Positions 1-64,000 are shown, counted from the first letter of the stretch. The stretch: DNA of 64,000 nucleotides from Eubacteriales bacterium (GCA_045636865.1 JAZTYJ010000023.1:13013-77012), one strand, 5' to 3'. Notes: generated by a model not told the origin, from the letters alone. A program made the numbers and translations.

Positions 1-5
1 TTTCA

Positions 6-3000
6 ATGAATATAGATGTCGAAATCGAATCGGAAGAAGGCGACGATTCTGCGGCGGAGGAGAGACTTTTGACGCTCCGTCGTCAGATGGAAGAAGAGGC
101 GAAAATTTCAGCACAGAACAGACCTAAAATCGAAGATACGTCAAAGCCGAAGCCTATTGCAGAGATTCAGAAGGAAAAGTTCCGTAATAAGAAGTTCCTC
201 AATGAAGAAAAGGGAGAGGTTGTGCTCGGTAAACCTTTCTTTTCGGAGTACATTGAGTTGCGTGACCTTGAGGAGGCTTTTGGGGATATTTCCGTTCAGG
301 GAGAGATTTTTGCAACAGAGAGCAAGCCGTTTGAAAATCGCGGAACGGCAATATTCAGCTTTGATATGACAGACTATACAGGCTCTGTCCGCGTAGTTAT
401 AAGAAACATAAAGCTTGACAGTTTACCGGAAGTAGAGAGTAAGCTTAAAAAGGGCACATATGTCCACGTTTACGGACTTTGTCAGTTTGACAGTTATTTA
501 AAGGACAATGTAATCCGCCCGAGAAACATCGTTCTCGGAAAGAAGAAAATGCGCGAAGATACAGCTGATGAAAAGCGTGTTGAGCTTCATCTCCACTCCA
601 GCATGTCAACGATGGACGGTATGACACCTGTAGACAAGCTTATAGCACGCGCTGCAGAATGGGGACACAAGGCGATTGCGATAACTGACCACGGTGTATG
701 CCAGGCATATCCCGATGCAATGAACGCAGCAGCAAAGAAGGGTATAAAGGTTCTCTACGGTGTTGAGGCATACTATGGCGGAAGCCGTGAGACACAGGTG
801 GTAACCGGCTTTATTGATTCTGATTTTGACGGGGAATATGTCTGTTTTGATATAGAGACTACGGGACTCTATAAAAAGACCTGCAAAATCATAGAAATTG
901 CAGGTGCAATTTTGCGAAACGGAGAAATCTGTGAGAAATTCCAGACATATGTAAATCCGAATTGTGCAATTCCCGAAAAGATTACCGAGCTCACGGGAAT
1001 CACAAACGGTATGGTTGCGAATGCACCGACAATTGAGCGCGCGCTTTCGGATTTTCTCGCCTTTGCAGGCGATCGGCCGTTTGCCGCGCATAATGCCGAA
1101 TTTGATATAGGCTTTATAGCTCAGGCGTGTGCTGAACTTGGTATAGAGAAGGAATTCAATTATATTGATTCGCTTGAGCTCGCAAGAAAGCTTCTTCCCG
1201 ATATCAAAAACCATAAGCTTGACACGGTGGCAAAAGAACTCAAGCTTCCCAAATTCCAGCATCACAGTGCGCTTGATGATGCAGTTACAGAGGCGTTTAT
1301 TCTTCGAAGCCTTTTTGGAAGACTTCGCGAAAAATATAATATAACCCGTGCAGACGAGCTTAACAATATTCAGGACGGTAACAGTTCGAATAAAAAGATG
1401 AATCGCTACCACATGATAATTCTTGTAAAGAATAAGGTGGGGCTTAAGAATCTCTATAAGCTTGTTTCATATGCGCATCTGAAGTATTATAACAAGCGAC
1501 CGATTATCCCGAAACATGAGCTTGAAAGGCATAGGGAAGGGCTTATTATCGGTTCTGCCTGCGAAGCGGGAGAGCTTTACAGTGCTGTTGTTGAGGGAAG
1601 ACGCCGAGGCGATCTTTTAAGACTCGCGCAGTTTTATGATTTCCTCGAGATTCAGCCGATAGGAAACAATGCATTCATGCTTGCAAACGGTATTGCGTCG
1701 TCTGAAGAGAATATCCGCGACTTCAACAGAACGATTATAAGCCTCGGAGAAGAACTCAATATTCCGGTTGTGGCAACGGGAGACGTTCACTTTCTCGAGC
1801 CGCACGATGAGTTGTATCGCCGCGTAATTATGGCGAGCAAGAACTTCTCCGATGCCGATAATCAGGCACCGCTTTATCTCAAAACCACAAACGAGATGCT
1901 TGCGGATTTTGCATATCTCGGATCCGAAAAGGCGTATGAGGTTGTCGTTAAGAACACAAACCTTATAGCCGATATGTGCGAGGATATTCGCCCGATTCCG
2001 AAAGAGCAGTTCCCGCCGTCTATCGAGGGCTCAAAAGATGAGCTTAAGATGCTTTGCTATAATAAAGCTCATGAGCTTTACGGCGAAGATCTCAACGAAA
2101 CTGTAAAAGAGCGTCTTGAGTATGAGCTTTCAAAGATTTTGGGGCACGATTTTGACGTTATGTATATCATCGCGCAAAAGCTTGTTACGAAATCTGTCTC
2201 CGAGGGTTATCTCGTAGGTTCGCGAGGCTCTGTCGGTTCGTCGTTCGTTGCCTTCCTTTCGGGGATTACGGAGGTTAATGCGCTTCCGGCACATTACCGA
2301 TGCCCAAATTGCAAAGGCGTTGACTTCAGCAAATGCGAAGAATATGCAACCGGTGCCGACTTGCCGGATGAGATATGTCCGAAGTGCGGCACAAAATACG
2401 TAAAAGACGGCTTCAACATTCCTTTCCAGACGTTCCTCGGATTTGACGGCGATAAAACTCCTGATATCGATCTCAACTTCTCGGGTGAATATCAGGCAAG
2501 AGCACACGCTCACGTCATCGAGCTCTTCGGTGAGGACCACGTTTTCAGAGCCGGAACAATCGGAACGGTTGCGGATAAGACTGCTTACGGTTACGTCAAG
2601 AAATACCTTGACGAAAGAGGCCTTTCCGTTACACGTGCCGAGGAGAACAGAATAACAGCGGGATGTACGGGAATAAAGCGAACAACAGGTCAGCATCCGG
2701 GCGGTGCGATGGTTGTTCCGAAGGAGTATGAAATTTACGACTTTACACCCATTCAGCACCCTGCAGACGATAAAGAGTCAGGCGTAATTACAACGCACTT
2801 TGACTACCACTCCATTCACGATAATCTCTTAAAGCTGGATATGCTCGGACACGATGATCCGACAATGATTAAGATGCTTGAGGACTTAACGGGAGTAAAC
2901 GCGCGGGAAATTCCGCTTGACGATGCCGACACGATGAAGATATTCACGTCAATTTCACCGCTCGGAATCGAGCCTGATGCACTTCTCGGTGAGAGTGGAA

Positions 3001-3881
3001 GTGTTGCGATTCCTGAATTCGGCACGCATTTTGTTCGTGAAATGCTCAAGGATACACAGCCGACAACGTTTGACGAACTTGCGCGAATTTCTGGTCTTTC
3101 ACACGGTACGGACGTTTGGCTCAATAATGCACAGACTCTTGTAAAAGACGGAGTTGCAACGCTAAAAGAGGTTATCTGTTGCCGAGACGATATTATGATT
3201 TATCTCATAAGCCGCGGTGTTGACAACAAGCTTTCGTTTACCATTATGGAAAGTGTCCGAAAGGGAAAAGGCTTAAAGCCGGAATGGATTGATGAGATGA
3301 GGAAAAACAATGTTCCCGAATGGTACATTGAATCCTGCCAGAAAATCAAGTATATGTTCCCGAAGGCTCACGCAGTTGCATACGTCATGATGGCGTTCCG
3401 GATCGCGTGGTTCAAGGTTCACAGACCAAAGGCGTTTTATGCGGCTTATTTCTCAATCCGTGCAAAGGCGTTTGATGCAGCCGTTATGACAAACGGCGAT
3501 GATGTCGTTCTGTCAAAGATAGACGAAATACGCGCAATGGAAAAGCCGACGCAGAAGGATGAAAATATGCTTGTAACGCTCGAGGTCTGCCACGAATTTT
3601 ATAAGCGCGGCTTGAAGTTTGACCCGATTGACCTCTACAAATCCGACTCAAAGGATTTTCTCATAACGGAAAACGGCCTTCTTCCGCCGTTTACTGCAAT
3701 TTCAGGTCTTGGTGAGGTTGCGGCACAGAACATAGTTGAAGCAAGGGCAGACGGAAAGTTTATGTCCGTTGAGGATATTCAGAACAGATGTGCAAAGGTG
3801 TCAAAGGGCGTTATTGAAATGCTTGAGAGCAACAATGTTCTGGAGAGTGTCCCGAATACAACACAGATTTCTCTTTTTTAA
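6..3881 (+). CDS. polC: PolC-type DNA polymerase III alpha subunit, probably 5'-truncated by the window edge
   Basis: OB fold; PHP motifs (ELHLHS, AITDHG) interrupted by a DEDD exonuclease (FDIETTG); GSRGS, PDIDLNFSG, TTGQHPGG and YMFPKAHA motifs; the frame is open to the window edge. Confidence 0.97.
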   Translation: MNIDVEIESEEGDDSAAEERLLTLRRQMEEEAKISAQNRPKIEDTSKPKPIAEIQKEKFRNKKFLNEEKGEVVLGKPFFSEYIELRDLEEAFGDISVQGEIFATESKPFENRGTAIFSFDMTDYTGSVRVVIRNIKLDSLPEVESKLKKGTYVHVYGLCQFDSYLKDNVIRPRNIVLGKKKMREDTADEKRVELHLHSSMSTMDGMTPVDKLIARAAEWGHKAIAITDHGVCQAYPDAMNAAAKKGIKVLYGVEAYYGGSRETQVVTGFIDSDFDGEYVCFDIETTGLYKKTCKIIEIAGAILRNGEICEKFQTYVNPNCAIPEKITELTGITNGMVANAPTIERALSDFLAFAGDRPFAAHNAEFDIGFIAQACAELGIEKEFNYIDSLELARKLLPDIKNHKLDTVAKELKLPKFQHHSALDDAVTEAFILRSLFGRLREKYNITRADELNNIQDGNSSNKKMNRYHMIILVKNKVGLKNLYKLVSYAHLKYYNKRPIIPKHELERHREGLIIGSACEAGELYSAVVEGRRRGDLLRLAQFYDFLEIQPIGNNAFMLANGIASSEENIRDFNRTIISLGEELNIPVVATGDVHFLEPHDELYRRVIMASKNFSDADNQAPLYLKTTNEMLADFAYLGSEKAYEVVVKNTNLIADMCEDIRPIPKEQFPPSIEGSKDELKMLCYNKAHELYGEDLNETVKERLEYELSKILGHDFDVMYIIAQKLVTKSVSEGYLVGSRGSVGSSFVAFLSGITEVNALPAHYRCPNCKGVDFSKCEEYATGADLPDEICPKCGTKYVKDGFNIPFQTFLGFDGDKTPDIDLNFSGEYQARAHAHVIELFGEDHVFRAGTIGTVADKTAYGYVKKYLDERGLSVTRAEENRITAGCTGIKRTTGQHPGGAMVVPKEYEIYDFTPIQHPADDKESGVITTHFDYHSIHDNLLKLDMLGHDDPTMIKMLEDLTGVNAREIPLDDADTMKIFTSISPLGIEPDALLGESGSVAIPEFGTHFVREMLKDTQPTTFDELARISGLSHGTDVWLNNAQTLVKDGVATLKEVICCRDDIMIYLISRGVDNKLSFTIMESVRKGKGLKPEWIDEMRKNNVPEWYIESCQKIKYMFPKAHAVAYVMMAFRIAWFKVHRPKAFYAAYFSIRAKAFDAAVMTNGDDVVLSKIDEIRAMEKPTQKDENMLVTLEVCHEFYKRGLKFDPIDLYKSDSKDFLITENGLLPPFTAISGLGEVAAQNIVEARADGKFMSVEDIQNRCAKVSKGVIEMLESNNVLESVPNTTQISLF

Positions 3882-3910
3882 GAATCGTAAATTAAAAAAA
3901 TAAAGCATTT

Positions 3911-3962
3911 TTCGACAAAAAAGCAAAAATATATTGCAAAAATCGAAAAAATATGCTATCTT
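3911..3962 (+). promoter_or_regulatory. SigA-type promoter with an upstream Spo0A-box-like heptamer
   Basis: TTGCAA(3934-39)-N17-TATCTT(3957-62) with extended TG; TTCGACA at 3911-17 reads TGTCGAA on the minus strand. Confidence 0.5.
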
Positions 3963-3983
3963 AAATAGAGTATCTGTTGTGAG

Positions 3984-4442
3984 GTGAAGAAAGTGCGGTT
4001 TATTCCGATAAATCTTGATAACGTCAAAAATGCGGCAACTATGTTTGCAGGAATGGCAAGTAAGGAGCCATGGCGAGGTAAGTGGACATATTCTTCTGCA
4101 TATGCCCGTTTGTTTACTATTGCCAAATCAGTCGGATTTATGGGATTTATCACAATGGATAATAACGGTCTGCCGTGCGGCTTCATAATGGGTAACACCA
4201 AAAATAAAGACGATGGAGGTCTTGACTTTCTCATCTGCGAAATCTGTTATCAGAACAGCGAGGCAGGAAACGTCTATGCTCAGAAGACCATCGAGTTTCT
4301 TGAAGAGCAGCTTGCGGCACGTCATATAGACAGAATGCTCTATATCGGCGAGGCGGGAGAAACAATAAGCAAATATTTCGAGCGTTTCAATTTCGCCAGA
4401 GTAGTGAATTTTGTTGCGGTTGAGAAGAAAATCAGCTCGTAA
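3984..4442 (+). CDS. GNAT-fold-like hypothetical protein
   Basis: 152 aa; EPW..W N-terminal motif, GFIMG strand, ICEIC strand and YFERFNF resemble Firmicutes GNATs; the CoA-binding GxG motif is not evident. Confidence 0.55.
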   Translation: MKKVRFIPINLDNVKNAATMFAGMASKEPWRGKWTYSSAYARLFTIAKSVGFMGFITMDNNGLPCGFIMGNTKNKDDGGLDFLICEICYQNSEAGNVYAQKTIEFLEEQLAARHIDRMLYIGEAGETISKYFERFNFARVVNFVAVEKKISS

Positions 4443-4469
4443 AATATGTAAAATTTTTCGGATAAACTC

Positions 4470-4497
4470 TTGATTTTATCTGAAAATGTGGTAAACT
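4470..4497 (+). promoter_or_regulatory. SigA-type promoter of fba
   Basis: TTGATT-N16-TAAACT with extended TG. Confidence 0.5.
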
Positions 4498-4530
4498 ATC
4501 ATAAGTAAAAGTTTTTAAGGAGATGTAATT

Positions 4531-5460
4531 ATGCCACTTGTTACTTCAACAGAAATGTTCAAAAAAGCATATGAAGGCGGCTATGCTATCGGCGCTTTCA
4601 ATGTAAACAACATGGAAATCGTTCAGGGAATTACTGAAGCTGCAAAAGAGGTTAACTCACCGCTTATTCTTCAGGTTTCTGCAGGCGCAAGAAAGTATGC
4701 AAAGCACGTATACCTCATGAAGCTCATCGAAGCTGCAATCGAGGATACAGATCTTCCGATCTGTGTTCACCTTGACCACGGTGACAGCTTTGACATCTGC
4801 AAATCCTGCATCGACCGCGGATTCACATCAGTTATGATCGACGGTTCAAAGTATTCTTTCGAAGAAAACATTGAACTTACAAAGAAGGTTGTTGACTATG
4901 CACACGCTCGCGGTGTTGTAGTTGAAGGTGAGCTTGGTAAGCTCGCAGGCATCGAAGACGATGTCAACGTTTCAGACGAAGATGCTCAGTTTACAAATCC
5001 GGCTGAGGTTGAAGAGTTTGTTACACGCACAGGCGTTGACTCTCTCGCAATCGCTATCGGCACAAGCCACGGTGCATTCAAGTTCAAGGGTGAGCCGAGA
5101 CTCCGCTTCGACATCCTCGAAGAAGTTTCAAAGCGTCTCCCGAACTTCCCGATCGTTCTCCACGGCGCGTCATCAGTTATCCCGGAATACGTTGAAATGA
5201 TCAACGCAAACGGCGGTAATATGCCGGGTGCACAGGGTGTTCCCGAACATATGCTCCGCAAGGCTGCTGAGATGGCAGTTTGCAAAATCAACATCGACTC
5301 TGACCTCCGTCTTGCAATGACAGGTACAGTTCGTAAGTATTTTGCAGAGCATCCGGACCACTTCGATCCGCGTCAGTATCTCTCACCTGCAAGAGCAAAC
5401 ATTAAGGAGCTTGTAAAGCACAAGATCGTTAACGTTCTCGGAAGCAACGACAAGATATAA
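4531..5460 (+). CDS. fba: class II fructose-1,6-bisphosphate aldolase
   Basis: GAFNVNN, HLDHG, VEGELG, GTSHG, VLHGAS and KINIDS motifs; AAGGAG RBS. Confidence 0.96.
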   Translation: MPLVTSTEMFKKAYEGGYAIGAFNVNNMEIVQGITEAAKEVNSPLILQVSAGARKYAKHVYLMKLIEAAIEDTDLPICVHLDHGDSFDICKSCIDRGFTSVMIDGSKYSFEENIELTKKVVDYAHARGVVVEGELGKLAGIEDDVNVSDEDAQFTNPAEVEEFVTRTGVDSLAIAIGTSHGAFKFKGEPRLRFDILEEVSKRLPNFPIVLHGASSVIPEYVEMINANGGNMPGAQGVPEHMLRKAAEMAVCKINIDSDLRLAMTGTVRKYFAEHPDHFDPRQYLSPARANIKELVKHKIVNVLGSNDKI

Positions 5461-5473
5461 CTTTAAAACAATG

Positions 5474-5518
5474 ATAAGGGTGACAGACTGTCGCAAGGCG
5501 GTTTGTTACCTTTATTTT
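5474..5518 (+). terminator. intrinsic terminator after fba
   Basis: Hairpin with a GCAA loop followed by a T-rich tract. Confidence 0.7.
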
Positions 5519-5543
5519 ACTTTATCTGGGGTAGTGGGTTTTC

Positions 5544-7784
5544 TTGAAAAACAGATATTTATTTTGGTTTTGTATTGCCTTCGTTCTCGCGGTGGTATTG
5601 TGTGCAGTATGTGAAAGTACGCTTGAGTTTATTCTGACAATCGGACTTGCAGTTTCCTTATCTGTATTTCTGCTTTGTTGGAAAGATGCTAAAGTTGCGG
5701 CATCTCTGCTTATAATCGGCGTGTCGTTTTCTCTCATATGGCAGAGTTTATACTTTTCTAATGACAAACTTCCAAAAGATTTGTTTGAGAGTGAAAACAA
5801 AATACTGATGACGGTAGTCAGCTTTCCTGAAGAGACGTCGAGTGACGGCGTTTCCTTTTGCGGAAAAGCGCGTTATGGGGATAAGGAAATAAAACTTCTT
5901 GTATACGCGAGCGATTTAAATAAAACTCTTTTGCCCGGAGATGTAATTTCGGTCAGGGCAAAGGTGTATGAATTTGAAAATACTGAATTCTTTGCAGAGA
6001 AAACGTACTATAAGTCGCGATACATTGATTGTCGTGCATTTGCAACAGAATCTGAATATATAGAGCGGGAAGAGCACGCAAAGTTTCGATACTTTCCGCA
6101 GTATTTGGCAAATCACCTAAAAAATAAACTGGAGATTTTATTTTCCAAAGAGCACGCGGCGTTTATAAAATCGCTCATCTTCGGAGACAAAAGCTCGCTT
6201 GATGATGGATTTAAGAATGACATCAGAAAAAGCGGAATGTCGCACGCAACCGCGGTTTCAGGGCTTCATATATCAATTATCGTCGCGTTTATAATTTTCT
6301 TTACTAAGAACAAGTATTTAAAGCTCCTTGCGATTCCTGCAATGTTTATCTTTGTGTTTATGGTCGGAGCATCGCAATCTGCAATTCGTGCAGCAATAAT
6401 GCAGAGCCTTGCCATAATATCGCACGTTGAAAAGCGCGAATATGACTCGCTGACATCAGTTTCTTTTGCGGCGTTTGTGCTCGTGCTGATAAATCCGTAT
6501 TGCGTAACCGATGCAAGTTTTATCTTGTCGTTTGCGGCAACATTCGGAATAATTCTGCTCTATCCGAAGCTTATAAGTCCGTTCGGAGATATTCATGGAT
6601 GGATCAGGAAACCTATAAATGTTTTGGTATCGGCGTTTGCAATTACTGTTTCTGCGATTTTATTCACTATGCCGATAACTTCGTATACATTCAGCTCGGT
6701 TTCGCTCATTGCTCCGGTTTCAAACGTTTTGTTGAGCATCCCTATAAATGTAGTATTCACGGGAGGTATAATGGTGCTCTTCCTTGGGGAGATATTTCTT
6801 CCGCTCGGGAAGGTGGCGGCACTTGTTTTAGGTTTTATGGTTGAATTAGTCACAAAAAGCATAAAAGTATTTGCGAAAGTACCGTACTCTGAAATTTTTA
6901 CCGGTGACAGATTAATGATTCTTGCAGTTTTGTACTTGTGTATTGTTGCGGTTTATACAATATTGGCAGGCAAAAAGAAAATCAGACCACTTGTCGCAAC
7001 GGCAATTTGCGTGCTTTCAATTCTGCTTGTCATAACGGTAAGACCAAATATCGCGCCCGGAATCGAATACAGCGGCATACGCTTTGATGTTCTTGATGTC
7101 GGTCAGGGACAATGTGTGGTTGCAACTGCAGATGATATATGTGTAGTTGTAGATTGCGGCGGAGATAAGGATTCCGGAAGTATTGCAATAAATCATCTTT
7201 TGAATCGCGGCATTGATGAGATAGATGCTCTCATTCTCACTCACGCACATTCCGACCACGTAAACGGTGCGGAATATCTCACGGAAACAATAAATACATC
7301 TTCCGTGTATATGCCGTTAAAAGACAAGTCAAATGCAGATTTCATCGATATTTCAGAGAATGTAGACGATAACGGAGAAGTGTTCTTTCTCAAAGACGAT
7401 AAAACTCTTTCGTTTGGTAAAATGGAGGTCTCTGTCCTCACGCTTCCCGAGGGGCGCGACGAGAATGAAAACGGTCTTGTTGTTATAATCTCTGATGGCG
7501 ACTATGACACACTCATAACGGGAGATATCCCGTCAGCGCAGGAAAAGCTTATTCTGTCAAAAGTTCCGGACTGCGAAAGCTACATAGCAGGTCATCACGG
7601 TTCAAAAACATCAAGCTCAATTGCGCTTCTCAATAAAGCACTTCCGGAACTCTGCGTTATTTCAGTTGGAAAAGGGAATTCCTACGGACATCCGAATGGT
7701 GAAACACTTGAACGTTTTGAGAAAATAGGGGCGGAGGTTTCTCGAACGGATTTAGAGGGTGCAATAACCTTCTTTTCAAGGTAG
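5544..7784 (+). CDS. comEC: DNA internalization competence protein ComEC/Rec2
   Basis: Competence domain HATAVSGLH; LDVGQG; metallo-beta-lactamase THAHSDH, GHHGS and YGHP. Confidence 0.93.
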   Translation: MKNRYLFWFCIAFVLAVVLCAVCESTLEFILTIGLAVSLSVFLLCWKDAKVAASLLIIGVSFSLIWQSLYFSNDKLPKDLFESENKILMTVVSFPEETSSDGVSFCGKARYGDKEIKLLVYASDLNKTLLPGDVISVRAKVYEFENTEFFAEKTYYKSRYIDCRAFATESEYIEREEHAKFRYFPQYLANHLKNKLEILFSKEHAAFIKSLIFGDKSSLDDGFKNDIRKSGMSHATAVSGLHISIIVAFIIFFTKNKYLKLLAIPAMFIFVFMVGASQSAIRAAIMQSLAIISHVEKREYDSLTSVSFAAFVLVLINPYCVTDASFILSFAATFGIILLYPKLISPFGDIHGWIRKPINVLVSAFAITVSAILFTMPITSYTFSSVSLIAPVSNVLLSIPINVVFTGGIMVLFLGEIFLPLGKVAALVLGFMVELVTKSIKVFAKVPYSEIFTGDRLMILAVLYLCIVAVYTILAGKKKIRPLVATAICVLSILLVITVRPNIAPGIEYSGIRFDVLDVGQGQCVVATADDICVVVDCGGDKDSGSIAINHLLNRGIDEIDALILTHAHSDHVNGAEYLTETINTSSVYMPLKDKSNADFIDISENVDDNGEVFFLKDDKTLSFGKMEVSVLTLPEGRDENENGLVVIISDGDYDTLITGDIPSAQEKLILSKVPDCESYIAGHHGSKTSSSIALLNKALPELCVISVGKGNSYGHPNGETLERFEKIGAEVSRTDLEGAITFFSR

Positions 7785-7794
7785 GTGAAGAAAA

Positions 7795-8805
7795 TTGACG
7801 GTAAAAGAACTTAAAAACAACATAAAAGAAGGCGTAAAGGGGAATTTGTTTCTGTTTTACGGCGAAGAAGGATATCTTCGCGAGTATTACCTTGCGGAGC
7901 TTCAAAAGACGGTCGTCGGGGATATGATGCCGGAGTTTAACGTAACCGTCATAAAGAAAATACCGGAATTTCACGAGCTTTCAGACGTCTGCGAGAGCTA
8001 TCCCGCGATGAACGATCGAAGAGTTGTAATAGTCCGTGATTTTGATGTTGTGTCGGCAAATGCGGATTTTTCGGAAAAAGCTGAAAAGCTCTTTGTAGAT
8101 ATGCCGGAGCACACCGTTCTGATATTCGTTTATTCTGATCCCGAAGCAAAGCCCGACAAGAGAAAAAAACTTTATAAAACGATAGAAAAATACGGGAATA
8201 TAGTAAACTTTGAATGTGCAACAAAAACTGACCTTATGTCGTGGGTGGCAAGGCGTTTTGCGGCGCACGAAAAGAGCATCACAGCACCGGTTGCTGACTT
8301 TTTGCTCTTCTATTGCGGGGAGAGAATGGAGCTCCTTATCCCCGAAATTGAAAAGATAGCGGCATATTCGAGAAAAAAGGAAATAACTCAAAGTGATATT
8401 GAGGCGGTTGCAACGCGGAACATAAATGCAGTTGTCTTTGATGCATCAAATGCGATTGCTGAGAAGAAGTATTCAGACGCGCTTTCTGTAATATACGACC
8501 TTGAAGCACAGAAGGAGGCTCCTATTCCGACACTTGCGCTAATCTCAAATCAGTTTCGCCGTATGTATGCAACGAAGCTCATTTTAGAGCGCGGCGGAGG
8601 AAAAAGTGAAGTTATGGAGCAGTTTGGCATGAAAAGCGACTATCCTGCAAAGCTTTTGATAAATTCAGCAAAAGCCATGGATAAGGGTGCGCTTATGCGT
8701 GCAATTGAGCTTTCAAAAAAGGTTGATTCCGAGCTTAAGTTTGGCGGAGGATGGGAGAAAATATCTGAGCTCATCGCCTTGATTTCGGTGGAGGATAAAA
8801 AATGA
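7795..8805 (+). CDS. holA: DNA polymerase III delta subunit
   Basis: LFYGEEGYL, DKRKKLYK and EIEKI motifs; canonical comEC-holA synteny. Confidence 0.92.
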   Translation: MTVKELKNNIKEGVKGNLFLFYGEEGYLREYYLAELQKTVVGDMMPEFNVTVIKKIPEFHELSDVCESYPAMNDRRVVIVRDFDVVSANADFSEKAEKLFVDMPEHTVLIFVYSDPEAKPDKRKKLYKTIEKYGNIVNFECATKTDLMSWVARRFAAHEKSITAPVADFLLFYCGERMELLIPEIEKIAAYSRKKEITQSDIEAVATRNINAVVFDASNAIAEKKYSDALSVIYDLEAQKEAPIPTLALISNQFRRMYATKLILERGGGKSEVMEQFGMKSDYPAKLLINSAKAMDKGALMRAIELSKKVDSELKFGGGWEKISELIALISVEDKK

Positions 8806-9383
8806 AGCACATTTCCGAAACTATAATCGTAGAAGGCAGATATGACGTAAATACCATAAAACAATGCGTTGATGCGCATATAATCGAAACGTCGGGATTC
8901 GGTATTTTTAATGACCACGAGAAAAGAAAGCTTATAGAAACCATAGCGCAGAAAAACGGAATTATCGTTCTCACAGATAGCGACGGCGCAGGCCTTGTTA
9001 TCAGAAACTTTTTGAAAGGTTCGGTTCGCGGTGTTGTAAAGCACGCGTATATTCCTGAGATTGCGGGCAAGGAGAAGAGGAAAAACGAAGCCTCAAAGGC
9101 AGGCCTTTTGGGCGTTGAAGGGATGCGGCCCGAGATAATCATAGAGGCACTCAAAAGAGCAGGCGCAACGTTTGACGACTCGCCTCAAAAAAGCTTTGGC
9201 GGCATAACAAAACAGGATATGTATGCACTCGGTCTATCCGGCGGTGCGGAGAGTGCAATAAGACGTGAACGGCTTGCAAAAAAGCTTGGTCTCCCGACAA
9301 AGCTTTCGGCAAATGCACTTCTTGATGCAATAAACCTGATTTTTACCCGTGAAGAATTCGAAGCAGCAACAGAAGAAATATAG
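8802..9383 (+). CDS. rnmV: ribonuclease M5-like TOPRIM/DUF4093 protein
   Basis: IIVEGRYD, LTDSDGAG, LGVEG and RRERLAKKLG motifs. Confidence 0.8.
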   Translation: MKHISETIIVEGRYDVNTIKQCVDAHIIETSGFGIFNDHEKRKLIETIAQKNGIIVLTDSDGAGLVIRNFLKGSVRGVVKHAYIPEIAGKEKRKNEASKAGLLGVEGMRPEIIIEALKRAGATFDDSPQKSFGGITKQDMYALGLSGGAESAIRRERLAKKLGLPTKLSANALLDAINLIFTREEFEAATEEI

Positions 9384-9397
9384 CTTGTATAAAAAAC

Positions 9398-9438
9398 AAC
9401 ACCTCTTGTGTAATTGGTTATTACGCAAGGGGTGTTTT
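9398..9438 (+). terminator. intrinsic terminator after comEC-holA-rnmV
   Basis: AACACCTCTTGTGTAAT-loop-ATTACGCAAGGGGTGTT followed by Ts. Confidence 0.7.
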
Positions 9439-9446
9439 CATATAAT
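9417..9446 (+). promoter_or_regulatory. putative SigE promoter for the spoIVF-like pair
   Basis: ATT(9420-22)-N16-CATATAAT(9439-46) matches the SigE pattern ATa-N16-18-CATAcaaT. Confidence 0.5.
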
Positions 9447-9465
9447 ATCATGAGGTGATGCCCAT

Positions 9466-10341
9466 ATGAAAAAGAAAGAAGAGAAGGGGATGCGGAATTT
9501 CTTTACATATTTCAGGCTTTTTTTGTGTGTGCTTGTTATAGGGAGTGCTTTTGTGCTTAAGTATACAAATGCACCGACACTTCAGAAGGTTTCGGAGGCG
9601 ATAAGTCGCGAATTTGAAGTTGATAAGGCGATAGAAGTTATAAGTTCAACGGTTGATACCGAAAGAATTGTTGAGGTGTTCAAAGAAAAAGAAACGGAGA
9701 CGGAAGAGATAAAGATGGAGTCGGAAGAAAAATCCGAGCAGGAGGATTTTGAGGAGTTCTACCTTGGAGAGACAAAGGAAATGATAATTGAAGAAAAGGA
9801 AAAGGCGAAAGAGGTCGCAAAAGAGCTTAGTATCGAAACTATGAGCTTTGATATGAGCGCAGAAGAACTTTCAGATGACACGGCGGCGGAACCGTTCAGG
9901 ATTCCGCCGCCTTCATATTGCAGTTATAAAAACGAAGAGATAAAGTTTAAATATGCCTCGCCGCTGAAAGGGGTTATTACATCGCGGTTCGGATATCGTG
10001 ACCATCCGATAATTGAGGATGCAAGCTTTCACACGGGGCTTGACATAGCGGCAAAAAGCGGAACGGCAATAAAGGCGTTTGCAGACGGAAAGGTTATAGA
10101 AGCGGGGAAGAATGCGACATATGGAAATTACCTTCTCATTGAGCATAAGGACGGCATAAGAAGCTTTTACGGGCACAATTCACGGCTTAACGTCAAAAAA
10201 GGGCAGAGTGTGTCACTCGGACAAAAAGTTGCAGAAGTAGGAACAACAGGAATGTCGACGGGACCGCATCTTCACTTTGAAATACGAAAGGGAAATGTAC
10301 GGCTTGATCCGTCATATTATATTTCTTCGGAGCGTGTCTGA
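9466..10341 (+). CDS. membrane-anchored M23 (LytM) peptidase in the SpoIVFA position
   Basis: N-terminal TM helix, acidic linker, HTGLD and GPHLH motifs; directly upstream of an M50 protease. Confidence 0.8.
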   Translation: MKKKEEKGMRNFFTYFRLFLCVLVIGSAFVLKYTNAPTLQKVSEAISREFEVDKAIEVISSTVDTERIVEVFKEKETETEEIKMESEEKSEQEDFEEFYLGETKEMIIEEKEKAKEVAKELSIETMSFDMSAEELSDDTAAEPFRIPPPSYCSYKNEEIKFKYASPLKGVITSRFGYRDHPIIEDASFHTGLDIAAKSGTAIKAFADGKVIEAGKNATYGNYLLIEHKDGIRSFYGHNSRLNVKKGQSVSLGQKVAEVGTTGMSTGPHLHFEIRKGNVRLDPSYYISSERV

Positions 10342-10343
10342 TT

Positions 10344-10940
10344 ATGAGGAAAATGCCGAAAATACGCATAAGCATTCCGTTTTGCATACTTATCGCAATT
10401 CTGTACGCGCTCGATTTCGGAAATGTTTTTCTGCCTACGTTTATAGCAATAACAATCCACGAAGCATCACATATAGCGGCGATACGTCTTACGGGTGCAA
10501 GTTTTGACCGGATAGACATAAGAGTATTTGGTGTTTCGGTAAACGTGCCTGAGCTTATATATATGCCATATTCAAAGGAAATAATAATAGCTGCCGCAGG
10601 ACCGCTTGCCGGATTCTTAACCGCGGCAACAGCACTTTTGGCAGCTAATGTATTTGGTTTTATGACACCGCGATATTTTATAGGCATAAATGTTCTTATA
10701 TCGCTTATAAATCTTATTCCCGTATATCCGCTTGACGGTGGTCGAATCGCGCTTTCGCTTTCGCTAAAGTTATTTTCGATGCGCGCGGCATATGTAATAT
10801 CCTCTGTTTTGTCAATACTTTCAACGGGAGTTTTGTTCGGGATCTGTGCCGCTTGTGCAGCAAGGGGGAATTTGAATCCGTCGCTTGTGATATTTTCTCT
10901 GTATGTTGCCGCTTGCCAGATTAAGCTTCGTCACCTTTAA
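10344..10940 (+). CDS. site-2 (M50) intramembrane protease, SpoIVFB-like
   Basis: HEASH, AAGP and NLIPVYPLDGG motifs; hydrophobic. Confidence 0.85.
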   Translation: MRKMPKIRISIPFCILIAILYALDFGNVFLPTFIAITIHEASHIAAIRLTGASFDRIDIRVFGVSVNVPELIYMPYSKEIIIAAAGPLAGFLTAATALLAANVFGFMTPRYFIGINVLISLINLIPVYPLDGGRIALSLSLKLFSMRAAYVISSVLSILSTGVLFGICAACAARGNLNPSLVIFSLYVAACQIKLRHL

Positions 10941-11658
10941 GTTTTTTGACAAAAAGCTTTTCTTTTTCGGTGAGTGGTGCAGTTTCGAGCATATCCGGAC
11001 GTTTTTTCAAAGTGCGGATTATAGACTGCTCGCGTCGCCATTTTTTGATGTTTGCGTGATGCCCTGAAAGGAGAATTTCGGGAACTTCCTTATCGTGCCA
11101 TACCGCAGGGCGCGTATACTGCGGATACTCCAGAAGTCCGTCAAAATGGCTTTCTTCGGAAAAACATTCCTCGTCGGACAAAACACCGGGAAGCATTCGT
11201 GCAACAGCATCGGTAACCGCCATTGCAGGTATCTCACCGCCTGTGAGAACAAAGTCGCCGATTGAGAGCTCTTCGTCAACACATTCTTCGATGAAACGCT
11301 CGTCGATACCCTCATAATGTCCGCAAACGAGGATGAGGTGTGAGTGATCAGCCACAAGTGATTTTGCCTTCTCCTGATTAAATACAGAGCCTTGCGGAGA
11401 CATATATATCGTGTGTGCATCCGGACTCTTGCTCTTGATTTCTGCCCAGCAGTTATAGAGCGCGTCAGCATACATAACCATACCCATACCGCCACCGTAG
11501 GGGTAGTCGTCAACCTGCTTCTGCTTGTTTTTTGTATAGTCGCGGATCTGGTAATATCCGATGGAGAGCTTGCCGTCGCGGCGCGCGCGTCCGATAATGC
11601 TTTCGCTCATCATAGCATCACAGGCTTCTGGGAAGAGTGTCATTATATCAATATGCAT
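10921..11658 (-). CDS. trmD: tRNA (guanine37-N1)-methyltransferase
   Basis: DDYPYGGG, MSPQG, CGHYEGIDER, SIGDFVLTGGE and LEYPQYTRP motifs. Confidence 0.98.
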   Translation of the reverse strand: MHIDIMTLFPEACDAMMSESIIGRARRDGKLSIGYYQIRDYTKNKQKQVDDYPYGGGMGMVMYADALYNCWAEIKSKSPDAHTIYMSPQGSVFNQEKAKSLVADHSHLILVCGHYEGIDERFIEECVDEELSIGDFVLTGGEIPAMAVTDAVARMLPGVLSDEECFSEESHFDGLLEYPQYTRPAVWHDKEVPEILLSGHHANIKKWRREQSIIRTLKKRPDMLETAPLTEKEKLFVKKLKGDEA

Positions 11659-12160
11659 CTTTGCTACCGCCTTTTTCGGTTTTCATACCGGGGATTGTCT
11701 TAACGCGCATAATTCCGGCATCAAGGTCTATCTCCTTGATGAACTCCTCAACTGCAGGAATCATATATTCGTCATTTCCGAAAACAACATAAACGTCGTT
11801 TGACGGAAGGGAAATAACCTCACGGAGCTTGCCGAGCTCTGTGCCGTCATCATCAATAACGGAAAGCCCTTCAAGGTCCTGGATGAAGTATGTGTCCTCG
11901 TCGAGCTCGACTTCGTCGCGGTCGACGTACACTATCTTGTTTTTGTATTTTTCGGCATCATTTATGTTGTTGATGCCCTTGAGCTTTATAAGCACACACG
12001 TTTTATGAACGCGTGCTCTTTCTATCTCAAACGGTTTTTCGTCTATATATATAACATCAAAATCACAAAGGAAATCCTCGGTATCGCTCCATGGCTGAAC
12101 CTTAAGCTCACCGTAGACGCTGTGCGTATTGACGATTTTTCCAGCTTCAATGTATTGCAT
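11648..12160 (-). CDS. rimM: ribosome maturation factor RimM
   Basis: GKIVNTHSVYGELKV; C-terminal PRC barrel; synteny. Confidence 0.95.
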   Translation of the reverse strand: MQYIEAGKIVNTHSVYGELKVQPWSDTEDFLCDFDVIYIDEKPFEIERARVHKTCVLIKLKGINNINDAEKYKNKIVYVDRDEVELDEDTYFIQDLEGLSVIDDDGTELGKLREVISLPSNDVYVVFGNDEYMIPAVEEFIKEIDLDAGIMRVKTIPGMKTEKGGSKDAY

Positions 12161-12191
12161 AATTCACCTCATAATTGTTTGTGGTATAAAT

Positions 12192-12217
12192 TCGGGGCTG
12201 TCTGATGACAGCCCCGA
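12192..12217 (-). terminator. intra-operon hairpin between khpA and rimM
   Basis: Perfect TCGGGGCTGTC-N4-GACAGCCCCGA with a weak U tract on the minus strand. Confidence 0.55.
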
Positions 12218-12226
12218 TACTTAAAA

Positions 12227-12457
12227 TCAGTCAACAATATCAACTGATACCTTGATGTTATCTTTAAGCGATGCAGCCTTAACAACGGCGCGGATTTCCT
12301 TCGCGATGCGGCCATGCTTTCCGATAACTTTTCCCATATCCTCCGGAGCAACACGGAGTTCGAGGACAAGGCCGTCCTCCTTCTGGATCTCAGTAACGCT
12401 CACGGCTTCAGGGTTACCAACAAGGCTTTTTGCAATGTAAGTTAAAAGGTCTTTCAT
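12227..12457 (-). CDS. khpA: KH-domain RNA-binding protein KhpA (YlqC)
   Basis: DMGKVIGKHGR GxxG motif; lies between rpsP and rimM. Confidence 0.93.
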   Translation of the reverse strand: MKDLLTYIAKSLVGNPEAVSVTEIQKEDGLVLELRVAPEDMGKVIGKHGRIAKEIRAVVKAASLKDNIKVSVDIVD

Positions 12458-12493
12458 TTGTTGTCCCTTTTCTCCGGTATCACCGGTGAAGAA

Positions 12494-12736
12494 TTACTGA
12501 ATAGCTCCTGTACGCTTCAAGAGAGCCTTTACGGTGTCTGTCGGCTGTGCACCCTTCTTGATCCACTCAAGAGCACGGTCTGTGTCGATCTTGATTTCAG
12601 CGGGTTCTGTGAGGGGGTTGTATGTTCCGAGTTCTTCGATGAATCTGCCGTCGCGCGGGAAGCGTGAATCAGCAACAACTACACGATAGAACGGAGCCTT
12701 CTTTGCACCGATTCTGCGAAGTCTGATTTTTACCAT
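12494..12736 (-). CDS. rpsP: 30S ribosomal protein S16
   Basis: [10 protein letters not shown]...[13 protein letters not shown]; start moved to ATG 12736 after GGAGGTG. Confidence 0.98.
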
Positions 12737-12794
12737 TATTTTCACCTCCATTACATTAACATAGCAAATATATTTAAAGTTGTTTGCTTACTGC

Positions 12795-14156
12795 TTAAAA
12801 TGAGAAAGGGAAGCCGCCTTTACCGTGTCTTCTGGCTTTTCTTGACATCTGCTTTGTAAATGCAGAGCCTGTCATCTGTTTCATCATCTTTCTCGTTGCT
12901 TCAAACTGCTTTAAAAGCTTGTTTACGTCTTCGACGGAAACACCGCTGCCTGCGGCAATTCGCTTTTTGCGGCTGAAGTTTATCTGTGACGGGTTATCGC
13001 GCTCATATTCGGTCATCGACGAGATAATCGCATCGAGACGTGAAAGTGCCTTTTCGTCGATTTTTGCACCCGAGAGAGCTTTGCTGTCGATCCCGGGAAT
13101 CATCTTTAAAAGGTCGGACATCGAACCCATACCCTGAATCTGCTGCATCTGCTCGCGGAAGTCTGTGAGGGTAAACGAGTTTTCACGGATTTTCTTTTCA
13201 AGTTCGACTGCCTTTTTTTCATCAAAAGCCTGTTCTGCCTTTTCGATAAGAGAGAGAACGTCACCCATACCGAGAATGCGCGATGCCATTCTGTCGGGGT
13301 GGAATTGCTCGATACCGTCAAGCTTTTCGCTGACGCCGACAAATTTGATGGGCTTTCCCGTAACTGCGCGAACCGAAAGTGCCGCACCGCCTCGGGCATC
13401 ACCGTCAAGCTTTGTGAGAAATACGCTGTCAATGCCGAGCGCCTCGTTGAAGGAAGATGCGGTAGAGACGGCATCCTGACCGCTCATTGCGTCAATAACG
13501 AGCATAATCTCTGTCGGATTTACGGACGCCTTTATTGATTTGAGCTCATTCATAAGCTCTTCGTCAATATGGAGACGACCGGCTGTATCAAGAAAAACAA
13601 TATCGTTTCCGTGAGCCTCGGCGTGTGATTTTGCAAGAGTTGCAATTTCAACAGGGTTTTTGCCCTCGGCTTTGAAAACGGGGATATCAAGCTGTGAGCC
13701 TAAAATTTCAAGCTGTTTGACAGCGGCAGGGCGGTACGTGTCGCAGGCAACAAGCAATGGCCTCTTTGATGCGGTTTTCTTAAGATGCGCCGCAAGCTTT
13801 GAGATGTTTGTCGTTTTACCTGCGCCCTGCAGACCGACGAACATAACAACTGTGGGCGGTTTTGAAGATATGGCAAGCTTTTCGCCTTCACCACCCATAA
13901 GAAGAGTGATTTCCTCGTTTACGATTTTAACAATCTGCTGTGCGGGGTTTAAGCCTTCTAAAACTTCGGTTCCGACTGCACGTTCTGAAACCTTTGCAAC
14001 GAAATCGCGGACAACCTTGAAGTTGACGTCAGCTTCCAAAAGGGCAAGCTTGATTTCGCGCATCGCCTCTTTGACGTCGCGTTCGGTAAGTCGGCCTTTT
14101 GAACGAAGTTTCTTAAAGGCATTTGAGAGTTTATCGGTAAGACTTTCAAAAGCCAT
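12795..14156 (-). CDS. ffh: signal recognition particle protein
   Basis: GLQGAGKTT, DTAGR and TKLDGDARGG motifs; Met-rich M domain. Confidence 0.98.
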   Translation of the reverse strand: MAFESLTDKLSNAFKKLRSKGRLTERDVKEAMREIKLALLEADVNFKVVRDFVAKVSERAVGTEVLEGLNPAQQIVKIVNEEITLLMGGEGEKLAISSKPPTVVMFVGLQGAGKTTNISKLAAHLKKTASKRPLLVACDTYRPAAVKQLEILGSQLDIPVFKAEGKNPVEIATLAKSHAEAHGNDIVFLDTAGRLHIDEELMNELKSIKASVNPTEIMLVIDAMSGQDAVSTASSFNEALGIDSVFLTKLDGDARGGAALSVRAVTGKPIKFVGVSEKLDGIEQFHPDRMASRILGMGDVLSLIEKAEQAFDEKKAVELEKKIRENSFTLTDFREQMQQIQGMGSMSDLLKMIPGIDSKALSGAKIDEKALSRLDAIISSMTEYERDNPSQINFSRKKRIAAGSGVSVEDVNKLLKQFEATRKMMKQMTGSAFTKQMSRKARRHGKGGFPFSF

Positions 14157-14177
14157 TTTGTTCCTCCGGTTTTATAA

Positions 14178-14543
14178 TCAGATATCAAGTGCCCGCGCAA
14201 GCTCAATAACATTATCAATGCATGTATCAAGCTCTAAATTGCGGTAGTTTGTGTCGTTTATGAGCTTTACTCGTTCTGCAGAAGAGATGATGCTCTTCAC
14301 GTTTTCAGAAAACTTTCCGAACTTCGCGGCAAGACCGAGCTTGTCTTCAAACTTGCGGAGAATTTCTTCTGAACGGACGATGCCGTCGCGAACACCCTGA
14401 CGGGTAATTCCGAGATGCTCTGCAATTTCCGCAAGGGAAAGGTCTTCGTTATAGTAAAGGTCAAAAAGCTCGCGCTGTTTTTCTGTAAGAATTTCGCCGT
14501 AGAAATCGAAAAGTAATGTGAGTTCAAGAGAGACGTTTCTCAT
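14178..14543 (-). CDS. ylxM: YlxM family DNA-binding protein (sigma region-4-like HTH)
   Basis: LFDFYGEILTEKQ, DLSLAEIAE and TRQGV; start reassigned to ATG 14543 after AAGGAGG. Confidence 0.92.
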   Translation of the reverse strand: MRNVSLELTLLFDFYGEILTEKQRELFDLYYNEDLSLAEIAEHLGITRQGVRDGIVRSEEILRKFEDKLGLAAKFGKFSENVKSIISSAERVKLINDTNYRNLELDTCIDNVIELARALDI

Positions 14544-14586
14544 GTGAAAACCTCCTTTGTAAAGTATCTTTGCTTTACAATAAAGC

Positions 14587-14615
14587 ATTGTATCATAATT
14601 TATAGTATTTGTCAA
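14587..14615 (-). promoter_or_regulatory. SigA promoter of ylxM-ffh
   Basis: TTGACA-N17-TACAAT with extended TG. Confidence 0.8.
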
Positions 14616-14669
14616 GCAAATTAAAATAAATTTAAAAATCAATATATGGTATATTTTTCAAAGTTGATA

Positions 14670-14698
14670 TTGTAATATGCGAAGATTTTGTGTATAAT
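14670..14698 (+). promoter_or_regulatory. SigA promoter of ymfF/H-lgt-folD
   Basis: TTGTAA-N17-TATAAT. Confidence 0.6.
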
Positions 14699-14740
14699 AA
14701 GAAAAAGCATATTGTCTTTTTTCGGGGGGAAACTTCACAA

Positions 14741-16015
14741 ATGGAAATGACATATAAAAATATTTTGCCGGGGATAAATCTCCGCTTTATAGAAAGTGAC
14801 CGCTTTGAAACAAACTGCATATCGCTTAACTTTCTTTCAAATTCGGATGAGGCGACCGTATCACATATGACGCTTGTTCCGCGAGTGCTTCGCAGGGGAA
14901 CTGTCCGCCATCCTGATATGGAGTCGCTTGCCGCCGCTCTTGACGATATGTACGGCGCGCGCATTGAACCGGTTTCGAGAAAATACGGCGATATTATGAC
15001 AAGCGGGTTTATTTGTGATTTCGTGGATGCGGAGGAGAAAAATCTCTCTTCCGTTATGAAGCTTGTCTATGAGATTCTTTTTGAATATAAGCAGGAAAAC
15101 GGAACCTTCTCCGAAGAATATGTATCGGGTGAGAGGGCGAACCTTATCGATGAGATAAAGTCTGAAATCAACAACAAGCTTTCATATGCACACAGAAGAG
15201 CTACGGAGAAAATGTTTTCAGACAGCGCGTATGCAATATCGGAGCTCGGTACGGAAGAAGCGGCAGAGAGTATCGATGCAAATTCGCTTCTTAAGTATTA
15301 TAAGAGGATGATCTCCGAAAGTCCCTGCGAAATATTCTTCTGCGGAAACTATTCTCAGGAAGAGGTTGAGGTTGAGATATCAAAACTCTTCCGTCACTGC
15401 ACGAGAAAAAACGTAAAAGCTATAAAGTCAGAGTCACCGAAGTATGCGGATAATCTGAGAGTGAGTGAGAAGTTTGATGTTTTGCAGGCAAACCTTCTTA
15501 TCGGTATGTATGCAGAGGACGTTGACAATTATGTTATGAAGCTTCTCGGCGTAGTTATCGGAGGTGGAACAACCTCAAAACTTTTCAGAAACGTTCGTGA
15601 GAAGAACTCACTTTGTTATTTTGCAGGCGCGATGTACGATTCTTTCAAAAAGAATATCTTTATGTATTGCGGAATTGATCCGAAAAACGCAAAAATTGCA
15701 GAAGATGCAGTCCTTGCAGAATTTCGCGATTGCGTCTCGGGCAATATTTCAGACGAAGAGCTTTATGATGCGAAGAAATCGATGGTTGACGATTTTATCA
15801 CCGTTGAGGATTCACTCGGAGCGATGGAATCATTCTGGCTTCGTGCATCTCTTATCGGCGATGAGCGCACACCGGCTGAAGTAGTATCCGAAATCAAAAA
15901 GACAGACAAGGAAAGTGTAATATCCGCAGCATGTTCGCTGAAGCTTTCCGTAACGTATCTTTTAACAGGATTGGAGAGTGTGGCAGATGAAAGAAAACTC
16001 TTATCCAACAATTAA
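14741..16015 (+). CDS. M16 family peptidase, non-catalytic subunit (YmfF-like)
   Basis: VLRRGT, LDDMYGA and SKLFRNVREKNSLCY; no HxxEH; likely start at ATG 14741. Confidence 0.85.
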   Translation: MEMTYKNILPGINLRFIESDRFETNCISLNFLSNSDEATVSHMTLVPRVLRRGTVRHPDMESLAAALDDMYGARIEPVSRKYGDIMTSGFICDFVDAEEKNLSSVMKLVYEILFEYKQENGTFSEEYVSGERANLIDEIKSEINNKLSYAHRRATEKMFSDSAYAISELGTEEAAESIDANSLLKYYKRMISESPCEIFFCGNYSQEEVEVEISKLFRHCTRKNVKAIKSESPKYADNLRVSEKFDVLQANLLIGMYAEDVDNYVMKLLGVVIGGGTTSKLFRNVREKNSLCYFAGAMYDSFKKNIFMYCGIDPKNAKIAEDAVLAEFRDCVSGNISDEELYDAKKSMVDDFITVEDSLGAMESFWLRASLIGDERTPAEVVSEIKKTDKESVISAACSLKLSVTYLLTGLESVADERKLLSNN

Positions 16016-17261
16016 TCAGAAGATGATATCGCATACATGTTCAAACGGCCTTCGTGTATGCATTTTCCCGAAACCGGGTTTTAAACGTGCATATGCACAG
16101 TTTTCGGTCAACTACGGCTCTATTGATATTTCATTCGATGCAGACGGGGAGAGGTATACATCTCCTCTCGGTGTTGCACATTTTCTTGAACACAAGGTTT
16201 TTGAGCAGCCTGACGGAGGAAACGCACTTACGATTTTTGCAAAGACGGGTGCAAACCCGAATGCGTTTACAAGCAACACAATGACGGCATACCACTTCTC
16301 GGGTACGGATAAGTTCATGAGAAATCTTGAGGTGCTTCTCGGGTTTGTTATGACTCCGTATTTTACGGAAGAAAACGTTAAAAAGGAGCAGGGCATAATC
16401 GGTCAGGAAATCAGTATGGTGAACGACCGTCCGGGCTGGCGCGTTTTTGAAAACCTTATGAGCTCGCTCTATATTACTCATCCCGTAAAAGATTCAATCA
16501 TAGGCTCGGTTGAAAGTATTGGAAATATAACGCGGGAAGTTCTTTTTAAGTGCTACAACACGTTCTATATTCCCTCAAATATGTCTCTTTGTGTAGCAGG
16601 AGATGTTTCGCCGGAGGAAATTATCGCGGCGGCAGAGTCGATTCTTCCGAAGGAGAAAAAAGCTCCGCCAAAGCGCGACTACGGCGTTGAAGAGAGCTTT
16701 GTCAAAAATGCAAGAGTGGAGGAAACTGCAGAGATTGCGATACCCCAGTTTGCGGTAGGTGCGAAAATAAATATCGAAACGTTCGGCGAGCGGGGAATGA
16801 GAAACCGCATTATTTCGGACCTTGCCGCGGATATTCTGGGAGGTCCGTCATCCGCGCTTTATTCAAAGCTCTATTCAGACGGAGACATAACATCGGATTT
16901 TGTGTCCGAAGCAACGTCTTTTCCGGATACAATAACGATGATGATTTCAGGCGAGAGCAGAGATCCCGAAAAAGTTTATGAAAAGATTATGGAACACGCA
17001 CGCAAGCTCTCAAAGGATATTGATGTTCCGTATTTTGAGCGAATCAAAAAAGCGCATCTCGGTCTTCGCAGACGCTCACTTGACAGTGTTTCGTCGCTTT
17101 GCAGGGAGCAGAGTGAGGCTCTGTTTTCGGGGTATGACTATCTTGACACAATAGAGGTGATAAACGAGATAGAGCCGTATGAAATATGCGATTTTATCCG
17201 TCGTGCATTCAAGGATGAGAGTACAGCGCTTTCTGTTGTGCGTGGCAAGCAGGTGGAATAA
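15987..17261 (+). CDS. M16 family zinc peptidase, catalytic subunit (YmfH-like)
   Basis: GVAHFLEHKVF, NAFTS and KEQGIIGQEI motifs. Confidence 0.9.
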   Translation: MKENSYPTINQKMISHTCSNGLRVCIFPKPGFKRAYAQFSVNYGSIDISFDADGERYTSPLGVAHFLEHKVFEQPDGGNALTIFAKTGANPNAFTSNTMTAYHFSGTDKFMRNLEVLLGFVMTPYFTEENVKKEQGIIGQEISMVNDRPGWRVFENLMSSLYITHPVKDSIIGSVESIGNITREVLFKCYNTFYIPSNMSLCVAGDVSPEEIIAAAESILPKEKKAPPKRDYGVEESFVKNARVEETAEIAIPQFAVGAKINIETFGERGMRNRIISDLAADILGGPSSALYSKLYSDGDITSDFVSEATSFPDTITMMISGESRDPEKVYEKIMEHARKLSKDIDVPYFERIKKAHLGLRRRSLDSVSSLCREQSEALFSGYDYLDTIEVINEIEPYEICDFIRRAFKDESTALSVVRGKQVE

Positions 17262-18058
17262 TGACGAATCTTATAAAGTTTCCGGGTTTTGGTATTGAAC
17301 TCGAGATAAACAGAGTTGCATTTGAACTCTTCGGGCGACCGATATACTGGTATGCAATAATTATTGCGACGGGATTTCTGCTTGCGGTATACTACGGTAT
17401 CGCACGAAGCAAGGAATTCGGTACGGACGAAGATAGAATTCTCGGCATGCTGATGTTTGCTTTTCCTCTTGCAATCATCTGTGCAAGGCTCTATTATGTT
17501 ATATTTAATATAGAAGCATACAGAGATGACCCCATATCCATGCTTTATATATGGGAGGGCGGAATTGCAATTTACGGCGCAATTATAGGCTCGCTACTCG
17601 GCGCAATTTTATATTGCAGAATAAAGAAGGTTCCGCTTGTGTCATTTCTTGATATCGGTGCTCTGGGACTTATGATAGGGCAGTCAATAGGACGCTGGGG
17701 AAACTTTGTGAATGCCGAAGCTTACGGCGGCGAAACAACACTTCTGTGGCGCATGCAAATAAATGGCGGTGCGTGTGTTCACCCAACGTTTTTATACGAA
17801 TCATTGTGGAACGCAATCGGATTTTTTGTATTACATTTTTACTCAAAAAAGCGAAAATTTAATGGCGAAATATTTGCGCTGTATGTCGTGTGGTACGGTA
17901 TAGGCAGAGCGATGATAGAAGGGCTCAGGACCGACAGCCTTTACTTCTTCGGCACGGGAATCAGAACTTCTCAGGCTCTCGGAATCATAACGGCAGTTTC
18001 AGGTATTGTATATTTAATTTACAAATATAAGAAAATCAAAACGGAGGATAAAATATAA
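17261..18058 (+). CDS. lgt: prolipoprotein diacylglyceryl transferase
   Basis: ARLYYV, GRWGNFVNAEAYG and HPTFLYES motifs. Confidence 0.96.
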   Translation: MTNLIKFPGFGIELEINRVAFELFGRPIYWYAIIIATGFLLAVYYGIARSKEFGTDEDRILGMLMFAFPLAIICARLYYVIFNIEAYRDDPISMLYIWEGGIAIYGAIIGSLLGAILYCRIKKVPLVSFLDIGALGLMIGQSIGRWGNFVNAEAYGGETTLLWRMQINGGACVHPTFLYESLWNAIGFFVLHFYSKKRKFNGEIFALYVVWYGIGRAMIEGLRTDSLYFFGTGIRTSQALGIITAVSGIVYLIYKYKKIKTEDKI

Positions 18059-18918
18059 TGAGCGCAGTAATTATTGACGGAAAGGCAACCTCAAAAAAAC
18101 TCAGAGGCGAGGTCTATGAAAAAGTAAGCAAGCTTGAAGCTCTCGGCATCCGTGCAGGTCTTGCAGTTGTTATCGTCGGTGATAATCCGGCAAGCCGTAC
18201 ATACGTAAATAACAAGAAAAAGGCTTGTGCAGAGTGCGGAATCTACAGCGAGGAGTACGCTCTTCCGACAGAGACAACGGAAGATGAACTTCTCGCGCTT
18301 ATAGACAAGCTCAATAACAAAAAGGACATAAACGGAATCCTTGTTCAGCTTCCGCTTCCGAAGCACATTTCCGAGGATAAGGTAATTGCGGCAATCAACC
18401 CCGATAAGGATGTAGACGCATTCCACGTTCAGAATGTCGGAAAGATTATGACAGGTGATTTTGATTTTCTTCCGTGCACACCGGCGGGAGTAATGGCACT
18501 CTTTGAGGAGTACGGCATTGATGTAGCGGGAAAGAGAGCTGCGGTCATCGGACGATCAAATATCGTAGGAAAGCCGATGTCAATGCTTCTTCTCCATAAG
18601 AATGCAACGGTTACCATCTGTCACTCAAAAACAAAGAATATTGAAGAAATTCTCCGCAATTCCGACATTATCGTTGCTGCGGTTGGAAGAGAAGCTTTTG
18701 TCAAGGGCGATATGGTATCGGAAGGTGCTGTCGTTATGGATGTCGGCATCAACAGAAATGCAGAAGGAAAGCTTTGCGGCGATGTTGACTTTGAATCGGT
18801 ATCAGAAAAGGCGTCGTTTATAACACCCGTACCGGGCGGCGTTGGTCCTATGACAATAACAATGCTTATGAAGAATACTCTTCGTGCAACTTGCATACAA
18901 AATAACGTTGAAATATAG
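18058..18918 (+). CDS. folD: methylene-THF dehydrogenase/cyclohydrolase
   Basis: GILVQLPLP, KDVDAFH, PCTPAG, GRSNIVGKP and TPVPGGVGPMT motifs. Confidence 0.97.
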   Translation: MSAVIIDGKATSKKLRGEVYEKVSKLEALGIRAGLAVVIVGDNPASRTYVNNKKKACAECGIYSEEYALPTETTEDELLALIDKLNNKKDINGILVQLPLPKHISEDKVIAAINPDKDVDAFHVQNVGKIMTGDFDFLPCTPAGVMALFEEYGIDVAGKRAAVIGRSNIVGKPMSMLLLHKNATVTICHSKTKNIEEILRNSDIIVAAVGREAFVKGDMVSEGAVVMDVGINRNAEGKLCGDVDFESVSEKASFITPVPGGVGPMTITMLMKNTLRATCIQNNVEI

Positions 18919-18939
18919 AATAATTTTAGAATTTTTTGG

Positions 18940-18968
18940 TTGACAAATCTAAATATTGCAAGTATAAT
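18940..18968 (+). promoter_or_regulatory. consensus SigA promoter of yceD-rpmF
   Basis: Perfect TTGACA-N17-TATAAT. Confidence 0.85.
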
Positions 18969-19008
18969 ATATTTTGTGGCGTTTAATGCCGCGGTTATGG
19001 AGTCGAAT

Positions 19009-19497
19009 ATGAATATTAACATCAAACAACTTCGAAACGGCAGCACGGATGTCGTGCCGTTTGATTTCACCGCCGACATTTCAGATGTGGAGCCTTCCAT
19101 GTCTTCGGCGATTACGGTATCGGGTGAGGTGGTCAGCCGTGCCGGTGTCCTTCTTCTTGATATGAAGATAGAGGGCGAGAGAAACCTCGTTTGCGACAGA
19201 TGTGCAAAAGAGTTTTCAAAGTTAGTGAGCGTTCCGTTTGAAGCTTGTGTTGTTGATCATCTTGACAACGAAGATGAGGAAGACGATTTTATCGTCTGCG
19301 AAGGTGATGAGCTTGATATTTCAGAGCTTGCCACTTCAATTTTCATACTTGGCTTTGAAAGTAAGGTTCTCTGTTCTCCGGATTGTAAAGGTCTTTGTCA
19401 CATCTGCGGAACAAACCTTAACGAACAAGCGTGCTCCTGCAAGAGTGAGTCGATTGACCCAAGGCTTGAGATTCTTGCAAAGCTGCTTGATGAATAA
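19009..19497 (+). CDS. YceD/DUF177 family protein
   Basis: CDRC, CSPDCKGLCHICG and IDPRL; upstream of rpmF; start reassigned downstream of the promoter (GGAG RBS). Confidence 0.88.
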   Translation: MNINIKQLRNGSTDVVPFDFTADISDVEPSMSSAITVSGEVVSRAGVLLLDMKIEGERNLVCDRCAKEFSKLVSVPFEACVVDHLDNEDEEDDFIVCEGDELDISELATSIFILGFESKVLCSPDCKGLCHICGTNLNEQACSCKSESIDPRLEILAKLLDE

Positions 19498-19535
19498 GTA
19501 AAATATACGCTTTATATATCTAAGGAGGTGTCACC

Positions 19536-19724
19536 ATGGCGGTACCAAAGAGAAAACATTCTAAATCGAGGAGAGACATGAACCGCAATGCACACTGGAA
19601 GCTTTCGCTTCCGGGAATCGGAGCATGCCCGAAGTGCGGAGCAATGAAGCTTTCACACAGAGCTTGCAAGAAGTGCGGAACATATAACGGTCGCGAGGTT
19701 ATTGCTGCAGAAGACGCAAAATAA
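19536..19724 (+). CDS. rpmF: 50S ribosomal protein L32 (Zn-ribbon type)
   Basis: [10 protein letters not shown]; CPKC...CKKCG. Confidence 0.97.
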
Positions 19725-19751
19725 TTTAGCGAAACTCAATTCGGTAAAAGG

Positions 19752-19786
19752 GTAGAGGTGGATGGATAATCCCCCTCTATTTTTAT
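19752..19786 (+). terminator. terminator after rpmF
   Basis: GTAGAGGTGGAT-loop-ATCCCCCTCTAT followed by TTTT. Confidence 0.55.
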
Positions 19787-19809
19787 TGTAAAAAAGGCAG
19801 GGTAAAGTT

Positions 19810-21102
19810 ATGGGTGCATACATAACCGAAGTAGAAAGCGGAAGTCTCGCCGAGCGCGCAGGCATCGTTTCCGGTGATGAGCTTATCTCAATAAACGGAA
19901 GGATAATCCGCGATGTGCTTGACTATAAGTTTTATTCCTACGACAGACGGCTTAAGATTCAGCTTTCTGACAGAGTGGTGAAGATTAAAAAGGATGAAGG
20001 TGAGGACATAGGGCTCACCTTTGAAACATATTTAATGGACAAGGCAAAACGCTGTGCAAACAACTGCGTTTTCTGTTTTGTTGACCAGATGCCGAAGGGT
20101 ATGCGCGAAACTCTTTATTTTAAGGATGATGACGCGCGTATGTCATTCCTGCTCGGAAACTACATATCACTCACAAATCTCTCGGAAGACGATATTGAGA
20201 GAATGATTCGTATGCACATAAGTCCTGTTAATGTTTCGGTACATGTTACTGACCCTGAACTTCGGAGAAAGATGATAAGAAATCCGCGTGCCGGAGAGTG
20301 CTTTGAGACAATGAAGCGTCTGACACGGGCGGGCATTCGCATAAATGCACAGATTGTCGTGTGCCCCGGTCTTAATGACGGTGATGTTTTAAAAAACTCA
20401 ATATCAGACCTTCTTTCTCTCGGTGAAGAAGTTTCAAGCATTGCGGTTGTCCCCGTCGGAATAACAAAGCACAGAGACGGTCTCTATCCGCTTTCGGCAT
20501 TAAGTCGTGAGGATGCGCAAAAAACGATAGATATCGTGGATTCTTTTGCTGATGAGAACATAAAAAAACGCGGAGAGCGAGTCGTATATTGCTCTGATGA
20601 GCTCTATATCAAGGCGGAGCTTTCACTTCCTGACGACGAGTATTATGATGACTATCCTCAGCTTGATAACGGTGTCGGGCTTATGTCCCTTTTGCGCCGT
20701 GAGTTTATGCTTGCGCTAGAGTATTCGGACATCCCCGACAAAATTTCCGGATTTTCCGTTGCAACCGGAGTTTCGGCGGCACCTTTTATCCGAAAACTCA
20801 TTGACGAATTGGCAAAAAAATGTAATAATATAGAGAGTAGCGAAGTGTTCGAAATAAGAAACGAGTTTTTTGGAGAAACTGTAGATGTTGCAGGTCTTGT
20901 AACAGGCAAAGACCTCATAAAGACACTTTCGGAAAAGAAGCTTGCAAAAAGGCTTCTCATCCCTTCGGTTATGCTTCGCCACGGTGAAAATGTTTTTCTT
21001 GATGATGTCAGCGTTGCTGATGTTGAAAAGGCGCTTGGAGTTACGGTTGTTTCTGTTGAAAATGATGGTGATGCGCTTTTGTCTGCAATGCTCGGCATAT
21101 AG
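19810..21102 (+). CDS. DUF512 PDZ-containing putative Fe-S (radical SAM-like) protein
   Basis: N-terminal PDZ; CANNCVFC; YFKDDD.R.SFL.GNY; QLDNGVG. Confidence 0.85.
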   Translation: MGAYITEVESGSLAERAGIVSGDELISINGRIIRDVLDYKFYSYDRRLKIQLSDRVVKIKKDEGEDIGLTFETYLMDKAKRCANNCVFCFVDQMPKGMRETLYFKDDDARMSFLLGNYISLTNLSEDDIERMIRMHISPVNVSVHVTDPELRRKMIRNPRAGECFETMKRLTRAGIRINAQIVVCPGLNDGDVLKNSISDLLSLGEEVSSIAVVPVGITKHRDGLYPLSALSREDAQKTIDIVDSFADENIKKRGERVVYCSDELYIKAELSLPDDEYYDDYPQLDNGVGLMSLLRREFMLALEYSDIPDKISGFSVATGVSAAPFIRKLIDELAKKCNNIESSEVFEIRNEFFGETVDVAGLVTGKDLIKTLSEKKLAKRLLIPSVMLRHGENVFLDDVSVADVEKALGVTVVSVENDGDALLSAMLGI

Positions 21103-21114
21103 GAGGTTTTAAGT

Positions 21115-22440
21115 ATGGCAAAACCTGTTGTTGCAATAGTCGGACGTCCGAATGTCGGAAAGTCCATGCTTTTTAATAAACTCGTCGGCAAGCGCTTGTC
21201 TATCGTAGAAGATACCCCGGGTGTTACGAGAGACAGGCTTTATGCAGATTGTGAATGGCGCGGTAAGGTTTTTTCGCTCGTTGATACGGGTGGTATCGAG
21301 CCGCGGACAGACAGCGAAATTTTGAAATTTATGCGCGATCAGGCAGAAATCGCCGTTACAAATGCTGATGTCATAGTTTTCATAACAGACATCAGAACTG
21401 GTGTTACGGCATCTGACAGCGAAGTTGCGGCAATGCTTCTTCGTTCAAACAAGCCAATCATTCTTGCAGTAAATAAAGTTGACTCCGTAGGCGAGCCGCC
21501 TGCAGAGTTTTATGAATTTTATAATCTCGGTCTCGGTGAGCCGATTGCGGTTTCAGCAGTTCACGGTCACGGTACGGGTGACCTTCTTGACGAGTGCTTT
21601 AAGTATTTTCCGGAAGATGAGGAGGACGAGGAAGAGGACGACAGAATTCACGTTGCTCTTATCGGAAAACCGAATGTCGGAAAGTCCTCTCTCACAAACA
21701 AGATTCTCGGTCAGGAGCGCGTTATCGTAAGTAACGTCGCAGGAACAACTCGAGATGCTGTTGACTCTGAATTTGAAAACGAGCACGGCAAGTTTGTGTT
21801 CATCGATACTGCGGGAATCAGAAAAAAATCAAAGGTTAATGACGATATCGAAAAGTTCTCTGTTTTAAGAGCGTCTCTTGCAGTTGAGAGAAGTGATGTC
21901 TGCCTTATCATGATTGATGCCGAAGAGGGCGTAACAGAGCAGGATACAAAGGTTGCAGGGATTGCGCACGATGCGGGAAAGGCTTGCATAATTGTCGTAA
22001 ATAAGTGGGACCTCGTCGAGAAGGATGATAAGACAATGAAGGCGGAAGAAGAAAAAATCCGCCGCGATCTTTCGTATATGACGTATGCGCCGATTCTGTT
22101 TATTTCGGCAAAAACAGGTCAGCGTGTCGGAAAGCTCTTTGAGCTTATCACATCTGTCTATGAGGAGAGCAGAAAACGCATAACAACGGGAATGCTCAAC
22201 AACGTTCTTGCTGATGCTGTATCACGCGTTCAGCCGCCGACAGACAGAGGTAAAAGACTCAAGGTCTACTACATTACGCAGACTGGTATTCAGCCGCCTA
22301 ATTTTGTTATGTTCTGTAATGATGCAAAGCTTTTCCATTTCTCATATCAGAGATATCTTGAGAACAAGCTTCGCGAGGTGTTCGGATTTAACGGAACGCC
22401 AATAAGAGTTGTCATAAGACAAAAGGGAGAGAACGGTTAA
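21115..22440 (+). CDS. der: ribosome biogenesis GTPase Der/EngA
   Basis: Two tandem G domains (GRPNVGKS, GKPNVGKS) plus a KH-like C terminus. Confidence 0.98.
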   Translation: MAKPVVAIVGRPNVGKSMLFNKLVGKRLSIVEDTPGVTRDRLYADCEWRGKVFSLVDTGGIEPRTDSEILKFMRDQAEIAVTNADVIVFITDIRTGVTASDSEVAAMLLRSNKPIILAVNKVDSVGEPPAEFYEFYNLGLGEPIAVSAVHGHGTGDLLDECFKYFPEDEEDEEEDDRIHVALIGKPNVGKSSLTNKILGQERVIVSNVAGTTRDAVDSEFENEHGKFVFIDTAGIRKKSKVNDDIEKFSVLRASLAVERSDVCLIMIDAEEGVTEQDTKVAGIAHDAGKACIIVVNKWDLVEKDDKTMKAEEEKIRRDLSYMTYAPILFISAKTGQRVGKLFELITSVYEESRKRITTGMLNNVLADAVSRVQPPTDRGKRLKVYYITQTGIQPPNFVMFCNDAKLFHFSYQRYLENKLREVFGFNGTPIRVVIRQKGENG

Positions 22441-22441
22441 T

Positions 22442-23059
22442 ATGAATATCGTCTTTAAGTTTATTATTGCAGCTCTCTGCGCATATCTTCTCGGAAGTCT
22501 TAATTTTTCGATAATCGTTTCAAAGCTCACGCTCGGAAAAGATGTCCGCGACTACGGTAGCGGAAACGCGGGCACAACAAACTCGCTTCGTCTTATGGGA
22601 ATGAAGAAGACTCTCTTTGTAATTTTCGGAGATATTTTAAAGGGTGTTGTTGCGGTTTTTCTCGCAACGAAGATTGTTGGGGATATGGCACTCGTAAAGG
22701 CTGTTGCAGGTCTTTTCTGTGTGCTTGGACACACATACCCCTTGTTTTTTCAGTTCCGTGGAGGAAAGGGTGTTTTAACGACAGCGGCTGTTATCGGATG
22801 TATAAACATTTACGTCTGCTTAATTGCGGTTTCAACATTCATAATAATAGTTGCAATTACACGTTTTGTATCGCTCGGTTCACTTATAGCGGTGTGGACA
22901 GTTCCGTTCCTTTTTGCAATTTTTGAGGGGACATCTCCTGTCGGAATAATCTGTATTTCACTCGGAGTTGTTCTCGCTGCATTTGTTACGATACTCCACA
23001 GATCAAACATAAAAAGGCTTATTGAAGGAAACGAGAATAAACTTAAGTTCAAGAAATAG
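22442..23059 (+). CDS. plsY: glycerol-3-phosphate acyltransferase
   Basis: GSGNAGTTN, DILKG, FRGGKGV and HRSNIKRL motifs. Confidence 0.96.
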   Translation: MNIVFKFIIAALCAYLLGSLNFSIIVSKLTLGKDVRDYGSGNAGTTNSLRLMGMKKTLFVIFGDILKGVVAVFLATKIVGDMALVKAVAGLFCVLGHTYPLFFQFRGGKGVLTTAAVIGCINIYVCLIAVSTFIIIVAITRFVSLGSLIAVWTVPFLFAIFEGTSPVGIICISLGVVLAAFVTILHRSNIKRLIEGNENKLKFKK

Positions 23060-23083
23060 TATAAAGCATTTGAGGTGTAGAAT

Positions 23084-24088
23084 ATGAAAGTTGCAGTAAT
23101 CGGCAGCGGTGGTTGGGGAACCGCTCTTGCAGTTATGCTTGCAAATAACGGACACGATATTGACCTTTGGTCTTTTGAAGATGCAGAGTATGAAAGACTC
23201 TCCCGTGACCGTGAAAACAAGATGTTTCTGCCGGGAGTCTACTTTCCGGATAATATCGATTGCACAACAGATATAAGTGTTGCAAAGGACGCAGAAGTAG
23301 TTGTTATGGCTGTTCCGTCATTCGCGGTAAGAGCTACGGCAAGAAAGCTTTCTGCCTATATAACCGACAATCACATAGTCGTGAATGTTGCAAAGGGAAT
23401 TGAGAAAGATACATCTCTCCGCCTTTCTGAAATAATTGAAGAAGAATTGGCGGGCAAGGGAAAGATAGTTGTCTTGTCAGGCCCTTCTCATGCGGAAGAG
23501 GTTGGCAGAGGAGTTCCTACTGCAATAATAGCAACGTCAAAACACAAGGATGCGGCAGAGACCGTTCAGGATGTCTTTATGAACGACCGCTTCAGAGTTT
23601 ATGTAACTGACGATGTCGTCGGTGTTGAGCTTGGTGCCGCGCTTAAGAATGTTATGGCGCTTGCTGCAGGTGTTTGCGATGGTCTCGGCCTAGGTGATAA
23701 CGCAAAGGCGGCTCTTATGACGCGTGGCCTTGCAGAAATGATAAGGCTCGGACTTGCTCTCGGCGGAAAAGAGGAAACCTTCTCCGGTCTTGCCGGACTT
23801 GGCGACCTTATAGTTACTTGTATGTCGATGCATTCAAGAAATAGAAGAGCAGGAATCCTTATCGGTAAGGGACACTCGATCGACGAGGCAATCAAGGAAG
23901 TAGGAGCCGTTGTAGAGGGTTATTATGCAACCCAGTCTGCAATGGAGCTTGCAAAGAAGGTTTCTGTAGAAATGCCGATTACCGAAGAGGTATATAAGAT
24001 TCTCTTTGAGAATGCAAATGCAGAAGAATCGCTTCTTCGCCTCATGCAGCGCGAAAAGAAGAGTGAAAGCGAAACTGCCTGGAAATAA
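23084..24088 (+). CDS. gpsA: NAD(P)H-dependent glycerol-3-phosphate dehydrogenase
   Basis: GSGGWGTALA, SGPSHAEEV, GLGDLIVTC and SRN motifs. Confidence 0.97.
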   Translation: MKVAVIGSGGWGTALAVMLANNGHDIDLWSFEDAEYERLSRDRENKMFLPGVYFPDNIDCTTDISVAKDAEVVVMAVPSFAVRATARKLSAYITDNHIVVNVAKGIEKDTSLRLSEIIEEELAGKGKIVVLSGPSHAEEVGRGVPTAIIATSKHKDAAETVQDVFMNDRFRVYVTDDVVGVELGAALKNVMALAAGVCDGLGLGDNAKAALMTRGLAEMIRLGLALGGKEETFSGLAGLGDLIVTCMSMHSRNRRAGILIGKGHSIDEAIKEVGAVVEGYYATQSAMELAKKVSVEMPITEEVYKILFENANAEESLLRLMQREKKSESETAWK

Positions 24089-24109
24089 AATCAAGTTCGG
24101 AGAAAAAAT

Positions 24110-24811
24110 ATGGAAGAACGTCTTCAAAAGATAATAGCGGCAAGCGGTATCTGCTCGCGACGCCGTGCAGAGGAATTAATCAGCGCAGGTAAAGTGCGCG
24201 TTAACGGCGAAATCGTTGCGCTCGGTGATAAGGCAGATCCTGAAAATGATCTGATAGAGGTATCGGGGCGTGCCATTTCTTCGCCGCAGAAGTATTATAT
24301 TATGCTCAACAAGCCACGCGGATATATCACGTCACTTGACGATGAAAAAGACAGAAAAACAGTCGACGAGCTTGTGGATGTAGGAACGCGTGTTCACCCC
24401 GTAGGGCGTCTTGACTATAATTCCGAAGGGCTCCTTATTATGACGAATGACGGCTCTCTTACATACAGACTGACTCATCCGTCTCACGAGATTCCAAAGG
24501 GGTATATTGTTACCGTTCGCGGGCATCTTGAGGAGGCAATAACAACGCTCAAAGCATCTATCGAGATTGACGGGAGAATGACCAAACCTGCTGATGTGTC
24601 AGTTCTTCGCGAAAATGCAGACGGCGGTCTTCTTCATATAACCATAAGAGAGGGCAGAAACCGCCAGATCCGACGAATGTGCGAAGCGGCAAATCTCCGC
24701 GTGCTTCGTCTTAAACGCGTAAGCATCGGCGATCTTGTACTTGACAAGCTCCCTGCAGGAAGATGGCGTCATCTTACTGAGAAGGAAATCAAATACTTAA
24801 AAAGTATATAA
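24110..24811 (+). CDS. rluB: RsuA/RluB family rRNA pseudouridine synthase
   Basis: S4 domain ERLQK..A.SG; NKPRG, VGRLD and EGRNRQIRRM motifs. Confidence 0.88.
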   Translation: MEERLQKIIAASGICSRRRAEELISAGKVRVNGEIVALGDKADPENDLIEVSGRAISSPQKYYIMLNKPRGYITSLDDEKDRKTVDELVDVGTRVHPVGRLDYNSEGLLIMTNDGSLTYRLTHPSHEIPKGYIVTVRGHLEEAITTLKASIEIDGRMTKPADVSVLRENADGGLLHITIREGRNRQIRRMCEAANLRVLRLKRVSIGDLVLDKLPAGRWRHLTEKEIKYLKSI

Positions 24812-24844
24812 ACAAACACCCGACCTAAGGTCGGGTGTTTGTTT
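24810..24844. terminator. bidirectional terminator
   Basis: Perfect 16-bp inverted repeat AAACAAACACCCGACC-TAA-GGTCGGGTGTTTGTTT between convergent genes. Confidence 0.85.
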
Positions 24845-26013
24845 TATCTGTAGTAACTTTTGGTTTCTGTCGGCAAATTCTTTTTCCTGAGGTTCTTTTC
24901 AAGCGCACTTTTTATGAGGACATAGATAACGGAGAATGTCGGAACTGCAAGCGCAACACCCGCAATGCCGAAGAATCCGCCTCCGAGGAGGATGGAGAAG
25001 ATTACCCAGAATGAAGAAATTCCCGTTGTCTTGCCGACGATTTTTGGGCCAAGAAGATTTCCGTCTATCTGCTGAAGAACAAATATCATAACAATAAACC
25101 AGATAACCTTTGTCGGCTGAACCATAAGAAGAATGAATGCGCTCGGTATTGCGCCGATGAACGGACCGATAAAGGGAATAAAGTTTGTTACCATAACAAC
25201 GATGCTGATGAGGAGTGCATACTCCATACCGAGGATATTCATGAAAATAAAGCAGATGATACCGACGATGATACAGTCAAGAATCTTACCTGTAATATAA
25301 TTTCCGAAAGTTTCGTGCATGTTTCGTGCAAGTGCTGAAATCTTCGAAACTGTTTTTTGGGGGAGGATTGCATTGATTACCTTCTTGGTCTGGGCAAGGA
25401 AAAGCTCTTTGCTGCTTAACATATATATAGAAATAATGAATCCGATTATAAAGTTTGAGATGCCTGAACCGACGGAAACAGAAAAGTCGAGAAGCTTTGG
25501 TAGTGCTGCAGAAAAGTATTCGGTAAGTTTTTTGAAAAATTCCTGTGAAGAACCGAGGATTCCTTTGAAAATGTCGGGATCAAGGTTGAAACGATTCGCA
25601 AAGCCTGTGAGAAATTCGTTGATGGATTTTACATACAAATCTGTATTTCTTGCGAGCTTTGTTACGCTGTCAACAAGTTGAGGAATGATTGAATATATAA
25701 CGAGTGACAGGAGGAAGAATGTTATTATGAAGACCAAGGCGATAGAAATACCACGATTTATGCCGCTTTGCTTTTTAGCTTTCTTGAAGAGAAATCTGTT
25801 GAGAAATTTTTCGAAGGACACTACCGGTCCGGAAAGGAGGTAAGCGATTATGAAACCGATTATAAAAGGGGAGAGGATGGATGCTATGTTTGCAAAAAAC
25901 GAGAAAAACTCTCCTAAATGTTTGAGCAGAAAATAGAATGTAATTGCAATAACCAAAACTATTGAGTTTGAAAAAATTCGGGAAGTCGTTTCTTCTGTGA
26001 ATTTAAATTTCAT
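24844..26013 (-). CDS. AI-2E (UPF0118) family transporter
   Basis: PFIIGFIIAYLL, NFIPFIGPFIG and QQIDGNLLGPKIVG; start at ATG 26013 after GGAGGAG. Confidence 0.9.
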   Translation of the reverse strand: MKFKFTEETTSRIFSNSIVLVIAITFYFLLKHLGEFFSFFANIASILSPFIIGFIIAYLLSGPVVSFEKFLNRFLFKKAKKQSGINRGISIALVFIITFFLLSLVIYSIIPQLVDSVTKLARNTDLYVKSINEFLTGFANRFNLDPDIFKGILGSSQEFFKKLTEYFSAALPKLLDFSVSVGSGISNFIIGFIISIYMLSSKELFLAQTKKVINAILPQKTVSKISALARNMHETFGNYITGKILDCIIVGIICFIFMNILGMEYALLISIVVMVTNFIPFIGPFIGAIPSAFILLMVQPTKVIWFIVMIFVLQQIDGNLLGPKIVGKTTGISSFWVIFSILLGGGFFGIAGVALAVPTFSVIYVLIKSALEKNLRKKNLPTETKSYYR

Positions 26014-26048
26014 GGTCTCCTCCAAAATCCTTTGTTGAAATATATTGA

Positions 26049-26077
26049 ATTATAACACAGTAAAGAAATTTTTACAA
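26049..26077 (-). promoter_or_regulatory. SigA promoter of the AI-2E gene
   Basis: TTGTAA-N17-TATAAT with extended TG. Confidence 0.6.
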
Positions 26078-26090
26078 GTAAAATTCGATT

Positions 26091-26118
26091 AACGGAAAGG
26101 CTTGATGCTGCATAGGAT
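26091..26118 (+). promoter_or_regulatory. putative SigK promoter
   Basis: AACG-N16-CATAGGAT approximates the SigK consensus mACm-N16-CATAnnnT. Confidence 0.5.
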
Positions 26119-26163
26119 ATAGCGGACAAATGCTTGTCTCAAATTTTAAAAAGGAGCATTTTT

Positions 26164-26316
26164 ATGTGCATTTTTTCAAATCTTTTCTGCTGTAACAGAA
26201 GAGGCAACTTAAGATCACATTGTCACCTTCGCACACGGATTGTCGATGCCGGTGGAAGAGATTCATGTGCCTGCCGGAGAAATTGCTGCGGATGTTGCTG
26301 CGACAGTGACTTTTAG
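26164..26316 (+). CDS. 50-aa cysteine-rich small protein (11 Cys)
   Basis: AAAGGAG RBS 7 nt before ATG 26164; occupies an otherwise empty intergenic space; SigK-like promoter upstream. Confidence 0.6.
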   Translation: MCIFSNLFCCNRRGNLRSHCHLRTRIVDAGGRDSCACRRNCCGCCCDSDF

Positions 26317-26340
26317 GTAGAGCTTTTGTGTAAAAAAATG

Positions 26341-26369
26341 TTGACTTTATGAGAAAATAGTGTTAACAT
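26341..26369 (+). promoter_or_regulatory. SigA promoter of the T-box leader
   Basis: TTGACT-N17-TAACAT with extended TG. Confidence 0.7.
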
Positions 26370-26393
26370 TATAGTAATTAAAAATCACTTGAA

Positions 26394-26648
26394 CACGATG
26401 ATGAAATCAAGTACGTTCAGATGAACTCTCCCAGAGAGTCGCCGGTTGCTGTGAGGCGATGTGAGTCTTTGTGCGGAATACCTTTCGGAGTGGCTTTGCT
26501 GAAAGTTTTTCGATTAGGCAAAGACGGGAAAGCCCGATACAGCTTGAGGATCTGATTGGATTCGTTGAGGCTGCCGTGTGGCAGTAAATTGAGGTGGTAC
26601 CACGGAATTTTTTTCGTCCTCTGCTTGAATAGGCAGAGGGCGTTTTTT
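26394..26648 (+). ncRNA. T-box riboswitch leader with Tyr (UAC) specifier and terminator
   Basis: Stem I with AGTA, CAGAGAG and GCTG boxes; GAA-TAC at 26476-81; stems II, IIA/B and III; T-box AATTGAGGTGGTACCACG at 26587-604; antiterminator partner CGTCCTC; terminator at 26615-48. Confidence 0.92.
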
Positions 26649-26681
26649 GTTTTCTGCCGGAAAACGAAAAGGAGAGTTTTT

Positions 26682-28319
26682 ATGGTTATTATTGATTTGC
26701 TTGAAAAAAATGCAAGGCTTTACGGCTCGGAGGTTGCTCTTGTTGAGCTAAACCCATCGGAAGAGCGCGACAGCGTGACAACCTGGTGGGACTTTAATCT
26801 TATTGAAAGTGCGGGAAAAGACGCGCCCTACCGCCGTGAGCTTACCTGGAAGGATTTTGACAGACGTGCCAACCGTTTTGCTAACCTTCTTCTCAGCCGC
26901 GGTTTGAAAAAAGGCACAAAAGTCGGCATACTTCTTATGAACTGTATCGAATGGCTTCCGATATATTTCGGTATTCTCAAAGCCGGTTGCATAGCTGTTC
27001 CGATGAATTTCAGATTTTCGGGTGATGAGATAGAATATTGTCTTAATCTCGCTGATGTTGAGGTTCTGGTTTTCGGTCCCGAATTTATAAGCAGAATGGA
27101 CGGAGTTTACGATAAAGTCGAGAAAACCCACACCTTCTTTTATCTCGGAAAGGGTGGTCCGGACTATACGGAAGATTGTCTTGAACTTATGGGCTATTGT
27201 TCATCAAGTCAGCCGCCGATTGCACTTTCTGAAGAAGACCACGCAGCGATATACTTCTCATCCGGTACAACAGGATTCCCGAAAGCGATTTTACATAATC
27301 ACAAATCACTCATCTCATCCTGCAAAACAGAACAGAATCACCACTCGCAGTCAAGAGATGACGTTTTCCTGTGCATTCCGCCGCTTTATCACACGGGTGC
27401 AAAGATGCATTGGTTTGGCTCGCTTCTTTCAGGAAGCCGCGCTGTGCTTCTTCGCGGAGTAAAGCCCGAGTGGATTTTGAGAGCAGTCACGGAGGAAAAG
27501 TGCACAATCGTCTGGCTTCTCGTTCCGTGGGCACAGGATTTGCTCGATGCAATTGAGTCTGGGCGTCTTGACATAAATCAGTACAGGCTTTCACAGTGGC
27601 GTCTTATGCACATCGGTGCACAGCCTGTTCCGCCGAGTCTCATTCACCGTTGGCTCAAGGTTTTTCCGCATCATAAGTATGACACAAACTACGGTCTTTC
27701 AGAATCAATCGGACCCGGTTGCGTGCATCTCGGTGTTGAGAACGTTCACAAGGTCGGTGCGATTGGTAAGGCAGGCTTCGGCTGGGAAACAAAGATTGTT
27801 GACGAAAAAGGAAATGAAGTTGAGCGCGGAGACGTCGGTGAGCTCATAGTAAAGGGCGACGGTGTTATGCTTTGCTACTATAAAAACCCCGATGCTACGA
27901 ATGAAGTTTTAAAGGGTGAGTGGCTCTACACCGGTGATATGGCGCGCGAGGATGAAGACGGTTTTATCTATCTTGTAGACAGAAAGAAAGATGTCGTCAT
28001 TTCTGGTGGAGAGAACCTCTATCCGGTTCAGATTGAAGATTTCTTAAGAGCATATGACAAAATCAAAGACGTAGCAGTAATCGGACTTCCGGATGCTCGT
28101 CTTGGTGAAATTTGTGCGGCGATAATCGAAATCAAAGAAGGCCTTTCGTGTACACAGGAAGAAATTGATGCTTTCTGCGAGAGCCTTCCGCGATACAAAC
28201 GTCCGAAAAAGATTTTCTTCGATAAAGTTCCGAGAAACGCAACGGGTAAAATTGAAAAACCGGCGCTTCGTGAAAAATATTGCCACGGACGCCTCGTAGA
28301 AGCGCAGATAACAGGTTAA
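26682..28319 (+). CDS. class I adenylate-forming acyl-CoA synthetase (AMP-forming)
   Basis: FSSGTTGFPK, YGLSE, YTGD, DRKKDVVISGGEN and TGKI motifs; start reassigned to ATG 26682 after AAGGAG. Confidence 0.9.
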   Translation: MVIIDLLEKNARLYGSEVALVELNPSEERDSVTTWWDFNLIESAGKDAPYRRELTWKDFDRRANRFANLLLSRGLKKGTKVGILLMNCIEWLPIYFGILKAGCIAVPMNFRFSGDEIEYCLNLADVEVLVFGPEFISRMDGVYDKVEKTHTFFYLGKGGPDYTEDCLELMGYCSSSQPPIALSEEDHAAIYFSSGTTGFPKAILHNHKSLISSCKTEQNHHSQSRDDVFLCIPPLYHTGAKMHWFGSLLSGSRAVLLRGVKPEWILRAVTEEKCTIVWLLVPWAQDLLDAIESGRLDINQYRLSQWRLMHIGAQPVPPSLIHRWLKVFPHHKYDTNYGLSESIGPGCVHLGVENVHKVGAIGKAGFGWETKIVDEKGNEVERGDVGELIVKGDGVMLCYYKNPDATNEVLKGEWLYTGDMAREDEDGFIYLVDRKKDVVISGGENLYPVQIEDFLRAYDKIKDVAVIGLPDARLGEICAAIIEIKEGLSCTQEEIDAFCESLPRYKRPKKIFFDKVPRNATGKIEKPALREKYCHGRLVEAQITG

Positions 28320-28334
28320 AAGGAGTGTATCAAC

Positions 28335-29894
28335 ATGTTTGATCTCGGTATAAAGTTAGCAATGGTCATAGTATTCTTCGGGATTATGATCGGTGTAGGT
28401 TTATACTGCCGCAAAAACTCAACAGATGTTGATGGTTTCGTTCTCGGAGGAAGAAGTGTAGGTCCGTGGCTCACGGCATTTGCATACGGAACATCTTACT
28501 TCTCTGCGGTTGTTTTCGTAGGTTATGCAGGACAGTTTGGATGGAAGTACGGTATTGCAGCCACCTGGGCAGGTATCGGAAATGCACTTTTAGGTTCGCT
28601 CCTTGCTTGGGCGGTACTCGGAAGAAGAACTCGCATTATGACACAGCACCTAAAGAGTGCAACAATGCCGCAGTTTTTCGAGGCACGTTTTGCAAGCCGT
28701 TCTCTAAAGCTTGCATCATCAGCGATTATCTTTATTTTCCTCATTCCGTATACGGCATCACTTTTTAACGGTCTCAGCCGTCTTTTCGGAATGGCGTTTG
28801 ACATCGACTATTCGGTTTGCGTAATTATTATGGCAATTCTTACTGCAATTTACGTTATTGCCGGCGGATATATGGCAACTGCCATCAACGATTTTATTCA
28901 GGGTCTTATAATGCTTGTCGGAATCGTTGCAGTTATCTGGGCTGTTCTTGCAGGGCAGGGCGGTTTTATGGAGTCACTTGCAAAGCTTGGCGAGGTGAGT
29001 GATCCGACTGTTTCGGATGTTCCGGGCGTTTTTGCATCGTTCTTCGGACCTGATCCCATAAACCTTCTCGGTGTCGTTCTTCTCACATCTCTCGGCACGT
29101 GGGGACTTCCGCAGATGGTTCAGAAGTTCTATGCCATAAAGAGCGAAAAAGCTATAAACAAAGGAATGATTATTTCTACTCTGTTTGCCTTGGTTGTAGC
29201 GGGAGGCTGTTACTTCCTCGGCGGTTTCGGTCGTCTCTTCTCGGATAAGATTGATATTGCGGCAGGCGGATACGATTCAATAATACCGACGATGCTCTCA
29301 AGTCTTTCACCATTCCTTATTGCGGTTGTAATAGTGCTTGTTCTATCGGCGTCAATGTCAACTCTTTCATCGCTTGTTATGACATCAAGCTCAACGCTTA
29401 CGCTTGACTTCCTCAAGGATATCGTTAAGAAGGATATGAGCGAAAAGACACAGCTTTTCATAATCAGAGTTCTTATTGCCGTATTTATTGTAATTTCGGT
29501 AATTATTGCGATTGTTCAGCACAAATCAAACGTAAGCTTTATTGCACAGCTTATGGGCGTTTCCTGGGGTGCACTTGCAGGTGCGTTTCTTGCTCCGTTC
29601 CTTTATGGACTTTATTGGAAACGCGTTTCAAAGGCATCGGTCTGGGTCAGCTTTATTTTCTCAACGGTGGTTATGCTCGGAAATATGCTCGCAAAGGACA
29701 TTTTTCCGCAGATCCTCAAGTCTCCGATCAACGCAGGTGCATTTTGCATGATAGCAGGTCTCGTTATAGTTCCTGTCGTATCACTCTTTACAAGAGCACC
29801 CGATAAGTCGGTTACGGACAATGTGTTTTTATGTTATGATAAAAAAGTTCTTGTTTCGCAGAAGGATGCTATCGGCGAAACAATAAGTGATTAG
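28335..29894 (+). CDS. sodium:solute symporter (SSS) family protein
   Basis: FVLGGRS.GPW, YVIAGG..A...NDFIQG, GLPQ and SASMSTLSS motifs; multiple TM helices. Confidence 0.9.
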   Translation: MFDLGIKLAMVIVFFGIMIGVGLYCRKNSTDVDGFVLGGRSVGPWLTAFAYGTSYFSAVVFVGYAGQFGWKYGIAATWAGIGNALLGSLLAWAVLGRRTRIMTQHLKSATMPQFFEARFASRSLKLASSAIIFIFLIPYTASLFNGLSRLFGMAFDIDYSVCVIIMAILTAIYVIAGGYMATAINDFIQGLIMLVGIVAVIWAVLAGQGGFMESLAKLGEVSDPTVSDVPGVFASFFGPDPINLLGVVLLTSLGTWGLPQMVQKFYAIKSEKAINKGMIISTLFALVVAGGCYFLGGFGRLFSDKIDIAAGGYDSIIPTMLSSLSPFLIAVVIVLVLSASMSTLSSLVMTSSSTLTLDFLKDIVKKDMSEKTQLFIIRVLIAVFIVISVIIAIVQHKSNVSFIAQLMGVSWGALAGAFLAPFLYGLYWKRVSKASVWVSFIFSTVVMLGNMLAKDIFPQILKSPINAGAFCMIAGLVIVPVVSLFTRAPDKSVTDNVFLCYDKKVLVSQKDAIGETISD

Positions 29895-29905
29895 GAGGCA
29901 GAGAT

Positions 29906-31645
29906 ATGAAAAAACTTATGCTCGGAAACGAAGCGGTTGCAAGAGGTCTCTATGAGGCAGGCTGCAGCTTTGTTTCAAGCTATCCGGGAACACCGAGTAC
30001 GGAAATCACGGAAGCAGTTGCAAAATACGATGAAATTTACGCGGAGTGGGCACCTAATGAAAAGGTAGCGATGGAAGCTGCTTTCGGTGCATGCCTTGCA
30101 GGAAAAAGAAGTTTCTGCGGAATGAAGCACGTTGGTCTTAACGTAGCGGCAGACCCACTCTTTACCATTGCATACACAGGTGTAAACGGCGGTATGGTTA
30201 TCGGTGTTGCAGACGATCCGGGTATGCACAGCTCGCAGAATGAGCAGGATTCACGCCACTATGCAAAGGCATCAAAAATCCCCATGCTTGAGCCGGCAGA
30301 CTCTGCCGAGGCAGTAGCGTTTACAAAGCTTGCATTCGAGCTTTCGGAAAAGTTTGACACACCTGTTCTTCTTAAGATGTGCACGCGCGTCGCTCACTCG
30401 CAGAGCATCGTTGAGCCGGCAGACCGCGTAGAAGTAAAGAAAGACTATACAAAGAACGCACAGAAATACATTATGATGCCGGGTAATGCAAAGCTTCGTC
30501 ATCCGATAGTAGAGGAGAGAACACTTGCACTTTCAGAGTATGCAGAGACTGCTCCGTGCAACGTCTTTGAGGACGGCAGTGATAAGAGCATCGGTATCAT
30601 CACATCTTCGACATCTTATCAGTATGTAAAAGAGGTTCTTGGTGATAAGCATCCTGTGCTCAAGCTTGGTATGGTATGGCCGCTTCCGACAGAGAGCATC
30701 AAGAATCTTGCAAAGTCAGTTGATAAGCTCATTGTTGTTGAAGAGCTTGACGGCTTTATCGAGGAGCATTGCAAAAATCTCGGAATTGATGCAGCAGGAA
30801 AGGATATTTTCTCATGCATCGGCGAGCTCAGCCAGAATATTGTTTCGGAAAAGCTCGGAAATGGAGCAAAGGAAGGTGTTAAGCTTTCTGACAACATCCC
30901 GCCGAGACCTCCTGTTATGTGTGCAGGATGTCCCCACAGAGGCCTTTTCTATACTCTTGCAAAAAACAAAATTACGGTTATGGGTGATATCGGCTGCTAC
31001 ACACTTGGTGCAGTACCTCCGCTTTCTGCACTTGATGCAACGATCTGTATGGGTGCATCAATTTCAGGTCTTCACGGCTTTAATAAGGCAAATGAAGGCG
31101 CAAGTGATGGAAAGAGCGTTGCAGTGATCGGCGATTCAACCTTTATGCATTCAGGCATGACAGGTCTTGTTAATATCGCATATAACGGATCAAATTCAAC
31201 GGTTATCATTCTTGATAACTCGATAACAGGTATGACGGGACATCAGCAGAATCCGACAACAGGTTACAACCTAAAGGGCGATCCTGCATCAAAGATTGAC
31301 CTTGAAGCACTTTGCCGTGCGATGGGAATTAACAGAGTTTCGGTTGTTGACCCGTACAATCTCTCGGAGTGTGAAACTGTTTTAAAAGAAGAGCTTGCGG
31401 CAGAAGAGCCGTCAGTTATCATCTCACGCCGTCCGTGTGCACTTCTTAAATACGTTAAGCACAACAAACCGCTTGTTGTTGATGCCGATAAGTGCAAAAA
31501 CTGTAAGATGTGCATGAAGATAGGTTGCCCTGCAATCAGCATTGAAAACGGCAAGGCAAAGATAGATAACACTCTCTGCACCGGTTGCGGAGTATGTGAG
31601 CAGCTCTGTAAGTTTGATGCGCTTCATGCGCCGGAGGAGGTATAA
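29906..31645 (+). CDS. iorA: indolepyruvate:ferredoxin oxidoreductase alpha subunit
   Basis: LGNEAVARG, YPGTPSTE, MKHVGLNVAAD, MCAGCPHR, GDIGCY and GDSTF motifs; C-terminal 4Fe-4S Cys clusters. Confidence 0.95.
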   Translation: MKKLMLGNEAVARGLYEAGCSFVSSYPGTPSTEITEAVAKYDEIYAEWAPNEKVAMEAAFGACLAGKRSFCGMKHVGLNVAADPLFTIAYTGVNGGMVIGVADDPGMHSSQNEQDSRHYAKASKIPMLEPADSAEAVAFTKLAFELSEKFDTPVLLKMCTRVAHSQSIVEPADRVEVKKDYTKNAQKYIMMPGNAKLRHPIVEERTLALSEYAETAPCNVFEDGSDKSIGIITSSTSYQYVKEVLGDKHPVLKLGMVWPLPTESIKNLAKSVDKLIVVEELDGFIEEHCKNLGIDAAGKDIFSCIGELSQNIVSEKLGNGAKEGVKLSDNIPPRPPVMCAGCPHRGLFYTLAKNKITVMGDIGCYTLGAVPPLSALDATICMGASISGLHGFNKANEGASDGKSVAVIGDSTFMHSGMTGLVNIAYNGSNSTVIILDNSITGMTGHQQNPTTGYNLKGDPASKIDLEALCRAMGINRVSVVDPYNLSECETVLKEELAAEEPSVIISRRPCALLKYVKHNKPLVVDADKCKNCKMCMKIGCPAISIENGKAKIDNTLCTGCGVCEQLCKFDALHAPEEV

Positions 31646-31647
31646 TA

Positions 31648-32223
31648 ATGGAAACAAAAAACATTATGATAGTCGGCGTCGGAGGACAGGGAAGTCTTCT
31701 CGCTTCAAAGCTTCTTGGACGTCTTCTCCTCACAAAGGGTTACGATATAAAGGTATCTGAAGTTCACGGTATGAGTCAGCGCGGCGGAAGCGTTGTTACA
31801 TATGTCCGCTATGGTGACAAGGTTTATTCACCGATTATTGACAAGGGTGAAGCTGATTTTATCATTTCGTTTGAGCTTTTGGAGGCAGCGCGCTGGACGG
31901 AGTATCTCAAGAAAGACGGAAAAGTTATTGCAAACATACAGCAGATAAATCCGATGCCGGTCATCACAGGTGTTGCAGAGTATCCGAGTGAGCTTTCGGA
32001 GAAGATGAAAGCGGCAGGAATCGACATCGACGCTTTTGATGCCCTCAAGCTTGCTGTTGAGGCAGGAAGTGCAAAGGCTGTAAACATCGTTCTTATGGGA
32101 AGACTTTCTAACTACTTTGACGCATCTGTTGAAGAATGGATGAAGGCTATTGAAGAAAGCGTTCCTGAAAAGTTCCTTGAGATGAACAAAAAAGCATTTA
32201 TTCTCGGCAGAGATGCAAAATAA
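31648..32223 (+). CDS. iorB: indolepyruvate:ferredoxin oxidoreductase beta subunit
   Basis: GVGGQG and SEVHGMSQRGGSV motifs. Confidence 0.95.
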   Translation: METKNIMIVGVGGQGSLLASKLLGRLLLTKGYDIKVSEVHGMSQRGGSVVTYVRYGDKVYSPIIDKGEADFIISFELLEAARWTEYLKKDGKVIANIQQINPMPVITGVAEYPSELSEKMKAAGIDIDAFDALKLAVEAGSAKAVNIVLMGRLSNYFDASVEEWMKAIEESVPEKFLEMNKKAFILGRDAK

Positions 32224-32235
32224 GGAGATGCAAAA

Positions 32236-33534
32236 ATGAAGAATTACTACCAGCCGGAGATAGAAACCGCATCACGCGAGCAGATTCGCGCATGGCAGGA
32301 TGAACGTCTTGTAAAACAGGTGCAGCACGTATGGGACAATGTTCCGTATTATCGCAAGAAGATGGAAGATGCGGGAGTGTCACCGAGTGATATAAAGGGT
32401 GTAGCTGACCTTCATAAGCTTCCGTTTATAACAAAGGCAGATTTGCGCGATGCGTATCCGTACGGTCTTGTCGGAAAACCCATTTCCGAGTGTGTCCGCA
32501 TTCACTCAACATCAGGAACAACCGGAAAAAGAGTTATGGCATTTTACACACAGCACGACGTTGACCTCTGGGAAGACTGCTGTGCAAGAGCAATTGTTGC
32601 AGCAGGCGGAACAAAGGAAGATGTTGTTCACGTCGCTTACGGCTACGGTCTCTTTACGGGTGGTGCAGGTCTCCACGGCGGATCGCACAAGGTAGGAAGT
32701 CTTACGCTTCCGATGTCATCGGGAAACACGGACCGCCAGCTTCAGTTTATGACAGACCTCGGTTCAACCATTCTCTGCTGTACACCATCTTATGCTGCAT
32801 ATCTTGCAGAGTCAATTAAAGAAAAGGGTCTTAGTGATAAGATTAAACTCAAAGCAGGTATTTTCGGAGCTGAAGCATGGAGTGAAGAGATGCGCCGCGA
32901 TATCGAGAAACAGCTCGGAATCCGCGCATACGACATTTACGGTCTTACTGAAATTTCAGGTCCGGGTGTCAGCTTTGAATGTGAAGAGCAGATAGGTATG
33001 CACATCAACGAAGACCACTTCATCGCGGAAATTATCGACCCGGATACAGGTGAGGTTCTTCCTGAGGGTAGCAAGGGTGAGCTCGTATTTACCTGCATAA
33101 CAAAAGAGGCATTTCCGCTTCTTCGCTATCGCACACGCGATATCTGCGTTCTCTCAACAAAACCGTGCTCATGCGGCAGAACTCATATGAAGATGTCAAA
33201 GCCGATGGGAAGAAGTGATGATATGCTCATCATCCGTGGCGTAAACGTATTCCCGTCACAGATTGAAACTGTTCTTATCGAGCAGGGATATCCGGCAAAC
33301 TATCAGATTGTTGTTGACCGCGTAAATAATTCTGATACGCTTGAGGTTATGGTAGAGATGAATCAGGAAAACTTCTCGGATTCACTCCGCCAGATTACCG
33401 ATATGGAAAAGAGCCTTGTTTCTGCGCTTAAGGCGATGCTCGGAATTGCGGCAAAGGTAAAGCTTGTCGCTCCGAAGACAATCGCACGAAGCGAAGGTAA
33501 AGCAGTAAGAATTATTGATAATCGAAAGATTTAA
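32236..33534 (+). CDS. paaK: phenylacetate--CoA ligase
   Basis: HSTSGTTG, YGYGLFTGG, GIFGAE, DIYGLTE, RYRTRD and GRSDDMLIIRGVNVFP motifs. Confidence 0.93.
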   Translation: MKNYYQPEIETASREQIRAWQDERLVKQVQHVWDNVPYYRKKMEDAGVSPSDIKGVADLHKLPFITKADLRDAYPYGLVGKPISECVRIHSTSGTTGKRVMAFYTQHDVDLWEDCCARAIVAAGGTKEDVVHVAYGYGLFTGGAGLHGGSHKVGSLTLPMSSGNTDRQLQFMTDLGSTILCCTPSYAAYLAESIKEKGLSDKIKLKAGIFGAEAWSEEMRRDIEKQLGIRAYDIYGLTEISGPGVSFECEEQIGMHINEDHFIAEIIDPDTGEVLPEGSKGELVFTCITKEAFPLLRYRTRDICVLSTKPCSCGRTHMKMSKPMGRSDDMLIIRGVNVFPSQIETVLIEQGYPANYQIVVDRVNNSDTLEVMVEMNQENFSDSLRQITDMEKSLVSALKAMLGIAAKVKLVAPKTIARSEGKAVRIIDNRKI

Positions 33535-33549
33535 GGGAGGATATTTGTT

Positions 33550-33978
33550 ATGATCAATCAGATTTCCGTATTTCTTGAAAATAAGGCAGGGGAGCTTGCC
33601 GAGATCACGAAAATTCTTGCTGAAAACAACGTAAACCTCCGCGCAATTTCAATTGCAGAAACATCAGACTACGGTGTTTTGCGCATGATTGCGGATGATG
33701 CGGAACATGCATCGCGTGTACTTATGAAAAACGGCAACGTTATTTCAATGACACCGGTTTCCGTTATCGAAGTTCCTGACCGCCCGGCAGGTCTTTCGGA
33801 TGTTCTTGGTATTCTCGCAAAAGCAGATATTGACATTGAATATATGTACTCACTCTTTACACAGGAACAGGGAAAGGCATATATGGTATTTCGTGTAAGT
33901 GATAAGCAGAAGCTTATGAATGAAATCAAAAATAACAAGTTAAAGACTGTCAGCGAAGAAGAACTCGGTCTTAAGTAA
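33550..33978 (+). CDS. double ACT-domain protein
   Basis: QISVFLENKAG and VPDRPAGL..DIEYMY; the family is typically found next to paaK. Confidence 0.88.
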   Translation: MINQISVFLENKAGELAEITKILAENNVNLRAISIAETSDYGVLRMIADDAEHASRVLMKNGNVISMTPVSVIEVPDRPAGLSDVLGILAKADIDIEYMYSLFTQEQGKAYMVFRVSDKQKLMNEIKNNKLKTVSEEELGLK

Positions 33979-34019
33979 AATAAAAAACGGTTCCACAAGG
34001 AACCGTTTTTTATTTTACT
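33974..34019. terminator. bidirectional terminator
   Basis: Perfect 21-bp inverted repeat AGTAAAATAAAAAACGGTTCC-ACAA-GGAACCGTTTTTTATTTTACT. Confidence 0.85.
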
Positions 34020-35130
34020 CATTCATAAGTTTCTCTGAAAACTCCACAATTTTTTCTGCAGGGTCCGGCTTTGAAACCTTTGATAGATGAAGACGTATGC
34101 TGTCAAGTCTTCCCGGTTCGTTAAACAGGAAATGCATAGCTTCTTCCATTGTAAAAGTTTTGCTGACTGCAATGGCGAGACCTCGGTTTAAGAAGAATTC
34201 CTGATTTCTGTCTTCCTGACCGGGGATGGGGTTTACGAAAATCATGGGTAGATTCTTTGCAACCGATTCGGAAATGGTGAGACCTCCCGGTTTTGTAACT
34301 ATGCAGTCGGAGGCATCCATAAGAAGGTCTACATAATCTATAAAGCCAAACACCTTTACGTTATCTTTTTTTGAAGCTGTAAGCTTATTGTACAATCTCT
34401 TGTTGTTTCCGCAGACGGCAAGAACGGTGCATGAAGAATCAAAATTCATGATGCCGTTGATTGTTTCGGGCATATTGGCGTACCCCATGCTTCCTGCCAT
34501 AAGCAGAATAACTTTTGAATCTTCGGGAATTTCGAGGCGTTTTCTTGCTTCTGATTTTTCTGTTTTCTCAAAGAATTTCTTTTGAATCGGGATGCCGAAG
34601 GGGAGAAGTCTCTTTTCGCTTATGGACTTCATTTTAGCACGCGGAGTGAGAAGCTCGCTGGGTATTTCTATAAATTCGATATTTGTAACATCCTCCCAGA
34701 ACGGGTGGATTGTATAATCCGTTACAACGCCTATTGTGGGTATATCGGAAAGCTTATTTCGTCTTTTAAGTTCATTAATAACGTGAGCTGCAAAAACGTG
34801 CGTGCAGATAATAACGTCGGGGTTGAATTCTTCAATGAATTTCTCAAATCTTATTGAGAGAAGAAAGTTTGCGATGTTGCGAGGGGCATATTTTGTTGCC
34901 GGCTCAGTTTTTGAATCAACGAGCTCATAAAGTGCACGGTAAGCATTTGGAGCATGTTTCATCGAAAGGAGATAGCCTTTGTTGATTGCATCCGAAAAAT
35001 TCTTATCAAGCTGTTTGTAGACATCAATTATTTTAACGGTTGCACCGCGCTTTTTGAAGGTTTCTGCGATGCTGTTTGCGGCGGCGTGATGTCCGTGACC
35101 TGTTGTTATACTGAGTATCATAGCTTTCAT
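34015..35130 (-). CDS. MGDG synthase/UgtP-like GT28 glycosyltransferase
   Basis: GHGHHAAA, ICTH, VVTDY..HPFW, TKPGGLTISE and PIPGQE motifs. Confidence 0.88.
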   Translation of the reverse strand: MKAMILSITTGHGHHAAANSIAETFKKRGATVKIIDVYKQLDKNFSDAINKGYLLSMKHAPNAYRALYELVDSKTEPATKYAPRNIANFLLSIRFEKFIEEFNPDVIICTHVFAAHVINELKRRNKLSDIPTIGVVTDYTIHPFWEDVTNIEFIEIPSELLTPRAKMKSISEKRLLPFGIPIQKKFFEKTEKSEARKRLEIPEDSKVILLMAGSMGYANMPETINGIMNFDSSCTVLAVCGNNKRLYNKLTASKKDNVKVFGFIDYVDLLMDASDCIVTKPGGLTISESVAKNLPMIFVNPIPGQEDRNQEFFLNRGLAIAVSKTFTMEEAMHFLFNEPGRLDSIRLHLSKVSKPDPAEKIVEFSEKLMNE

Positions 35131-35196
35131 AAGTTTGTCCGTCCTTAAAATGTAGGATGATACTATAATAATACTTTTTTAAAAAGAATTCAATCT

Positions 35197-35469
35197 CTAA
35201 CTTTCAAAGTCGCCCTGCACATACCGTTCATACTCCGAGAGCACGGCATCTTCGATTTTCTTACGCAGTGTATGTTTTGTGGGGTGTACTATGTCGCTGA
35301 ATCCGCCGTTTGGAAGACGTCTTGACGGCATCGCAAGAAAAATCTTGTCATAACCCGATATAACTTTTATATCGTGAATAACAAGCTCGTCATCGAGTGT
35401 AACAGAAACAATTGCGCGCATTTTTGATTCGTCTGTAAGTCTTCTGATTTTGATGTCGGTTATTTCCAT
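35197..35469 (-). CDS. spoVG: SpoVG family nucleic-acid-binding protein
   Basis: MEITDIKIR, IHDIKVI, FLAMPSR and DIVHP motifs. Confidence 0.92.
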   Translation of the reverse strand: MEITDIKIRRLTDESKMRAIVSVTLDDELVIHDIKVISGYDKIFLAMPSRRLPNGGFSDIVHPTKHTLRKKIEDAVLSEYERYVQGDFES

Positions 35470-35599
35470 TTTGAATTCTCCTTACACATTGTTGTTTTTT
35501 ACTGGACTTTTTTTGAAAAAAATAATATAATATAGTTTAACCGAAGTATAATTAAAATACACATATTTTTTAACTTTCTTTTGATTGGAGATTTGATTT

Positions 35600-36976
35600 A
35601 TGCAGGATGAGAGAAAGGCTCTTTTGTCCGGTAACGGAAAGATTGTTCATTTTGTAGGTATCGGCGGAGTTTCTATGAGTGCGCTTGCGAAAACACTTGC
35701 ATCGCGAGGTGTCTTGGTTCAGGGCTCTGATATGAATGCCGGAGTATATGCAGAACGTTTGCGCTCGCTCGGAATTAAGGTCTTCAAGGGGCATAAAGAA
35801 GAGAATATCGACGGTGCGGATGTTATTATCCGCACGTCCGCCGTGCACGATGACAACCCCGAAATTATAAGAGCACGAAATCTTGGTCTTCCGATTCTCG
35901 AAAGAGCAGAAGCGTGGGGAATTCTCATGGAAGAATTTCCTGAAGTGGTCTGCGTCTCCGGAACACACGGAAAAACATCAACAACAGCGATGATCACCTG
36001 TGTTGCGCTTGCGGCAGACCGTGATCCGGAAGTTATGATAGGCGCTGATATGCGTGAAATCGGCGGCGTTGTCAGAATTGCTGACGGTGATCTTTTTATT
36101 GGTGAATCGTGTGAATACTGCAATTCATTTCACAATTTCTATCCGACGGTTGCTGTTGTCTTAAATATTGAGGAGGACCACCTTGATTTTTTCAAAGACC
36201 TCGATGATATAAAAAATTCGTTTGCGAAGTTTATGTGCAACACAAAAGACGGTGGTGTCATTATCGCAAACGGTGATGATAAAAACGTTCTTGATGCGTT
36301 ATCCCGTGCAGGAAAGAGTGCCATGACATTCGGTTTTTCGGACGGATGTAATGTCAGAGCAGAAAACGTAGTTTATAACGACGGTTTTCCGACTTTTGAT
36401 ATTCTTTACAATGGTGAAGCGTTCTGCACCGTAAGGCTCTCTGTTATTGGTGAGCATAACATAAAAAATGCACTTGCGGCTACGTGCGCGGGAATCCGTC
36501 TCGGTATAGATCCGGCGCTGATTTCGCGGGCTCTCTCTGAATTTACGGGTGTTGGAAGGCGCATGGAGTACAAAGGCGAGTTTCGTGGTGCGAAGGTGTA
36601 TGACGACTATGCTCATCATCCGAGTGAAATTGAAACAACTCTCCGTGCGGTCAAACGCGCAAATTCGGGGGAGATAGTCTGTGTTTTCCAGCCGCACACA
36701 TACACTCGCACAGAGGCGCTGAAAGATGATTTTGCAAAAGCGCTTTCTCTTGCAGACAGAGTCATCCTCGCGGATATCTTTGCGGCAAGAGAGAAGAATG
36801 TAAACGGTATAGATTCGTCTTTGATTTCGGATAAAATTCCCAATGCAAAGTATATAAAGTCGTTTGATGAAATAGTTTCTTATCTTAAAAACTCGGTTTC
36901 AGAAAATGATTTTGTGCTGACTATGGGTGCAGGAGATATTTACAGAGTCGGAGAAAGACTTTGTGAGATAAAGTAA
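35600..36976 (+). CDS. murC: UDP-N-acetylmuramate--L-alanine ligase
   Basis: HFVGIGGVSMS, GTHGKTST, DHLD, DDYAHHP and FQPH motifs. Confidence 0.96.
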   Translation: MQDERKALLSGNGKIVHFVGIGGVSMSALAKTLASRGVLVQGSDMNAGVYAERLRSLGIKVFKGHKEENIDGADVIIRTSAVHDDNPEIIRARNLGLPILERAEAWGILMEEFPEVVCVSGTHGKTSTTAMITCVALAADRDPEVMIGADMREIGGVVRIADGDLFIGESCEYCNSFHNFYPTVAVVLNIEEDHLDFFKDLDDIKNSFAKFMCNTKDGGVIIANGDDKNVLDALSRAGKSAMTFGFSDGCNVRAENVVYNDGFPTFDILYNGEAFCTVRLSVIGEHNIKNALAATCAGIRLGIDPALISRALSEFTGVGRRMEYKGEFRGAKVYDDYAHHPSEIETTLRAVKRANSGEIVCVFQPHTYTRTEALKDDFAKALSLADRVILADIFAAREKNVNGIDSSLISDKIPNAKYIKSFDEIVSYLKNSVSENDFVLTMGAGDIYRVGERLCEIK

Positions 36977-36990
36977 GTGGGTGAAAATAC

Positions 36991-37776
36991 TTGAAGGAAA
37001 GGGCAATAAGATTTCTTTATGCGATAGATTGCTATCTGCTTTATGTTTTGTCGTCTGTTGCGGCATCACTAGGTGTTGTGGCGTATTACAGTATATCCGC
37101 AGCGCGCGACATAGGAAATACGGGAACAGAGCTTGATGTTACGGCGTTTTCTGAGTATATCTCGGAAGTGCTTTCGGGTAAGTCGTCGCTTGTTCTTCTT
37201 GTGTCATACATAATAGTTATTATGTCGCTTCTGATTGTCTTTGCGATTCGCAGAAAGAGCTTATCCTCATACACAGGAGTGTCATACTGCAGGTTTGTAA
37301 GCCTGTTTGCATCGGTCTGTCTTGGCATCGCACTGAATTTTCTTGCATCGTTCTTTTCTTCCGCACAATCGGCAGAGGAAAGTGTCGTTTCAACAGTCCT
37401 TATTCTTTGCATAATTATCGGTCCGTTTGTTGAGGAAATTATGTTCCGCGGCGTATTGCTCAAGATGTTTGCATCAAGTGTCGGGGTGGTATTTTCGGTC
37501 ATTATAACATCTCTTTTGTTCGCGTTTTCACACGGAGATATAGTGCAAATCGCCTATACGTTTGTTCTCGGCCTTATTCTCGGAATAGTCAGATATAAGA
37601 GCACAAGTCTCTGGAGTCCGCTTGCTCTGCATATGTCATTTAACGTTACAGGGGCGATAGCGGCTTTCTGTAATCTCAGATTTGATGGCGTAGATGCCAT
37701 AATAATTTCGTTTGCGGCACTTCTGTTTTTCTTCATCGCCTGCACAGGCGGAAGAAAGGCTCGTAAGAGTGCATAG
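36991..37776 (+). CDS. CPBP (Abi/CAAX) family intramembrane metalloprotease
   Basis: EEIMFRG, FAFSH and HMSFN motifs. Confidence 0.88.
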   Translation: MKERAIRFLYAIDCYLLYVLSSVAASLGVVAYYSISAARDIGNTGTELDVTAFSEYISEVLSGKSSLVLLVSYIIVIMSLLIVFAIRRKSLSSYTGVSYCRFVSLFASVCLGIALNFLASFFSSAQSAEESVVSTVLILCIIIGPFVEEIMFRGVLLKMFASSVGVVFSVIITSLLFAFSHGDIVQIAYTFVLGLILGIVRYKSTSLWSPLALHMSFNVTGAIAAFCNLRFDGVDAIIISFAALLFFFIACTGGRKARKSA

Positions 37777-37849
37777 AAAAAACATTTTTAAGGTTCGTTA
37801 TTTTGTTAAAAATTTAGTGTCAAAACTTCCCGAAAACCGCCGTTTTACC

Positions 37850-37878
37850 TTGACATAGAATTGGTCGCGTGATATAAT
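37850..37878 (+). promoter_or_regulatory. consensus SigA promoter of the pur operon
   Basis: TTGACA-N17-TATAAT with extended TG. Confidence 0.85.
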
Positions 37879-37897
37879 TTATTATGTGATTATTTGT

Positions 37898-37989
37898 GTG
37901 TTTTCTGTAACTGACGGATTTTGTGGAGCACCACGTGAAGCAGAAAACATTAAGAGGGGAAATACCCCGTTTTGCCGACCGTCTGGGCA
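37898..37989 (+). ncRNA. ZMP/ZTP (pfl) riboswitch
   Basis: P1 GTGTTTTCTG/CAGAAAACAT; ACTGACGGA; P2 GTGG-AGCA-CCAC; P3 GCCGACCGTCTGGGC; pseudoknot GACGG/CCGTC; upstream of purine genes. Confidence 0.9.
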
Positions 37990-38028
37990 CATTTAACTCC
38001 TCGCTTGAGTTAAGTGCGCCCTTTTTTT
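37985..38028 (+). terminator. riboswitch expression-platform terminator
   Basis: GGGCACATTTAACTC-loop-GAGTTAAGTGCGCCC-T7, overlapping P3. Confidence 0.85.
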
Positions 38029-38058
38029 ATTGCATTGAAAACAAGGAGGTATGATACC

Positions 38059-38553
38059 ATGAAAAAAGTAGGAATCGTTATGGGCAGCGACAGCGATTTG
38101 CCCATAATAAAGAAAGCGACGGATATGCTCGCTTCTCTCGAAATTCCGTTTGAAGTCCATATTTATTCGGCACATCGCACGCCCGAAGAAGCCAGAGCCT
38201 TTGCACTCTCTGCAAGAGAAAACGGTTTTGGTGCAATCATTGCCGCGGCGGGTATGGCGGCACACCTTGCGGGTGCAATTGCCGCAAACACAACTCTTCC
38301 CGTTATCGGCATTCCGTGCAAGTCGTCAAATCTCGACGGTATGGATGCGCTTCTTTCAACCGTTCAGATGCCGACAGGTATCCCGGTTGCAACGGTTGCG
38401 ATAAACGGCGGCGGAAACGCAGCTCTTTTGGCTGCGCAGATTATAGCAGTTGAAGATAAAGACCTTGCCGGGCGCCTTGATGCAAAAAGAAAAAAAGATG
38501 CGGCGGCAGTTCTTGAAAAAGACAAAAAAGTAGCAGAAGAATTAAACAAATAA
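38059..38553 (+). CDS. purE: N5-CAIR mutase / AIR carboxylase
   Basis: MGSDSD, SAHRTP, AAHLAG and STVQMP.GIPVATV; start at ATG 38059 after AAGGAGG. Confidence 0.96.
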   Translation: MKKVGIVMGSDSDLPIIKKATDMLASLEIPFEVHIYSAHRTPEEARAFALSARENGFGAIIAAAGMAAHLAGAIAANTTLPVIGIPCKSSNLDGMDALLSTVQMPTGIPVATVAINGGGNAALLAAQIIAVEDKDLAGRLDAKRKKDAAAVLEKDKKVAEELNK

Positions 38554-38570
38554 TTTAGGAGGATATAAAA

Positions 38571-39278
38571 ATGGAAAAGAAAGAAATGCTTTACGAAGGA
38601 AAGGCAAAAAGAGTTTACGCAACAGAAAACCCCGAGGTTTTGCTCGTTGACTACAAAGACGATGCAACAGCTTTCAACGGCCTTAAGAAGGGTACTATAT
38701 CAGGTAAAGGCGCAATCAATAACAGAGTTACAAACTTCATGATGCAGCTTCTTGAAAAAGAGGGCGTGCCGACTCATTTTGTAGAAGAACTTTCAGAGCG
38801 TGAAACACTTGTAAAGAAGGTTTCTATCGTTCCTCTTGAAGTTATCATCAGAAACATTTCTGCAGGCTCATTTGCAAAGCGTTACGGTGTTGACGAAGGT
38901 ATCGTTTTTGCTGAACCGACAATCGAATTCTCATACAAGAACGACGACCTCGGCGATCCGCTTATCAACGAGTATCACGCGCTCGCTCTCGGAGTTGCAA
39001 CAAAAGAAGAAATAGAGACTATCAAGTCTATGGCTTTCAAGGTTAACGAAGTTATGAAGGCATTCTTCAAGAAGCTCAATGTTGACCTTGTTGACTTCAA
39101 ACTTGAGTTTGGTAAGGTGGCAGACGGTTCAATCGTCCTTGCTGACGAAATTTCACCTGACACTTGCCGTTTCTGGGACAGCACAACTCACGAAAAGCTT
39201 GATAAGGACCGTTTCCGCCGTGATCTCGGAAACGTTGAAGATGCATACCAGGAAATGATGAAGAGAATTCTCGGCTAA
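38571..39278 (+). CDS. purC: SAICAR synthetase
   Basis: [22 protein letters not shown] and [10 protein letters not shown] motifs. Confidence 0.97.
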
Positions 39279-39297
39279 GTAACAGGGAGGAACAAAA

Positions 39298-40722
39298 ATG
39301 GGAGGCTTTTTCGGGGCAGTTTGCCGACACGATGCTCTCAGTGATGTTTTCTTCGGAACAGATTACCACTCACACCTTGGAACAAGACGTGCGGGTATCG
39401 CGGCATATGATGAGGAGATAGGACTTCAGCGAGAAATCCACAACATCCAGAATTCGCCGTTCCGAACAAAATTCGAGCATGTTTTTGATGAGATGCGCGG
39501 CACTTCCGCAATCGGTTGTATAAGTGACTATGATCCGCAGCCGCTTCTCATCAGATCGAATCTTGGTACCTATGCAATATGTGTTATAGGTATAATCAAC
39601 AATGCAAAAGAGCTTATTGACCATTATCTCTCTTTCAGCGGAGGTCACTTTGATGCAATGACAGGCGGAGGAGTCAACGGCACAGAGCTTGTTGCGGCAC
39701 TTATCAATCAGAAGAGTGATTTTGCCGATGGAATAAAATTTGCTCAAAAACAAATAGAAGGAACTGCGTCTATTCTGATTCTGAAAGAAGACGGCGTGCT
39801 TATAGCGGCAAGAGACCGACTCGGCAGGATTCCTGTTGTACTTGGCAAGAATGAAGATGGCTTTTGTGTTTCGTTTGAAGAGTTTGCATTTACAAAGCTC
39901 GGATACGAAAAAGAGAGAGAACTCGGTCCGGGAGAGATTGTTGAGATTTCGCTTGACGGAATCGAGCAGCTTGCAAAACCGGGCAAGAAGATGAAGATGT
40001 GTTCATTCCTCTGGAGCTACTACGGTTATCCGACTTCTACATATGAAGGAGTAAACGTTGAGGTTATGCGCTACCGCAACGGAAAAATCATGGCGCGCAA
40101 CGATGAAAAGCTCGGAAAGCTAAACGACATTGACTATGTCGGCGGTGTTCCGGATTCAGGAACTCCTCACGCAATCGGTTATGCAAACGAAACAGGGCTT
40201 CCTTTTGCAAGAGCGTTTATAAAATACACTCCGACCTGGGCAAGAAGCTTTACCCCGGCAGCTTCAAAAGAGCGCAAGAAGATTGCGAAAATGAAGCAGA
40301 TACCGGTTCATGAACTCATTCAGGGCAAGAAGCTTTTGTTTGTCGACGATTCAATCGTCCGAGGAACACAGCTTCGCGAAACGGTTGAATTTCTCTACGA
40401 CAACGGCGCAAAAGAGGTTCATATGCGATCAGCTTGTCCGCCCATTATGTACGGATGCAAGTACCTTAATTTCAGCCGCGCGACCAACGATATGGAACTC
40501 ATTGCCCGCAGAGTCATTATGGAGCTTGAGGGAGAAGAGGGTTTTAACCATATCGAAGAATACACAGATGCTTCAACCGAAAGAGGAAAGAATCTTCGTG
40601 AAAAAATCTGCGAAGAGTTGCACCTTGCGTCACTTGAATTCCAGTCACTTGAAGGTGTAATCGAATCTATCGGACTTGAACCGTGCAAACTTTGCACTTA
40701 CTGTTGGAACGGAAAGGAATAG
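39298..40722 (+). CDS. purF: amidophosphoribosyltransferase, atypical (no Cys1)
   Basis: [14 protein letters not shown] and PRPP loop VDDSIVRGT; 4Fe-4S Cys ligands; N terminus is MGGFFG. Confidence 0.9.
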
Positions 40723-40727
40723 AAATT

Positions 40728-41765
40728 ATGAATATATCAAAATCAGACAGCTATGCAGCAGCAGGCGTTGATATTACAGCAGGATACAAAGCGGTTGAGC
40801 TTATGAAGCAGCACATCGCAAAGACAATGACAAGCGGTGTTTGCTCAGATGTAGGCGGATTTGGCGGTCTTTTCGAGCTTGACGTAACAGGTATGACGCG
40901 TCCCGTTCTCGTAAGCGGTACAGACGGTGTCGGAACAAAGCTCAAGCTTGCTTTTCTTATGGACAAGCACGACACAGTTGGTATCGACTGCGTTGCGATG
41001 TGTGTAAACGACATTATCTGCAGCGGTGCAAAGCCGCTTTTCTTCCTTGACTATATCGCCTGCGGTAAAAACGTTCCCGAAAAAATTGCAGATATCGTAA
41101 AGGGTGTTTGCGAGGGATGTGTTCAGTCGGGTGCTGCTCTCATCGGCGGCGAAACTGCAGAGATGCCGGGATTTTATCCGATAGATGAATATGACCTTGC
41201 AGGATACTGCACAGGCGTTGTTGATAAGTCAAAGATAATCGACAATAAGACAATGGCTCCGGGAGATGTAGTCATCGCGCTTGCTTCAAGCGGCGTTCAC
41301 TCAAACGGATTTTCTCTTGTTCGCAAGGTTTTCGACGTTGAAAACAGCGACATTAAGTCACCCGTCGAAGCTCTTGGAGGAAAGTCTGTGGGAGAGACGC
41401 TTCTCACACCGACGAAGATATACGTAAAGTCTATCCTCGCTCTTCTTGAGAAGGTTACCGTAAAGGGTATTTCTCACATCACGGGCGGAGGCTTCTATGA
41501 AAATATTCCGAGAAGCATTCCCGAAGGTCTCGGTGCAAAGATCGATAAGTCAAAGGTAAAAATTCTTCCGATATTTGACCTCATCGCAAAAACAGGCAGC
41601 ATCTCTGAACGCGATATGTTCAATACATTCAATATGGGTGTAGGTATGAGCGTTGTCGTAAAGGAAGAGGATGTTGAGACTGCTCTTGAAATTCTCAGGG
41701 CAAACGGCGAGGATGCTTATGTAATCGGCGAGATTATTGCATCTGACGAAAAGGTGATTTTATGA
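40728..41765 (+). CDS. purM: AIR synthetase
   Basis: [27 protein letters not shown] and HITGGG; start at ATG 40728. Confidence 0.97.
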
Positions 41766-42361
41766 GAAGGGCAAGAATAGCTGTTCTTGTATCAGGCGGA
41801 GGAACAAATCTTCAGGCACTTATTGATGCCGAAAAGAAGGGTATCCTCAAAAGCGGAAAAATTGAGCTTGTAGTTTCAAATAAGGATGATGCATATGCTC
41901 TCACTCGTGCCGGGCGAGAGGGGATAAAAACTGCAGTAGTAAGAAAAAAAGATTATCCCGAAGTCGATGCGTTTGAGAAAAAGCTTATATCTCTTCTTGA
42001 CGACGAGAAAATCGACATTATCGTCCTTGCGGGATTTATGGCTATTTTGGGTGAGGTGTTTACATCCCATTATCCGAGGAGGATAATAAATGTTCATCCG
42101 TCGCTCATTCCGTCTTTCTGCGGAAAAGGGTTCTACGGACTTCGCGTTCACGAGGCGGCACTTGAGTACGGTGTAAAGGTTACGGGTGCAACGGTGCATT
42201 TTGTGAACGAAATTCCCGACGGCGGAGAGATAATTATGCAGAAGGCTGTTGCAATCCTTGAGGATGACACGGCAGAAACCCTGCAGAAACGCGTTATGCG
42301 CCTTGCTGAGTGGAAGATACTTCCCGAAGCGGTTGAAAAGGTATCGGCACAGATTATATAG
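41762..42361 (+). CDS. purN: GAR transformylase
   Basis: [19 protein letters not shown] and GATVHFV motifs. Confidence 0.96.
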
Positions 42362-42385
42362 CTCTTTAGGGAGGAAAATTCAAGA

Positions 42386-43105
42386 ATGAACATCTATGAG
42401 ATTAACAATATTGAAAAGCAGGTAAAGGGAAATTCATACGTCGGTCGCGGTATCGTAATCGGCAAAACGGCAGACGGAAAAAAGGCTTGCTCTGCATACT
42501 TTATAATGGGCAGAAGTGCAAACAGCCGTAACCGTATCTTCACCGAGAAGAATGGTGATATTTTCACAGAGCCGTTTGATGCATCAAAGGTTGAGGATCC
42601 GAGCCTCATCATCTATGCGGCAATCCGTAGTTTTGAGAACAAACTCATCGTTACAAACGGCGACCAGACAGATACAATATATAACTTCGTAAAAGAGGGA
42701 AAGGGCTTTCGAGAATCGCTCAGAACCCGTGAGTTTGAACCGGATGCTCCGAACTTCACACCGAGAATCAGCGGTATGCTCACGTTTGAAAACGGAGATT
42801 TTACATACGAAATGAGCATCTTGAAGAGCATTGACGAAAAGGGCTCTGACTGTTGCCGTATGCACTTTGACTATCCGTCGGTAAACGGTCTCGGTCATTT
42901 TATCCACACATACATCTGCGATGGAAACCCGATCCCCACGTTCTGCGGTGAGCCGGAGAGAGTCGAGATTCAAAACGATATTGAAGAGTTTACAAACACT
43001 CTCTGGAATGCTCTTGATGAAGAAAATAAGATTTCACTTTACGTCCGTTATACAGACATTGAAACAGGCAAGTATGACGAGAAACTTATAAACAAAAATA
43101 AGTAA
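42386..43105 (+). CDS. stand-alone IMP cyclohydrolase (archaeal PurO-like family)
   Basis: YVGRGI, YFIMGRSANSRNR, TNGDQTD and EPDAPNFTPRISG motifs; adjacent to a PurH that lacks the IMPCH domain. Confidence 0.82.
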   Translation: MNIYEINNIEKQVKGNSYVGRGIVIGKTADGKKACSAYFIMGRSANSRNRIFTEKNGDIFTEPFDASKVEDPSLIIYAAIRSFENKLIVTNGDQTDTIYNFVKEGKGFRESLRTREFEPDAPNFTPRISGMLTFENGDFTYEMSILKSIDEKGSDCCRMHFDYPSVNGLGHFIHTYICDGNPIPTFCGEPERVEIQNDIEEFTNTLWNALDEENKISLYVRYTDIETGKYDEKLINKNK

Positions 43106-43118
43106 GGAGAATATACCG

Positions 43119-44303
43119 ATGAAGGAATTTGAACTTAAGTACGGATGTAATCCGAATCAGAAACCGTCTAAAATATTTATGGAAAACGGCGCTGACCTCC
43201 CGATTGAAATTTTATCGGGCAGACCGGGATATATCAATTTTCTTGACGCATTCAATGCATGGCAGCTTGTTCGCGAACTCAAGATAGCACTCGGACTTCC
43301 TGCGGCAACATCTTTCAAGCACGTAAGCCCGACATCTGCAGCAGTTGGAATTCCTCTCTCGGATAAGCTTAAAAAGGCTTGCTTTGTAGACGACGTTGAA
43401 GGTCTTGATGAGTCTCCGCTTGCCTGTGCATATGCAAGAGCAAGAGGTACAGACAGAATGTGCTCATTCGGCGACTGGGTTGCGCTTTCAGACGTCTGCG
43501 ACGTCACAACAGCAAAGATGATCAAGCGTGAGGTTTCAGACGGTATCATAGCTCCGGGATATGAGCCGGAAGCACTTGAAATCTTAAAAACAAAGAGAAA
43601 AGGCAACTACAACATTGTAAAGATTGACGAAAACTATGTCCCCGAACTTATCGAGCGCAAGCAGGTTTTCGGAATCACATTTGAGCAGGGAAGAAACAAC
43701 TTCGAAATCAACCGCGCTCTTCTTGAGAATGTTGTGACAGCAAATAAGAATATGCCCGAAGAGGCTGTTCGCGACCTTATCGTCGCACTCATCACACTTA
43801 AATACACTCAGTCAAACTCCGTATGCTATGCAGTTGACGGACAGGCTATCGGCGTAGGTGCAGGTCAGCAGTCAAGAATCCATTGCACACGCCTTGCAGG
43901 AACAAAGGCTGACACGTGGTTTTTGCGTCAGCACGAAAAAGTCCTCAACCTTCCGTTTAAGGAGGATATCGGACGTCCTGACCGCGACAATGTAATCGAC
44001 GGTTACATAAACAAGAACGAAGAGGACGTCTGCGCAGACGGAAACTGGGAACGCTTCTTCACAAAGAAGCCCGAGCCGTTTACACATGAAGAAATGCGTG
44101 CATACCTTGATACAATCAAGGGTGTAGCTCTCGGCTCTGATGCATTTTTCCCGTTTGCAGACAATATTGACCGTGCGGCAATGAGTGGTGTAAGCTACAT
44201 CGCAGAGCCGGGCGGATCTATAAGAGATGACCTTGTAATCGAGTGCTGTGATAAGCACAACATCGCAATGGCATTCACAGGTATGCGCCTGTTCCACCAT
44301 TAA
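43119..44303 (+). CDS. purH: AICAR transformylase (C-terminal PurH domain only)
   Basis: Starts at LKYGCNPNQ; SFKHVSP, KYTQSNSV, GAGQQSR, SDAFFPF and RLFHH motifs. Confidence 0.92.
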   Translation: MKEFELKYGCNPNQKPSKIFMENGADLPIEILSGRPGYINFLDAFNAWQLVRELKIALGLPAATSFKHVSPTSAAVGIPLSDKLKKACFVDDVEGLDESPLACAYARARGTDRMCSFGDWVALSDVCDVTTAKMIKREVSDGIIAPGYEPEALEILKTKRKGNYNIVKIDENYVPELIERKQVFGITFEQGRNNFEINRALLENVVTANKNMPEEAVRDLIVALITLKYTQSNSVCYAVDGQAIGVGAGQQSRIHCTRLAGTKADTWFLRQHEKVLNLPFKEDIGRPDRDNVIDGYINKNEEDVCADGNWERFFTKKPEPFTHEEMRAYLDTIKGVALGSDAFFPFADNIDRAAMSGVSYIAEPGGSIRDDLVIECCDKHNIAMAFTGMRLFHH

Positions 44304-44321
44304 TATACGGAGGCTACCATT

Positions 44322-45590
44322 ATGAAGATTATGGTTGTTGGTGGCGGCGGACGCGAGCATGCCATCATTAAGAAAATTAAACTCAATAAAAACGTAGAGC
44401 AGATTTTTGCAGTGCCCGGAAACGGCGGTATGGCAAAGGAAGCTACCTGCGTTGATATTTCGGCAAAGGATATTCCTGCAATAGTTGATTTTGCTCTTGA
44501 GAACAAAGTCGACTATGCAATCGTTGCACCGGATGACCCGCTTGTTCTCGGCGCAGTTGATGCTCTCGGAGAAAAGGGAATTCCGTGCTTCGGTCCGCGT
44601 GCAAATGCCGCGATAATCGAGGGAAGTAAGGTTTTTTCAAAGAACCTTATGAAGAAATACAATATCCCGACTGCGACGTACGAAGTTTTTGATGATGCAG
44701 AGAAGGCCCTTGCATATCTTGAAACTGCACCGATTCCGACAGTTGTAAAGGCAGATGGCCTTGCACTCGGAAAAGGCGTTATCATCGCGGAAACACGCGA
44801 AGACGCAAAGGATGCAGTCCGTTCAATGATGAACGACAAAGCATTCGGCAAAAGCGGTGAGACGGTTGTCATCGAGGAGTTTCTCACGGGTCCTGAGGTA
44901 TCTGTTCTTGCATTTACCGACGGCAAAACAGTAGTCCCGATGGTTTCATCGATGGACCACAAGCGAATCGGCGATAACGACACAGGTCTCAACACCGGTG
45001 GTATGGGAACTGTTGCTCCGAACCCGTATTACACAAAGGAAATCGCAGAGTTGTGCATGAAGACAATCTTCCTTCCTACAATTGATGCGATGAATAAAGA
45101 GGGCAGAACCTTCAAGGGATGTCTCTATTTCGGACTTATGCTCACTCCGAACGGTCCGAAGGTTATCGAATACAACTGCCGTTTCGGAGATCCCGAAACA
45201 CAGGTAGTTCTTCCGCTTCTTGAGAGCGATCTTCTCACGGTTATGCAGGCGGTTACGAACGAAACACTTGATGACTGTGAAGTTAAGTTTTCAGATAAGA
45301 GTGCGTGTTGCGTAATTATGGCATCAAAGGGCTATCCGACGGCTTATGAAAAGGGATTTGAAATTGATATTCCCGAAGAAATTTTTGACAACGTCTACGT
45401 TGCAGGTGCAAGCATAAAGGACGGTAGACTTTGTACAAACGGAGGACGAGTTCTCGGTGCAACTGCTGTGGCTGAAAATCTTGAAAATGCAGTTGCAGAT
45501 GCTTACAAGCTTGTTTCAAAAATTAAGTTTGAAAACGCATATTACAGAAGTGATATAGGCAGAAAGGCGCTTTCTGCGAAGGGGGAATAA
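44322..45590 (+). CDS. purD: phosphoribosylamine--glycine ligase
   Basis: GGGGREHA, KADGLALGKGV, NTGGMG and RFGDPETQ motifs. Confidence 0.97.
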   Translation: MKIMVVGGGGREHAIIKKIKLNKNVEQIFAVPGNGGMAKEATCVDISAKDIPAIVDFALENKVDYAIVAPDDPLVLGAVDALGEKGIPCFGPRANAAIIEGSKVFSKNLMKKYNIPTATYEVFDDAEKALAYLETAPIPTVVKADGLALGKGVIIAETREDAKDAVRSMMNDKAFGKSGETVVIEEFLTGPEVSVLAFTDGKTVVPMVSSMDHKRIGDNDTGLNTGGMGTVAPNPYYTKEIAELCMKTIFLPTIDAMNKEGRTFKGCLYFGLMLTPNGPKVIEYNCRFGDPETQVVLPLLESDLLTVMQAVTNETLDDCEVKFSDKSACCVIMASKGYPTAYEKGFEIDIPEEIFDNVYVAGASIKDGRLCTNGGRVLGATAVAENLENAVADAYKLVSKIKFENAYYRSDIGRKALSAKGE

Positions 45591-45594
45591 GAGT

Positions 45595-48500
45595 ATGGTA
45601 TATCGAGTTTATGTTGAAAAGAAAAAAGAGCTTGCGAACGAAGCACGTGCTCTTCTCTCCGATGCACAGGCGCTTCTCGGCATCAAGAGCCTTACAAATG
45701 TTCGCATCATAAACAGATATGATGCAGAAAATATAACCGAAGAGCTTTTTGAATATGCGAAGAAGACGGTTTTTTCAGAACCGCAGCTCGATATTGTTAC
45801 AGACGATATCAGCCTCTGCTGTGATGCAAAGGCATTTGCGGTAGAATATCTTCCGGGTCAGTTTGACCAGCGCGCAGACTCTGCTGCACAGTGTATCCAG
45901 ATTATCTCGCAGACAGACCGTCCGACAATCCGCACAGCAAAGGTTTACCTCCTTTACGGTGAGCTTACTGATGCTGATGTTGCGGAAATCAAAAAGTATG
46001 TTATTAACCCGGTTGAGGCAAGAGAAGCAGCGCTTTCAAAGCCGGAAACCTTAAAGGCTGATTATGACATTCCGACAGAAGTTGAAACGCTTGACGGATT
46101 TATTTCACTTGACCGCAAGGGACTTGAAGGCTTCGTTTCAAAATATGGTCTTGCTATGGATGCAGACGATATTGAATTCTGTCAGAAATACTTTATAGAA
46201 GAGGGAAGAAATCCGACCATCACGGAAATCAGAATGATAGATACATACTGGTCAGATCATTGCCGTCATACGACCTTCCTTACAACTATCGATGATGTCA
46301 AATTTGAGGATGCACTTTTGCAGAAGACATATGAGGAATACGTTGATGTCCGCCGTCAGCTCGGCAGAACAAAACCCATCTGCCTTATGGATCTTGCGAC
46401 AGTTGCAGTAAAGTATCTTCGTGCAAACGGAGAGCTTGACCGCCTCGACGAATCAGAGGAAATCAACGCATGTACCGTTAAAATCGATGTGGATGTTGAC
46501 GGTGTCAGCGAGCCGTGGCTTCTTCTCTTCAAGAACGAAACCCACAACCACCCGACAGAAATCGAGCCGTTCGGTGGTGCTGCAACATGTATCGGCGGTG
46601 CTATCCGCGACCCGCTTTCAGGTCGTTCGTATGTTTACGGTGCAATGCGCGTAACAGGTGCGGCAAACCCGTTAAAGCCTGTCAGTGAAACTATGAAGGG
46701 TAAGCTCCCGCAGAGAAAGATTGTTACTACTGCGGCGGCAGGCTATTCATCATACGGCAACCAGATCGGTCTTGCAACAGGTATTGTTGACGAGATTTAT
46801 CACGAAGGCTATGCGGCAAAGCGTATGGAAATCGGTGCGGTTATTGCAGCAGCTCCGCAGGAGAACGTCAGAAGAGAAAGACCGAATCCGGGAGACATAG
46901 TCATCCTTCTCGGCGGTGCTACAGGTCGCGACGGTTGCGGCGCTGCTACAGGTTCATCAAAATCACATACTGCAGACTCGCTTGAAACCTGCGGTGCAGA
47001 GGTTCAGAAGGGTAATGCACCTGAGGAGAGAAAGCTTCAGCGTCTCTTCAGAAATCCCGAGGCAAGCAAGCTTATAAAGCGTTGCAACGACTTCGGTGCA
47101 GGCGGCGTTTCTGTTGCTATCGGTGAGCTTGCAGACGGTCTTGAAATCAACCTCGATGCAGTACCGAAGAAGTACGACGGCCTCGACGGTACAGAGCTTG
47201 CCATAAGCGAATCGCAGGAGCGAATGGCTTGCGTTGTTGAGGCAAAGGATAAAGAACGTTTCCTTACTCTTGCTGCAGAAGAAAACCTCTCTGCCTGCCC
47301 GGTTGCGGTGGTTACGGAAAGCCCGAGACTCGTCATGAACTGGAACGGCAAGAAGATTGTTGACATCAGCCGTGACTTCTTAAATTCCAACGGTGCAGAA
47401 AAGCACATCACGGTTGAGACAACAAAACCAAACCTTGAAAATAAGAAAATCGGAAGCTCATTTGCCGAGAACTACAAGAAGATGGCAGATGACCTCAACA
47501 TATGCTCAAAGCGCGGTCTTTCAGAGCGCTTTGACTCTACAATCGGCGCAGGAACAGTTCTTATGCCGTTTGGCGGCAAGAATCAGCTCACGCCGATTCA
47601 GGCAATGGTTCAGAAGATTTCTGTTGAAAAGAAGCATACGGATACCTGCTCATTTATGTCATGGGGCTACAACCCGTTCCTCACAGAGCAGAGCCCGTAT
47701 CACGGTGCATATATGGCGGTTGTTGAGTCTGTATGCAAGCTCATCGCAACAGGTGCTGACTTTAGCGAAGTTTATCTCACATTCCAGGAATACTTTGAGC
47801 GTCTCGGTCGCGATCCGAAGAGATGGGGAAAACCCATGGCGGCTCTTCTCGGTGCGTTCAAGGCACAGATGGAGCTCAAAATCGGCTCTATCGGCGGTAA
47901 GGACTCTATGAGCGGCTCTTTTGAGGATCTTGATGTTCCGCCGACGCTCGTATCCTTTGCAGTTACCTGCGGTAAGGTTTCGGATGTAATCTCTCCAGAG
48001 TTTAAAAAGGCAGGAAATAAGGTTTATTGTCTTGGCGCGGAGTTTGATGAGAATAACTTGCCGAAGACAGAATCACTCCTTGCGTTGTTTGACAAGGTAA
48101 CAAAGCTTATGCGCGACGGCAAGATCGTTGCATGCTATACACCGGGTCTTGGCGGTATCGCAGAAGCTGTTATGAAGATGGCATTCGGCAACGGATTTGG
48201 GTTTGACTTTAGCGATAAGCTCAATGCTGAAAAGCTTTTCGGCTACAGCTATGCTTCGTTCGTATTTGAAGCAACAGAAGAAATTCCCGATGCTGAGTTT
48301 ATCGGAACAATAACAGATAAAGACGCATTCGTTCTCGGTTCGGAAAGTGTTCCGGTATCAAAGCTTCTCGGAGTATATGAAGACAAACTTGAGAGTGTAT
48401 TCCCGTGCAATATTAAGCAGGAGGGCACAACGGTCGAAAACTTCTGTTTTGAGGGTAAGGAAGTTCTTGCTCCGGCTATAAGGGTTGCAAAACCAAAGGT

Positions 48501-49287
48501 TTTGATTCCGGCGTTCCCGGGAACAAACTGCGAGTTCGATTCAGCGAAGGCTGTAAGAGATGCAGGGGCAGAGCCTGAAATATTTGTTATCAAGAACCTC
48601 TCTTCAGATGCCATAAAGAGAAGCACGGAAGAGTTTGCAAAGAAACTCCGTGACTCACAGATAGTATTTGTTCCGGGTGGTTTCTCGGGTGGTGACGAGC
48701 CGGACGGAAGCGGAAAGTTTATTACAGCATTCTTCAGAAACAATGCTATCAAAGAAGGTGTAACAGAGCTTCTTGAAAAGAGAGACGGTCTTATGTGTGG
48801 TATCTGTAACGGATTCCAGGCACTTATAAAGCTCGGTCTTGTTCCGTATGGTAAGATTATCGACACCGACGAAAATTGTCCGACTCTCACATTCAACACA
48901 ATCGCACGTCACCAGTCAAGAATTGTAAGAACACGCATCGCTTCAAACAAGTCTCCGTGGCTTTCACTCACAAATGTGGGCGACGTTTATGCAGTTCCTA
49001 TTTCTCACGGTGAAGGTCGTTTCCTTGCCGACGAAGCTCTTATCAAAAAGCTTGCAGAAAACGGTCAGATTGCAACGCAGTACGTTGACCTTGAAGGTAA
49101 TGCTACGAGCGACGTTGCATTTAACCCGAACAACTCAATGTATGCAATAGAGGGTATAACATCACCCGACGGCAGAGTATTCGGTAAAATGGGACACAGT
49201 GAGCGCGTGGGTAGCGGTCTTTATAAGAACGTTTGCGGAAATTATGATATCCGTATGTTTGAAGCGGCGGTAAAATACTTCAAATAG
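45595..49287 (+). CDS. purL: FGAM synthase, fused large type
   Basis: WSDHCRH, ETHNHP, DFGAGG and SESQERM; C-terminal glutaminase [12 protein letters not shown] and GHSER. Confidence 0.96.
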
Positions 49288-49306
49288 AGATTTGGAGGTG
49301 TTTTGG

Positions 49307-50983
49307 ATGACTTACAAAACTGATATTGAAATTGCGCAGAGTTGCGAAATGAAGCACATAACCGAAATTGCGGCGAAGGCTTCAATTGATGACAAGTATA
49401 TTGAGCAATACGGCAGATACAAGGCGAAAATAGATCCTGCACTTCTTTATGAAAGCACGAAAGAAGACGGAAAGCTTGTTCTTGTAACAGCTATAACGCC
49501 TACTCCGGCAGGAGAAGGAAAGACCACAACGACAATCGGTCTTGCAGACGGTCTCTCAAGGATCGGCAAAAAGGTTACAGTTGCTCTTCGCGAGCCGTCT
49601 CTCGGACCTGTTTTCGGAGTCAAGGGCGGTGCGGCAGGCGGCGGCTATGCACAGATTGTTCCTATGGAGGATATCAACCTTCATTTTACGGGCGATTTCC
49701 ACGCTATCGGTGCGGCAAACAACCTTCTTGCGGCAATGCTCGATAACCACATCCATCAGGGCAATGCTCTCGGAATTGATGTCAATAAGATAACGTGGCG
49801 CCGTTGCGTTGATATGAATGACCGAGTTCTGCGAAACACCGTATGCGGACTTGGCGGAAGCAAAAACGGTGTTACACGTGAGGATGGGTACGACATCACG
49901 GTTGCAAGCGAAATTATGGCAGTTTTGTGCCTTTCAAGCTCAATTTCAGATTTGAAAGCACGCCTTTCAAGAATCATTGTAGGTTATACTTACGACGGAA
50001 ACCCCGTTACCTGCGGCGAGCTCAATGCCGCAGGCGCGATGACAGCACTCCTTAAGGATGCACTCAAGCCGAATCTTGTTCAGACGCTTGAGGGAACTCC
50101 GGCATTTGTCCACGGTGGTCCGTTTGCAAACATTGCTCACGGATGCAACTCTGTTATGGCTACGCGTATGGCGCTTAAAATGGGCGATTATACGGTAACT
50201 GAAGCAGGTTTTGGTGCCGACCTTGGCGCAGAAAAATTCCTCGATATTAAGTGCCGTGTAGCAGGTCTCGTGCCGTCAGCAGTTGTGGTTGTTGGTACCG
50301 TCAGAGCGCTTAAGATGCACGGCGGCAGAGCGAAGGATGAGCTTGCAAACGAAGATATAAAGGCTCTTGAGGCAGGTATTCCGAATCTTCTTCGCCACGT
50401 AAAGAACATCAAAGAGGTTTATAAGCTTCCGTGTGTGGTAGCAATAAACCGCTTCCCGACAGATACCGATAACGAAATCAAATTCATTATCGATAAATGC
50501 CGTGAGCTTGGAGTAAATACGGTTCTTTCAACTGTCTGGGCAGATGGTGGACGCGGTGGCGAAGAGCTTGCCCGCGAGGTTATCCGTCTCTGCGAAGAGG
50601 AAAAGGGCGACTTTACCTTCAGCTACGAGCTTGACACTACGATAGAAGAAAAAATCGAGGCAGTTGTCACGAAGGTTTATGGCGGTGAGGGAATTGTAGT
50701 TTTGCCTGAAGCTAAAAAGCAGATAGAAAAGCTTACTTCTCTCGGACTTTCAAAGCTTCCGATATGCGTTGCCAAAACGCAGTACAGCTTCTCGGATGAT
50801 CCGAAAAAGCTCGGCGCACCTGAAAACTTCAAGGTTACAATAAAGAACGTTAAAGTATCTGCAGGTGCAGGGTTTATAGTTGTTCTCACCGGTGATATAA
50901 TGACGATGCCGGGGTTACCGAAAGTTCCGGCAGCAGAGAAGATAGATGTTACAGACGACGGAAAAATAACAGGTCTTTTCTAA
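49307..50983 (+). CDS. fhs: formate--tetrahydrofolate ligase
   Basis: [28 protein letters not shown] and AKTQYS; start at ATG 49307 after GGAGGTG. Confidence 0.97.
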
Positions 50984-50993
50984 AATTAAACCA

Positions 50994-51023
50994 AAAAGGA
51001 GCAGATGTAAGTCTGCTCCTTTT
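50994..51023. terminator. terminator after fhs
   Basis: AAAAGGAGCAGA-N6-TCTGCTCCTTTT. Confidence 0.8.
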
Positions 51024-51028
51024 ATAGC

Positions 51029-51065
51029 AAAAAGAGGTAAAGTCAAATTGACTTTACCTCTTTTT
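51029..51065. terminator. second, bidirectional terminator closing the NhaC gene
   Basis: Perfect inverted repeat AAAAAGAGGTAAAGTCAA-A-TTGACTTTACCTCTTTTT. Confidence 0.8.
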
Positions 51066-51076
51066 AAGCTCTATGG

Positions 51077-52897
51077 TTAGTTCTTTTTAGCTGTAGCAAG
51101 CTTGATGACAAAGAGAGTTGCAAGCATCAATACGATACCTATCGGGAGAACGATCCAAGCGCTTGTTACAAAACCTGCAATGATGTAGGTTATAAGTGAA
51201 ACTCCAGCAACCAATATAGCATACGGAAGCTGTGTTGAAACGTGGTTTATGTGGTTGCACTGTGCACCTGCCGATGACATAATCGTTGTATCCGAAATCG
51301 GTGAGCAGTGGTCGCCGCAAACAGCACCTGCCATACATGCAGAGATAGCAATGATGCAGATTTCGTTACTGATAGAACCACCGAAGATTGCAAGAACAAT
51401 CGGAATGAGAATACCGAATGTACCCCATGATGTACCTGTTGCAAATGAGAGACCGACAGCAATGAGGAATACGATAGCCGGAAGAAGCGGAAGAACTGCT
51501 GATGCACTTGTGCGGACAAACTCAGCAATGAATATCTTTGCGCCGAGGCTGTCTGTCATAGCCTTAAGAGTCCATGCACAGCAGAGAATCATAATAGCCG
51601 GAACCATTGCTTTGAAGCCTTCGGGGATAGATTCCATGCAAGACTTGAATGTGAGAACGCGTCTGCACATAAAGTAGATGATTGAGAAGATAAGGCCTGC
51701 AAACGAACCGAATACAAGACCCTGTGAAGCATCTGCGTTTGAGAAGGATTCAACAAAGCTTGCGCCTGAGAAGAATCCGCCTGAGTAGATAAGACCGAGA
51801 ACGCAAGCTGCAACCAAAACTACAACGGGAGCAATAAGGTCCCAGACACTGCCGTTTTTGTTAACATCTTTTTCTTCAAGCTGCTCAAGAATTTCTTTTT
51901 CTTCACAAGAGAAGATATCGCCGTTTGCAGCGTTGAGTTCATGTCTCTTCATCGGACCAAAGTCAAACTTCAAAAGAACGATAGCAACCATCATAACGAT
52001 AGTGAGGATAGCATAGAAGTTGTAGGGGATAGCTCTGATGAAGAGATCAAGACCGCCGATCTGGTCTTCTGAAACAAAGCCTGCAACCGCAGCAGCCCAT
52101 GAAGAAATCGGAGCTATGATGCAGATAGGAGCAGCCGTTGCGTCGATAATGTAGGCAAGTTTTGAACGTGAAATCTTAAACTTATCTGAAACGGGACGCA
52201 TAACAGAACCGACTGTGAGGCAGTTGAAGTAGTCATCGATAAAGATAAGAACGCCGAGAGCGATTGTAGCAAGCTGAGCGCCTACGCGGGATTTGATGTG
52301 GGTTGAAGCCCAACGACCGAATGCGGCAGAACCGCCTGACTTGTTCATAAGAGAAACAATTGCGCCGAGGATAACAAGGAAGATAAGAATTCCTATGTTG
52401 TACGGGTCAGCAATTGAAGTAATGAAACCGTCAACAAAGAGGTGGTCAATTGTTCCTGCGAAGTTGAAGTTTGCATACATCAGCGCGCCTGCGGCAATAC
52501 CGATGAAGAGAGAAGAATAAACTTCTTTTGTGATAAGTGCAAGAACGATAGCAATAATCGGCGGAATCAATGCAAAACCTGTAGCAAACGGCTTAACGTC
52601 GTTTCTTTTTGCATCAAGTGCTTTTTCAAGGTTTTCGCCGAAAACTTCACCGTCTGTTGAACCGACATTGTCTGAATAGTTGTCGATGAAGGTTGAAGCT
52701 GCGGTGGAATAGTCTGCGATTTCGTCATCCGACATTGTGCTTGCATCAAAAGCAGGTGCGTCAGTGATGTAAGCAACTGCGTTGTCGTTGTCCGAAAGGT
52801 CAACGTCTGATGCTACTGCTGTAGGAACGAATGTGCAAATCAGCATAACAATAAGAGCTGAAATTGCGAGAATGCGCGATTTTCTTGAGTGAGTCAT
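51077..52897 (-). CDS. NhaC-family transporter, LysW-like (probable lysine uptake)
   Basis: IFIDDYFN, DATAAP, FATGTSWGTF and GDHCSPISDTT motifs; lies downstream of a lysine riboswitch. Confidence 0.88.
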   Translation of the reverse strand: MTHSRKSRILAISALIVMLICTFVPTAVASDVDLSDNDNAVAYITDAPAFDASTMSDDEIADYSTAASTFIDNYSDNVGSTDGEVFGENLEKALDAKRNDVKPFATGFALIPPIIAIVLALITKEVYSSLFIGIAAGALMYANFNFAGTIDHLFVDGFITSIADPYNIGILIFLVILGAIVSLMNKSGGSAAFGRWASTHIKSRVGAQLATIALGVLIFIDDYFNCLTVGSVMRPVSDKFKISRSKLAYIIDATAAPICIIAPISSWAAAVAGFVSEDQIGGLDLFIRAIPYNFYAILTIVMMVAIVLLKFDFGPMKRHELNAANGDIFSCEEKEILEQLEEKDVNKNGSVWDLIAPVVVLVAACVLGLIYSGGFFSGASFVESFSNADASQGLVFGSFAGLIFSIIYFMCRRVLTFKSCMESIPEGFKAMVPAIMILCCAWTLKAMTDSLGAKIFIAEFVRTSASAVLPLLPAIVFLIAVGLSFATGTSWGTFGILIPIVLAIFGGSISNEICIIAISACMAGAVCGDHCSPISDTTIMSSAGAQCNHINHVSTQLPYAILVAGVSLITYIIAGFVTSAWIVLPIGIVLMLATLFVIKLATAKKN

Positions 52898-52912
52898 ATC
52901 TCATCCTCCTAA

Positions 52913-52955
52913 AAAATTAGAGGCTATGATACATGGTGAGCAGTATCATAACCTC
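52913..52955 (-). terminator. lysine riboswitch terminator hairpin
   Basis: Minus strand GAGGTTATGATAC-loop-GTATCATAGCCTC-TAATTTTTT, just before the RBS. Confidence 0.7.
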
Positions 52956-52975
52956 AGGTGACTAAGTTAATTTTC

Positions 52976-53134
52976 GATAGCGCTCCACGTATCTGTGACA
53001 GTCCGGAGCATATTTTGCTCCGACCCAACAAAACACCTTCTCAGGAAAAGATGTTTTGTTTCGGCATCGGTTCCTTTCACAGATCCACAATTCCTGAAAA
53101 AAGACCGGCTAATCTTAACCAATGCGCCTCTATC
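52976..53134 (-). ncRNA. lysine riboswitch (L-box)
   Basis: Minus strand GATAGAGGCGC...AAAGG...GCCGAA...TTGGG...GACTGTCAC...GTGGAGCGCTATC; P1 GATAG/CTATC. Confidence 0.9.
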
Positions 53135-53149
53135 TGTTTAATTAACTAC

Positions 53150-53178
53150 ATATTAACATATTATGACAAAATTTTCAA
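53150..53178 (-). promoter_or_regulatory. SigA promoter of the lysine riboswitch leader
   Basis: TTGAAA-N17-TAATAT with extended TG. Confidence 0.55.
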
Positions 53179-53188
53179 GTATTAGTTT

Positions 53189-53890
53189 TCAAAGCTTGTT
53201 TTTTAAGTTTAAAAGTGCGCTTCGTTCTATCCGCGAGACCTGAACCTGTGAGATTTTCATGATCTTTGCTGTTTGGTTCTGGGTGAGAGAACGAAAGAAA
53301 CGAAGGCGTATTACGGTTGCTTCCCGCTCGGATAGAGAGTTTATTGCATCGGAAATTGAAATTTGCTCAAGTGTTTTGTCTTCAATTCCGGAATTCCCGA
53401 GAATTTCGCCAAGAGTCTGACCGTCGTCGTTGATTTCTCTATTAAGTGAGTCTGTATATGACGTTGCGGATTCGGCTTCTGCAATTTCCTCAACGGTGTA
53501 CCCGCTTGCCGAGGCGATTTCCGAAATTGTCGCATCGCGACCGAGGCTCATCTGAAGTTCATCGGCAATAAACCTTATTTTTGTGGCTTTTTCCTTCAAT
53601 GTGCGGCTTACCTTTATCATACCGTCATCACGGAGAAAACGTCTGATTTCCCCCATAATTTTCGGAACAGCATAAGTTGAAAATTGGTTTCCGAGTGATG
53701 TGTCAAATCCGCGAATCGCTTTTAAAAGTCCAAGGCAACCGAGTTGATAAAGATCGTCAGAATCATATCCTCTGCCGAGAAAGCGTTTTACAATGCTCCA
53801 TATAAGAGGGGTGTTGTCGGTTATAAGCTTTTCAAATGCGAGCTCGTCACCGTTCTTTGCGGATTCAATGAGAAGCTCTGTTTCACTCAC
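53189..53890 (-). CDS. sigF: sporulation sigma factor SigF
   Basis: DLYQLGCLGL, FSTYAVP.IMGEIRRFLRDDG and SQVQVSRIE; follows spoIIAA-AB. Confidence 0.92.
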   Translation of the reverse strand: MSETELLIESAKNGDELAFEKLITDNTPLIWSIVKRFLGRGYDSDDLYQLGCLGLLKAIRGFDTSLGNQFSTYAVPKIMGEIRRFLRDDGMIKVSRTLKEKATKIRFIADELQMSLGRDATISEIASASGYTVEEIAEAESATSYTDSLNREINDDGQTLGEILGNSGIEDKTLEQISISDAINSLSEREATVIRLRFFRSLTQNQTAKIMKISQVQVSRIERSALLNLKNKL

Positions 53891-54333
53891 GAAGTCCGTC
53901 CTCCGCTGCGCATGGAAATGCGCTTTTTCATTGAAACGGTAGTTCCTTTTCCGGGAGTTGAGCGAACCTTAAGGTTGTCGGTAAAGGTTTCCATGATAGT
54001 GAAACCCATTCCTGATCTGTCGGAGCCGCCGGTGGTGAACATGGGAGTTTTTGCAGCTTCGATATCGGGGATGCCGAGACCGCGGTCACGGATGGTCATC
54101 TCAAAAATATTGCCCTCATAGATTCGGAGCTTTATGTAAATTTTGCCGACGGAATCGGGGTACGCGTGTACGATACAGTTTGTAACAGCCTCGCTTACCG
54201 CGGTTTTGATATCACCGATTTCTTCGAGAGTCGGGTCAAGCTGTGCGGCAAAGGCAGAAACTGCGGCTCTTGCATAACTTTCGTTTGTCGATTTGCTTGG
54301 GAAAGTGAGTGTAATTTCGTTTAAAATGTTCAT
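53887..54333 (-). CDS. spoIIAB: anti-sigma F factor
   Basis: NESYAR, KTAVSEAVTNCIVHAY and RSGMGFTIME motifs. Confidence 0.96.
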   Translation of the reverse strand: MNILNEITLTFPSKSTNESYARAAVSAFAAQLDPTLEEIGDIKTAVSEAVTNCIVHAYPDSVGKIYIKLRIYEGNIFEMTIRDRGLGIPDIEAAKTPMFTTGGSDRSGMGFTIMETFTDNLKVRSTPGKGTTVSMKKRISMRSGGRTS

Positions 54334-54342
54334 AATAACCTC

Positions 54343-54675
54343 CTAAATTGATGCTTTTGCAGGATTTTTTGCAGAAATATTTATAAGTTTACATATGCCT
54401 GCGGTTGAGAAAACCTTATAAGCTTGTCCCGGAACGTTTATGAGAGAAAAAGTGCCGCCAAATGCAGTAGCCTTTTTGTATGAGCCGATAACAAGTGCGA
54501 TTCCTGAACTGTCCATAAAGCTCACACCGTCAAAATCAAGAGTCAGATGAAGCGGAAGCTCAATATCAATAAGCTTTGAGATTTCGGGGATCGCGACTCT
54601 TGCGGCGTGGTGGTCGAGATCTCCGTGCACGGTGATATGAAGTGTGCCGCCGTCGCGATTTGAAGTAATTTCCAT
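54343..54675 (-). CDS. spoIIAA: anti-anti-sigma F factor (STAS domain)
   Basis: GDLDHH and FMDSSGI phospho-Ser motif. Confidence 0.92.
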   Translation of the reverse strand: MEITSNRDGGTLHITVHGDLDHHAARVAIPEISKLIDIELPLHLTLDFDGVSFMDSSGIALVIGSYKKATAFGGTFSLINVPGQAYKVFSTAGICKLINISAKNPAKASI

Positions 54676-54827
54676 AATAACTTGTCCTTTCTTTTGTTTT
54701 TAAGTTAATGATACACTTATTTTTGTGCGATAAATGTAAAAAAATGTACGAAAAATATATTATACTTGAAAAAATGGGCAAAACATTATAAAATAACATA
54801 GTAGCTATTTTTATTCGGAGGTTTTAA

Positions 54828-55292
54828 ATGAACGGTTTTCAGACTTTTTTGAGCAATCAGTTTTTGGTTATAAGCTTGTCATCGTGGATTTTTGCACAGG
54901 TGCTGAAACTTATAATTCATACAATTATATACAAGAACTTTGATGTTATGCGTCTTTTTGGAGACGGTGGAATGCCGAGTGGTCATTCTGCAACAGTTGC
55001 ATCTCTTGCAACCGTCTCGGGATTAACGTATGGCATAGGCAGTTTTCAGTTTGCAGTTACGTTGGTTCTTGCAATAATCGTTTGCCACGATGCTATGGGA
55101 GTTCGTCTTGAAACGGGCAAGCAGGCAGTTGTTTTAAATGATATTGTGGAGGCGTTCAATGTTTTGTCGACGGAGAAACTCCCCGAAGTCAAGCTCAAGG
55201 AGTTTGTAGGACACACTCCGATACAGGTGATTTCGGGCGTTTTGCTCGGCGTTGCAAACTCATTTATAATGTTCTACTGTTTCTATATATAG
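54828..55292 (+). CDS. divergent PAP2 (DUF212) family protein
   Basis: GGMPSGHSA, DAMGVR..G.QA and GHTP motifs. Confidence 0.88.
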   Translation: MNGFQTFLSNQFLVISLSSWIFAQVLKLIIHTIIYKNFDVMRLFGDGGMPSGHSATVASLATVSGLTYGIGSFQFAVTLVLAIIVCHDAMGVRLETGKQAVVLNDIVEAFNVLSTEKLPEVKLKEFVGHTPIQVISGVLLGVANSFIMFYCFYI

Positions 55293-55304
55293 GAGGAAAG
55301 CTTT

Positions 55305-57452
55305 ATGTCTCATGCAGAAATAATTGCAAAGGAATTCGATGTCCGTGAGGACTATGTTTTAAATATAATCGCACTTTTAGATGAGGGAAACACCATTACG
55401 TTTATTGCACGCTATCGAAAAGAGCAACATGGCACGATGGACGATCAGCTCATCCGTCAGATTGCAGATAAGCTTGAATACTTGAGAAATCTCGATGCAA
55501 GACGTGAAGAGGTAAGGGGGCTTATCGAGGCGCAGGGAAATCTCACCGAAGAAATTTCGGAAGCTCTCAACAAGGCAGAAACTCTTGCGGAAATCGATGA
55601 TATTTACAGACCTTTCCGTCCGAAGAGAAAAACGCGTGCATCAGTCGCAAAAGAAAAAGGTCTTGAGCCGCTTGCAAATCTCATTCTTGAAAGTCAGAAA
55701 ACAAACGATGATCCGAGGACGCTTGCGGAAGACTTTGTCGATGTCGAAAAGGGAGTTGACGATGTTGACGCGGCACTTGCGGGAGCATCTGATATTATTG
55801 CTGAAAACGTGTCGGATAATGCAGAAGTCCGGAAAAGAGTCAGAAATCTTATGCGAATACACGGTCTTGTTGTTTCAGAGTCTGCAAAGGAAGACGAAAC
55901 AAAGCTTTATGAGATGTATTATGAGTTTTCCCAGCCGGTTGATAAAATAGCAGGTCATCGCGTGCTCGCTCTCAACCGCGGTGAAAAAGACGGCTTTTTA
56001 AAGGTCAAAATCTCTCTCGATGAAGAAAGACCGCTCAGATCCATCCGTTCACTTTTTGTTGACGGAACGTCGGCGTGTGCAACGCTCGTTGGTGCGGCTT
56101 GTGAGGATGCATATTCTCGTCTTATTTTCCCGTCGGTTGAAAGGGAAGTCAGATCAGAGCTTACAGATGCGGCATCCGAGGATGCGATAAAGCTCTTTGG
56201 AGTAAATCTTCGTCAGCTTCTTTTGGCACCGCCCGTAAAGGGAAAAATAACACTCGGTCTCGACCCAGGTTATAGAACAGGTTGCAAGCTTGCTGTTGTT
56301 GATGAAACGGGAAAGATTCTTGATACATCGGTCATTTACCCGACTCACGGCGGTACGCAGGAAGAAAAATCAAAAGAGATTTTAAAACAGAAGATTAAGA
56401 AATGGAAAGTTGAAATAATAGCAATCGGAAACGGAACAGCTTCAAAGGAAACCGAGATTTTCTGTGCGAAAACGCTCAGGGAGATAGAAGAAAAGGTTTC
56501 ATATATGGTTGTTTCCGAAGCGGGTGCGTCGGTATATTCAGCATCAAAGCTCGCGGCAGAGGAAATGCCTGATTTTGACCTTACTTTAAGATCGGCAGTT
56601 TCAATTGCAAGAAGACTTCAGGACCCGCTTGCAGAGCTTGTCAAGATTGATCCGAAAGCGATCGGTGTAGGGCAGTATCAGCACGATATGCCGCAGAAAA
56701 GGCTCGCTGAGGCTCTGGACGGAGTGGTTGAAGATTGTGTTAATGCAGTAGGCGCAGATCTCAACACTGCATCTGCGGCGCTTCTCGGTCATATTTCAGG
56801 TTTAAGCTCTGCGGTGTGCAAGAATATTGTTACCTACCGAGAAGAAAACGGAAGCTTTAAAAACCGTGCCGAGCTTAAAAAGGTTCCGAAGCTCGGTGCG
56901 AAGGCGTTTGAGCAGTGTGCCGGATTTTTGCGTGTTCCGGGAAGTGATAACCCGCTTGATAATACGAGCGTTCACCCGGAGTCATACAAAGCGGCAAAGG
57001 ATCTTTTAACGTCTCTTGGAGTCGATATCAAGAAGATTACGGGCGAATGTGATGAAATTCTCGATAAGGCGAAGAGTATCGGTATTTCCGAGCTTTCACA
57101 AAAGATTGGAATCGGTGTTCCGACACTTCAGGATATCTTGAAAGAGCTTGCAAAACCCGGGCGCGATCCGAGAGGAGAGCTTCCTGCGGCAATGCTTCGA
57201 GAAGATGTTATGGACATGAAGGATTTAAAAGAGGGTATGATTCTTCAGGGAACAGTCAGAAATGTTATCGACTTCGGCGCTTTTGTGGATATCGGCGTGC
57301 ACCAGGACGGTCTCGTTCACATTTCGCAGATATGCTCGAGATTTATAAAGCATCCGTCAGAGGTGCTGAAGGTCGGAGATATCGTGCAAGTAAAAGTGCT
57401 CGGTGTCGACCTTAACAAGAAGAGAATCAGCCTTACAATGAAAGATATATAA
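55305..57452 (+). CDS. tex: Tex family RNA-binding transcriptional accessory protein
   Basis: FIARYRKE, DPGYRTGCK, EAGASVYSAS and C-terminal S1 domain. Confidence 0.95.
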   Translation: MSHAEIIAKEFDVREDYVLNIIALLDEGNTITFIARYRKEQHGTMDDQLIRQIADKLEYLRNLDARREEVRGLIEAQGNLTEEISEALNKAETLAEIDDIYRPFRPKRKTRASVAKEKGLEPLANLILESQKTNDDPRTLAEDFVDVEKGVDDVDAALAGASDIIAENVSDNAEVRKRVRNLMRIHGLVVSESAKEDETKLYEMYYEFSQPVDKIAGHRVLALNRGEKDGFLKVKISLDEERPLRSIRSLFVDGTSACATLVGAACEDAYSRLIFPSVEREVRSELTDAASEDAIKLFGVNLRQLLLAPPVKGKITLGLDPGYRTGCKLAVVDETGKILDTSVIYPTHGGTQEEKSKEILKQKIKKWKVEIIAIGNGTASKETEIFCAKTLREIEEKVSYMVVSEAGASVYSASKLAAEEMPDFDLTLRSAVSIARRLQDPLAELVKIDPKAIGVGQYQHDMPQKRLAEALDGVVEDCVNAVGADLNTASAALLGHISGLSSAVCKNIVTYREENGSFKNRAELKKVPKLGAKAFEQCAGFLRVPGSDNPLDNTSVHPESYKAAKDLLTSLGVDIKKITGECDEILDKAKSIGISELSQKIGIGVPTLQDILKELAKPGRDPRGELPAAMLREDVMDMKDLKEGMILQGTVRNVIDFGAFVDIGVHQDGLVHISQICSRFIKHPSEVLKVGDIVQVKVLGVDLNKKRISLTMKDI

Positions 57453-57466
57453 AGGAGAGATGAAAA

Positions 57467-57691
57467 ATGCCGTATGTAGCAATTAAAGCATTCCCAAAGG
57501 AAGAAGAATCCACGAAAGAAGTTGTAAGAAGAATCAATGAGGTTCTTATCGATGTCTGGAAATGCAATCCGGAAGCTATCGCAATTTCAATGGAGGAAGT
57601 TGAGCCTGAAAACTGGGTGAAGGTAGAAAAAGAAGAAATTGAGCCCAAGATGGATAAGATGATGATTTACGCAGGAAAAGAGAACTTTTAA
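57467..57691 (+). CDS. 4-oxalocrotonate tautomerase family protein
   Basis: 74 aa; Pro at position 2 (catalytic Pro-1 after Met removal); ISMEEV.PENW; AAGGAG RBS. Confidence 0.75.
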   Translation: MPYVAIKAFPKEEESTKEVVRRINEVLIDVWKCNPEAIAISMEEVEPENWVKVEKEEIEPKMDKMMIYAGKENF

Positions 57692-57700
57692 CTAAAGTAA

Positions 57701-57737
57701 AAAAACAGCCTTACTCGATTTGAGTAAGGCTGTTTTT
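57701..57737. terminator. bidirectional terminator
   Basis: AAAAACAGCCTTACTC-N5-GAGTAAGGCTGTTTTT. Confidence 0.85.
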
Positions 57738-57758
57738 GTTCTGTTTTTGGAATCCGGA

Positions 57759-59399
<1,641 letters not shown>

Positions 59400-59425
59400 T
59401 TACCTACCTTTATAAGATTTGAAAA

Positions 59426-59716
<291 letters not shown>

Positions 59717-59738
59717 TTACCTCCTGAATTGATCTGTT

Positions 59739-59765
59739 TTAGCACTCGTTAGTGTAGAGTGCTAA
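59739..59765. promoter_or_regulatory. CIRCE element (HrcA operator)
   Basis: Perfect TTAGCACTC-N9-GAGTGCTAA upstream of groES. Confidence 0.97.
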
Positions 59766-59775
59766 TTCCTTATAT

Positions 59776-59804
59776 ATAATAAAATATGTTGATGTTTTTT
59801 GCAA
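59776..59804 (-). promoter_or_regulatory. SigA promoter of groESL
   Basis: TTGCAA-N17-TATTAT. Confidence 0.65.
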
Positions 59805-59829
59805 ACAGGAAATTTTCGGAAAAACAGAC

Positions 59830-59877
59830 AAAAAAAGAACAAAACAGAGGTTTAACCAAAGTACCTCTGTTTTGCTC
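59830..59877 (-). terminator. terminator after the THUMP methyltransferase gene
   Basis: 12-bp stem CAAAACAGAGGT/ACCTCTGTTTTG followed by a T tract on the minus strand. Confidence 0.65.
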
Positions 59878-59939
59878 CGAAAATCTCTTGTTTTCTCTGA
59901 AAATCTCAAAAATCAAACTTTTTCATAAATATTTAATAT

Positions 59940-61052
59940 TTAAAAGTACATATAAAGCTCGCATTTAATCATTCCATTATACATTTTTCTGCGTTTTTTC
60001 GCCTTTTTGCCGTAAAAAAATTCAAATTCCGGATGAGAAGTAATAATGTATGATGAAAAATTCGGCAAACGCGACATTGCTTTGCCAAAATCCTTATAAA
60101 GACGTTCTGCATCACGGATTTCCATAAGTCGCTGACCGTAGGGAGGGTTTGCAACACAGATTCCCGCATCGTGTCGAGGTGCAAATCTTGTCGCATCGGC
60201 ATTTTCAAATGTTATGTACTTGTCAACACCGGCCTTTTTTGCATTCGACTTTGCAAGTGCTATCGCTTCAGTGTCAACGTCGCCGCCCCAAAGCTCAAAA
60301 TCTCTTGTAAACATCTTTGTTTTCGCCGTCTCCCTGACGGAAGTCCAGATTCCTTTATCCGACATTTCCCAGCTCTCTGCGGCAAAGCGGCGCGAAAGAC
60401 CGGGAGCACGGTTTTCTGCAATCATCGCAGCTTCAATAAGAAGCGTGCCCGAACCGCAGAACGGATCACAGAAAAACTCGCGTCCTCTGTATTTTGAAAG
60501 TGTTACAATAGCGGCGGCAAGTGTCTCGCGGAGAGGAGCCGCACCCGACGTCGCGCGATATCCGCGTTTGTGAAGTCCGGGACCTGTCGTGTCGAGATAA
60601 ACCTGGCAGATGTCGTGCATAATTGAAAACTGAATCTGATACTTGCTGCCGGTTTCTTCAAAATAAGAAATGAAATACTTTGTTTTAAGCCGCTCAACAA
60701 CCGCTTTCTTTATGATACTCTGGCAGTCGGGGATGGAGAAGAGCTTTGAATTTAAGCTGTGCCCCTTGACAGGGAAAGCACCGTCTTTCGGAATAAGATC
60801 CTCCCACGGAAGAGCCTTTATACCGTCAAAAAGCTCGGTAAAGGTGGTAGCCTTGAAAGTTCCGACGACGAGAAGAACTCTCTCGCCCGTGCGGAGCCAG
60901 ATATTAGCGCGCGCCATATCCTCGAAGGTGCCGTCGAAAAAGACTCTGCCGTTTTCGGCTTTCACATTCTCAAGACCGAGATGCGAAAGCTCTTTAGAGG
61001 CAATTCCCTCAAGACCGAAGAGGGTAGGGACACAAAATCTGAATTTAGTCAT
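59940..61052 (-). CDS. THUMP-domain class I SAM RNA methyltransferase (RlmL/YpsC-like)
   Basis: LHKRGYR, APLRETLAA, DPFCGSGT and NPPYG; start reassigned to ATG 61052 after GGAGTG. Confidence 0.9.
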   Translation of the reverse strand: MTKFRFCVPTLFGLEGIASKELSHLGLENVKAENGRVFFDGTFEDMARANIWLRTGERVLLVVGTFKATTFTELFDGIKALPWEDLIPKDGAFPVKGHSLNSKLFSIPDCQSIIKKAVVERLKTKYFISYFEETGSKYQIQFSIMHDICQVYLDTTGPGLHKRGYRATSGAAPLRETLAAAIVTLSKYRGREFFCDPFCGSGTLLIEAAMIAENRAPGLSRRFAAESWEMSDKGIWTSVRETAKTKMFTRDFELWGGDVDTEAIALAKSNAKKAGVDKYITFENADATRFAPRHDAGICVANPPYGQRLMEIRDAERLYKDFGKAMSRLPNFSSYIITSHPEFEFFYGKKAKKRRKMYNGMIKCELYMYF

Positions 61053-61059
61053 ATAAGTA

Positions 61060-63504
61060 TCACTCCGTGGGGGTTTCGTTTGTTGTGGTATCGTCTTGCG
61101 TCTCATCCGAAGTATCCGTTATGTCATCTTCGTTATTTTCCGTTTCGTCATCAGCAGCTTCATCTTTCGTAGTATCGGATAATTCAAAAGAATGGGAGGT
61201 GCAGACTGCGTTCATCGGTTTTTCCGCGCCGGAGGAGAAGAAGAACTGTCCGTCGGGCGGATTTGAATTGTGAAGAACATACTGTTCGTCAGAAACGATA
61301 ACTCCATCGAGTGTGAAGAACCTTTGGATGTTCATAAACGCGACGGTTTTTCTGATATCCGTCGGGCAGAACTGTGAAGCAAGCATACTTGACACGCTGT
61401 CGATTTCAACGTCTACGTGTACGTCGCAGGTATGTCTCGGAACATCGTCTTTATGGAAATATCCAGCAACAACAGCGTTGCCTCGCGGGTCATTCTTGCA
61501 GCTTTCGGACGGGAGAAGTCCGCTATACTGACAAACGTTGACGTATTTGAAATCTCCGCTTTTTTCAAAGTTTTTAACCTCAAGATTCTTATGCGCGGCA
61601 TTCATAACGCGCTTCCAGACGGTGAGCGCAGGGGAGAGCGACTTTGCAATATACTTCGGGTTGTCATAGCCAAACCACGCCGCACCGACGTAATACGGAG
61701 TATATCCGACAAACCAGCGGTCCTCGTCGTTGTTTGACGTACCTGTCTTCGCCGCCGCCGGCATACCGCGATCAAGCTTTGCATAAGTTCCCGTACCGCC
61801 CGTTACGACATTTCCGAGCATATAGGTCATATACTCTGCGGTTTTTCTGCTCATCGCCTTTGTCGGAGTTGATTCCTTTTCGATGAGGACATTACCGTCG
61901 CTGTCAAGTACCTTCGTATAAGTTCTCGGTTCAAAGTACGAACCGCCGTTAGCAAAAGGAACATATGCCGCGGCCATTTCGAGAGCAGTGATGCCGTTTG
62001 TGAGCTGACCGAGAGCAAGCGGTGCGAGATTTTTGTCGCCTTTTTTGGAAAGCGACTTAACGCCGAGGTTTGCTGTGAGGAAGTTGAACGAACGCTCAAT
62101 CGAGAGCTTGTCGAGGGTTTTCATGGAAACTGTATTGATAGATTGCTTTACAGCCTCGTTAATGTTTGTTCTGCCTGAATACGTTCTCGTTTCGTTTTTC
62201 GGATAAGCAGTACCGTTGAGCACAGTCATCGGGGCGTCATCCTCGACGGAGAACGGGGTAATGAGTCCGTACTCAATAGACGGAGCATAGACGGAAATCG
62301 GCTTAATCGACGATCCGGGCGGACGTTTTGTCTGTGTAGCGCGGTTTAAGATTCTCGAGCCCTGTTTTTTGCCTCTGCCGCCGCGCATAGCAACGATATC
62401 GCCGTTTTGCGGATCCATCATAATCATAGCGCATTCGGGCTGAACGTTGCCTGAATATTTGGGGAAGACACTGTCGCTTTCAAAAACCTCATCCATAGCG
62501 GCCTGAATTTCGGGATTAACAGTAGCGTATATTTTAAGACCGCCGGAATATATTGTTCTTACGGCAACATTCTCGGAATAACCGCGCAACTCGACGAGAT
62601 CGTCGATGAGGTCTTCGATAATCTGGTCAACGAAATACGACTGAATCTTTGAAGCCTGATTATTGCGTTTTTCCGTATTGAAAGCTATTTCCTCGACATT
62701 TGCGGCATCGCGCTCCTCTTCGGAAATCATATCAAGCTCATACATACGGTTTACGATGGTAGTTCTGCGTTCTTTGTTGTTTTCGGGGTGGATATAGGGA
62801 TTATAGTAAGACGGCAGATTGGTTATACCGACAAGTGCGGCAGATTCAGCAACGGTAAGCTCTGAAACATCTTTACCGTAGTATGCCTGAGCGGCAGTAC
62901 CGACACCGTAACAACCTTCACCGAGATAGATGGTGTTGAGATACATTTCGATAATGGTATCCTTATCGTAGTGACGTTCAAGATACAGCGCGCGCATAAT
63001 CTCCTGAAGCTTTCGCTTAACTGAATCCTGATTATCACCCGTGAGGTTTTTTACGAGCTGTTGAGTAATGGTTGATGCACCGTAGTCGCTCTTGAACTTA
63101 AAGAAGAGGTTTGCGCTTGCGGAGAGGGTGCGCTTCCAGTCGACGCCGTGGTGCTTCATAAAGCGGTGGTCCTCGATAGCGATGGCGGCATCCTTAAGAT
63201 GTACGGGCATATCCTCGAGGTCTACCCAGGTTCTGTTCTGCGAATCGTAGAGCCGTTCAAACTCGTGTTCCTCGCCGTTTTCATCGATGTAATAAACGAT
63301 AGAGGAGTAATTGAGCTTCATCGCCTCAAGCTCGATATCGACTTTAGCATCGAGAGAGAGCATGTAAGAGACGAAAACGAGCGTGCAAATACCGATAGTG
63401 CAGGCAAGTATCAAAAGCCCTGTACGGATGAAAAACCATGACAGGGAAGAAAAGAACGGATGGGATTTAAGTTTTTTAAAAGGGTTGTTTTTCTTGTCAG
63501 ACAC
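61060..63504 (-). CDS. class A penicillin-binding protein (PBP1A family)
   Basis: Transglycosylase EDHRF..H.G, GASTITQQLVKN and RKLQE; transpeptidase SSIK, SIN and KTG. Confidence 0.93.
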   Translation of the reverse strand: MSDKKNNPFKKLKSHPFFSSLSWFFIRTGLLILACTIGICTLVFVSYMLSLDAKVDIELEAMKLNYSSIVYYIDENGEEHEFERLYDSQNRTWVDLEDMPVHLKDAAIAIEDHRFMKHHGVDWKRTLSASANLFFKFKSDYGASTITQQLVKNLTGDNQDSVKRKLQEIMRALYLERHYDKDTIIEMYLNTIYLGEGCYGVGTAAQAYYGKDVSELTVAESAALVGITNLPSYYNPYIHPENNKERRTTIVNRMYELDMISEEERDAANVEEIAFNTEKRNNQASKIQSYFVDQIIEDLIDDLVELRGYSENVAVRTIYSGGLKIYATVNPEIQAAMDEVFESDSVFPKYSGNVQPECAMIMMDPQNGDIVAMRGGRGKKQGSRILNRATQTKRPPGSSIKPISVYAPSIEYGLITPFSVEDDAPMTVLNGTAYPKNETRTYSGRTNINEAVKQSINTVSMKTLDKLSIERSFNFLTANLGVKSLSKKGDKNLAPLALGQLTNGITALEMAAAYVPFANGGSYFEPRTYTKVLDSDGNVLIEKESTPTKAMSRKTAEYMTYMLGNVVTGGTGTYAKLDRGMPAAAKTGTSNNDEDRWFVGYTPYYVGAAWFGYDNPKYIAKSLSPALTVWKRVMNAAHKNLEVKNFEKSGDFKYVNVCQYSGLLPSESCKNDPRGNAVVAGYFHKDDVPRHTCDVHVDVEIDSVSSMLASQFCPTDIRKTVAFMNIQRFFTLDGVIVSDEQYVLHNSNPPDGQFFFSSGAEKPMNAVCTSHSFELSDTTKDEAADDETENNEDDITDTSDETQDDTTTNETPTE

Positions 63505-63623
63505 AACGACACCTCCGTAAAGTCAAATTCTAACATATTATATTATAATATATTTTTCCAAAAAAAGCTATATAAATTTAAAAACAACAAATTACCCATC
63601 CACTAAAGCATCAAACCCACATC

Positions 63624-63650
63624 GTAGGGGCGGATGCCCACATCGTCCGC
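63624..63650 (+). repeat. GTAG-family REP-like palindrome
   Basis: GTAG followed by the imperfect hairpin GGGCGGATG-CCCA-CATCGTCC. Confidence 0.55.
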
Positions 63651-63653
63651 AAA

Positions 63654-63702
63654 GCCCTCCTTGCCTAAAGGAGGGGGGACCGCTTCAGCGGTGGGAGGAT
63701 TC
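63654..63702 (+). repeat. GC-rich double-hairpin REP-like element
   Basis: CCCTCCTT-GCCTA-AAGGAGGG then ACCGC-TTCA-GCGGT; a GC-rich island in an AT-rich intergenic region. Confidence 0.45.
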
Positions 63703-63771
63703 AGGAGTGGGACTACCGAAGGTGTTGGAGAAATTGTGAATCTACAACAATATTTCAAAGGAGATGATTAA

Positions 63772-64000
63772 ATGCGAGCACGTATAACAGAGCTTGGATG
63801 CAAGGAAGTCATAAACGTCTGCGACGGCACGCGCTACGGCTTCGTAAACGACGTGGAGGTAGACTGCACGTGCGGCAAAATCGTGTCACTTATAATACAT
63901 GCGCCGTGTAAACTGAATATCTTTACAGGCAAAAAAGAGGATATTATCATTCCGTGGGAGAAAATAAAGCATATCGGCGAAGACATAATCCTCGTAGAAT
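63772..64000 (+). CDS. YlmC/YmxH family sporulation PRC-barrel protein, 3'-partial
   Basis: Manual translation gives MRARITELGCKEVINVCDGTRYGFVNDVEVD...IIIPWEKIKHIGEDIILVE; AAGGAG RBS; absent from the ORF track. Confidence 0.88.
   Translation, partial: MRARITELGCKEVINVCDGTRYGFVNDVEVDCTCGKIVSLIIHAPCKLNIFTGKKEDIIIPWEKIKHIGEDIILVE

Follow-up and report, generated by a model that had tools for sequence, protein, structure and literature searches.

A tyrosine T-box operon with a likely role in salvaging aryl acids for phenylalanine and tyrosine synthesis in a gut bacterium

In T-box riboswitches, uncharged cognate tRNA stabilises an antiterminator, and the tyrS leader of Bacillus subtilis is a Tyr-specific member of class I. 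Bacterial indolepyruvate:ferredoxin oxidoreductase (IOR) is described mainly as an oxidative, arylacetate-forming enzyme, and Allison and co-workers reportedly found in the 1960s that rumen bacteria reductively carboxylate phenylacetate and branched-chain acids. In Methanococcus maripaludis, aryl acids feed a second, IOR-dependent pathway to the aromatic amino acids (Porat 2004, J Bacteriol 186:4940, as cited in PMC4162585). According to Wels 2008 (PMC2494555), T-boxes turn genes on under starvation for the cognate amino acid and, in the Bacillus cereus group, control tyrosine biosynthesis and phenylalanine-4-hydroxylase; the same paper cites the tyrS codon switch engineered by Grundy and Henkin.

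The locus described here lies in a window of 64,000 nucleotides (the whole stretch of DNA that was analysed, from whose first letter all positions are counted) and is likely to be a Tyr T-box operon for the salvage of aryl acids to both Phe and Tyr, sensing Tyr here and Phe in close relatives, beside an intact shikimate pathway. Its features are as follows.

26341..26369, + strand: promoter-like site (TTGACT, 17 nt spacer, TAACAT, with TG ahead of the -10 hexamer; consensus scan)
26389..26624, + strand: T-box leader with Stem I, Stem II/IIA-B region, Stem III and antiterminator (RF00230 and covariation)
26479..26481, + strand: specifier codon UAC (Tyr), then C (register from the cmscan alignment)
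26595..26598, + strand: UGGU of the T-box bulge, pairing with the tRNA ACCA 3' end (sequence and cmscan alignment)
26615..26652, + strand: leader terminator hairpin and U tract (12 pairs, 7 of them G-C, tail TTTTTTGTTT)
26682..28319, + strand: FadD-like AMP-forming acyl-CoA ligase, 545 aa (PF00501, PF13193)
28335..29894, + strand: sodium:solute symporter (SSS) family transporter, 519 aa (PF00474)
29906..31645, + strand: IorA, IOR alpha subunit, TPP domain and 2 x [4Fe-4S] (TIGR03336)
31648..32223, + strand: IorB, beta subunit (NF005325, PF01558)
32236..33534, + strand: PaaK-like phenylacetate-CoA ligase, 432 aa (TIGR02155 below cut-off, PF14535)
33550..33978, + strand: ACT-domain-pair protein, 142 aa (PF19571, 93.9 bits)
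about 33974..34019, both strands: bidirectional terminator hairpin closing the operon (folding and sequence)

Judged by its sequence, the leader is a T-box riboswitch of class I, the transcription-terminating kind, and reads tRNA-Tyr. It was matched by cmscan to RF00230 on the + strand (26389-26624) with 125.7 bits (gathering score 93 bits; E 1.8e-27) over the full model (1-219 of 219), and the alignment contained the AGAGA bulge of Stem I (AGAGAG at 26433-26438), the conserved T-box sequence GGUGGUACCACG (26593-26604) and, on the 3' side of the specifier loop, GAA-UAC-C (26476-26482) followed by a UUUC stem, so that the complete T-box of the original prediction was recovered along with its UAC specifier, in exact register. 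The putative promoter, with 9 of 12 consensus matches in the scan, lies approximately 20 nt upstream of the model start. The leader terminator hairpin (26615-26642; MFE -33.9 kcal/mol, z -3.2) uses as its 5' arm (26615-26624) the 3' strand of the antiterminator, making the two structures mutually exclusive. The genome's tRNA-Tyr(GUA) has the discriminator A73 and ends in A-CCA, as had been expected from the UGGU bulge; as a control for this match, the Trp T-box of the same genome has UGGC and its tRNA-Trp has G73. Covariance model score, Stem I, specifier and UGGN features, exclusive hairpins and tRNA match all place the leader among the T-boxes. Across 19 distinct related leaders, in an alignment that had been fitted to the T-box model, 94.8% of cells pair and 17 of 25 pairs show a compensatory change, a value reached by none of 500 shuffles; this covariation, together with the model score, excludes a chance origin.

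The base 3' of the UAC specifier is C, a position usually held by a purine in T-boxes, and the identical GAA-UAC-C loop is found in a tyrS leader (L114) from a genome of the same family. An ACC register was considered and is disfavoured by U73 of the genome's tRNA-Thr(GGU). Seven T-boxes were found in the genome in total, none of them on its own tyrS, and the equivalent register in the other six reads CUC, GUC, AUC, GUA, UUC and UGG, with GUC matched to valS, UUC to pheS, UGG to TrpB2, GUA to IlvE-Vor and CUC to a LeuA-like gene. A ligase is also under the control of the genome's Leu T-box, and an MbcS-like ligase is all that follows the Ile (AUC) leader.

The six genes are separated by gaps of 15, 11, 2, 12 and 15 nt and closed by a hairpin of -28 kcal/mol (z -11.6; 0 of 200 shuffles equally good), in which a convergent gene ends at 34015, and so the gene list, tight spacing and single terminator stand as originally described; unrelated housekeeping genes flank the operon on either side. 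Both Ior subunits score above their NCBIfam equivalog cut-offs (IorA, TIGR03336, 713.5 bits against 650.9; IorB, NF005325, 277.9 against 230), and IorA, the only copy in the genome, carries the POR_N (PF01855), TPP_enzyme_C (PF02775) and Fer4 domains expected of the TPP and 2 x [4Fe-4S] enzyme. Both ligases belong by Pfam and NCBIfam profiles to the AMP-forming family. The first scores below every NCBIfam cut-off, with FadD13, FadD5 and feruloyl-CoA synthetase as its nearest solved relatives, and is a candidate aryl-acetate CoA ligase, with 4-hydroxyphenylacetate as a possible substrate. The second has the PaaK-type C-terminal domain PF14535, but because its TIGR02155 score (509 bits against 646.3) is under the equivalog cut-off it is called PaaK-like here and not PaaK. 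The symporter matches PF00474 at 200.5 bits (cut-off 22.8), scores under all the substrate-specific NCBIfam cut-offs (PutP 211 against 515, PanF 161 against 328, ActP 47 against 750) and falls only in generic SSF clusters in the Atlas; it could carry an aryl acid or tyrosine itself.

The ACT-pair protein is a candidate amino-acid-binding regulator of PaaK, its gene lying no more than 66 nt from paaK in 48 of the 55 loci having both. Modelling of the two proteins together weakly supports a contact, with a predicted score of 0.50 (best of three controls 0.00), at least 89% of contacts shared between runs and a partner pLDDT of at least 84; in the benchmark, 58 of 80 solved complexes cleared the mark, as did 2 of 110 mismatched pairs, but at a score of 0.60 or under only 7 of the 80 did so, along with both passing mismatches.

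We propose that the GUA anticodon of uncharged tRNA-Tyr would pair with UAC in the specifier loop and its ACCA end with the UGGU of the bulge, and that the tRNA-bound, stabilised antiterminator would let polymerase pass the terminator at 26615-26642 into the six genes. Aryl-acetates may then be taken up, with the SSS symporter as candidate importer, and would be converted to CoA thioesters by the two ligases, since AMP-forming ligase chemistry drives acid to thioester. Phenylacetate is the most likely substrate of the PaaK-like enzyme, and 4-hydroxyphenylacetate, or some other aryl acid, that of the FadD-like enzyme. IorAB would reductively carboxylate the thioesters, using CO2 and reduced ferredoxin, to arylpyruvates, which an unlinked aminotransferase would convert to Phe and Tyr, while the ACT-pair protein probably lets amino acids feed back on the enzymes themselves. 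The operon combines an IOR with an activation step, two AMP-forming ligases of predicted substrates beside IorAB, as a salvage pathway would. The original prediction had also relied on an unlinked aminotransferase; none was found in the operon or its flanks, which counts against the pathway, and the candidates for this step are three full-length PF00155 (class I/II aminotransferase) genes elsewhere in the genome.

The suggestion that tyrA, pheA or aro genes might be missing failed, as a complete de novo route is encoded (DAHP synthase, aroB, aroQ, an aroE-aroK fusion, aroA, aroC, CM-PDT and tyrA). Salvage is therefore not required, and the operon would be an alternative route and not compensation for auxotrophy, acting, we infer, as a second, starvation-induced supply beside the de novo pathway.

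To compare related leaders, 58 were classified, 54 of them distinct, and their codons were read by eye. The model used to find them was itself seeded from this type of leader, so the numbers describe the set and do not give prevalences: in the 54, UAC stood before the FadD-like ligase in 19, before SSS-like symporters in four, before tyrS in four and before an EamA transporter in one, and UUC stood before the FadD-like ligase in six and before paaK in all 20 paaK leaders, directly ahead of orthologues of 73-76% identity. No Trp or non-aromatic codon was seen on these gene families among the 54 distinct leaders, the specifier position being UAC or UUC only while the flanking stem sequences vary, and thus the survey for Tyr, Phe and Trp specifiers that had been advised returned the first two. 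The four tyrS leaders from the same order (L114, L138, L142 and L146) read UAC at the equivalent position. In two genomes (G168 and G043), a Tyr leader precedes an SSS-like gene and paaK-ACT has a Phe leader of its own. The related loci come from metagenome-assembled genomes (MAGs) of ruminants and other guts, and one metatranscriptome gave short contigs only, mostly 90-95% alike. A search of the literature found no paper linking T-boxes with IOR or PaaK.

A narrower reading, in which 4-hydroxyphenylacetate enters through the symporter, is activated by the first ligase and yields Tyr alone, we consider unlikely, although it is the alternative that fares best. The specifier here is UAC, and Tyr leaders accompany the FadD-like ligase in 19 of 25 cases and the SSS-like gene in four of four, with Phe leaders on PaaK in 20 of 20, a split which fits a Tyr branch of ligase and symporter and a Phe branch of PaaK. 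However, the operon includes the PaaK-like ligase, which in units of its own is invariably preceded by a Phe leader, and six ligase-first operons carry UUC in the same loop, some of them nearly identical to Tyr-type operons, with at least four changes of the Tyr/Phe label forced by well-supported branches on the ligase tree (23 rows). Neither the nearest solved relatives of the ligase nor the generic SSF clusters of the symporter name such a substrate, and the broad aromatic substrate range of IOR also bears against a single product. The original description of the operon as Tyr-specific is therefore given up for the dual salvage reading, in which both amino acids would be made and either may be sensed.

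That reading has IorAB working in the anabolic direction, which the regulation, being what the direction is inferred from, supports without proving. It is quite improbable that IorAB instead oxidises arylpyruvates to aryl-acetyl-CoA, with the T-box incidental or serving an SSS amino acid importer. In gut anaerobes, annotation and experiment commonly treat IOR as an oxidative enzyme that forms arylacetates. A T-box was present on 12 of the 69 informative IorA operons of relatives and missing from 57, and so T-box control of these operons is lineage-specific and the regulatory argument cannot extend to the 57, which leaves room for a catabolic role. Transporters under T-box control usually import the cognate amino acid, according to Wels 2008 (PMC2494555), and in two genomes (L155 and L152) the retrieved DNA showed an SSS-like gene behind a Tyr leader and none of the other operon genes, which suggests that the symporter could import tyrosine. 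Against this, degrading aromatic amino acids while tRNA-Tyr is uncharged would be counter-productive, and the six-gene operon, with its pair of AMP-forming ligases, lacks an enzyme that would cleave a thioester and conserve ATP. What comes first behind the T-box is the ligase gene, and not a transporter, in 25 distinct leaders, and paaK in 20. A parallel Val (GUA) T-box unit in the same genome (G000:C4, locus L008), containing an HTH-cupin-MbcS-like ligase, IlvE, a CbiA-like protein and VorB/A/C, unites IlvE with Vor in a genome in which ilvC was not found. The biosynthetic use first deduced from the T-box has thus gained comparative support from the restriction to Tyr and Phe codons, the AMP-forming ligases and the Val T-box-Vor operon, but not proof.

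That the leader is a relic of a tyrS T-box, decayed or constitutive and regulating nothing, might be argued from the C after the specifier and from a tyrS without a T-box among the seven found, but it is hardly credible given the full-length RF00230 match well above the gathering score, the intact overlap of terminator and antiterminator, the compensatory changes that keep the helices in 19 distinct leaders, and the restriction to UAC or UUC at the specifier across 54 distinct leaders despite varying flanking stems.

If dual salvage is correct, this suggests that an enzyme which annotation usually calls degradative runs here in the building direction, with the operon most likely rebuilding Tyr and Phe from aromatic acids that other gut microbes excrete. 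The CO2-fixing route of cross-feeding and the rivalry with p-cresol producers that the original prediction drew from this are speculative. The same chemistry, in the same type of habitat, is proposed here as in the reported rumen work of Allison and co-workers; theirs was a labelling study of physiology in which neither genes nor regulation figured, whereas the present locus offers genes and regulation but no physiology. Within the genome, the Val operon likewise runs from a T-box to an AMP-forming acid ligase and a 2-oxoacid:ferredoxin oxidoreductase, but its substrates would be branched-chain acids, it encodes its aminotransferase within the operon and its de novo gene ilvC is missing, whereas the aromatic de novo route beside the Tyr T-box operon is intact. 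The tyrS T-boxes of B. subtilis and of L114, L138, L142 and L146 resemble this leader in matching RF00230, in having UAC at the same loop position, in a UGGU bulge suited to a tRNA with A73 and in the terminator/antiterminator switch, but they control an aminoacyl-tRNA synthetase, whereas this leader, with its C after the codon, controls a ligase-symporter-IorAB-PaaK-ACT operon. With the M. maripaludis pathway, as summarised in PMC4162585, the locus shares IorAB, aryl-acid precursors and a coexisting de novo pathway, but the host here is bacterial, an Oscillospirales-type Clostridia MAG from the gut, and AMP-forming ligases, symporter and ACT protein are gathered in one T-box operon, whose function is predicted. 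As in the B. cereus group, a Tyr-type T-box would turn on an alternative tyrosine synthesis and not tyrS alone, although there, in the account given by Wels 2008, this is the shikimate route and Phe hydroxylation, with no 2-oxoacid:ferredoxin oxidoreductase or CoA ligase. Finally, the natural one-base switch between UAC and UUC in these leaders mirrors the tyrS switch engineered by Grundy and Henkin that is cited there.

The leader matches the T-box family RF00230 over the full length of the model (window positions 26389-26624, + strand; 125.7 bits against a gathering score of 93, E 1.8e-27), and in the model alignment the specifier loop has GAA-UAC-C on its 3' side, ahead of the UUUC strand which closes it, with the specifier UAC at 26479-26481. 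The original prediction had described a complete T-box with this specifier, a UGGU bulge suited to an A discriminator base and six tightly spaced genes ending at a single terminator, and this observation holds on all points: the match and the model alignment give an identical register, the host tRNA-Tyr(GUA) has A73, the intergenic gaps are 15, 11, 2, 12 and 15 nt and one strong hairpin closes the operon. The T-box is a real, canonical and ordinary member of RF00230. The features, in window coordinates, are:

26341-26369, predicted sigma-70-like promoter, about 20 nt upstream of the T-box
26595-26598, UGGU in the T-box bulge
26615-26652, leader terminator, a 12-pair hairpin with a U tract, whose 5' arm is the 3' strand of the antiterminator
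26682-28319, FadD-like AMP-forming ligase
28335-29894, SSS symporter
29906-31645, IorA (TIGR03336, 713.5 against a cut-off of 650.9)
31648-32223, IorB (NF005325, 277.9 against a cut-off of 230)
32236-33534, PaaK-like ligase (TIGR02155, 509 bits, under the equivalog cut-off of 646.3)
33550-33978, ACT-pair protein (PF19571)
about 33974-34019, strong bidirectional hairpin closing the operon (-28 kcal/mol, z -11.6), facing a convergent glycosyltransferase gene

As read from the sequence, the overlap of terminator hairpin and antiterminator is that of a classical transcriptional switch. The operon's neighbours (gpsA, a pseudouridine synthase, an AI-2E family transporter and murC) are unrelated to it. 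The best promoter-like match of the region lies within iorB (31838-31865, +; TTGACA-16 nt-TATCAT, 11/12), about 370 nt upstream of paaK, and an internal promoter for paaK-ACT is conceivable as these two genes form a separate T-box unit in many relatives. Immediately 5' of the T-box promoter there is a weak terminator-like hairpin (26294-26310), and a 50-codon reading frame at 26164-26316 (+), with 11 cysteines, the end ...CCGCCCDSDF and a Shine-Dalgarno-like AAGGAG upstream, may encode a small Cys-rich peptide or may be due to chance. The window also holds a ZMP/ZTP riboswitch (37897-37995, +; RF01750, 64.2 bits against 39) and a lysine riboswitch (52970-53140, -; RF00168, 102.6 bits against 30).

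The base 3' of a specifier codon is usually a purine, and as C follows UAC in this leader the register was checked in four ways. Seven T-box matches were found in the host genome (1.65 Mb, 26 contigs, 90.9% complete), and applying the register of the operon leader to the other six gave CUC, GUC, AUC, GUA, UUC and UGG, which precede a LeuA-like gene, valS, an MbcS-like ligase, a ligase-IlvE-Vor operon, pheS and a TrpB2-like gene respectively. Host tRNA-Tyr(GUA) and tRNA-Phe both have A73, fitting UGGU, and tRNA-Trp has G73, the Trp T-box having UGGC. UAC was present at the equal position in four tyrS leaders from the same order, one of them with an identical GAA-UAC-C loop. In a set of 19 distinct related leaders, 94.8% of cells in the modelled helices are paired, with compensatory changes in 17 of 25 pairs, a pairing level matched by 0 of 500 shuffles and compared to 36-49% in slid controls, these figures being biased in favour of the model to which the alignment was fitted. 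An ACC (Thr) register is rejected as tRNA-Thr(GGU) has U73 and would require UGGA, and also because orthologous loops carry UUC here, which the shifted frame would turn into UCC. An AAU (Asn) register is rejected as its first two bases are part of the conserved GAA retained in other T-boxes; tRNA-Asn was not found in the host assembly at its 90.9% completeness.

A search with IorA of species-representative genomes gave 549 relatives, the best 80 of which (69-89% identity) came nearly all from gut or rumen MAGs with labels such as Oscillospiraceae, Acutalibacteraceae, Ruminococcus and Clostridia. An nhmmer search with an HMM of the host's seven T-boxes recovered leaders from just 14 of these 80 loci, overlooking known ones, and it was superseded by a motif scan and a covariance model built from 12 leaders of the operon's type together with the host's six other T-boxes. 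Of the 80 loci, 12 have a T-box within the operon (10 before the FadD-like ligase, 2 between iorB and paaK), whereas 57 of the 69 informative loci have none, each with at least 400 nt upstream of the first recognised gene (the other 11 were too short to judge). T-box control is thus a lineage-specific addition to a widespread operon. Three further T-boxes near ior operons were rejected as not belonging to them, those in L024 and L028 (AUC, followed by a gene of 1048 aa, the size of IleS) and that in L095 (CUC). Two loci titled 'uncultured Chloroflexi bacterium' (L056 and L057) carry the same Tyr leader and a ligase-iorAB-paaK-ACT operon, and their titles look like mislabels because on the ligase tree both fall among Clostridia operons. 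In one metatranscriptome run (6% of sampled words) 41 short contigs at 90% likeness, with DNA carry-over possible, were spread over 21 of 30 bins; likeness was 99% or higher in 2 of them, 95-99% in 8 and 90-95% in 31. These contigs derive from relatives and are no measure of transcription, of termination in the leader or of habitat.

The covariance model was also used on the window's own family (32 genomes including the host; the best-hit locus was classified in 30 and two had no locus) and on an even sample of the order (151 genomes, a strong match in 42, 23 new loci). In the family the FadD-like ligase followed 17 leaders (12 UAC and 5 UUC), paaK 8 (all UUC) and tyrS 1 (UAC), with 4 uninformative Leu leaders; the 23 new loci had UUC before paaK (10) and UAC before an SSS-like symporter (4), the ligase (2), tyrS (3) or an EamA transporter (1), and 3 were Leu. 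With identical leaders removed (54 distinct of 58, codons read by eye from the printed loops in the model register), UAC preceded the ligase in 19, an SSS-like gene in 4, tyrS in 4 and EamA in 1, and UUC preceded the ligase in 6 and paaK in 20, counts which are a descriptive association and not frequencies because the search model was seeded from this leader type. Both Tyr and Phe specifiers were therefore seen in orthologous units, as the original prediction had proposed to survey, and its third candidate, Trp, was not, there being no UGG or non-aromatic codon among the 54 distinct leaders on these gene families. Stand-alone paaK-ACT units always had Phe leaders and ligase or symporter units mostly Tyr leaders, and two relatives' genomes (G168 and G043) each hold one unit of either type. 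The EamA case (L145:1764-2633, genome G098) is a Tyr (UAC) T-box before a transporter of the EamA family (290 aa), which may carry tyrosine or an aryl compound.

On a tree of the first 425 ligase residues from 23 operons, the Tyr/Phe label changes at least 4 times, the minimum forced by well-supported branches; in one example a UUC operon is nested among UAC operons at branch lengths of 0.02-0.05. UAC and UUC differ only in their second base (A<->U), the rest of the loop being conserved, and as tRNA-Tyr and tRNA-Phe both have A73 a flip requires no change in the bulge. Our reading of these flips is that the operon is a source of both Phe and Tyr and can take its signal from either one. The distribution of leaders suggests two putative branches, one for phenylacetate and Phe (PaaK, ACT) and one for 4-hydroxyphenylacetate and Tyr (FadD-like ligase, perhaps the symporter). 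Such recurrent natural flips are a neat example of one-base riboswitch re-targeting.

The proteins themselves were less informative as to substrate. Against PDB sequences the FadD-like ligase found generic ANL relatives only (FadD13, FadD5, feruloyl-CoA synthetase, malonyl-CoA synthetase and 4CL; E 1e-69 and weaker), which give no substrate inference, and NCBIfam and Atlas yielded only generic SSF for the symporter. The symporter may be an importer of tyrosine, since two genomes have an SSS-like gene behind a Tyr leader and, in the DNA retrieved, no further gene of the operon was detected. The ACT gene lies 66 nt or less after paaK in 48 of the 55 loci having both. Complex prediction from paired alignments weakly supported PaaK-ACT, at a score of 0.50 (best of 3 controls 0.00), with at least 89% of contacts agreeing between runs and a partner pLDDT of at least 84. 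Of 80 solved complexes 58 attained this mark, against 2 of 110 mismatched pairs, scores of 0.60 or under comprising 7 of the 80 solved complexes plus both passing mismatches. A PaaK-ACT regulatory pair is accordingly put forward as a hypothesis only.

Auxotrophy as the reason for the operon is ruled out by an intact de novo route: loss of tyrA, pheA or aro genes had been proposed as a check, and the host has a complete set, with DAHP synthase, tyrA, aroB, aroA, aroC and CM-prephenate dehydratase clustered on contig C19, an aroE-aroK fusion on C14 and aroQ on C4 (type I dehydroquinase is absent from the host genome). A degradative role is very unlikely: T-boxes switch genes on when the cognate tRNA is uncharged, and breaking down aromatic amino acids in that state would be senseless. 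AMP-forming ligase chemistry pushes acid to thioester, and the operon has two ligases of this family and, among its six genes, no ATP-conserving thioester-cleaving enzyme; together with the parallel branched-chain units of the host and the Methanococcus maripaludis precedent, this argues for the anabolic direction. The anabolic interpretation, on the basis of regulation and gene content rather than physiology, is the best supported and is probably correct. The narrower form in which it had been predicted, a route specific to 4-hydroxyphenylacetate and Tyr, agrees with the UAC leader of this operon and we consider it unlikely, ranking it below a joint Phe/Tyr salvage operon. There is no aminotransferase gene in or beside the operon, and three full-length class I/II candidates are encoded elsewhere in the host genome.

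IOR/PaaK clusters of gut anaerobes are routinely taken as makers of phenylacetate, 4-hydroxyphenylacetate and indoleacetate, metabolites which affect the host. A starvation-sensing T-box before ior/paaK genes is direct sequence-level evidence on flux direction, and with demand for the genes coming at times of Tyr or Phe shortage these lineages are probably aryl-acetate consumers which build CO2 into amino acids. A broader proposal, which we regard as tentative and somewhat doubtful, is that in small-genome gut and rumen Oscillospirales tRNA charging gates a set of reductive-carboxylation salvage routes, including this aromatic unit. In it the FadD-like ligase and SSS symporter would be an undescribed 4-hydroxyphenylacetate uptake and activation branch to Tyr, PaaK and the ACT protein would be a feedback-regulated phenylacetate-to-Phe branch, and one A<->U specifier change would let a lineage choose Tyr or Phe as its demand reporter. 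If this is true, these bacteria would be net consumers of aryl-acetates which otherwise go to p-cresol or give rise to phenylacetylglutamine. The CO2-fixing cross-feeding and the competition with p-cresol producers put forward in the original prediction are speculative. The starvation-sensing T-box makes its specifier a cheap genomic marker separating anabolic from catabolic ior operons in metagenomes, and it suggests substrates for the uncharacterised ligase and symporter. Reductive carboxylation was reportedly studied by Allison in rumen labelling work, and the operon gives such classical observations a genetic and regulatory basis.

Acid-CoA ligase operons stand under four of the seven host T-boxes (Tyr, Val, Ile and Leu), two of them also encoding a 2-oxoacid:ferredoxin oxidoreductase. 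Tandem Ile (AUC) and Val (GUA) T-boxes on contig C4 (G000:C4:107933-117500; L008:340-9686) each precede an MbcS-like acyl-CoA ligase extended at its N-terminus by about 230-260 aa (HTH plus cupin under the Val T-box, a cupin under the Ile one). In the Val unit the ligase is followed by IlvE, a CbiA/MinD-like protein of 222 aa and VorB/A/C; a LeuA-like protein and another ligase lie downstream of the Leu T-box. The tandem unit looks like T-box-gated Val/Ile synthesis from isobutyrate and 2-methylbutyrate, and the IlvE aminotransferase within the Val operon would make its anabolic direction explicit. A TrpB2-like enzyme (G000:C17:50530-52216; L010:286-1716; NF009057, 673.8 bits against 366) lies under the Trp (UGG) T-box, whose bulge has UGGC, suggesting a possible tRNA-Trp-gated indole salvage.

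Literature joining T-boxes with IOR, PaaK or reductive carboxylation was searched for and nothing relevant was found, though supplementary regulon tables could contain entries; the portions of the regulon texts of Wels 2008 (PMC2494555) and Sun 2013 consulted have no mention of oxidoreductase, phenylacetate, indolepyruvate or acyl-CoA ligase. The T-box is ordinary and the chemistry has precedents, and it is the link between them that appears to be undescribed. The Val unit differs from the aromatic operon in having its aminotransferase in the operon, and in that ilvC was not found in the host genome (top match 20.7 bits) whereas the aromatic de novo route is intact. The natural Tyr<->Phe flips parallel the engineered tyrS UAC to UUC switch of Grundy and Henkin, as cited in a passage of Wels 2008 (PMC2494555). 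A precedent for the proposed route is M. maripaludis, in which, according to a passage of PMC4162585 citing Porat 2004, an IOR-dependent aryl-acid route to the aromatic amino acids runs beside the de novo route, IOR and the de novo pathway being common to that organism and to the host of this operon.
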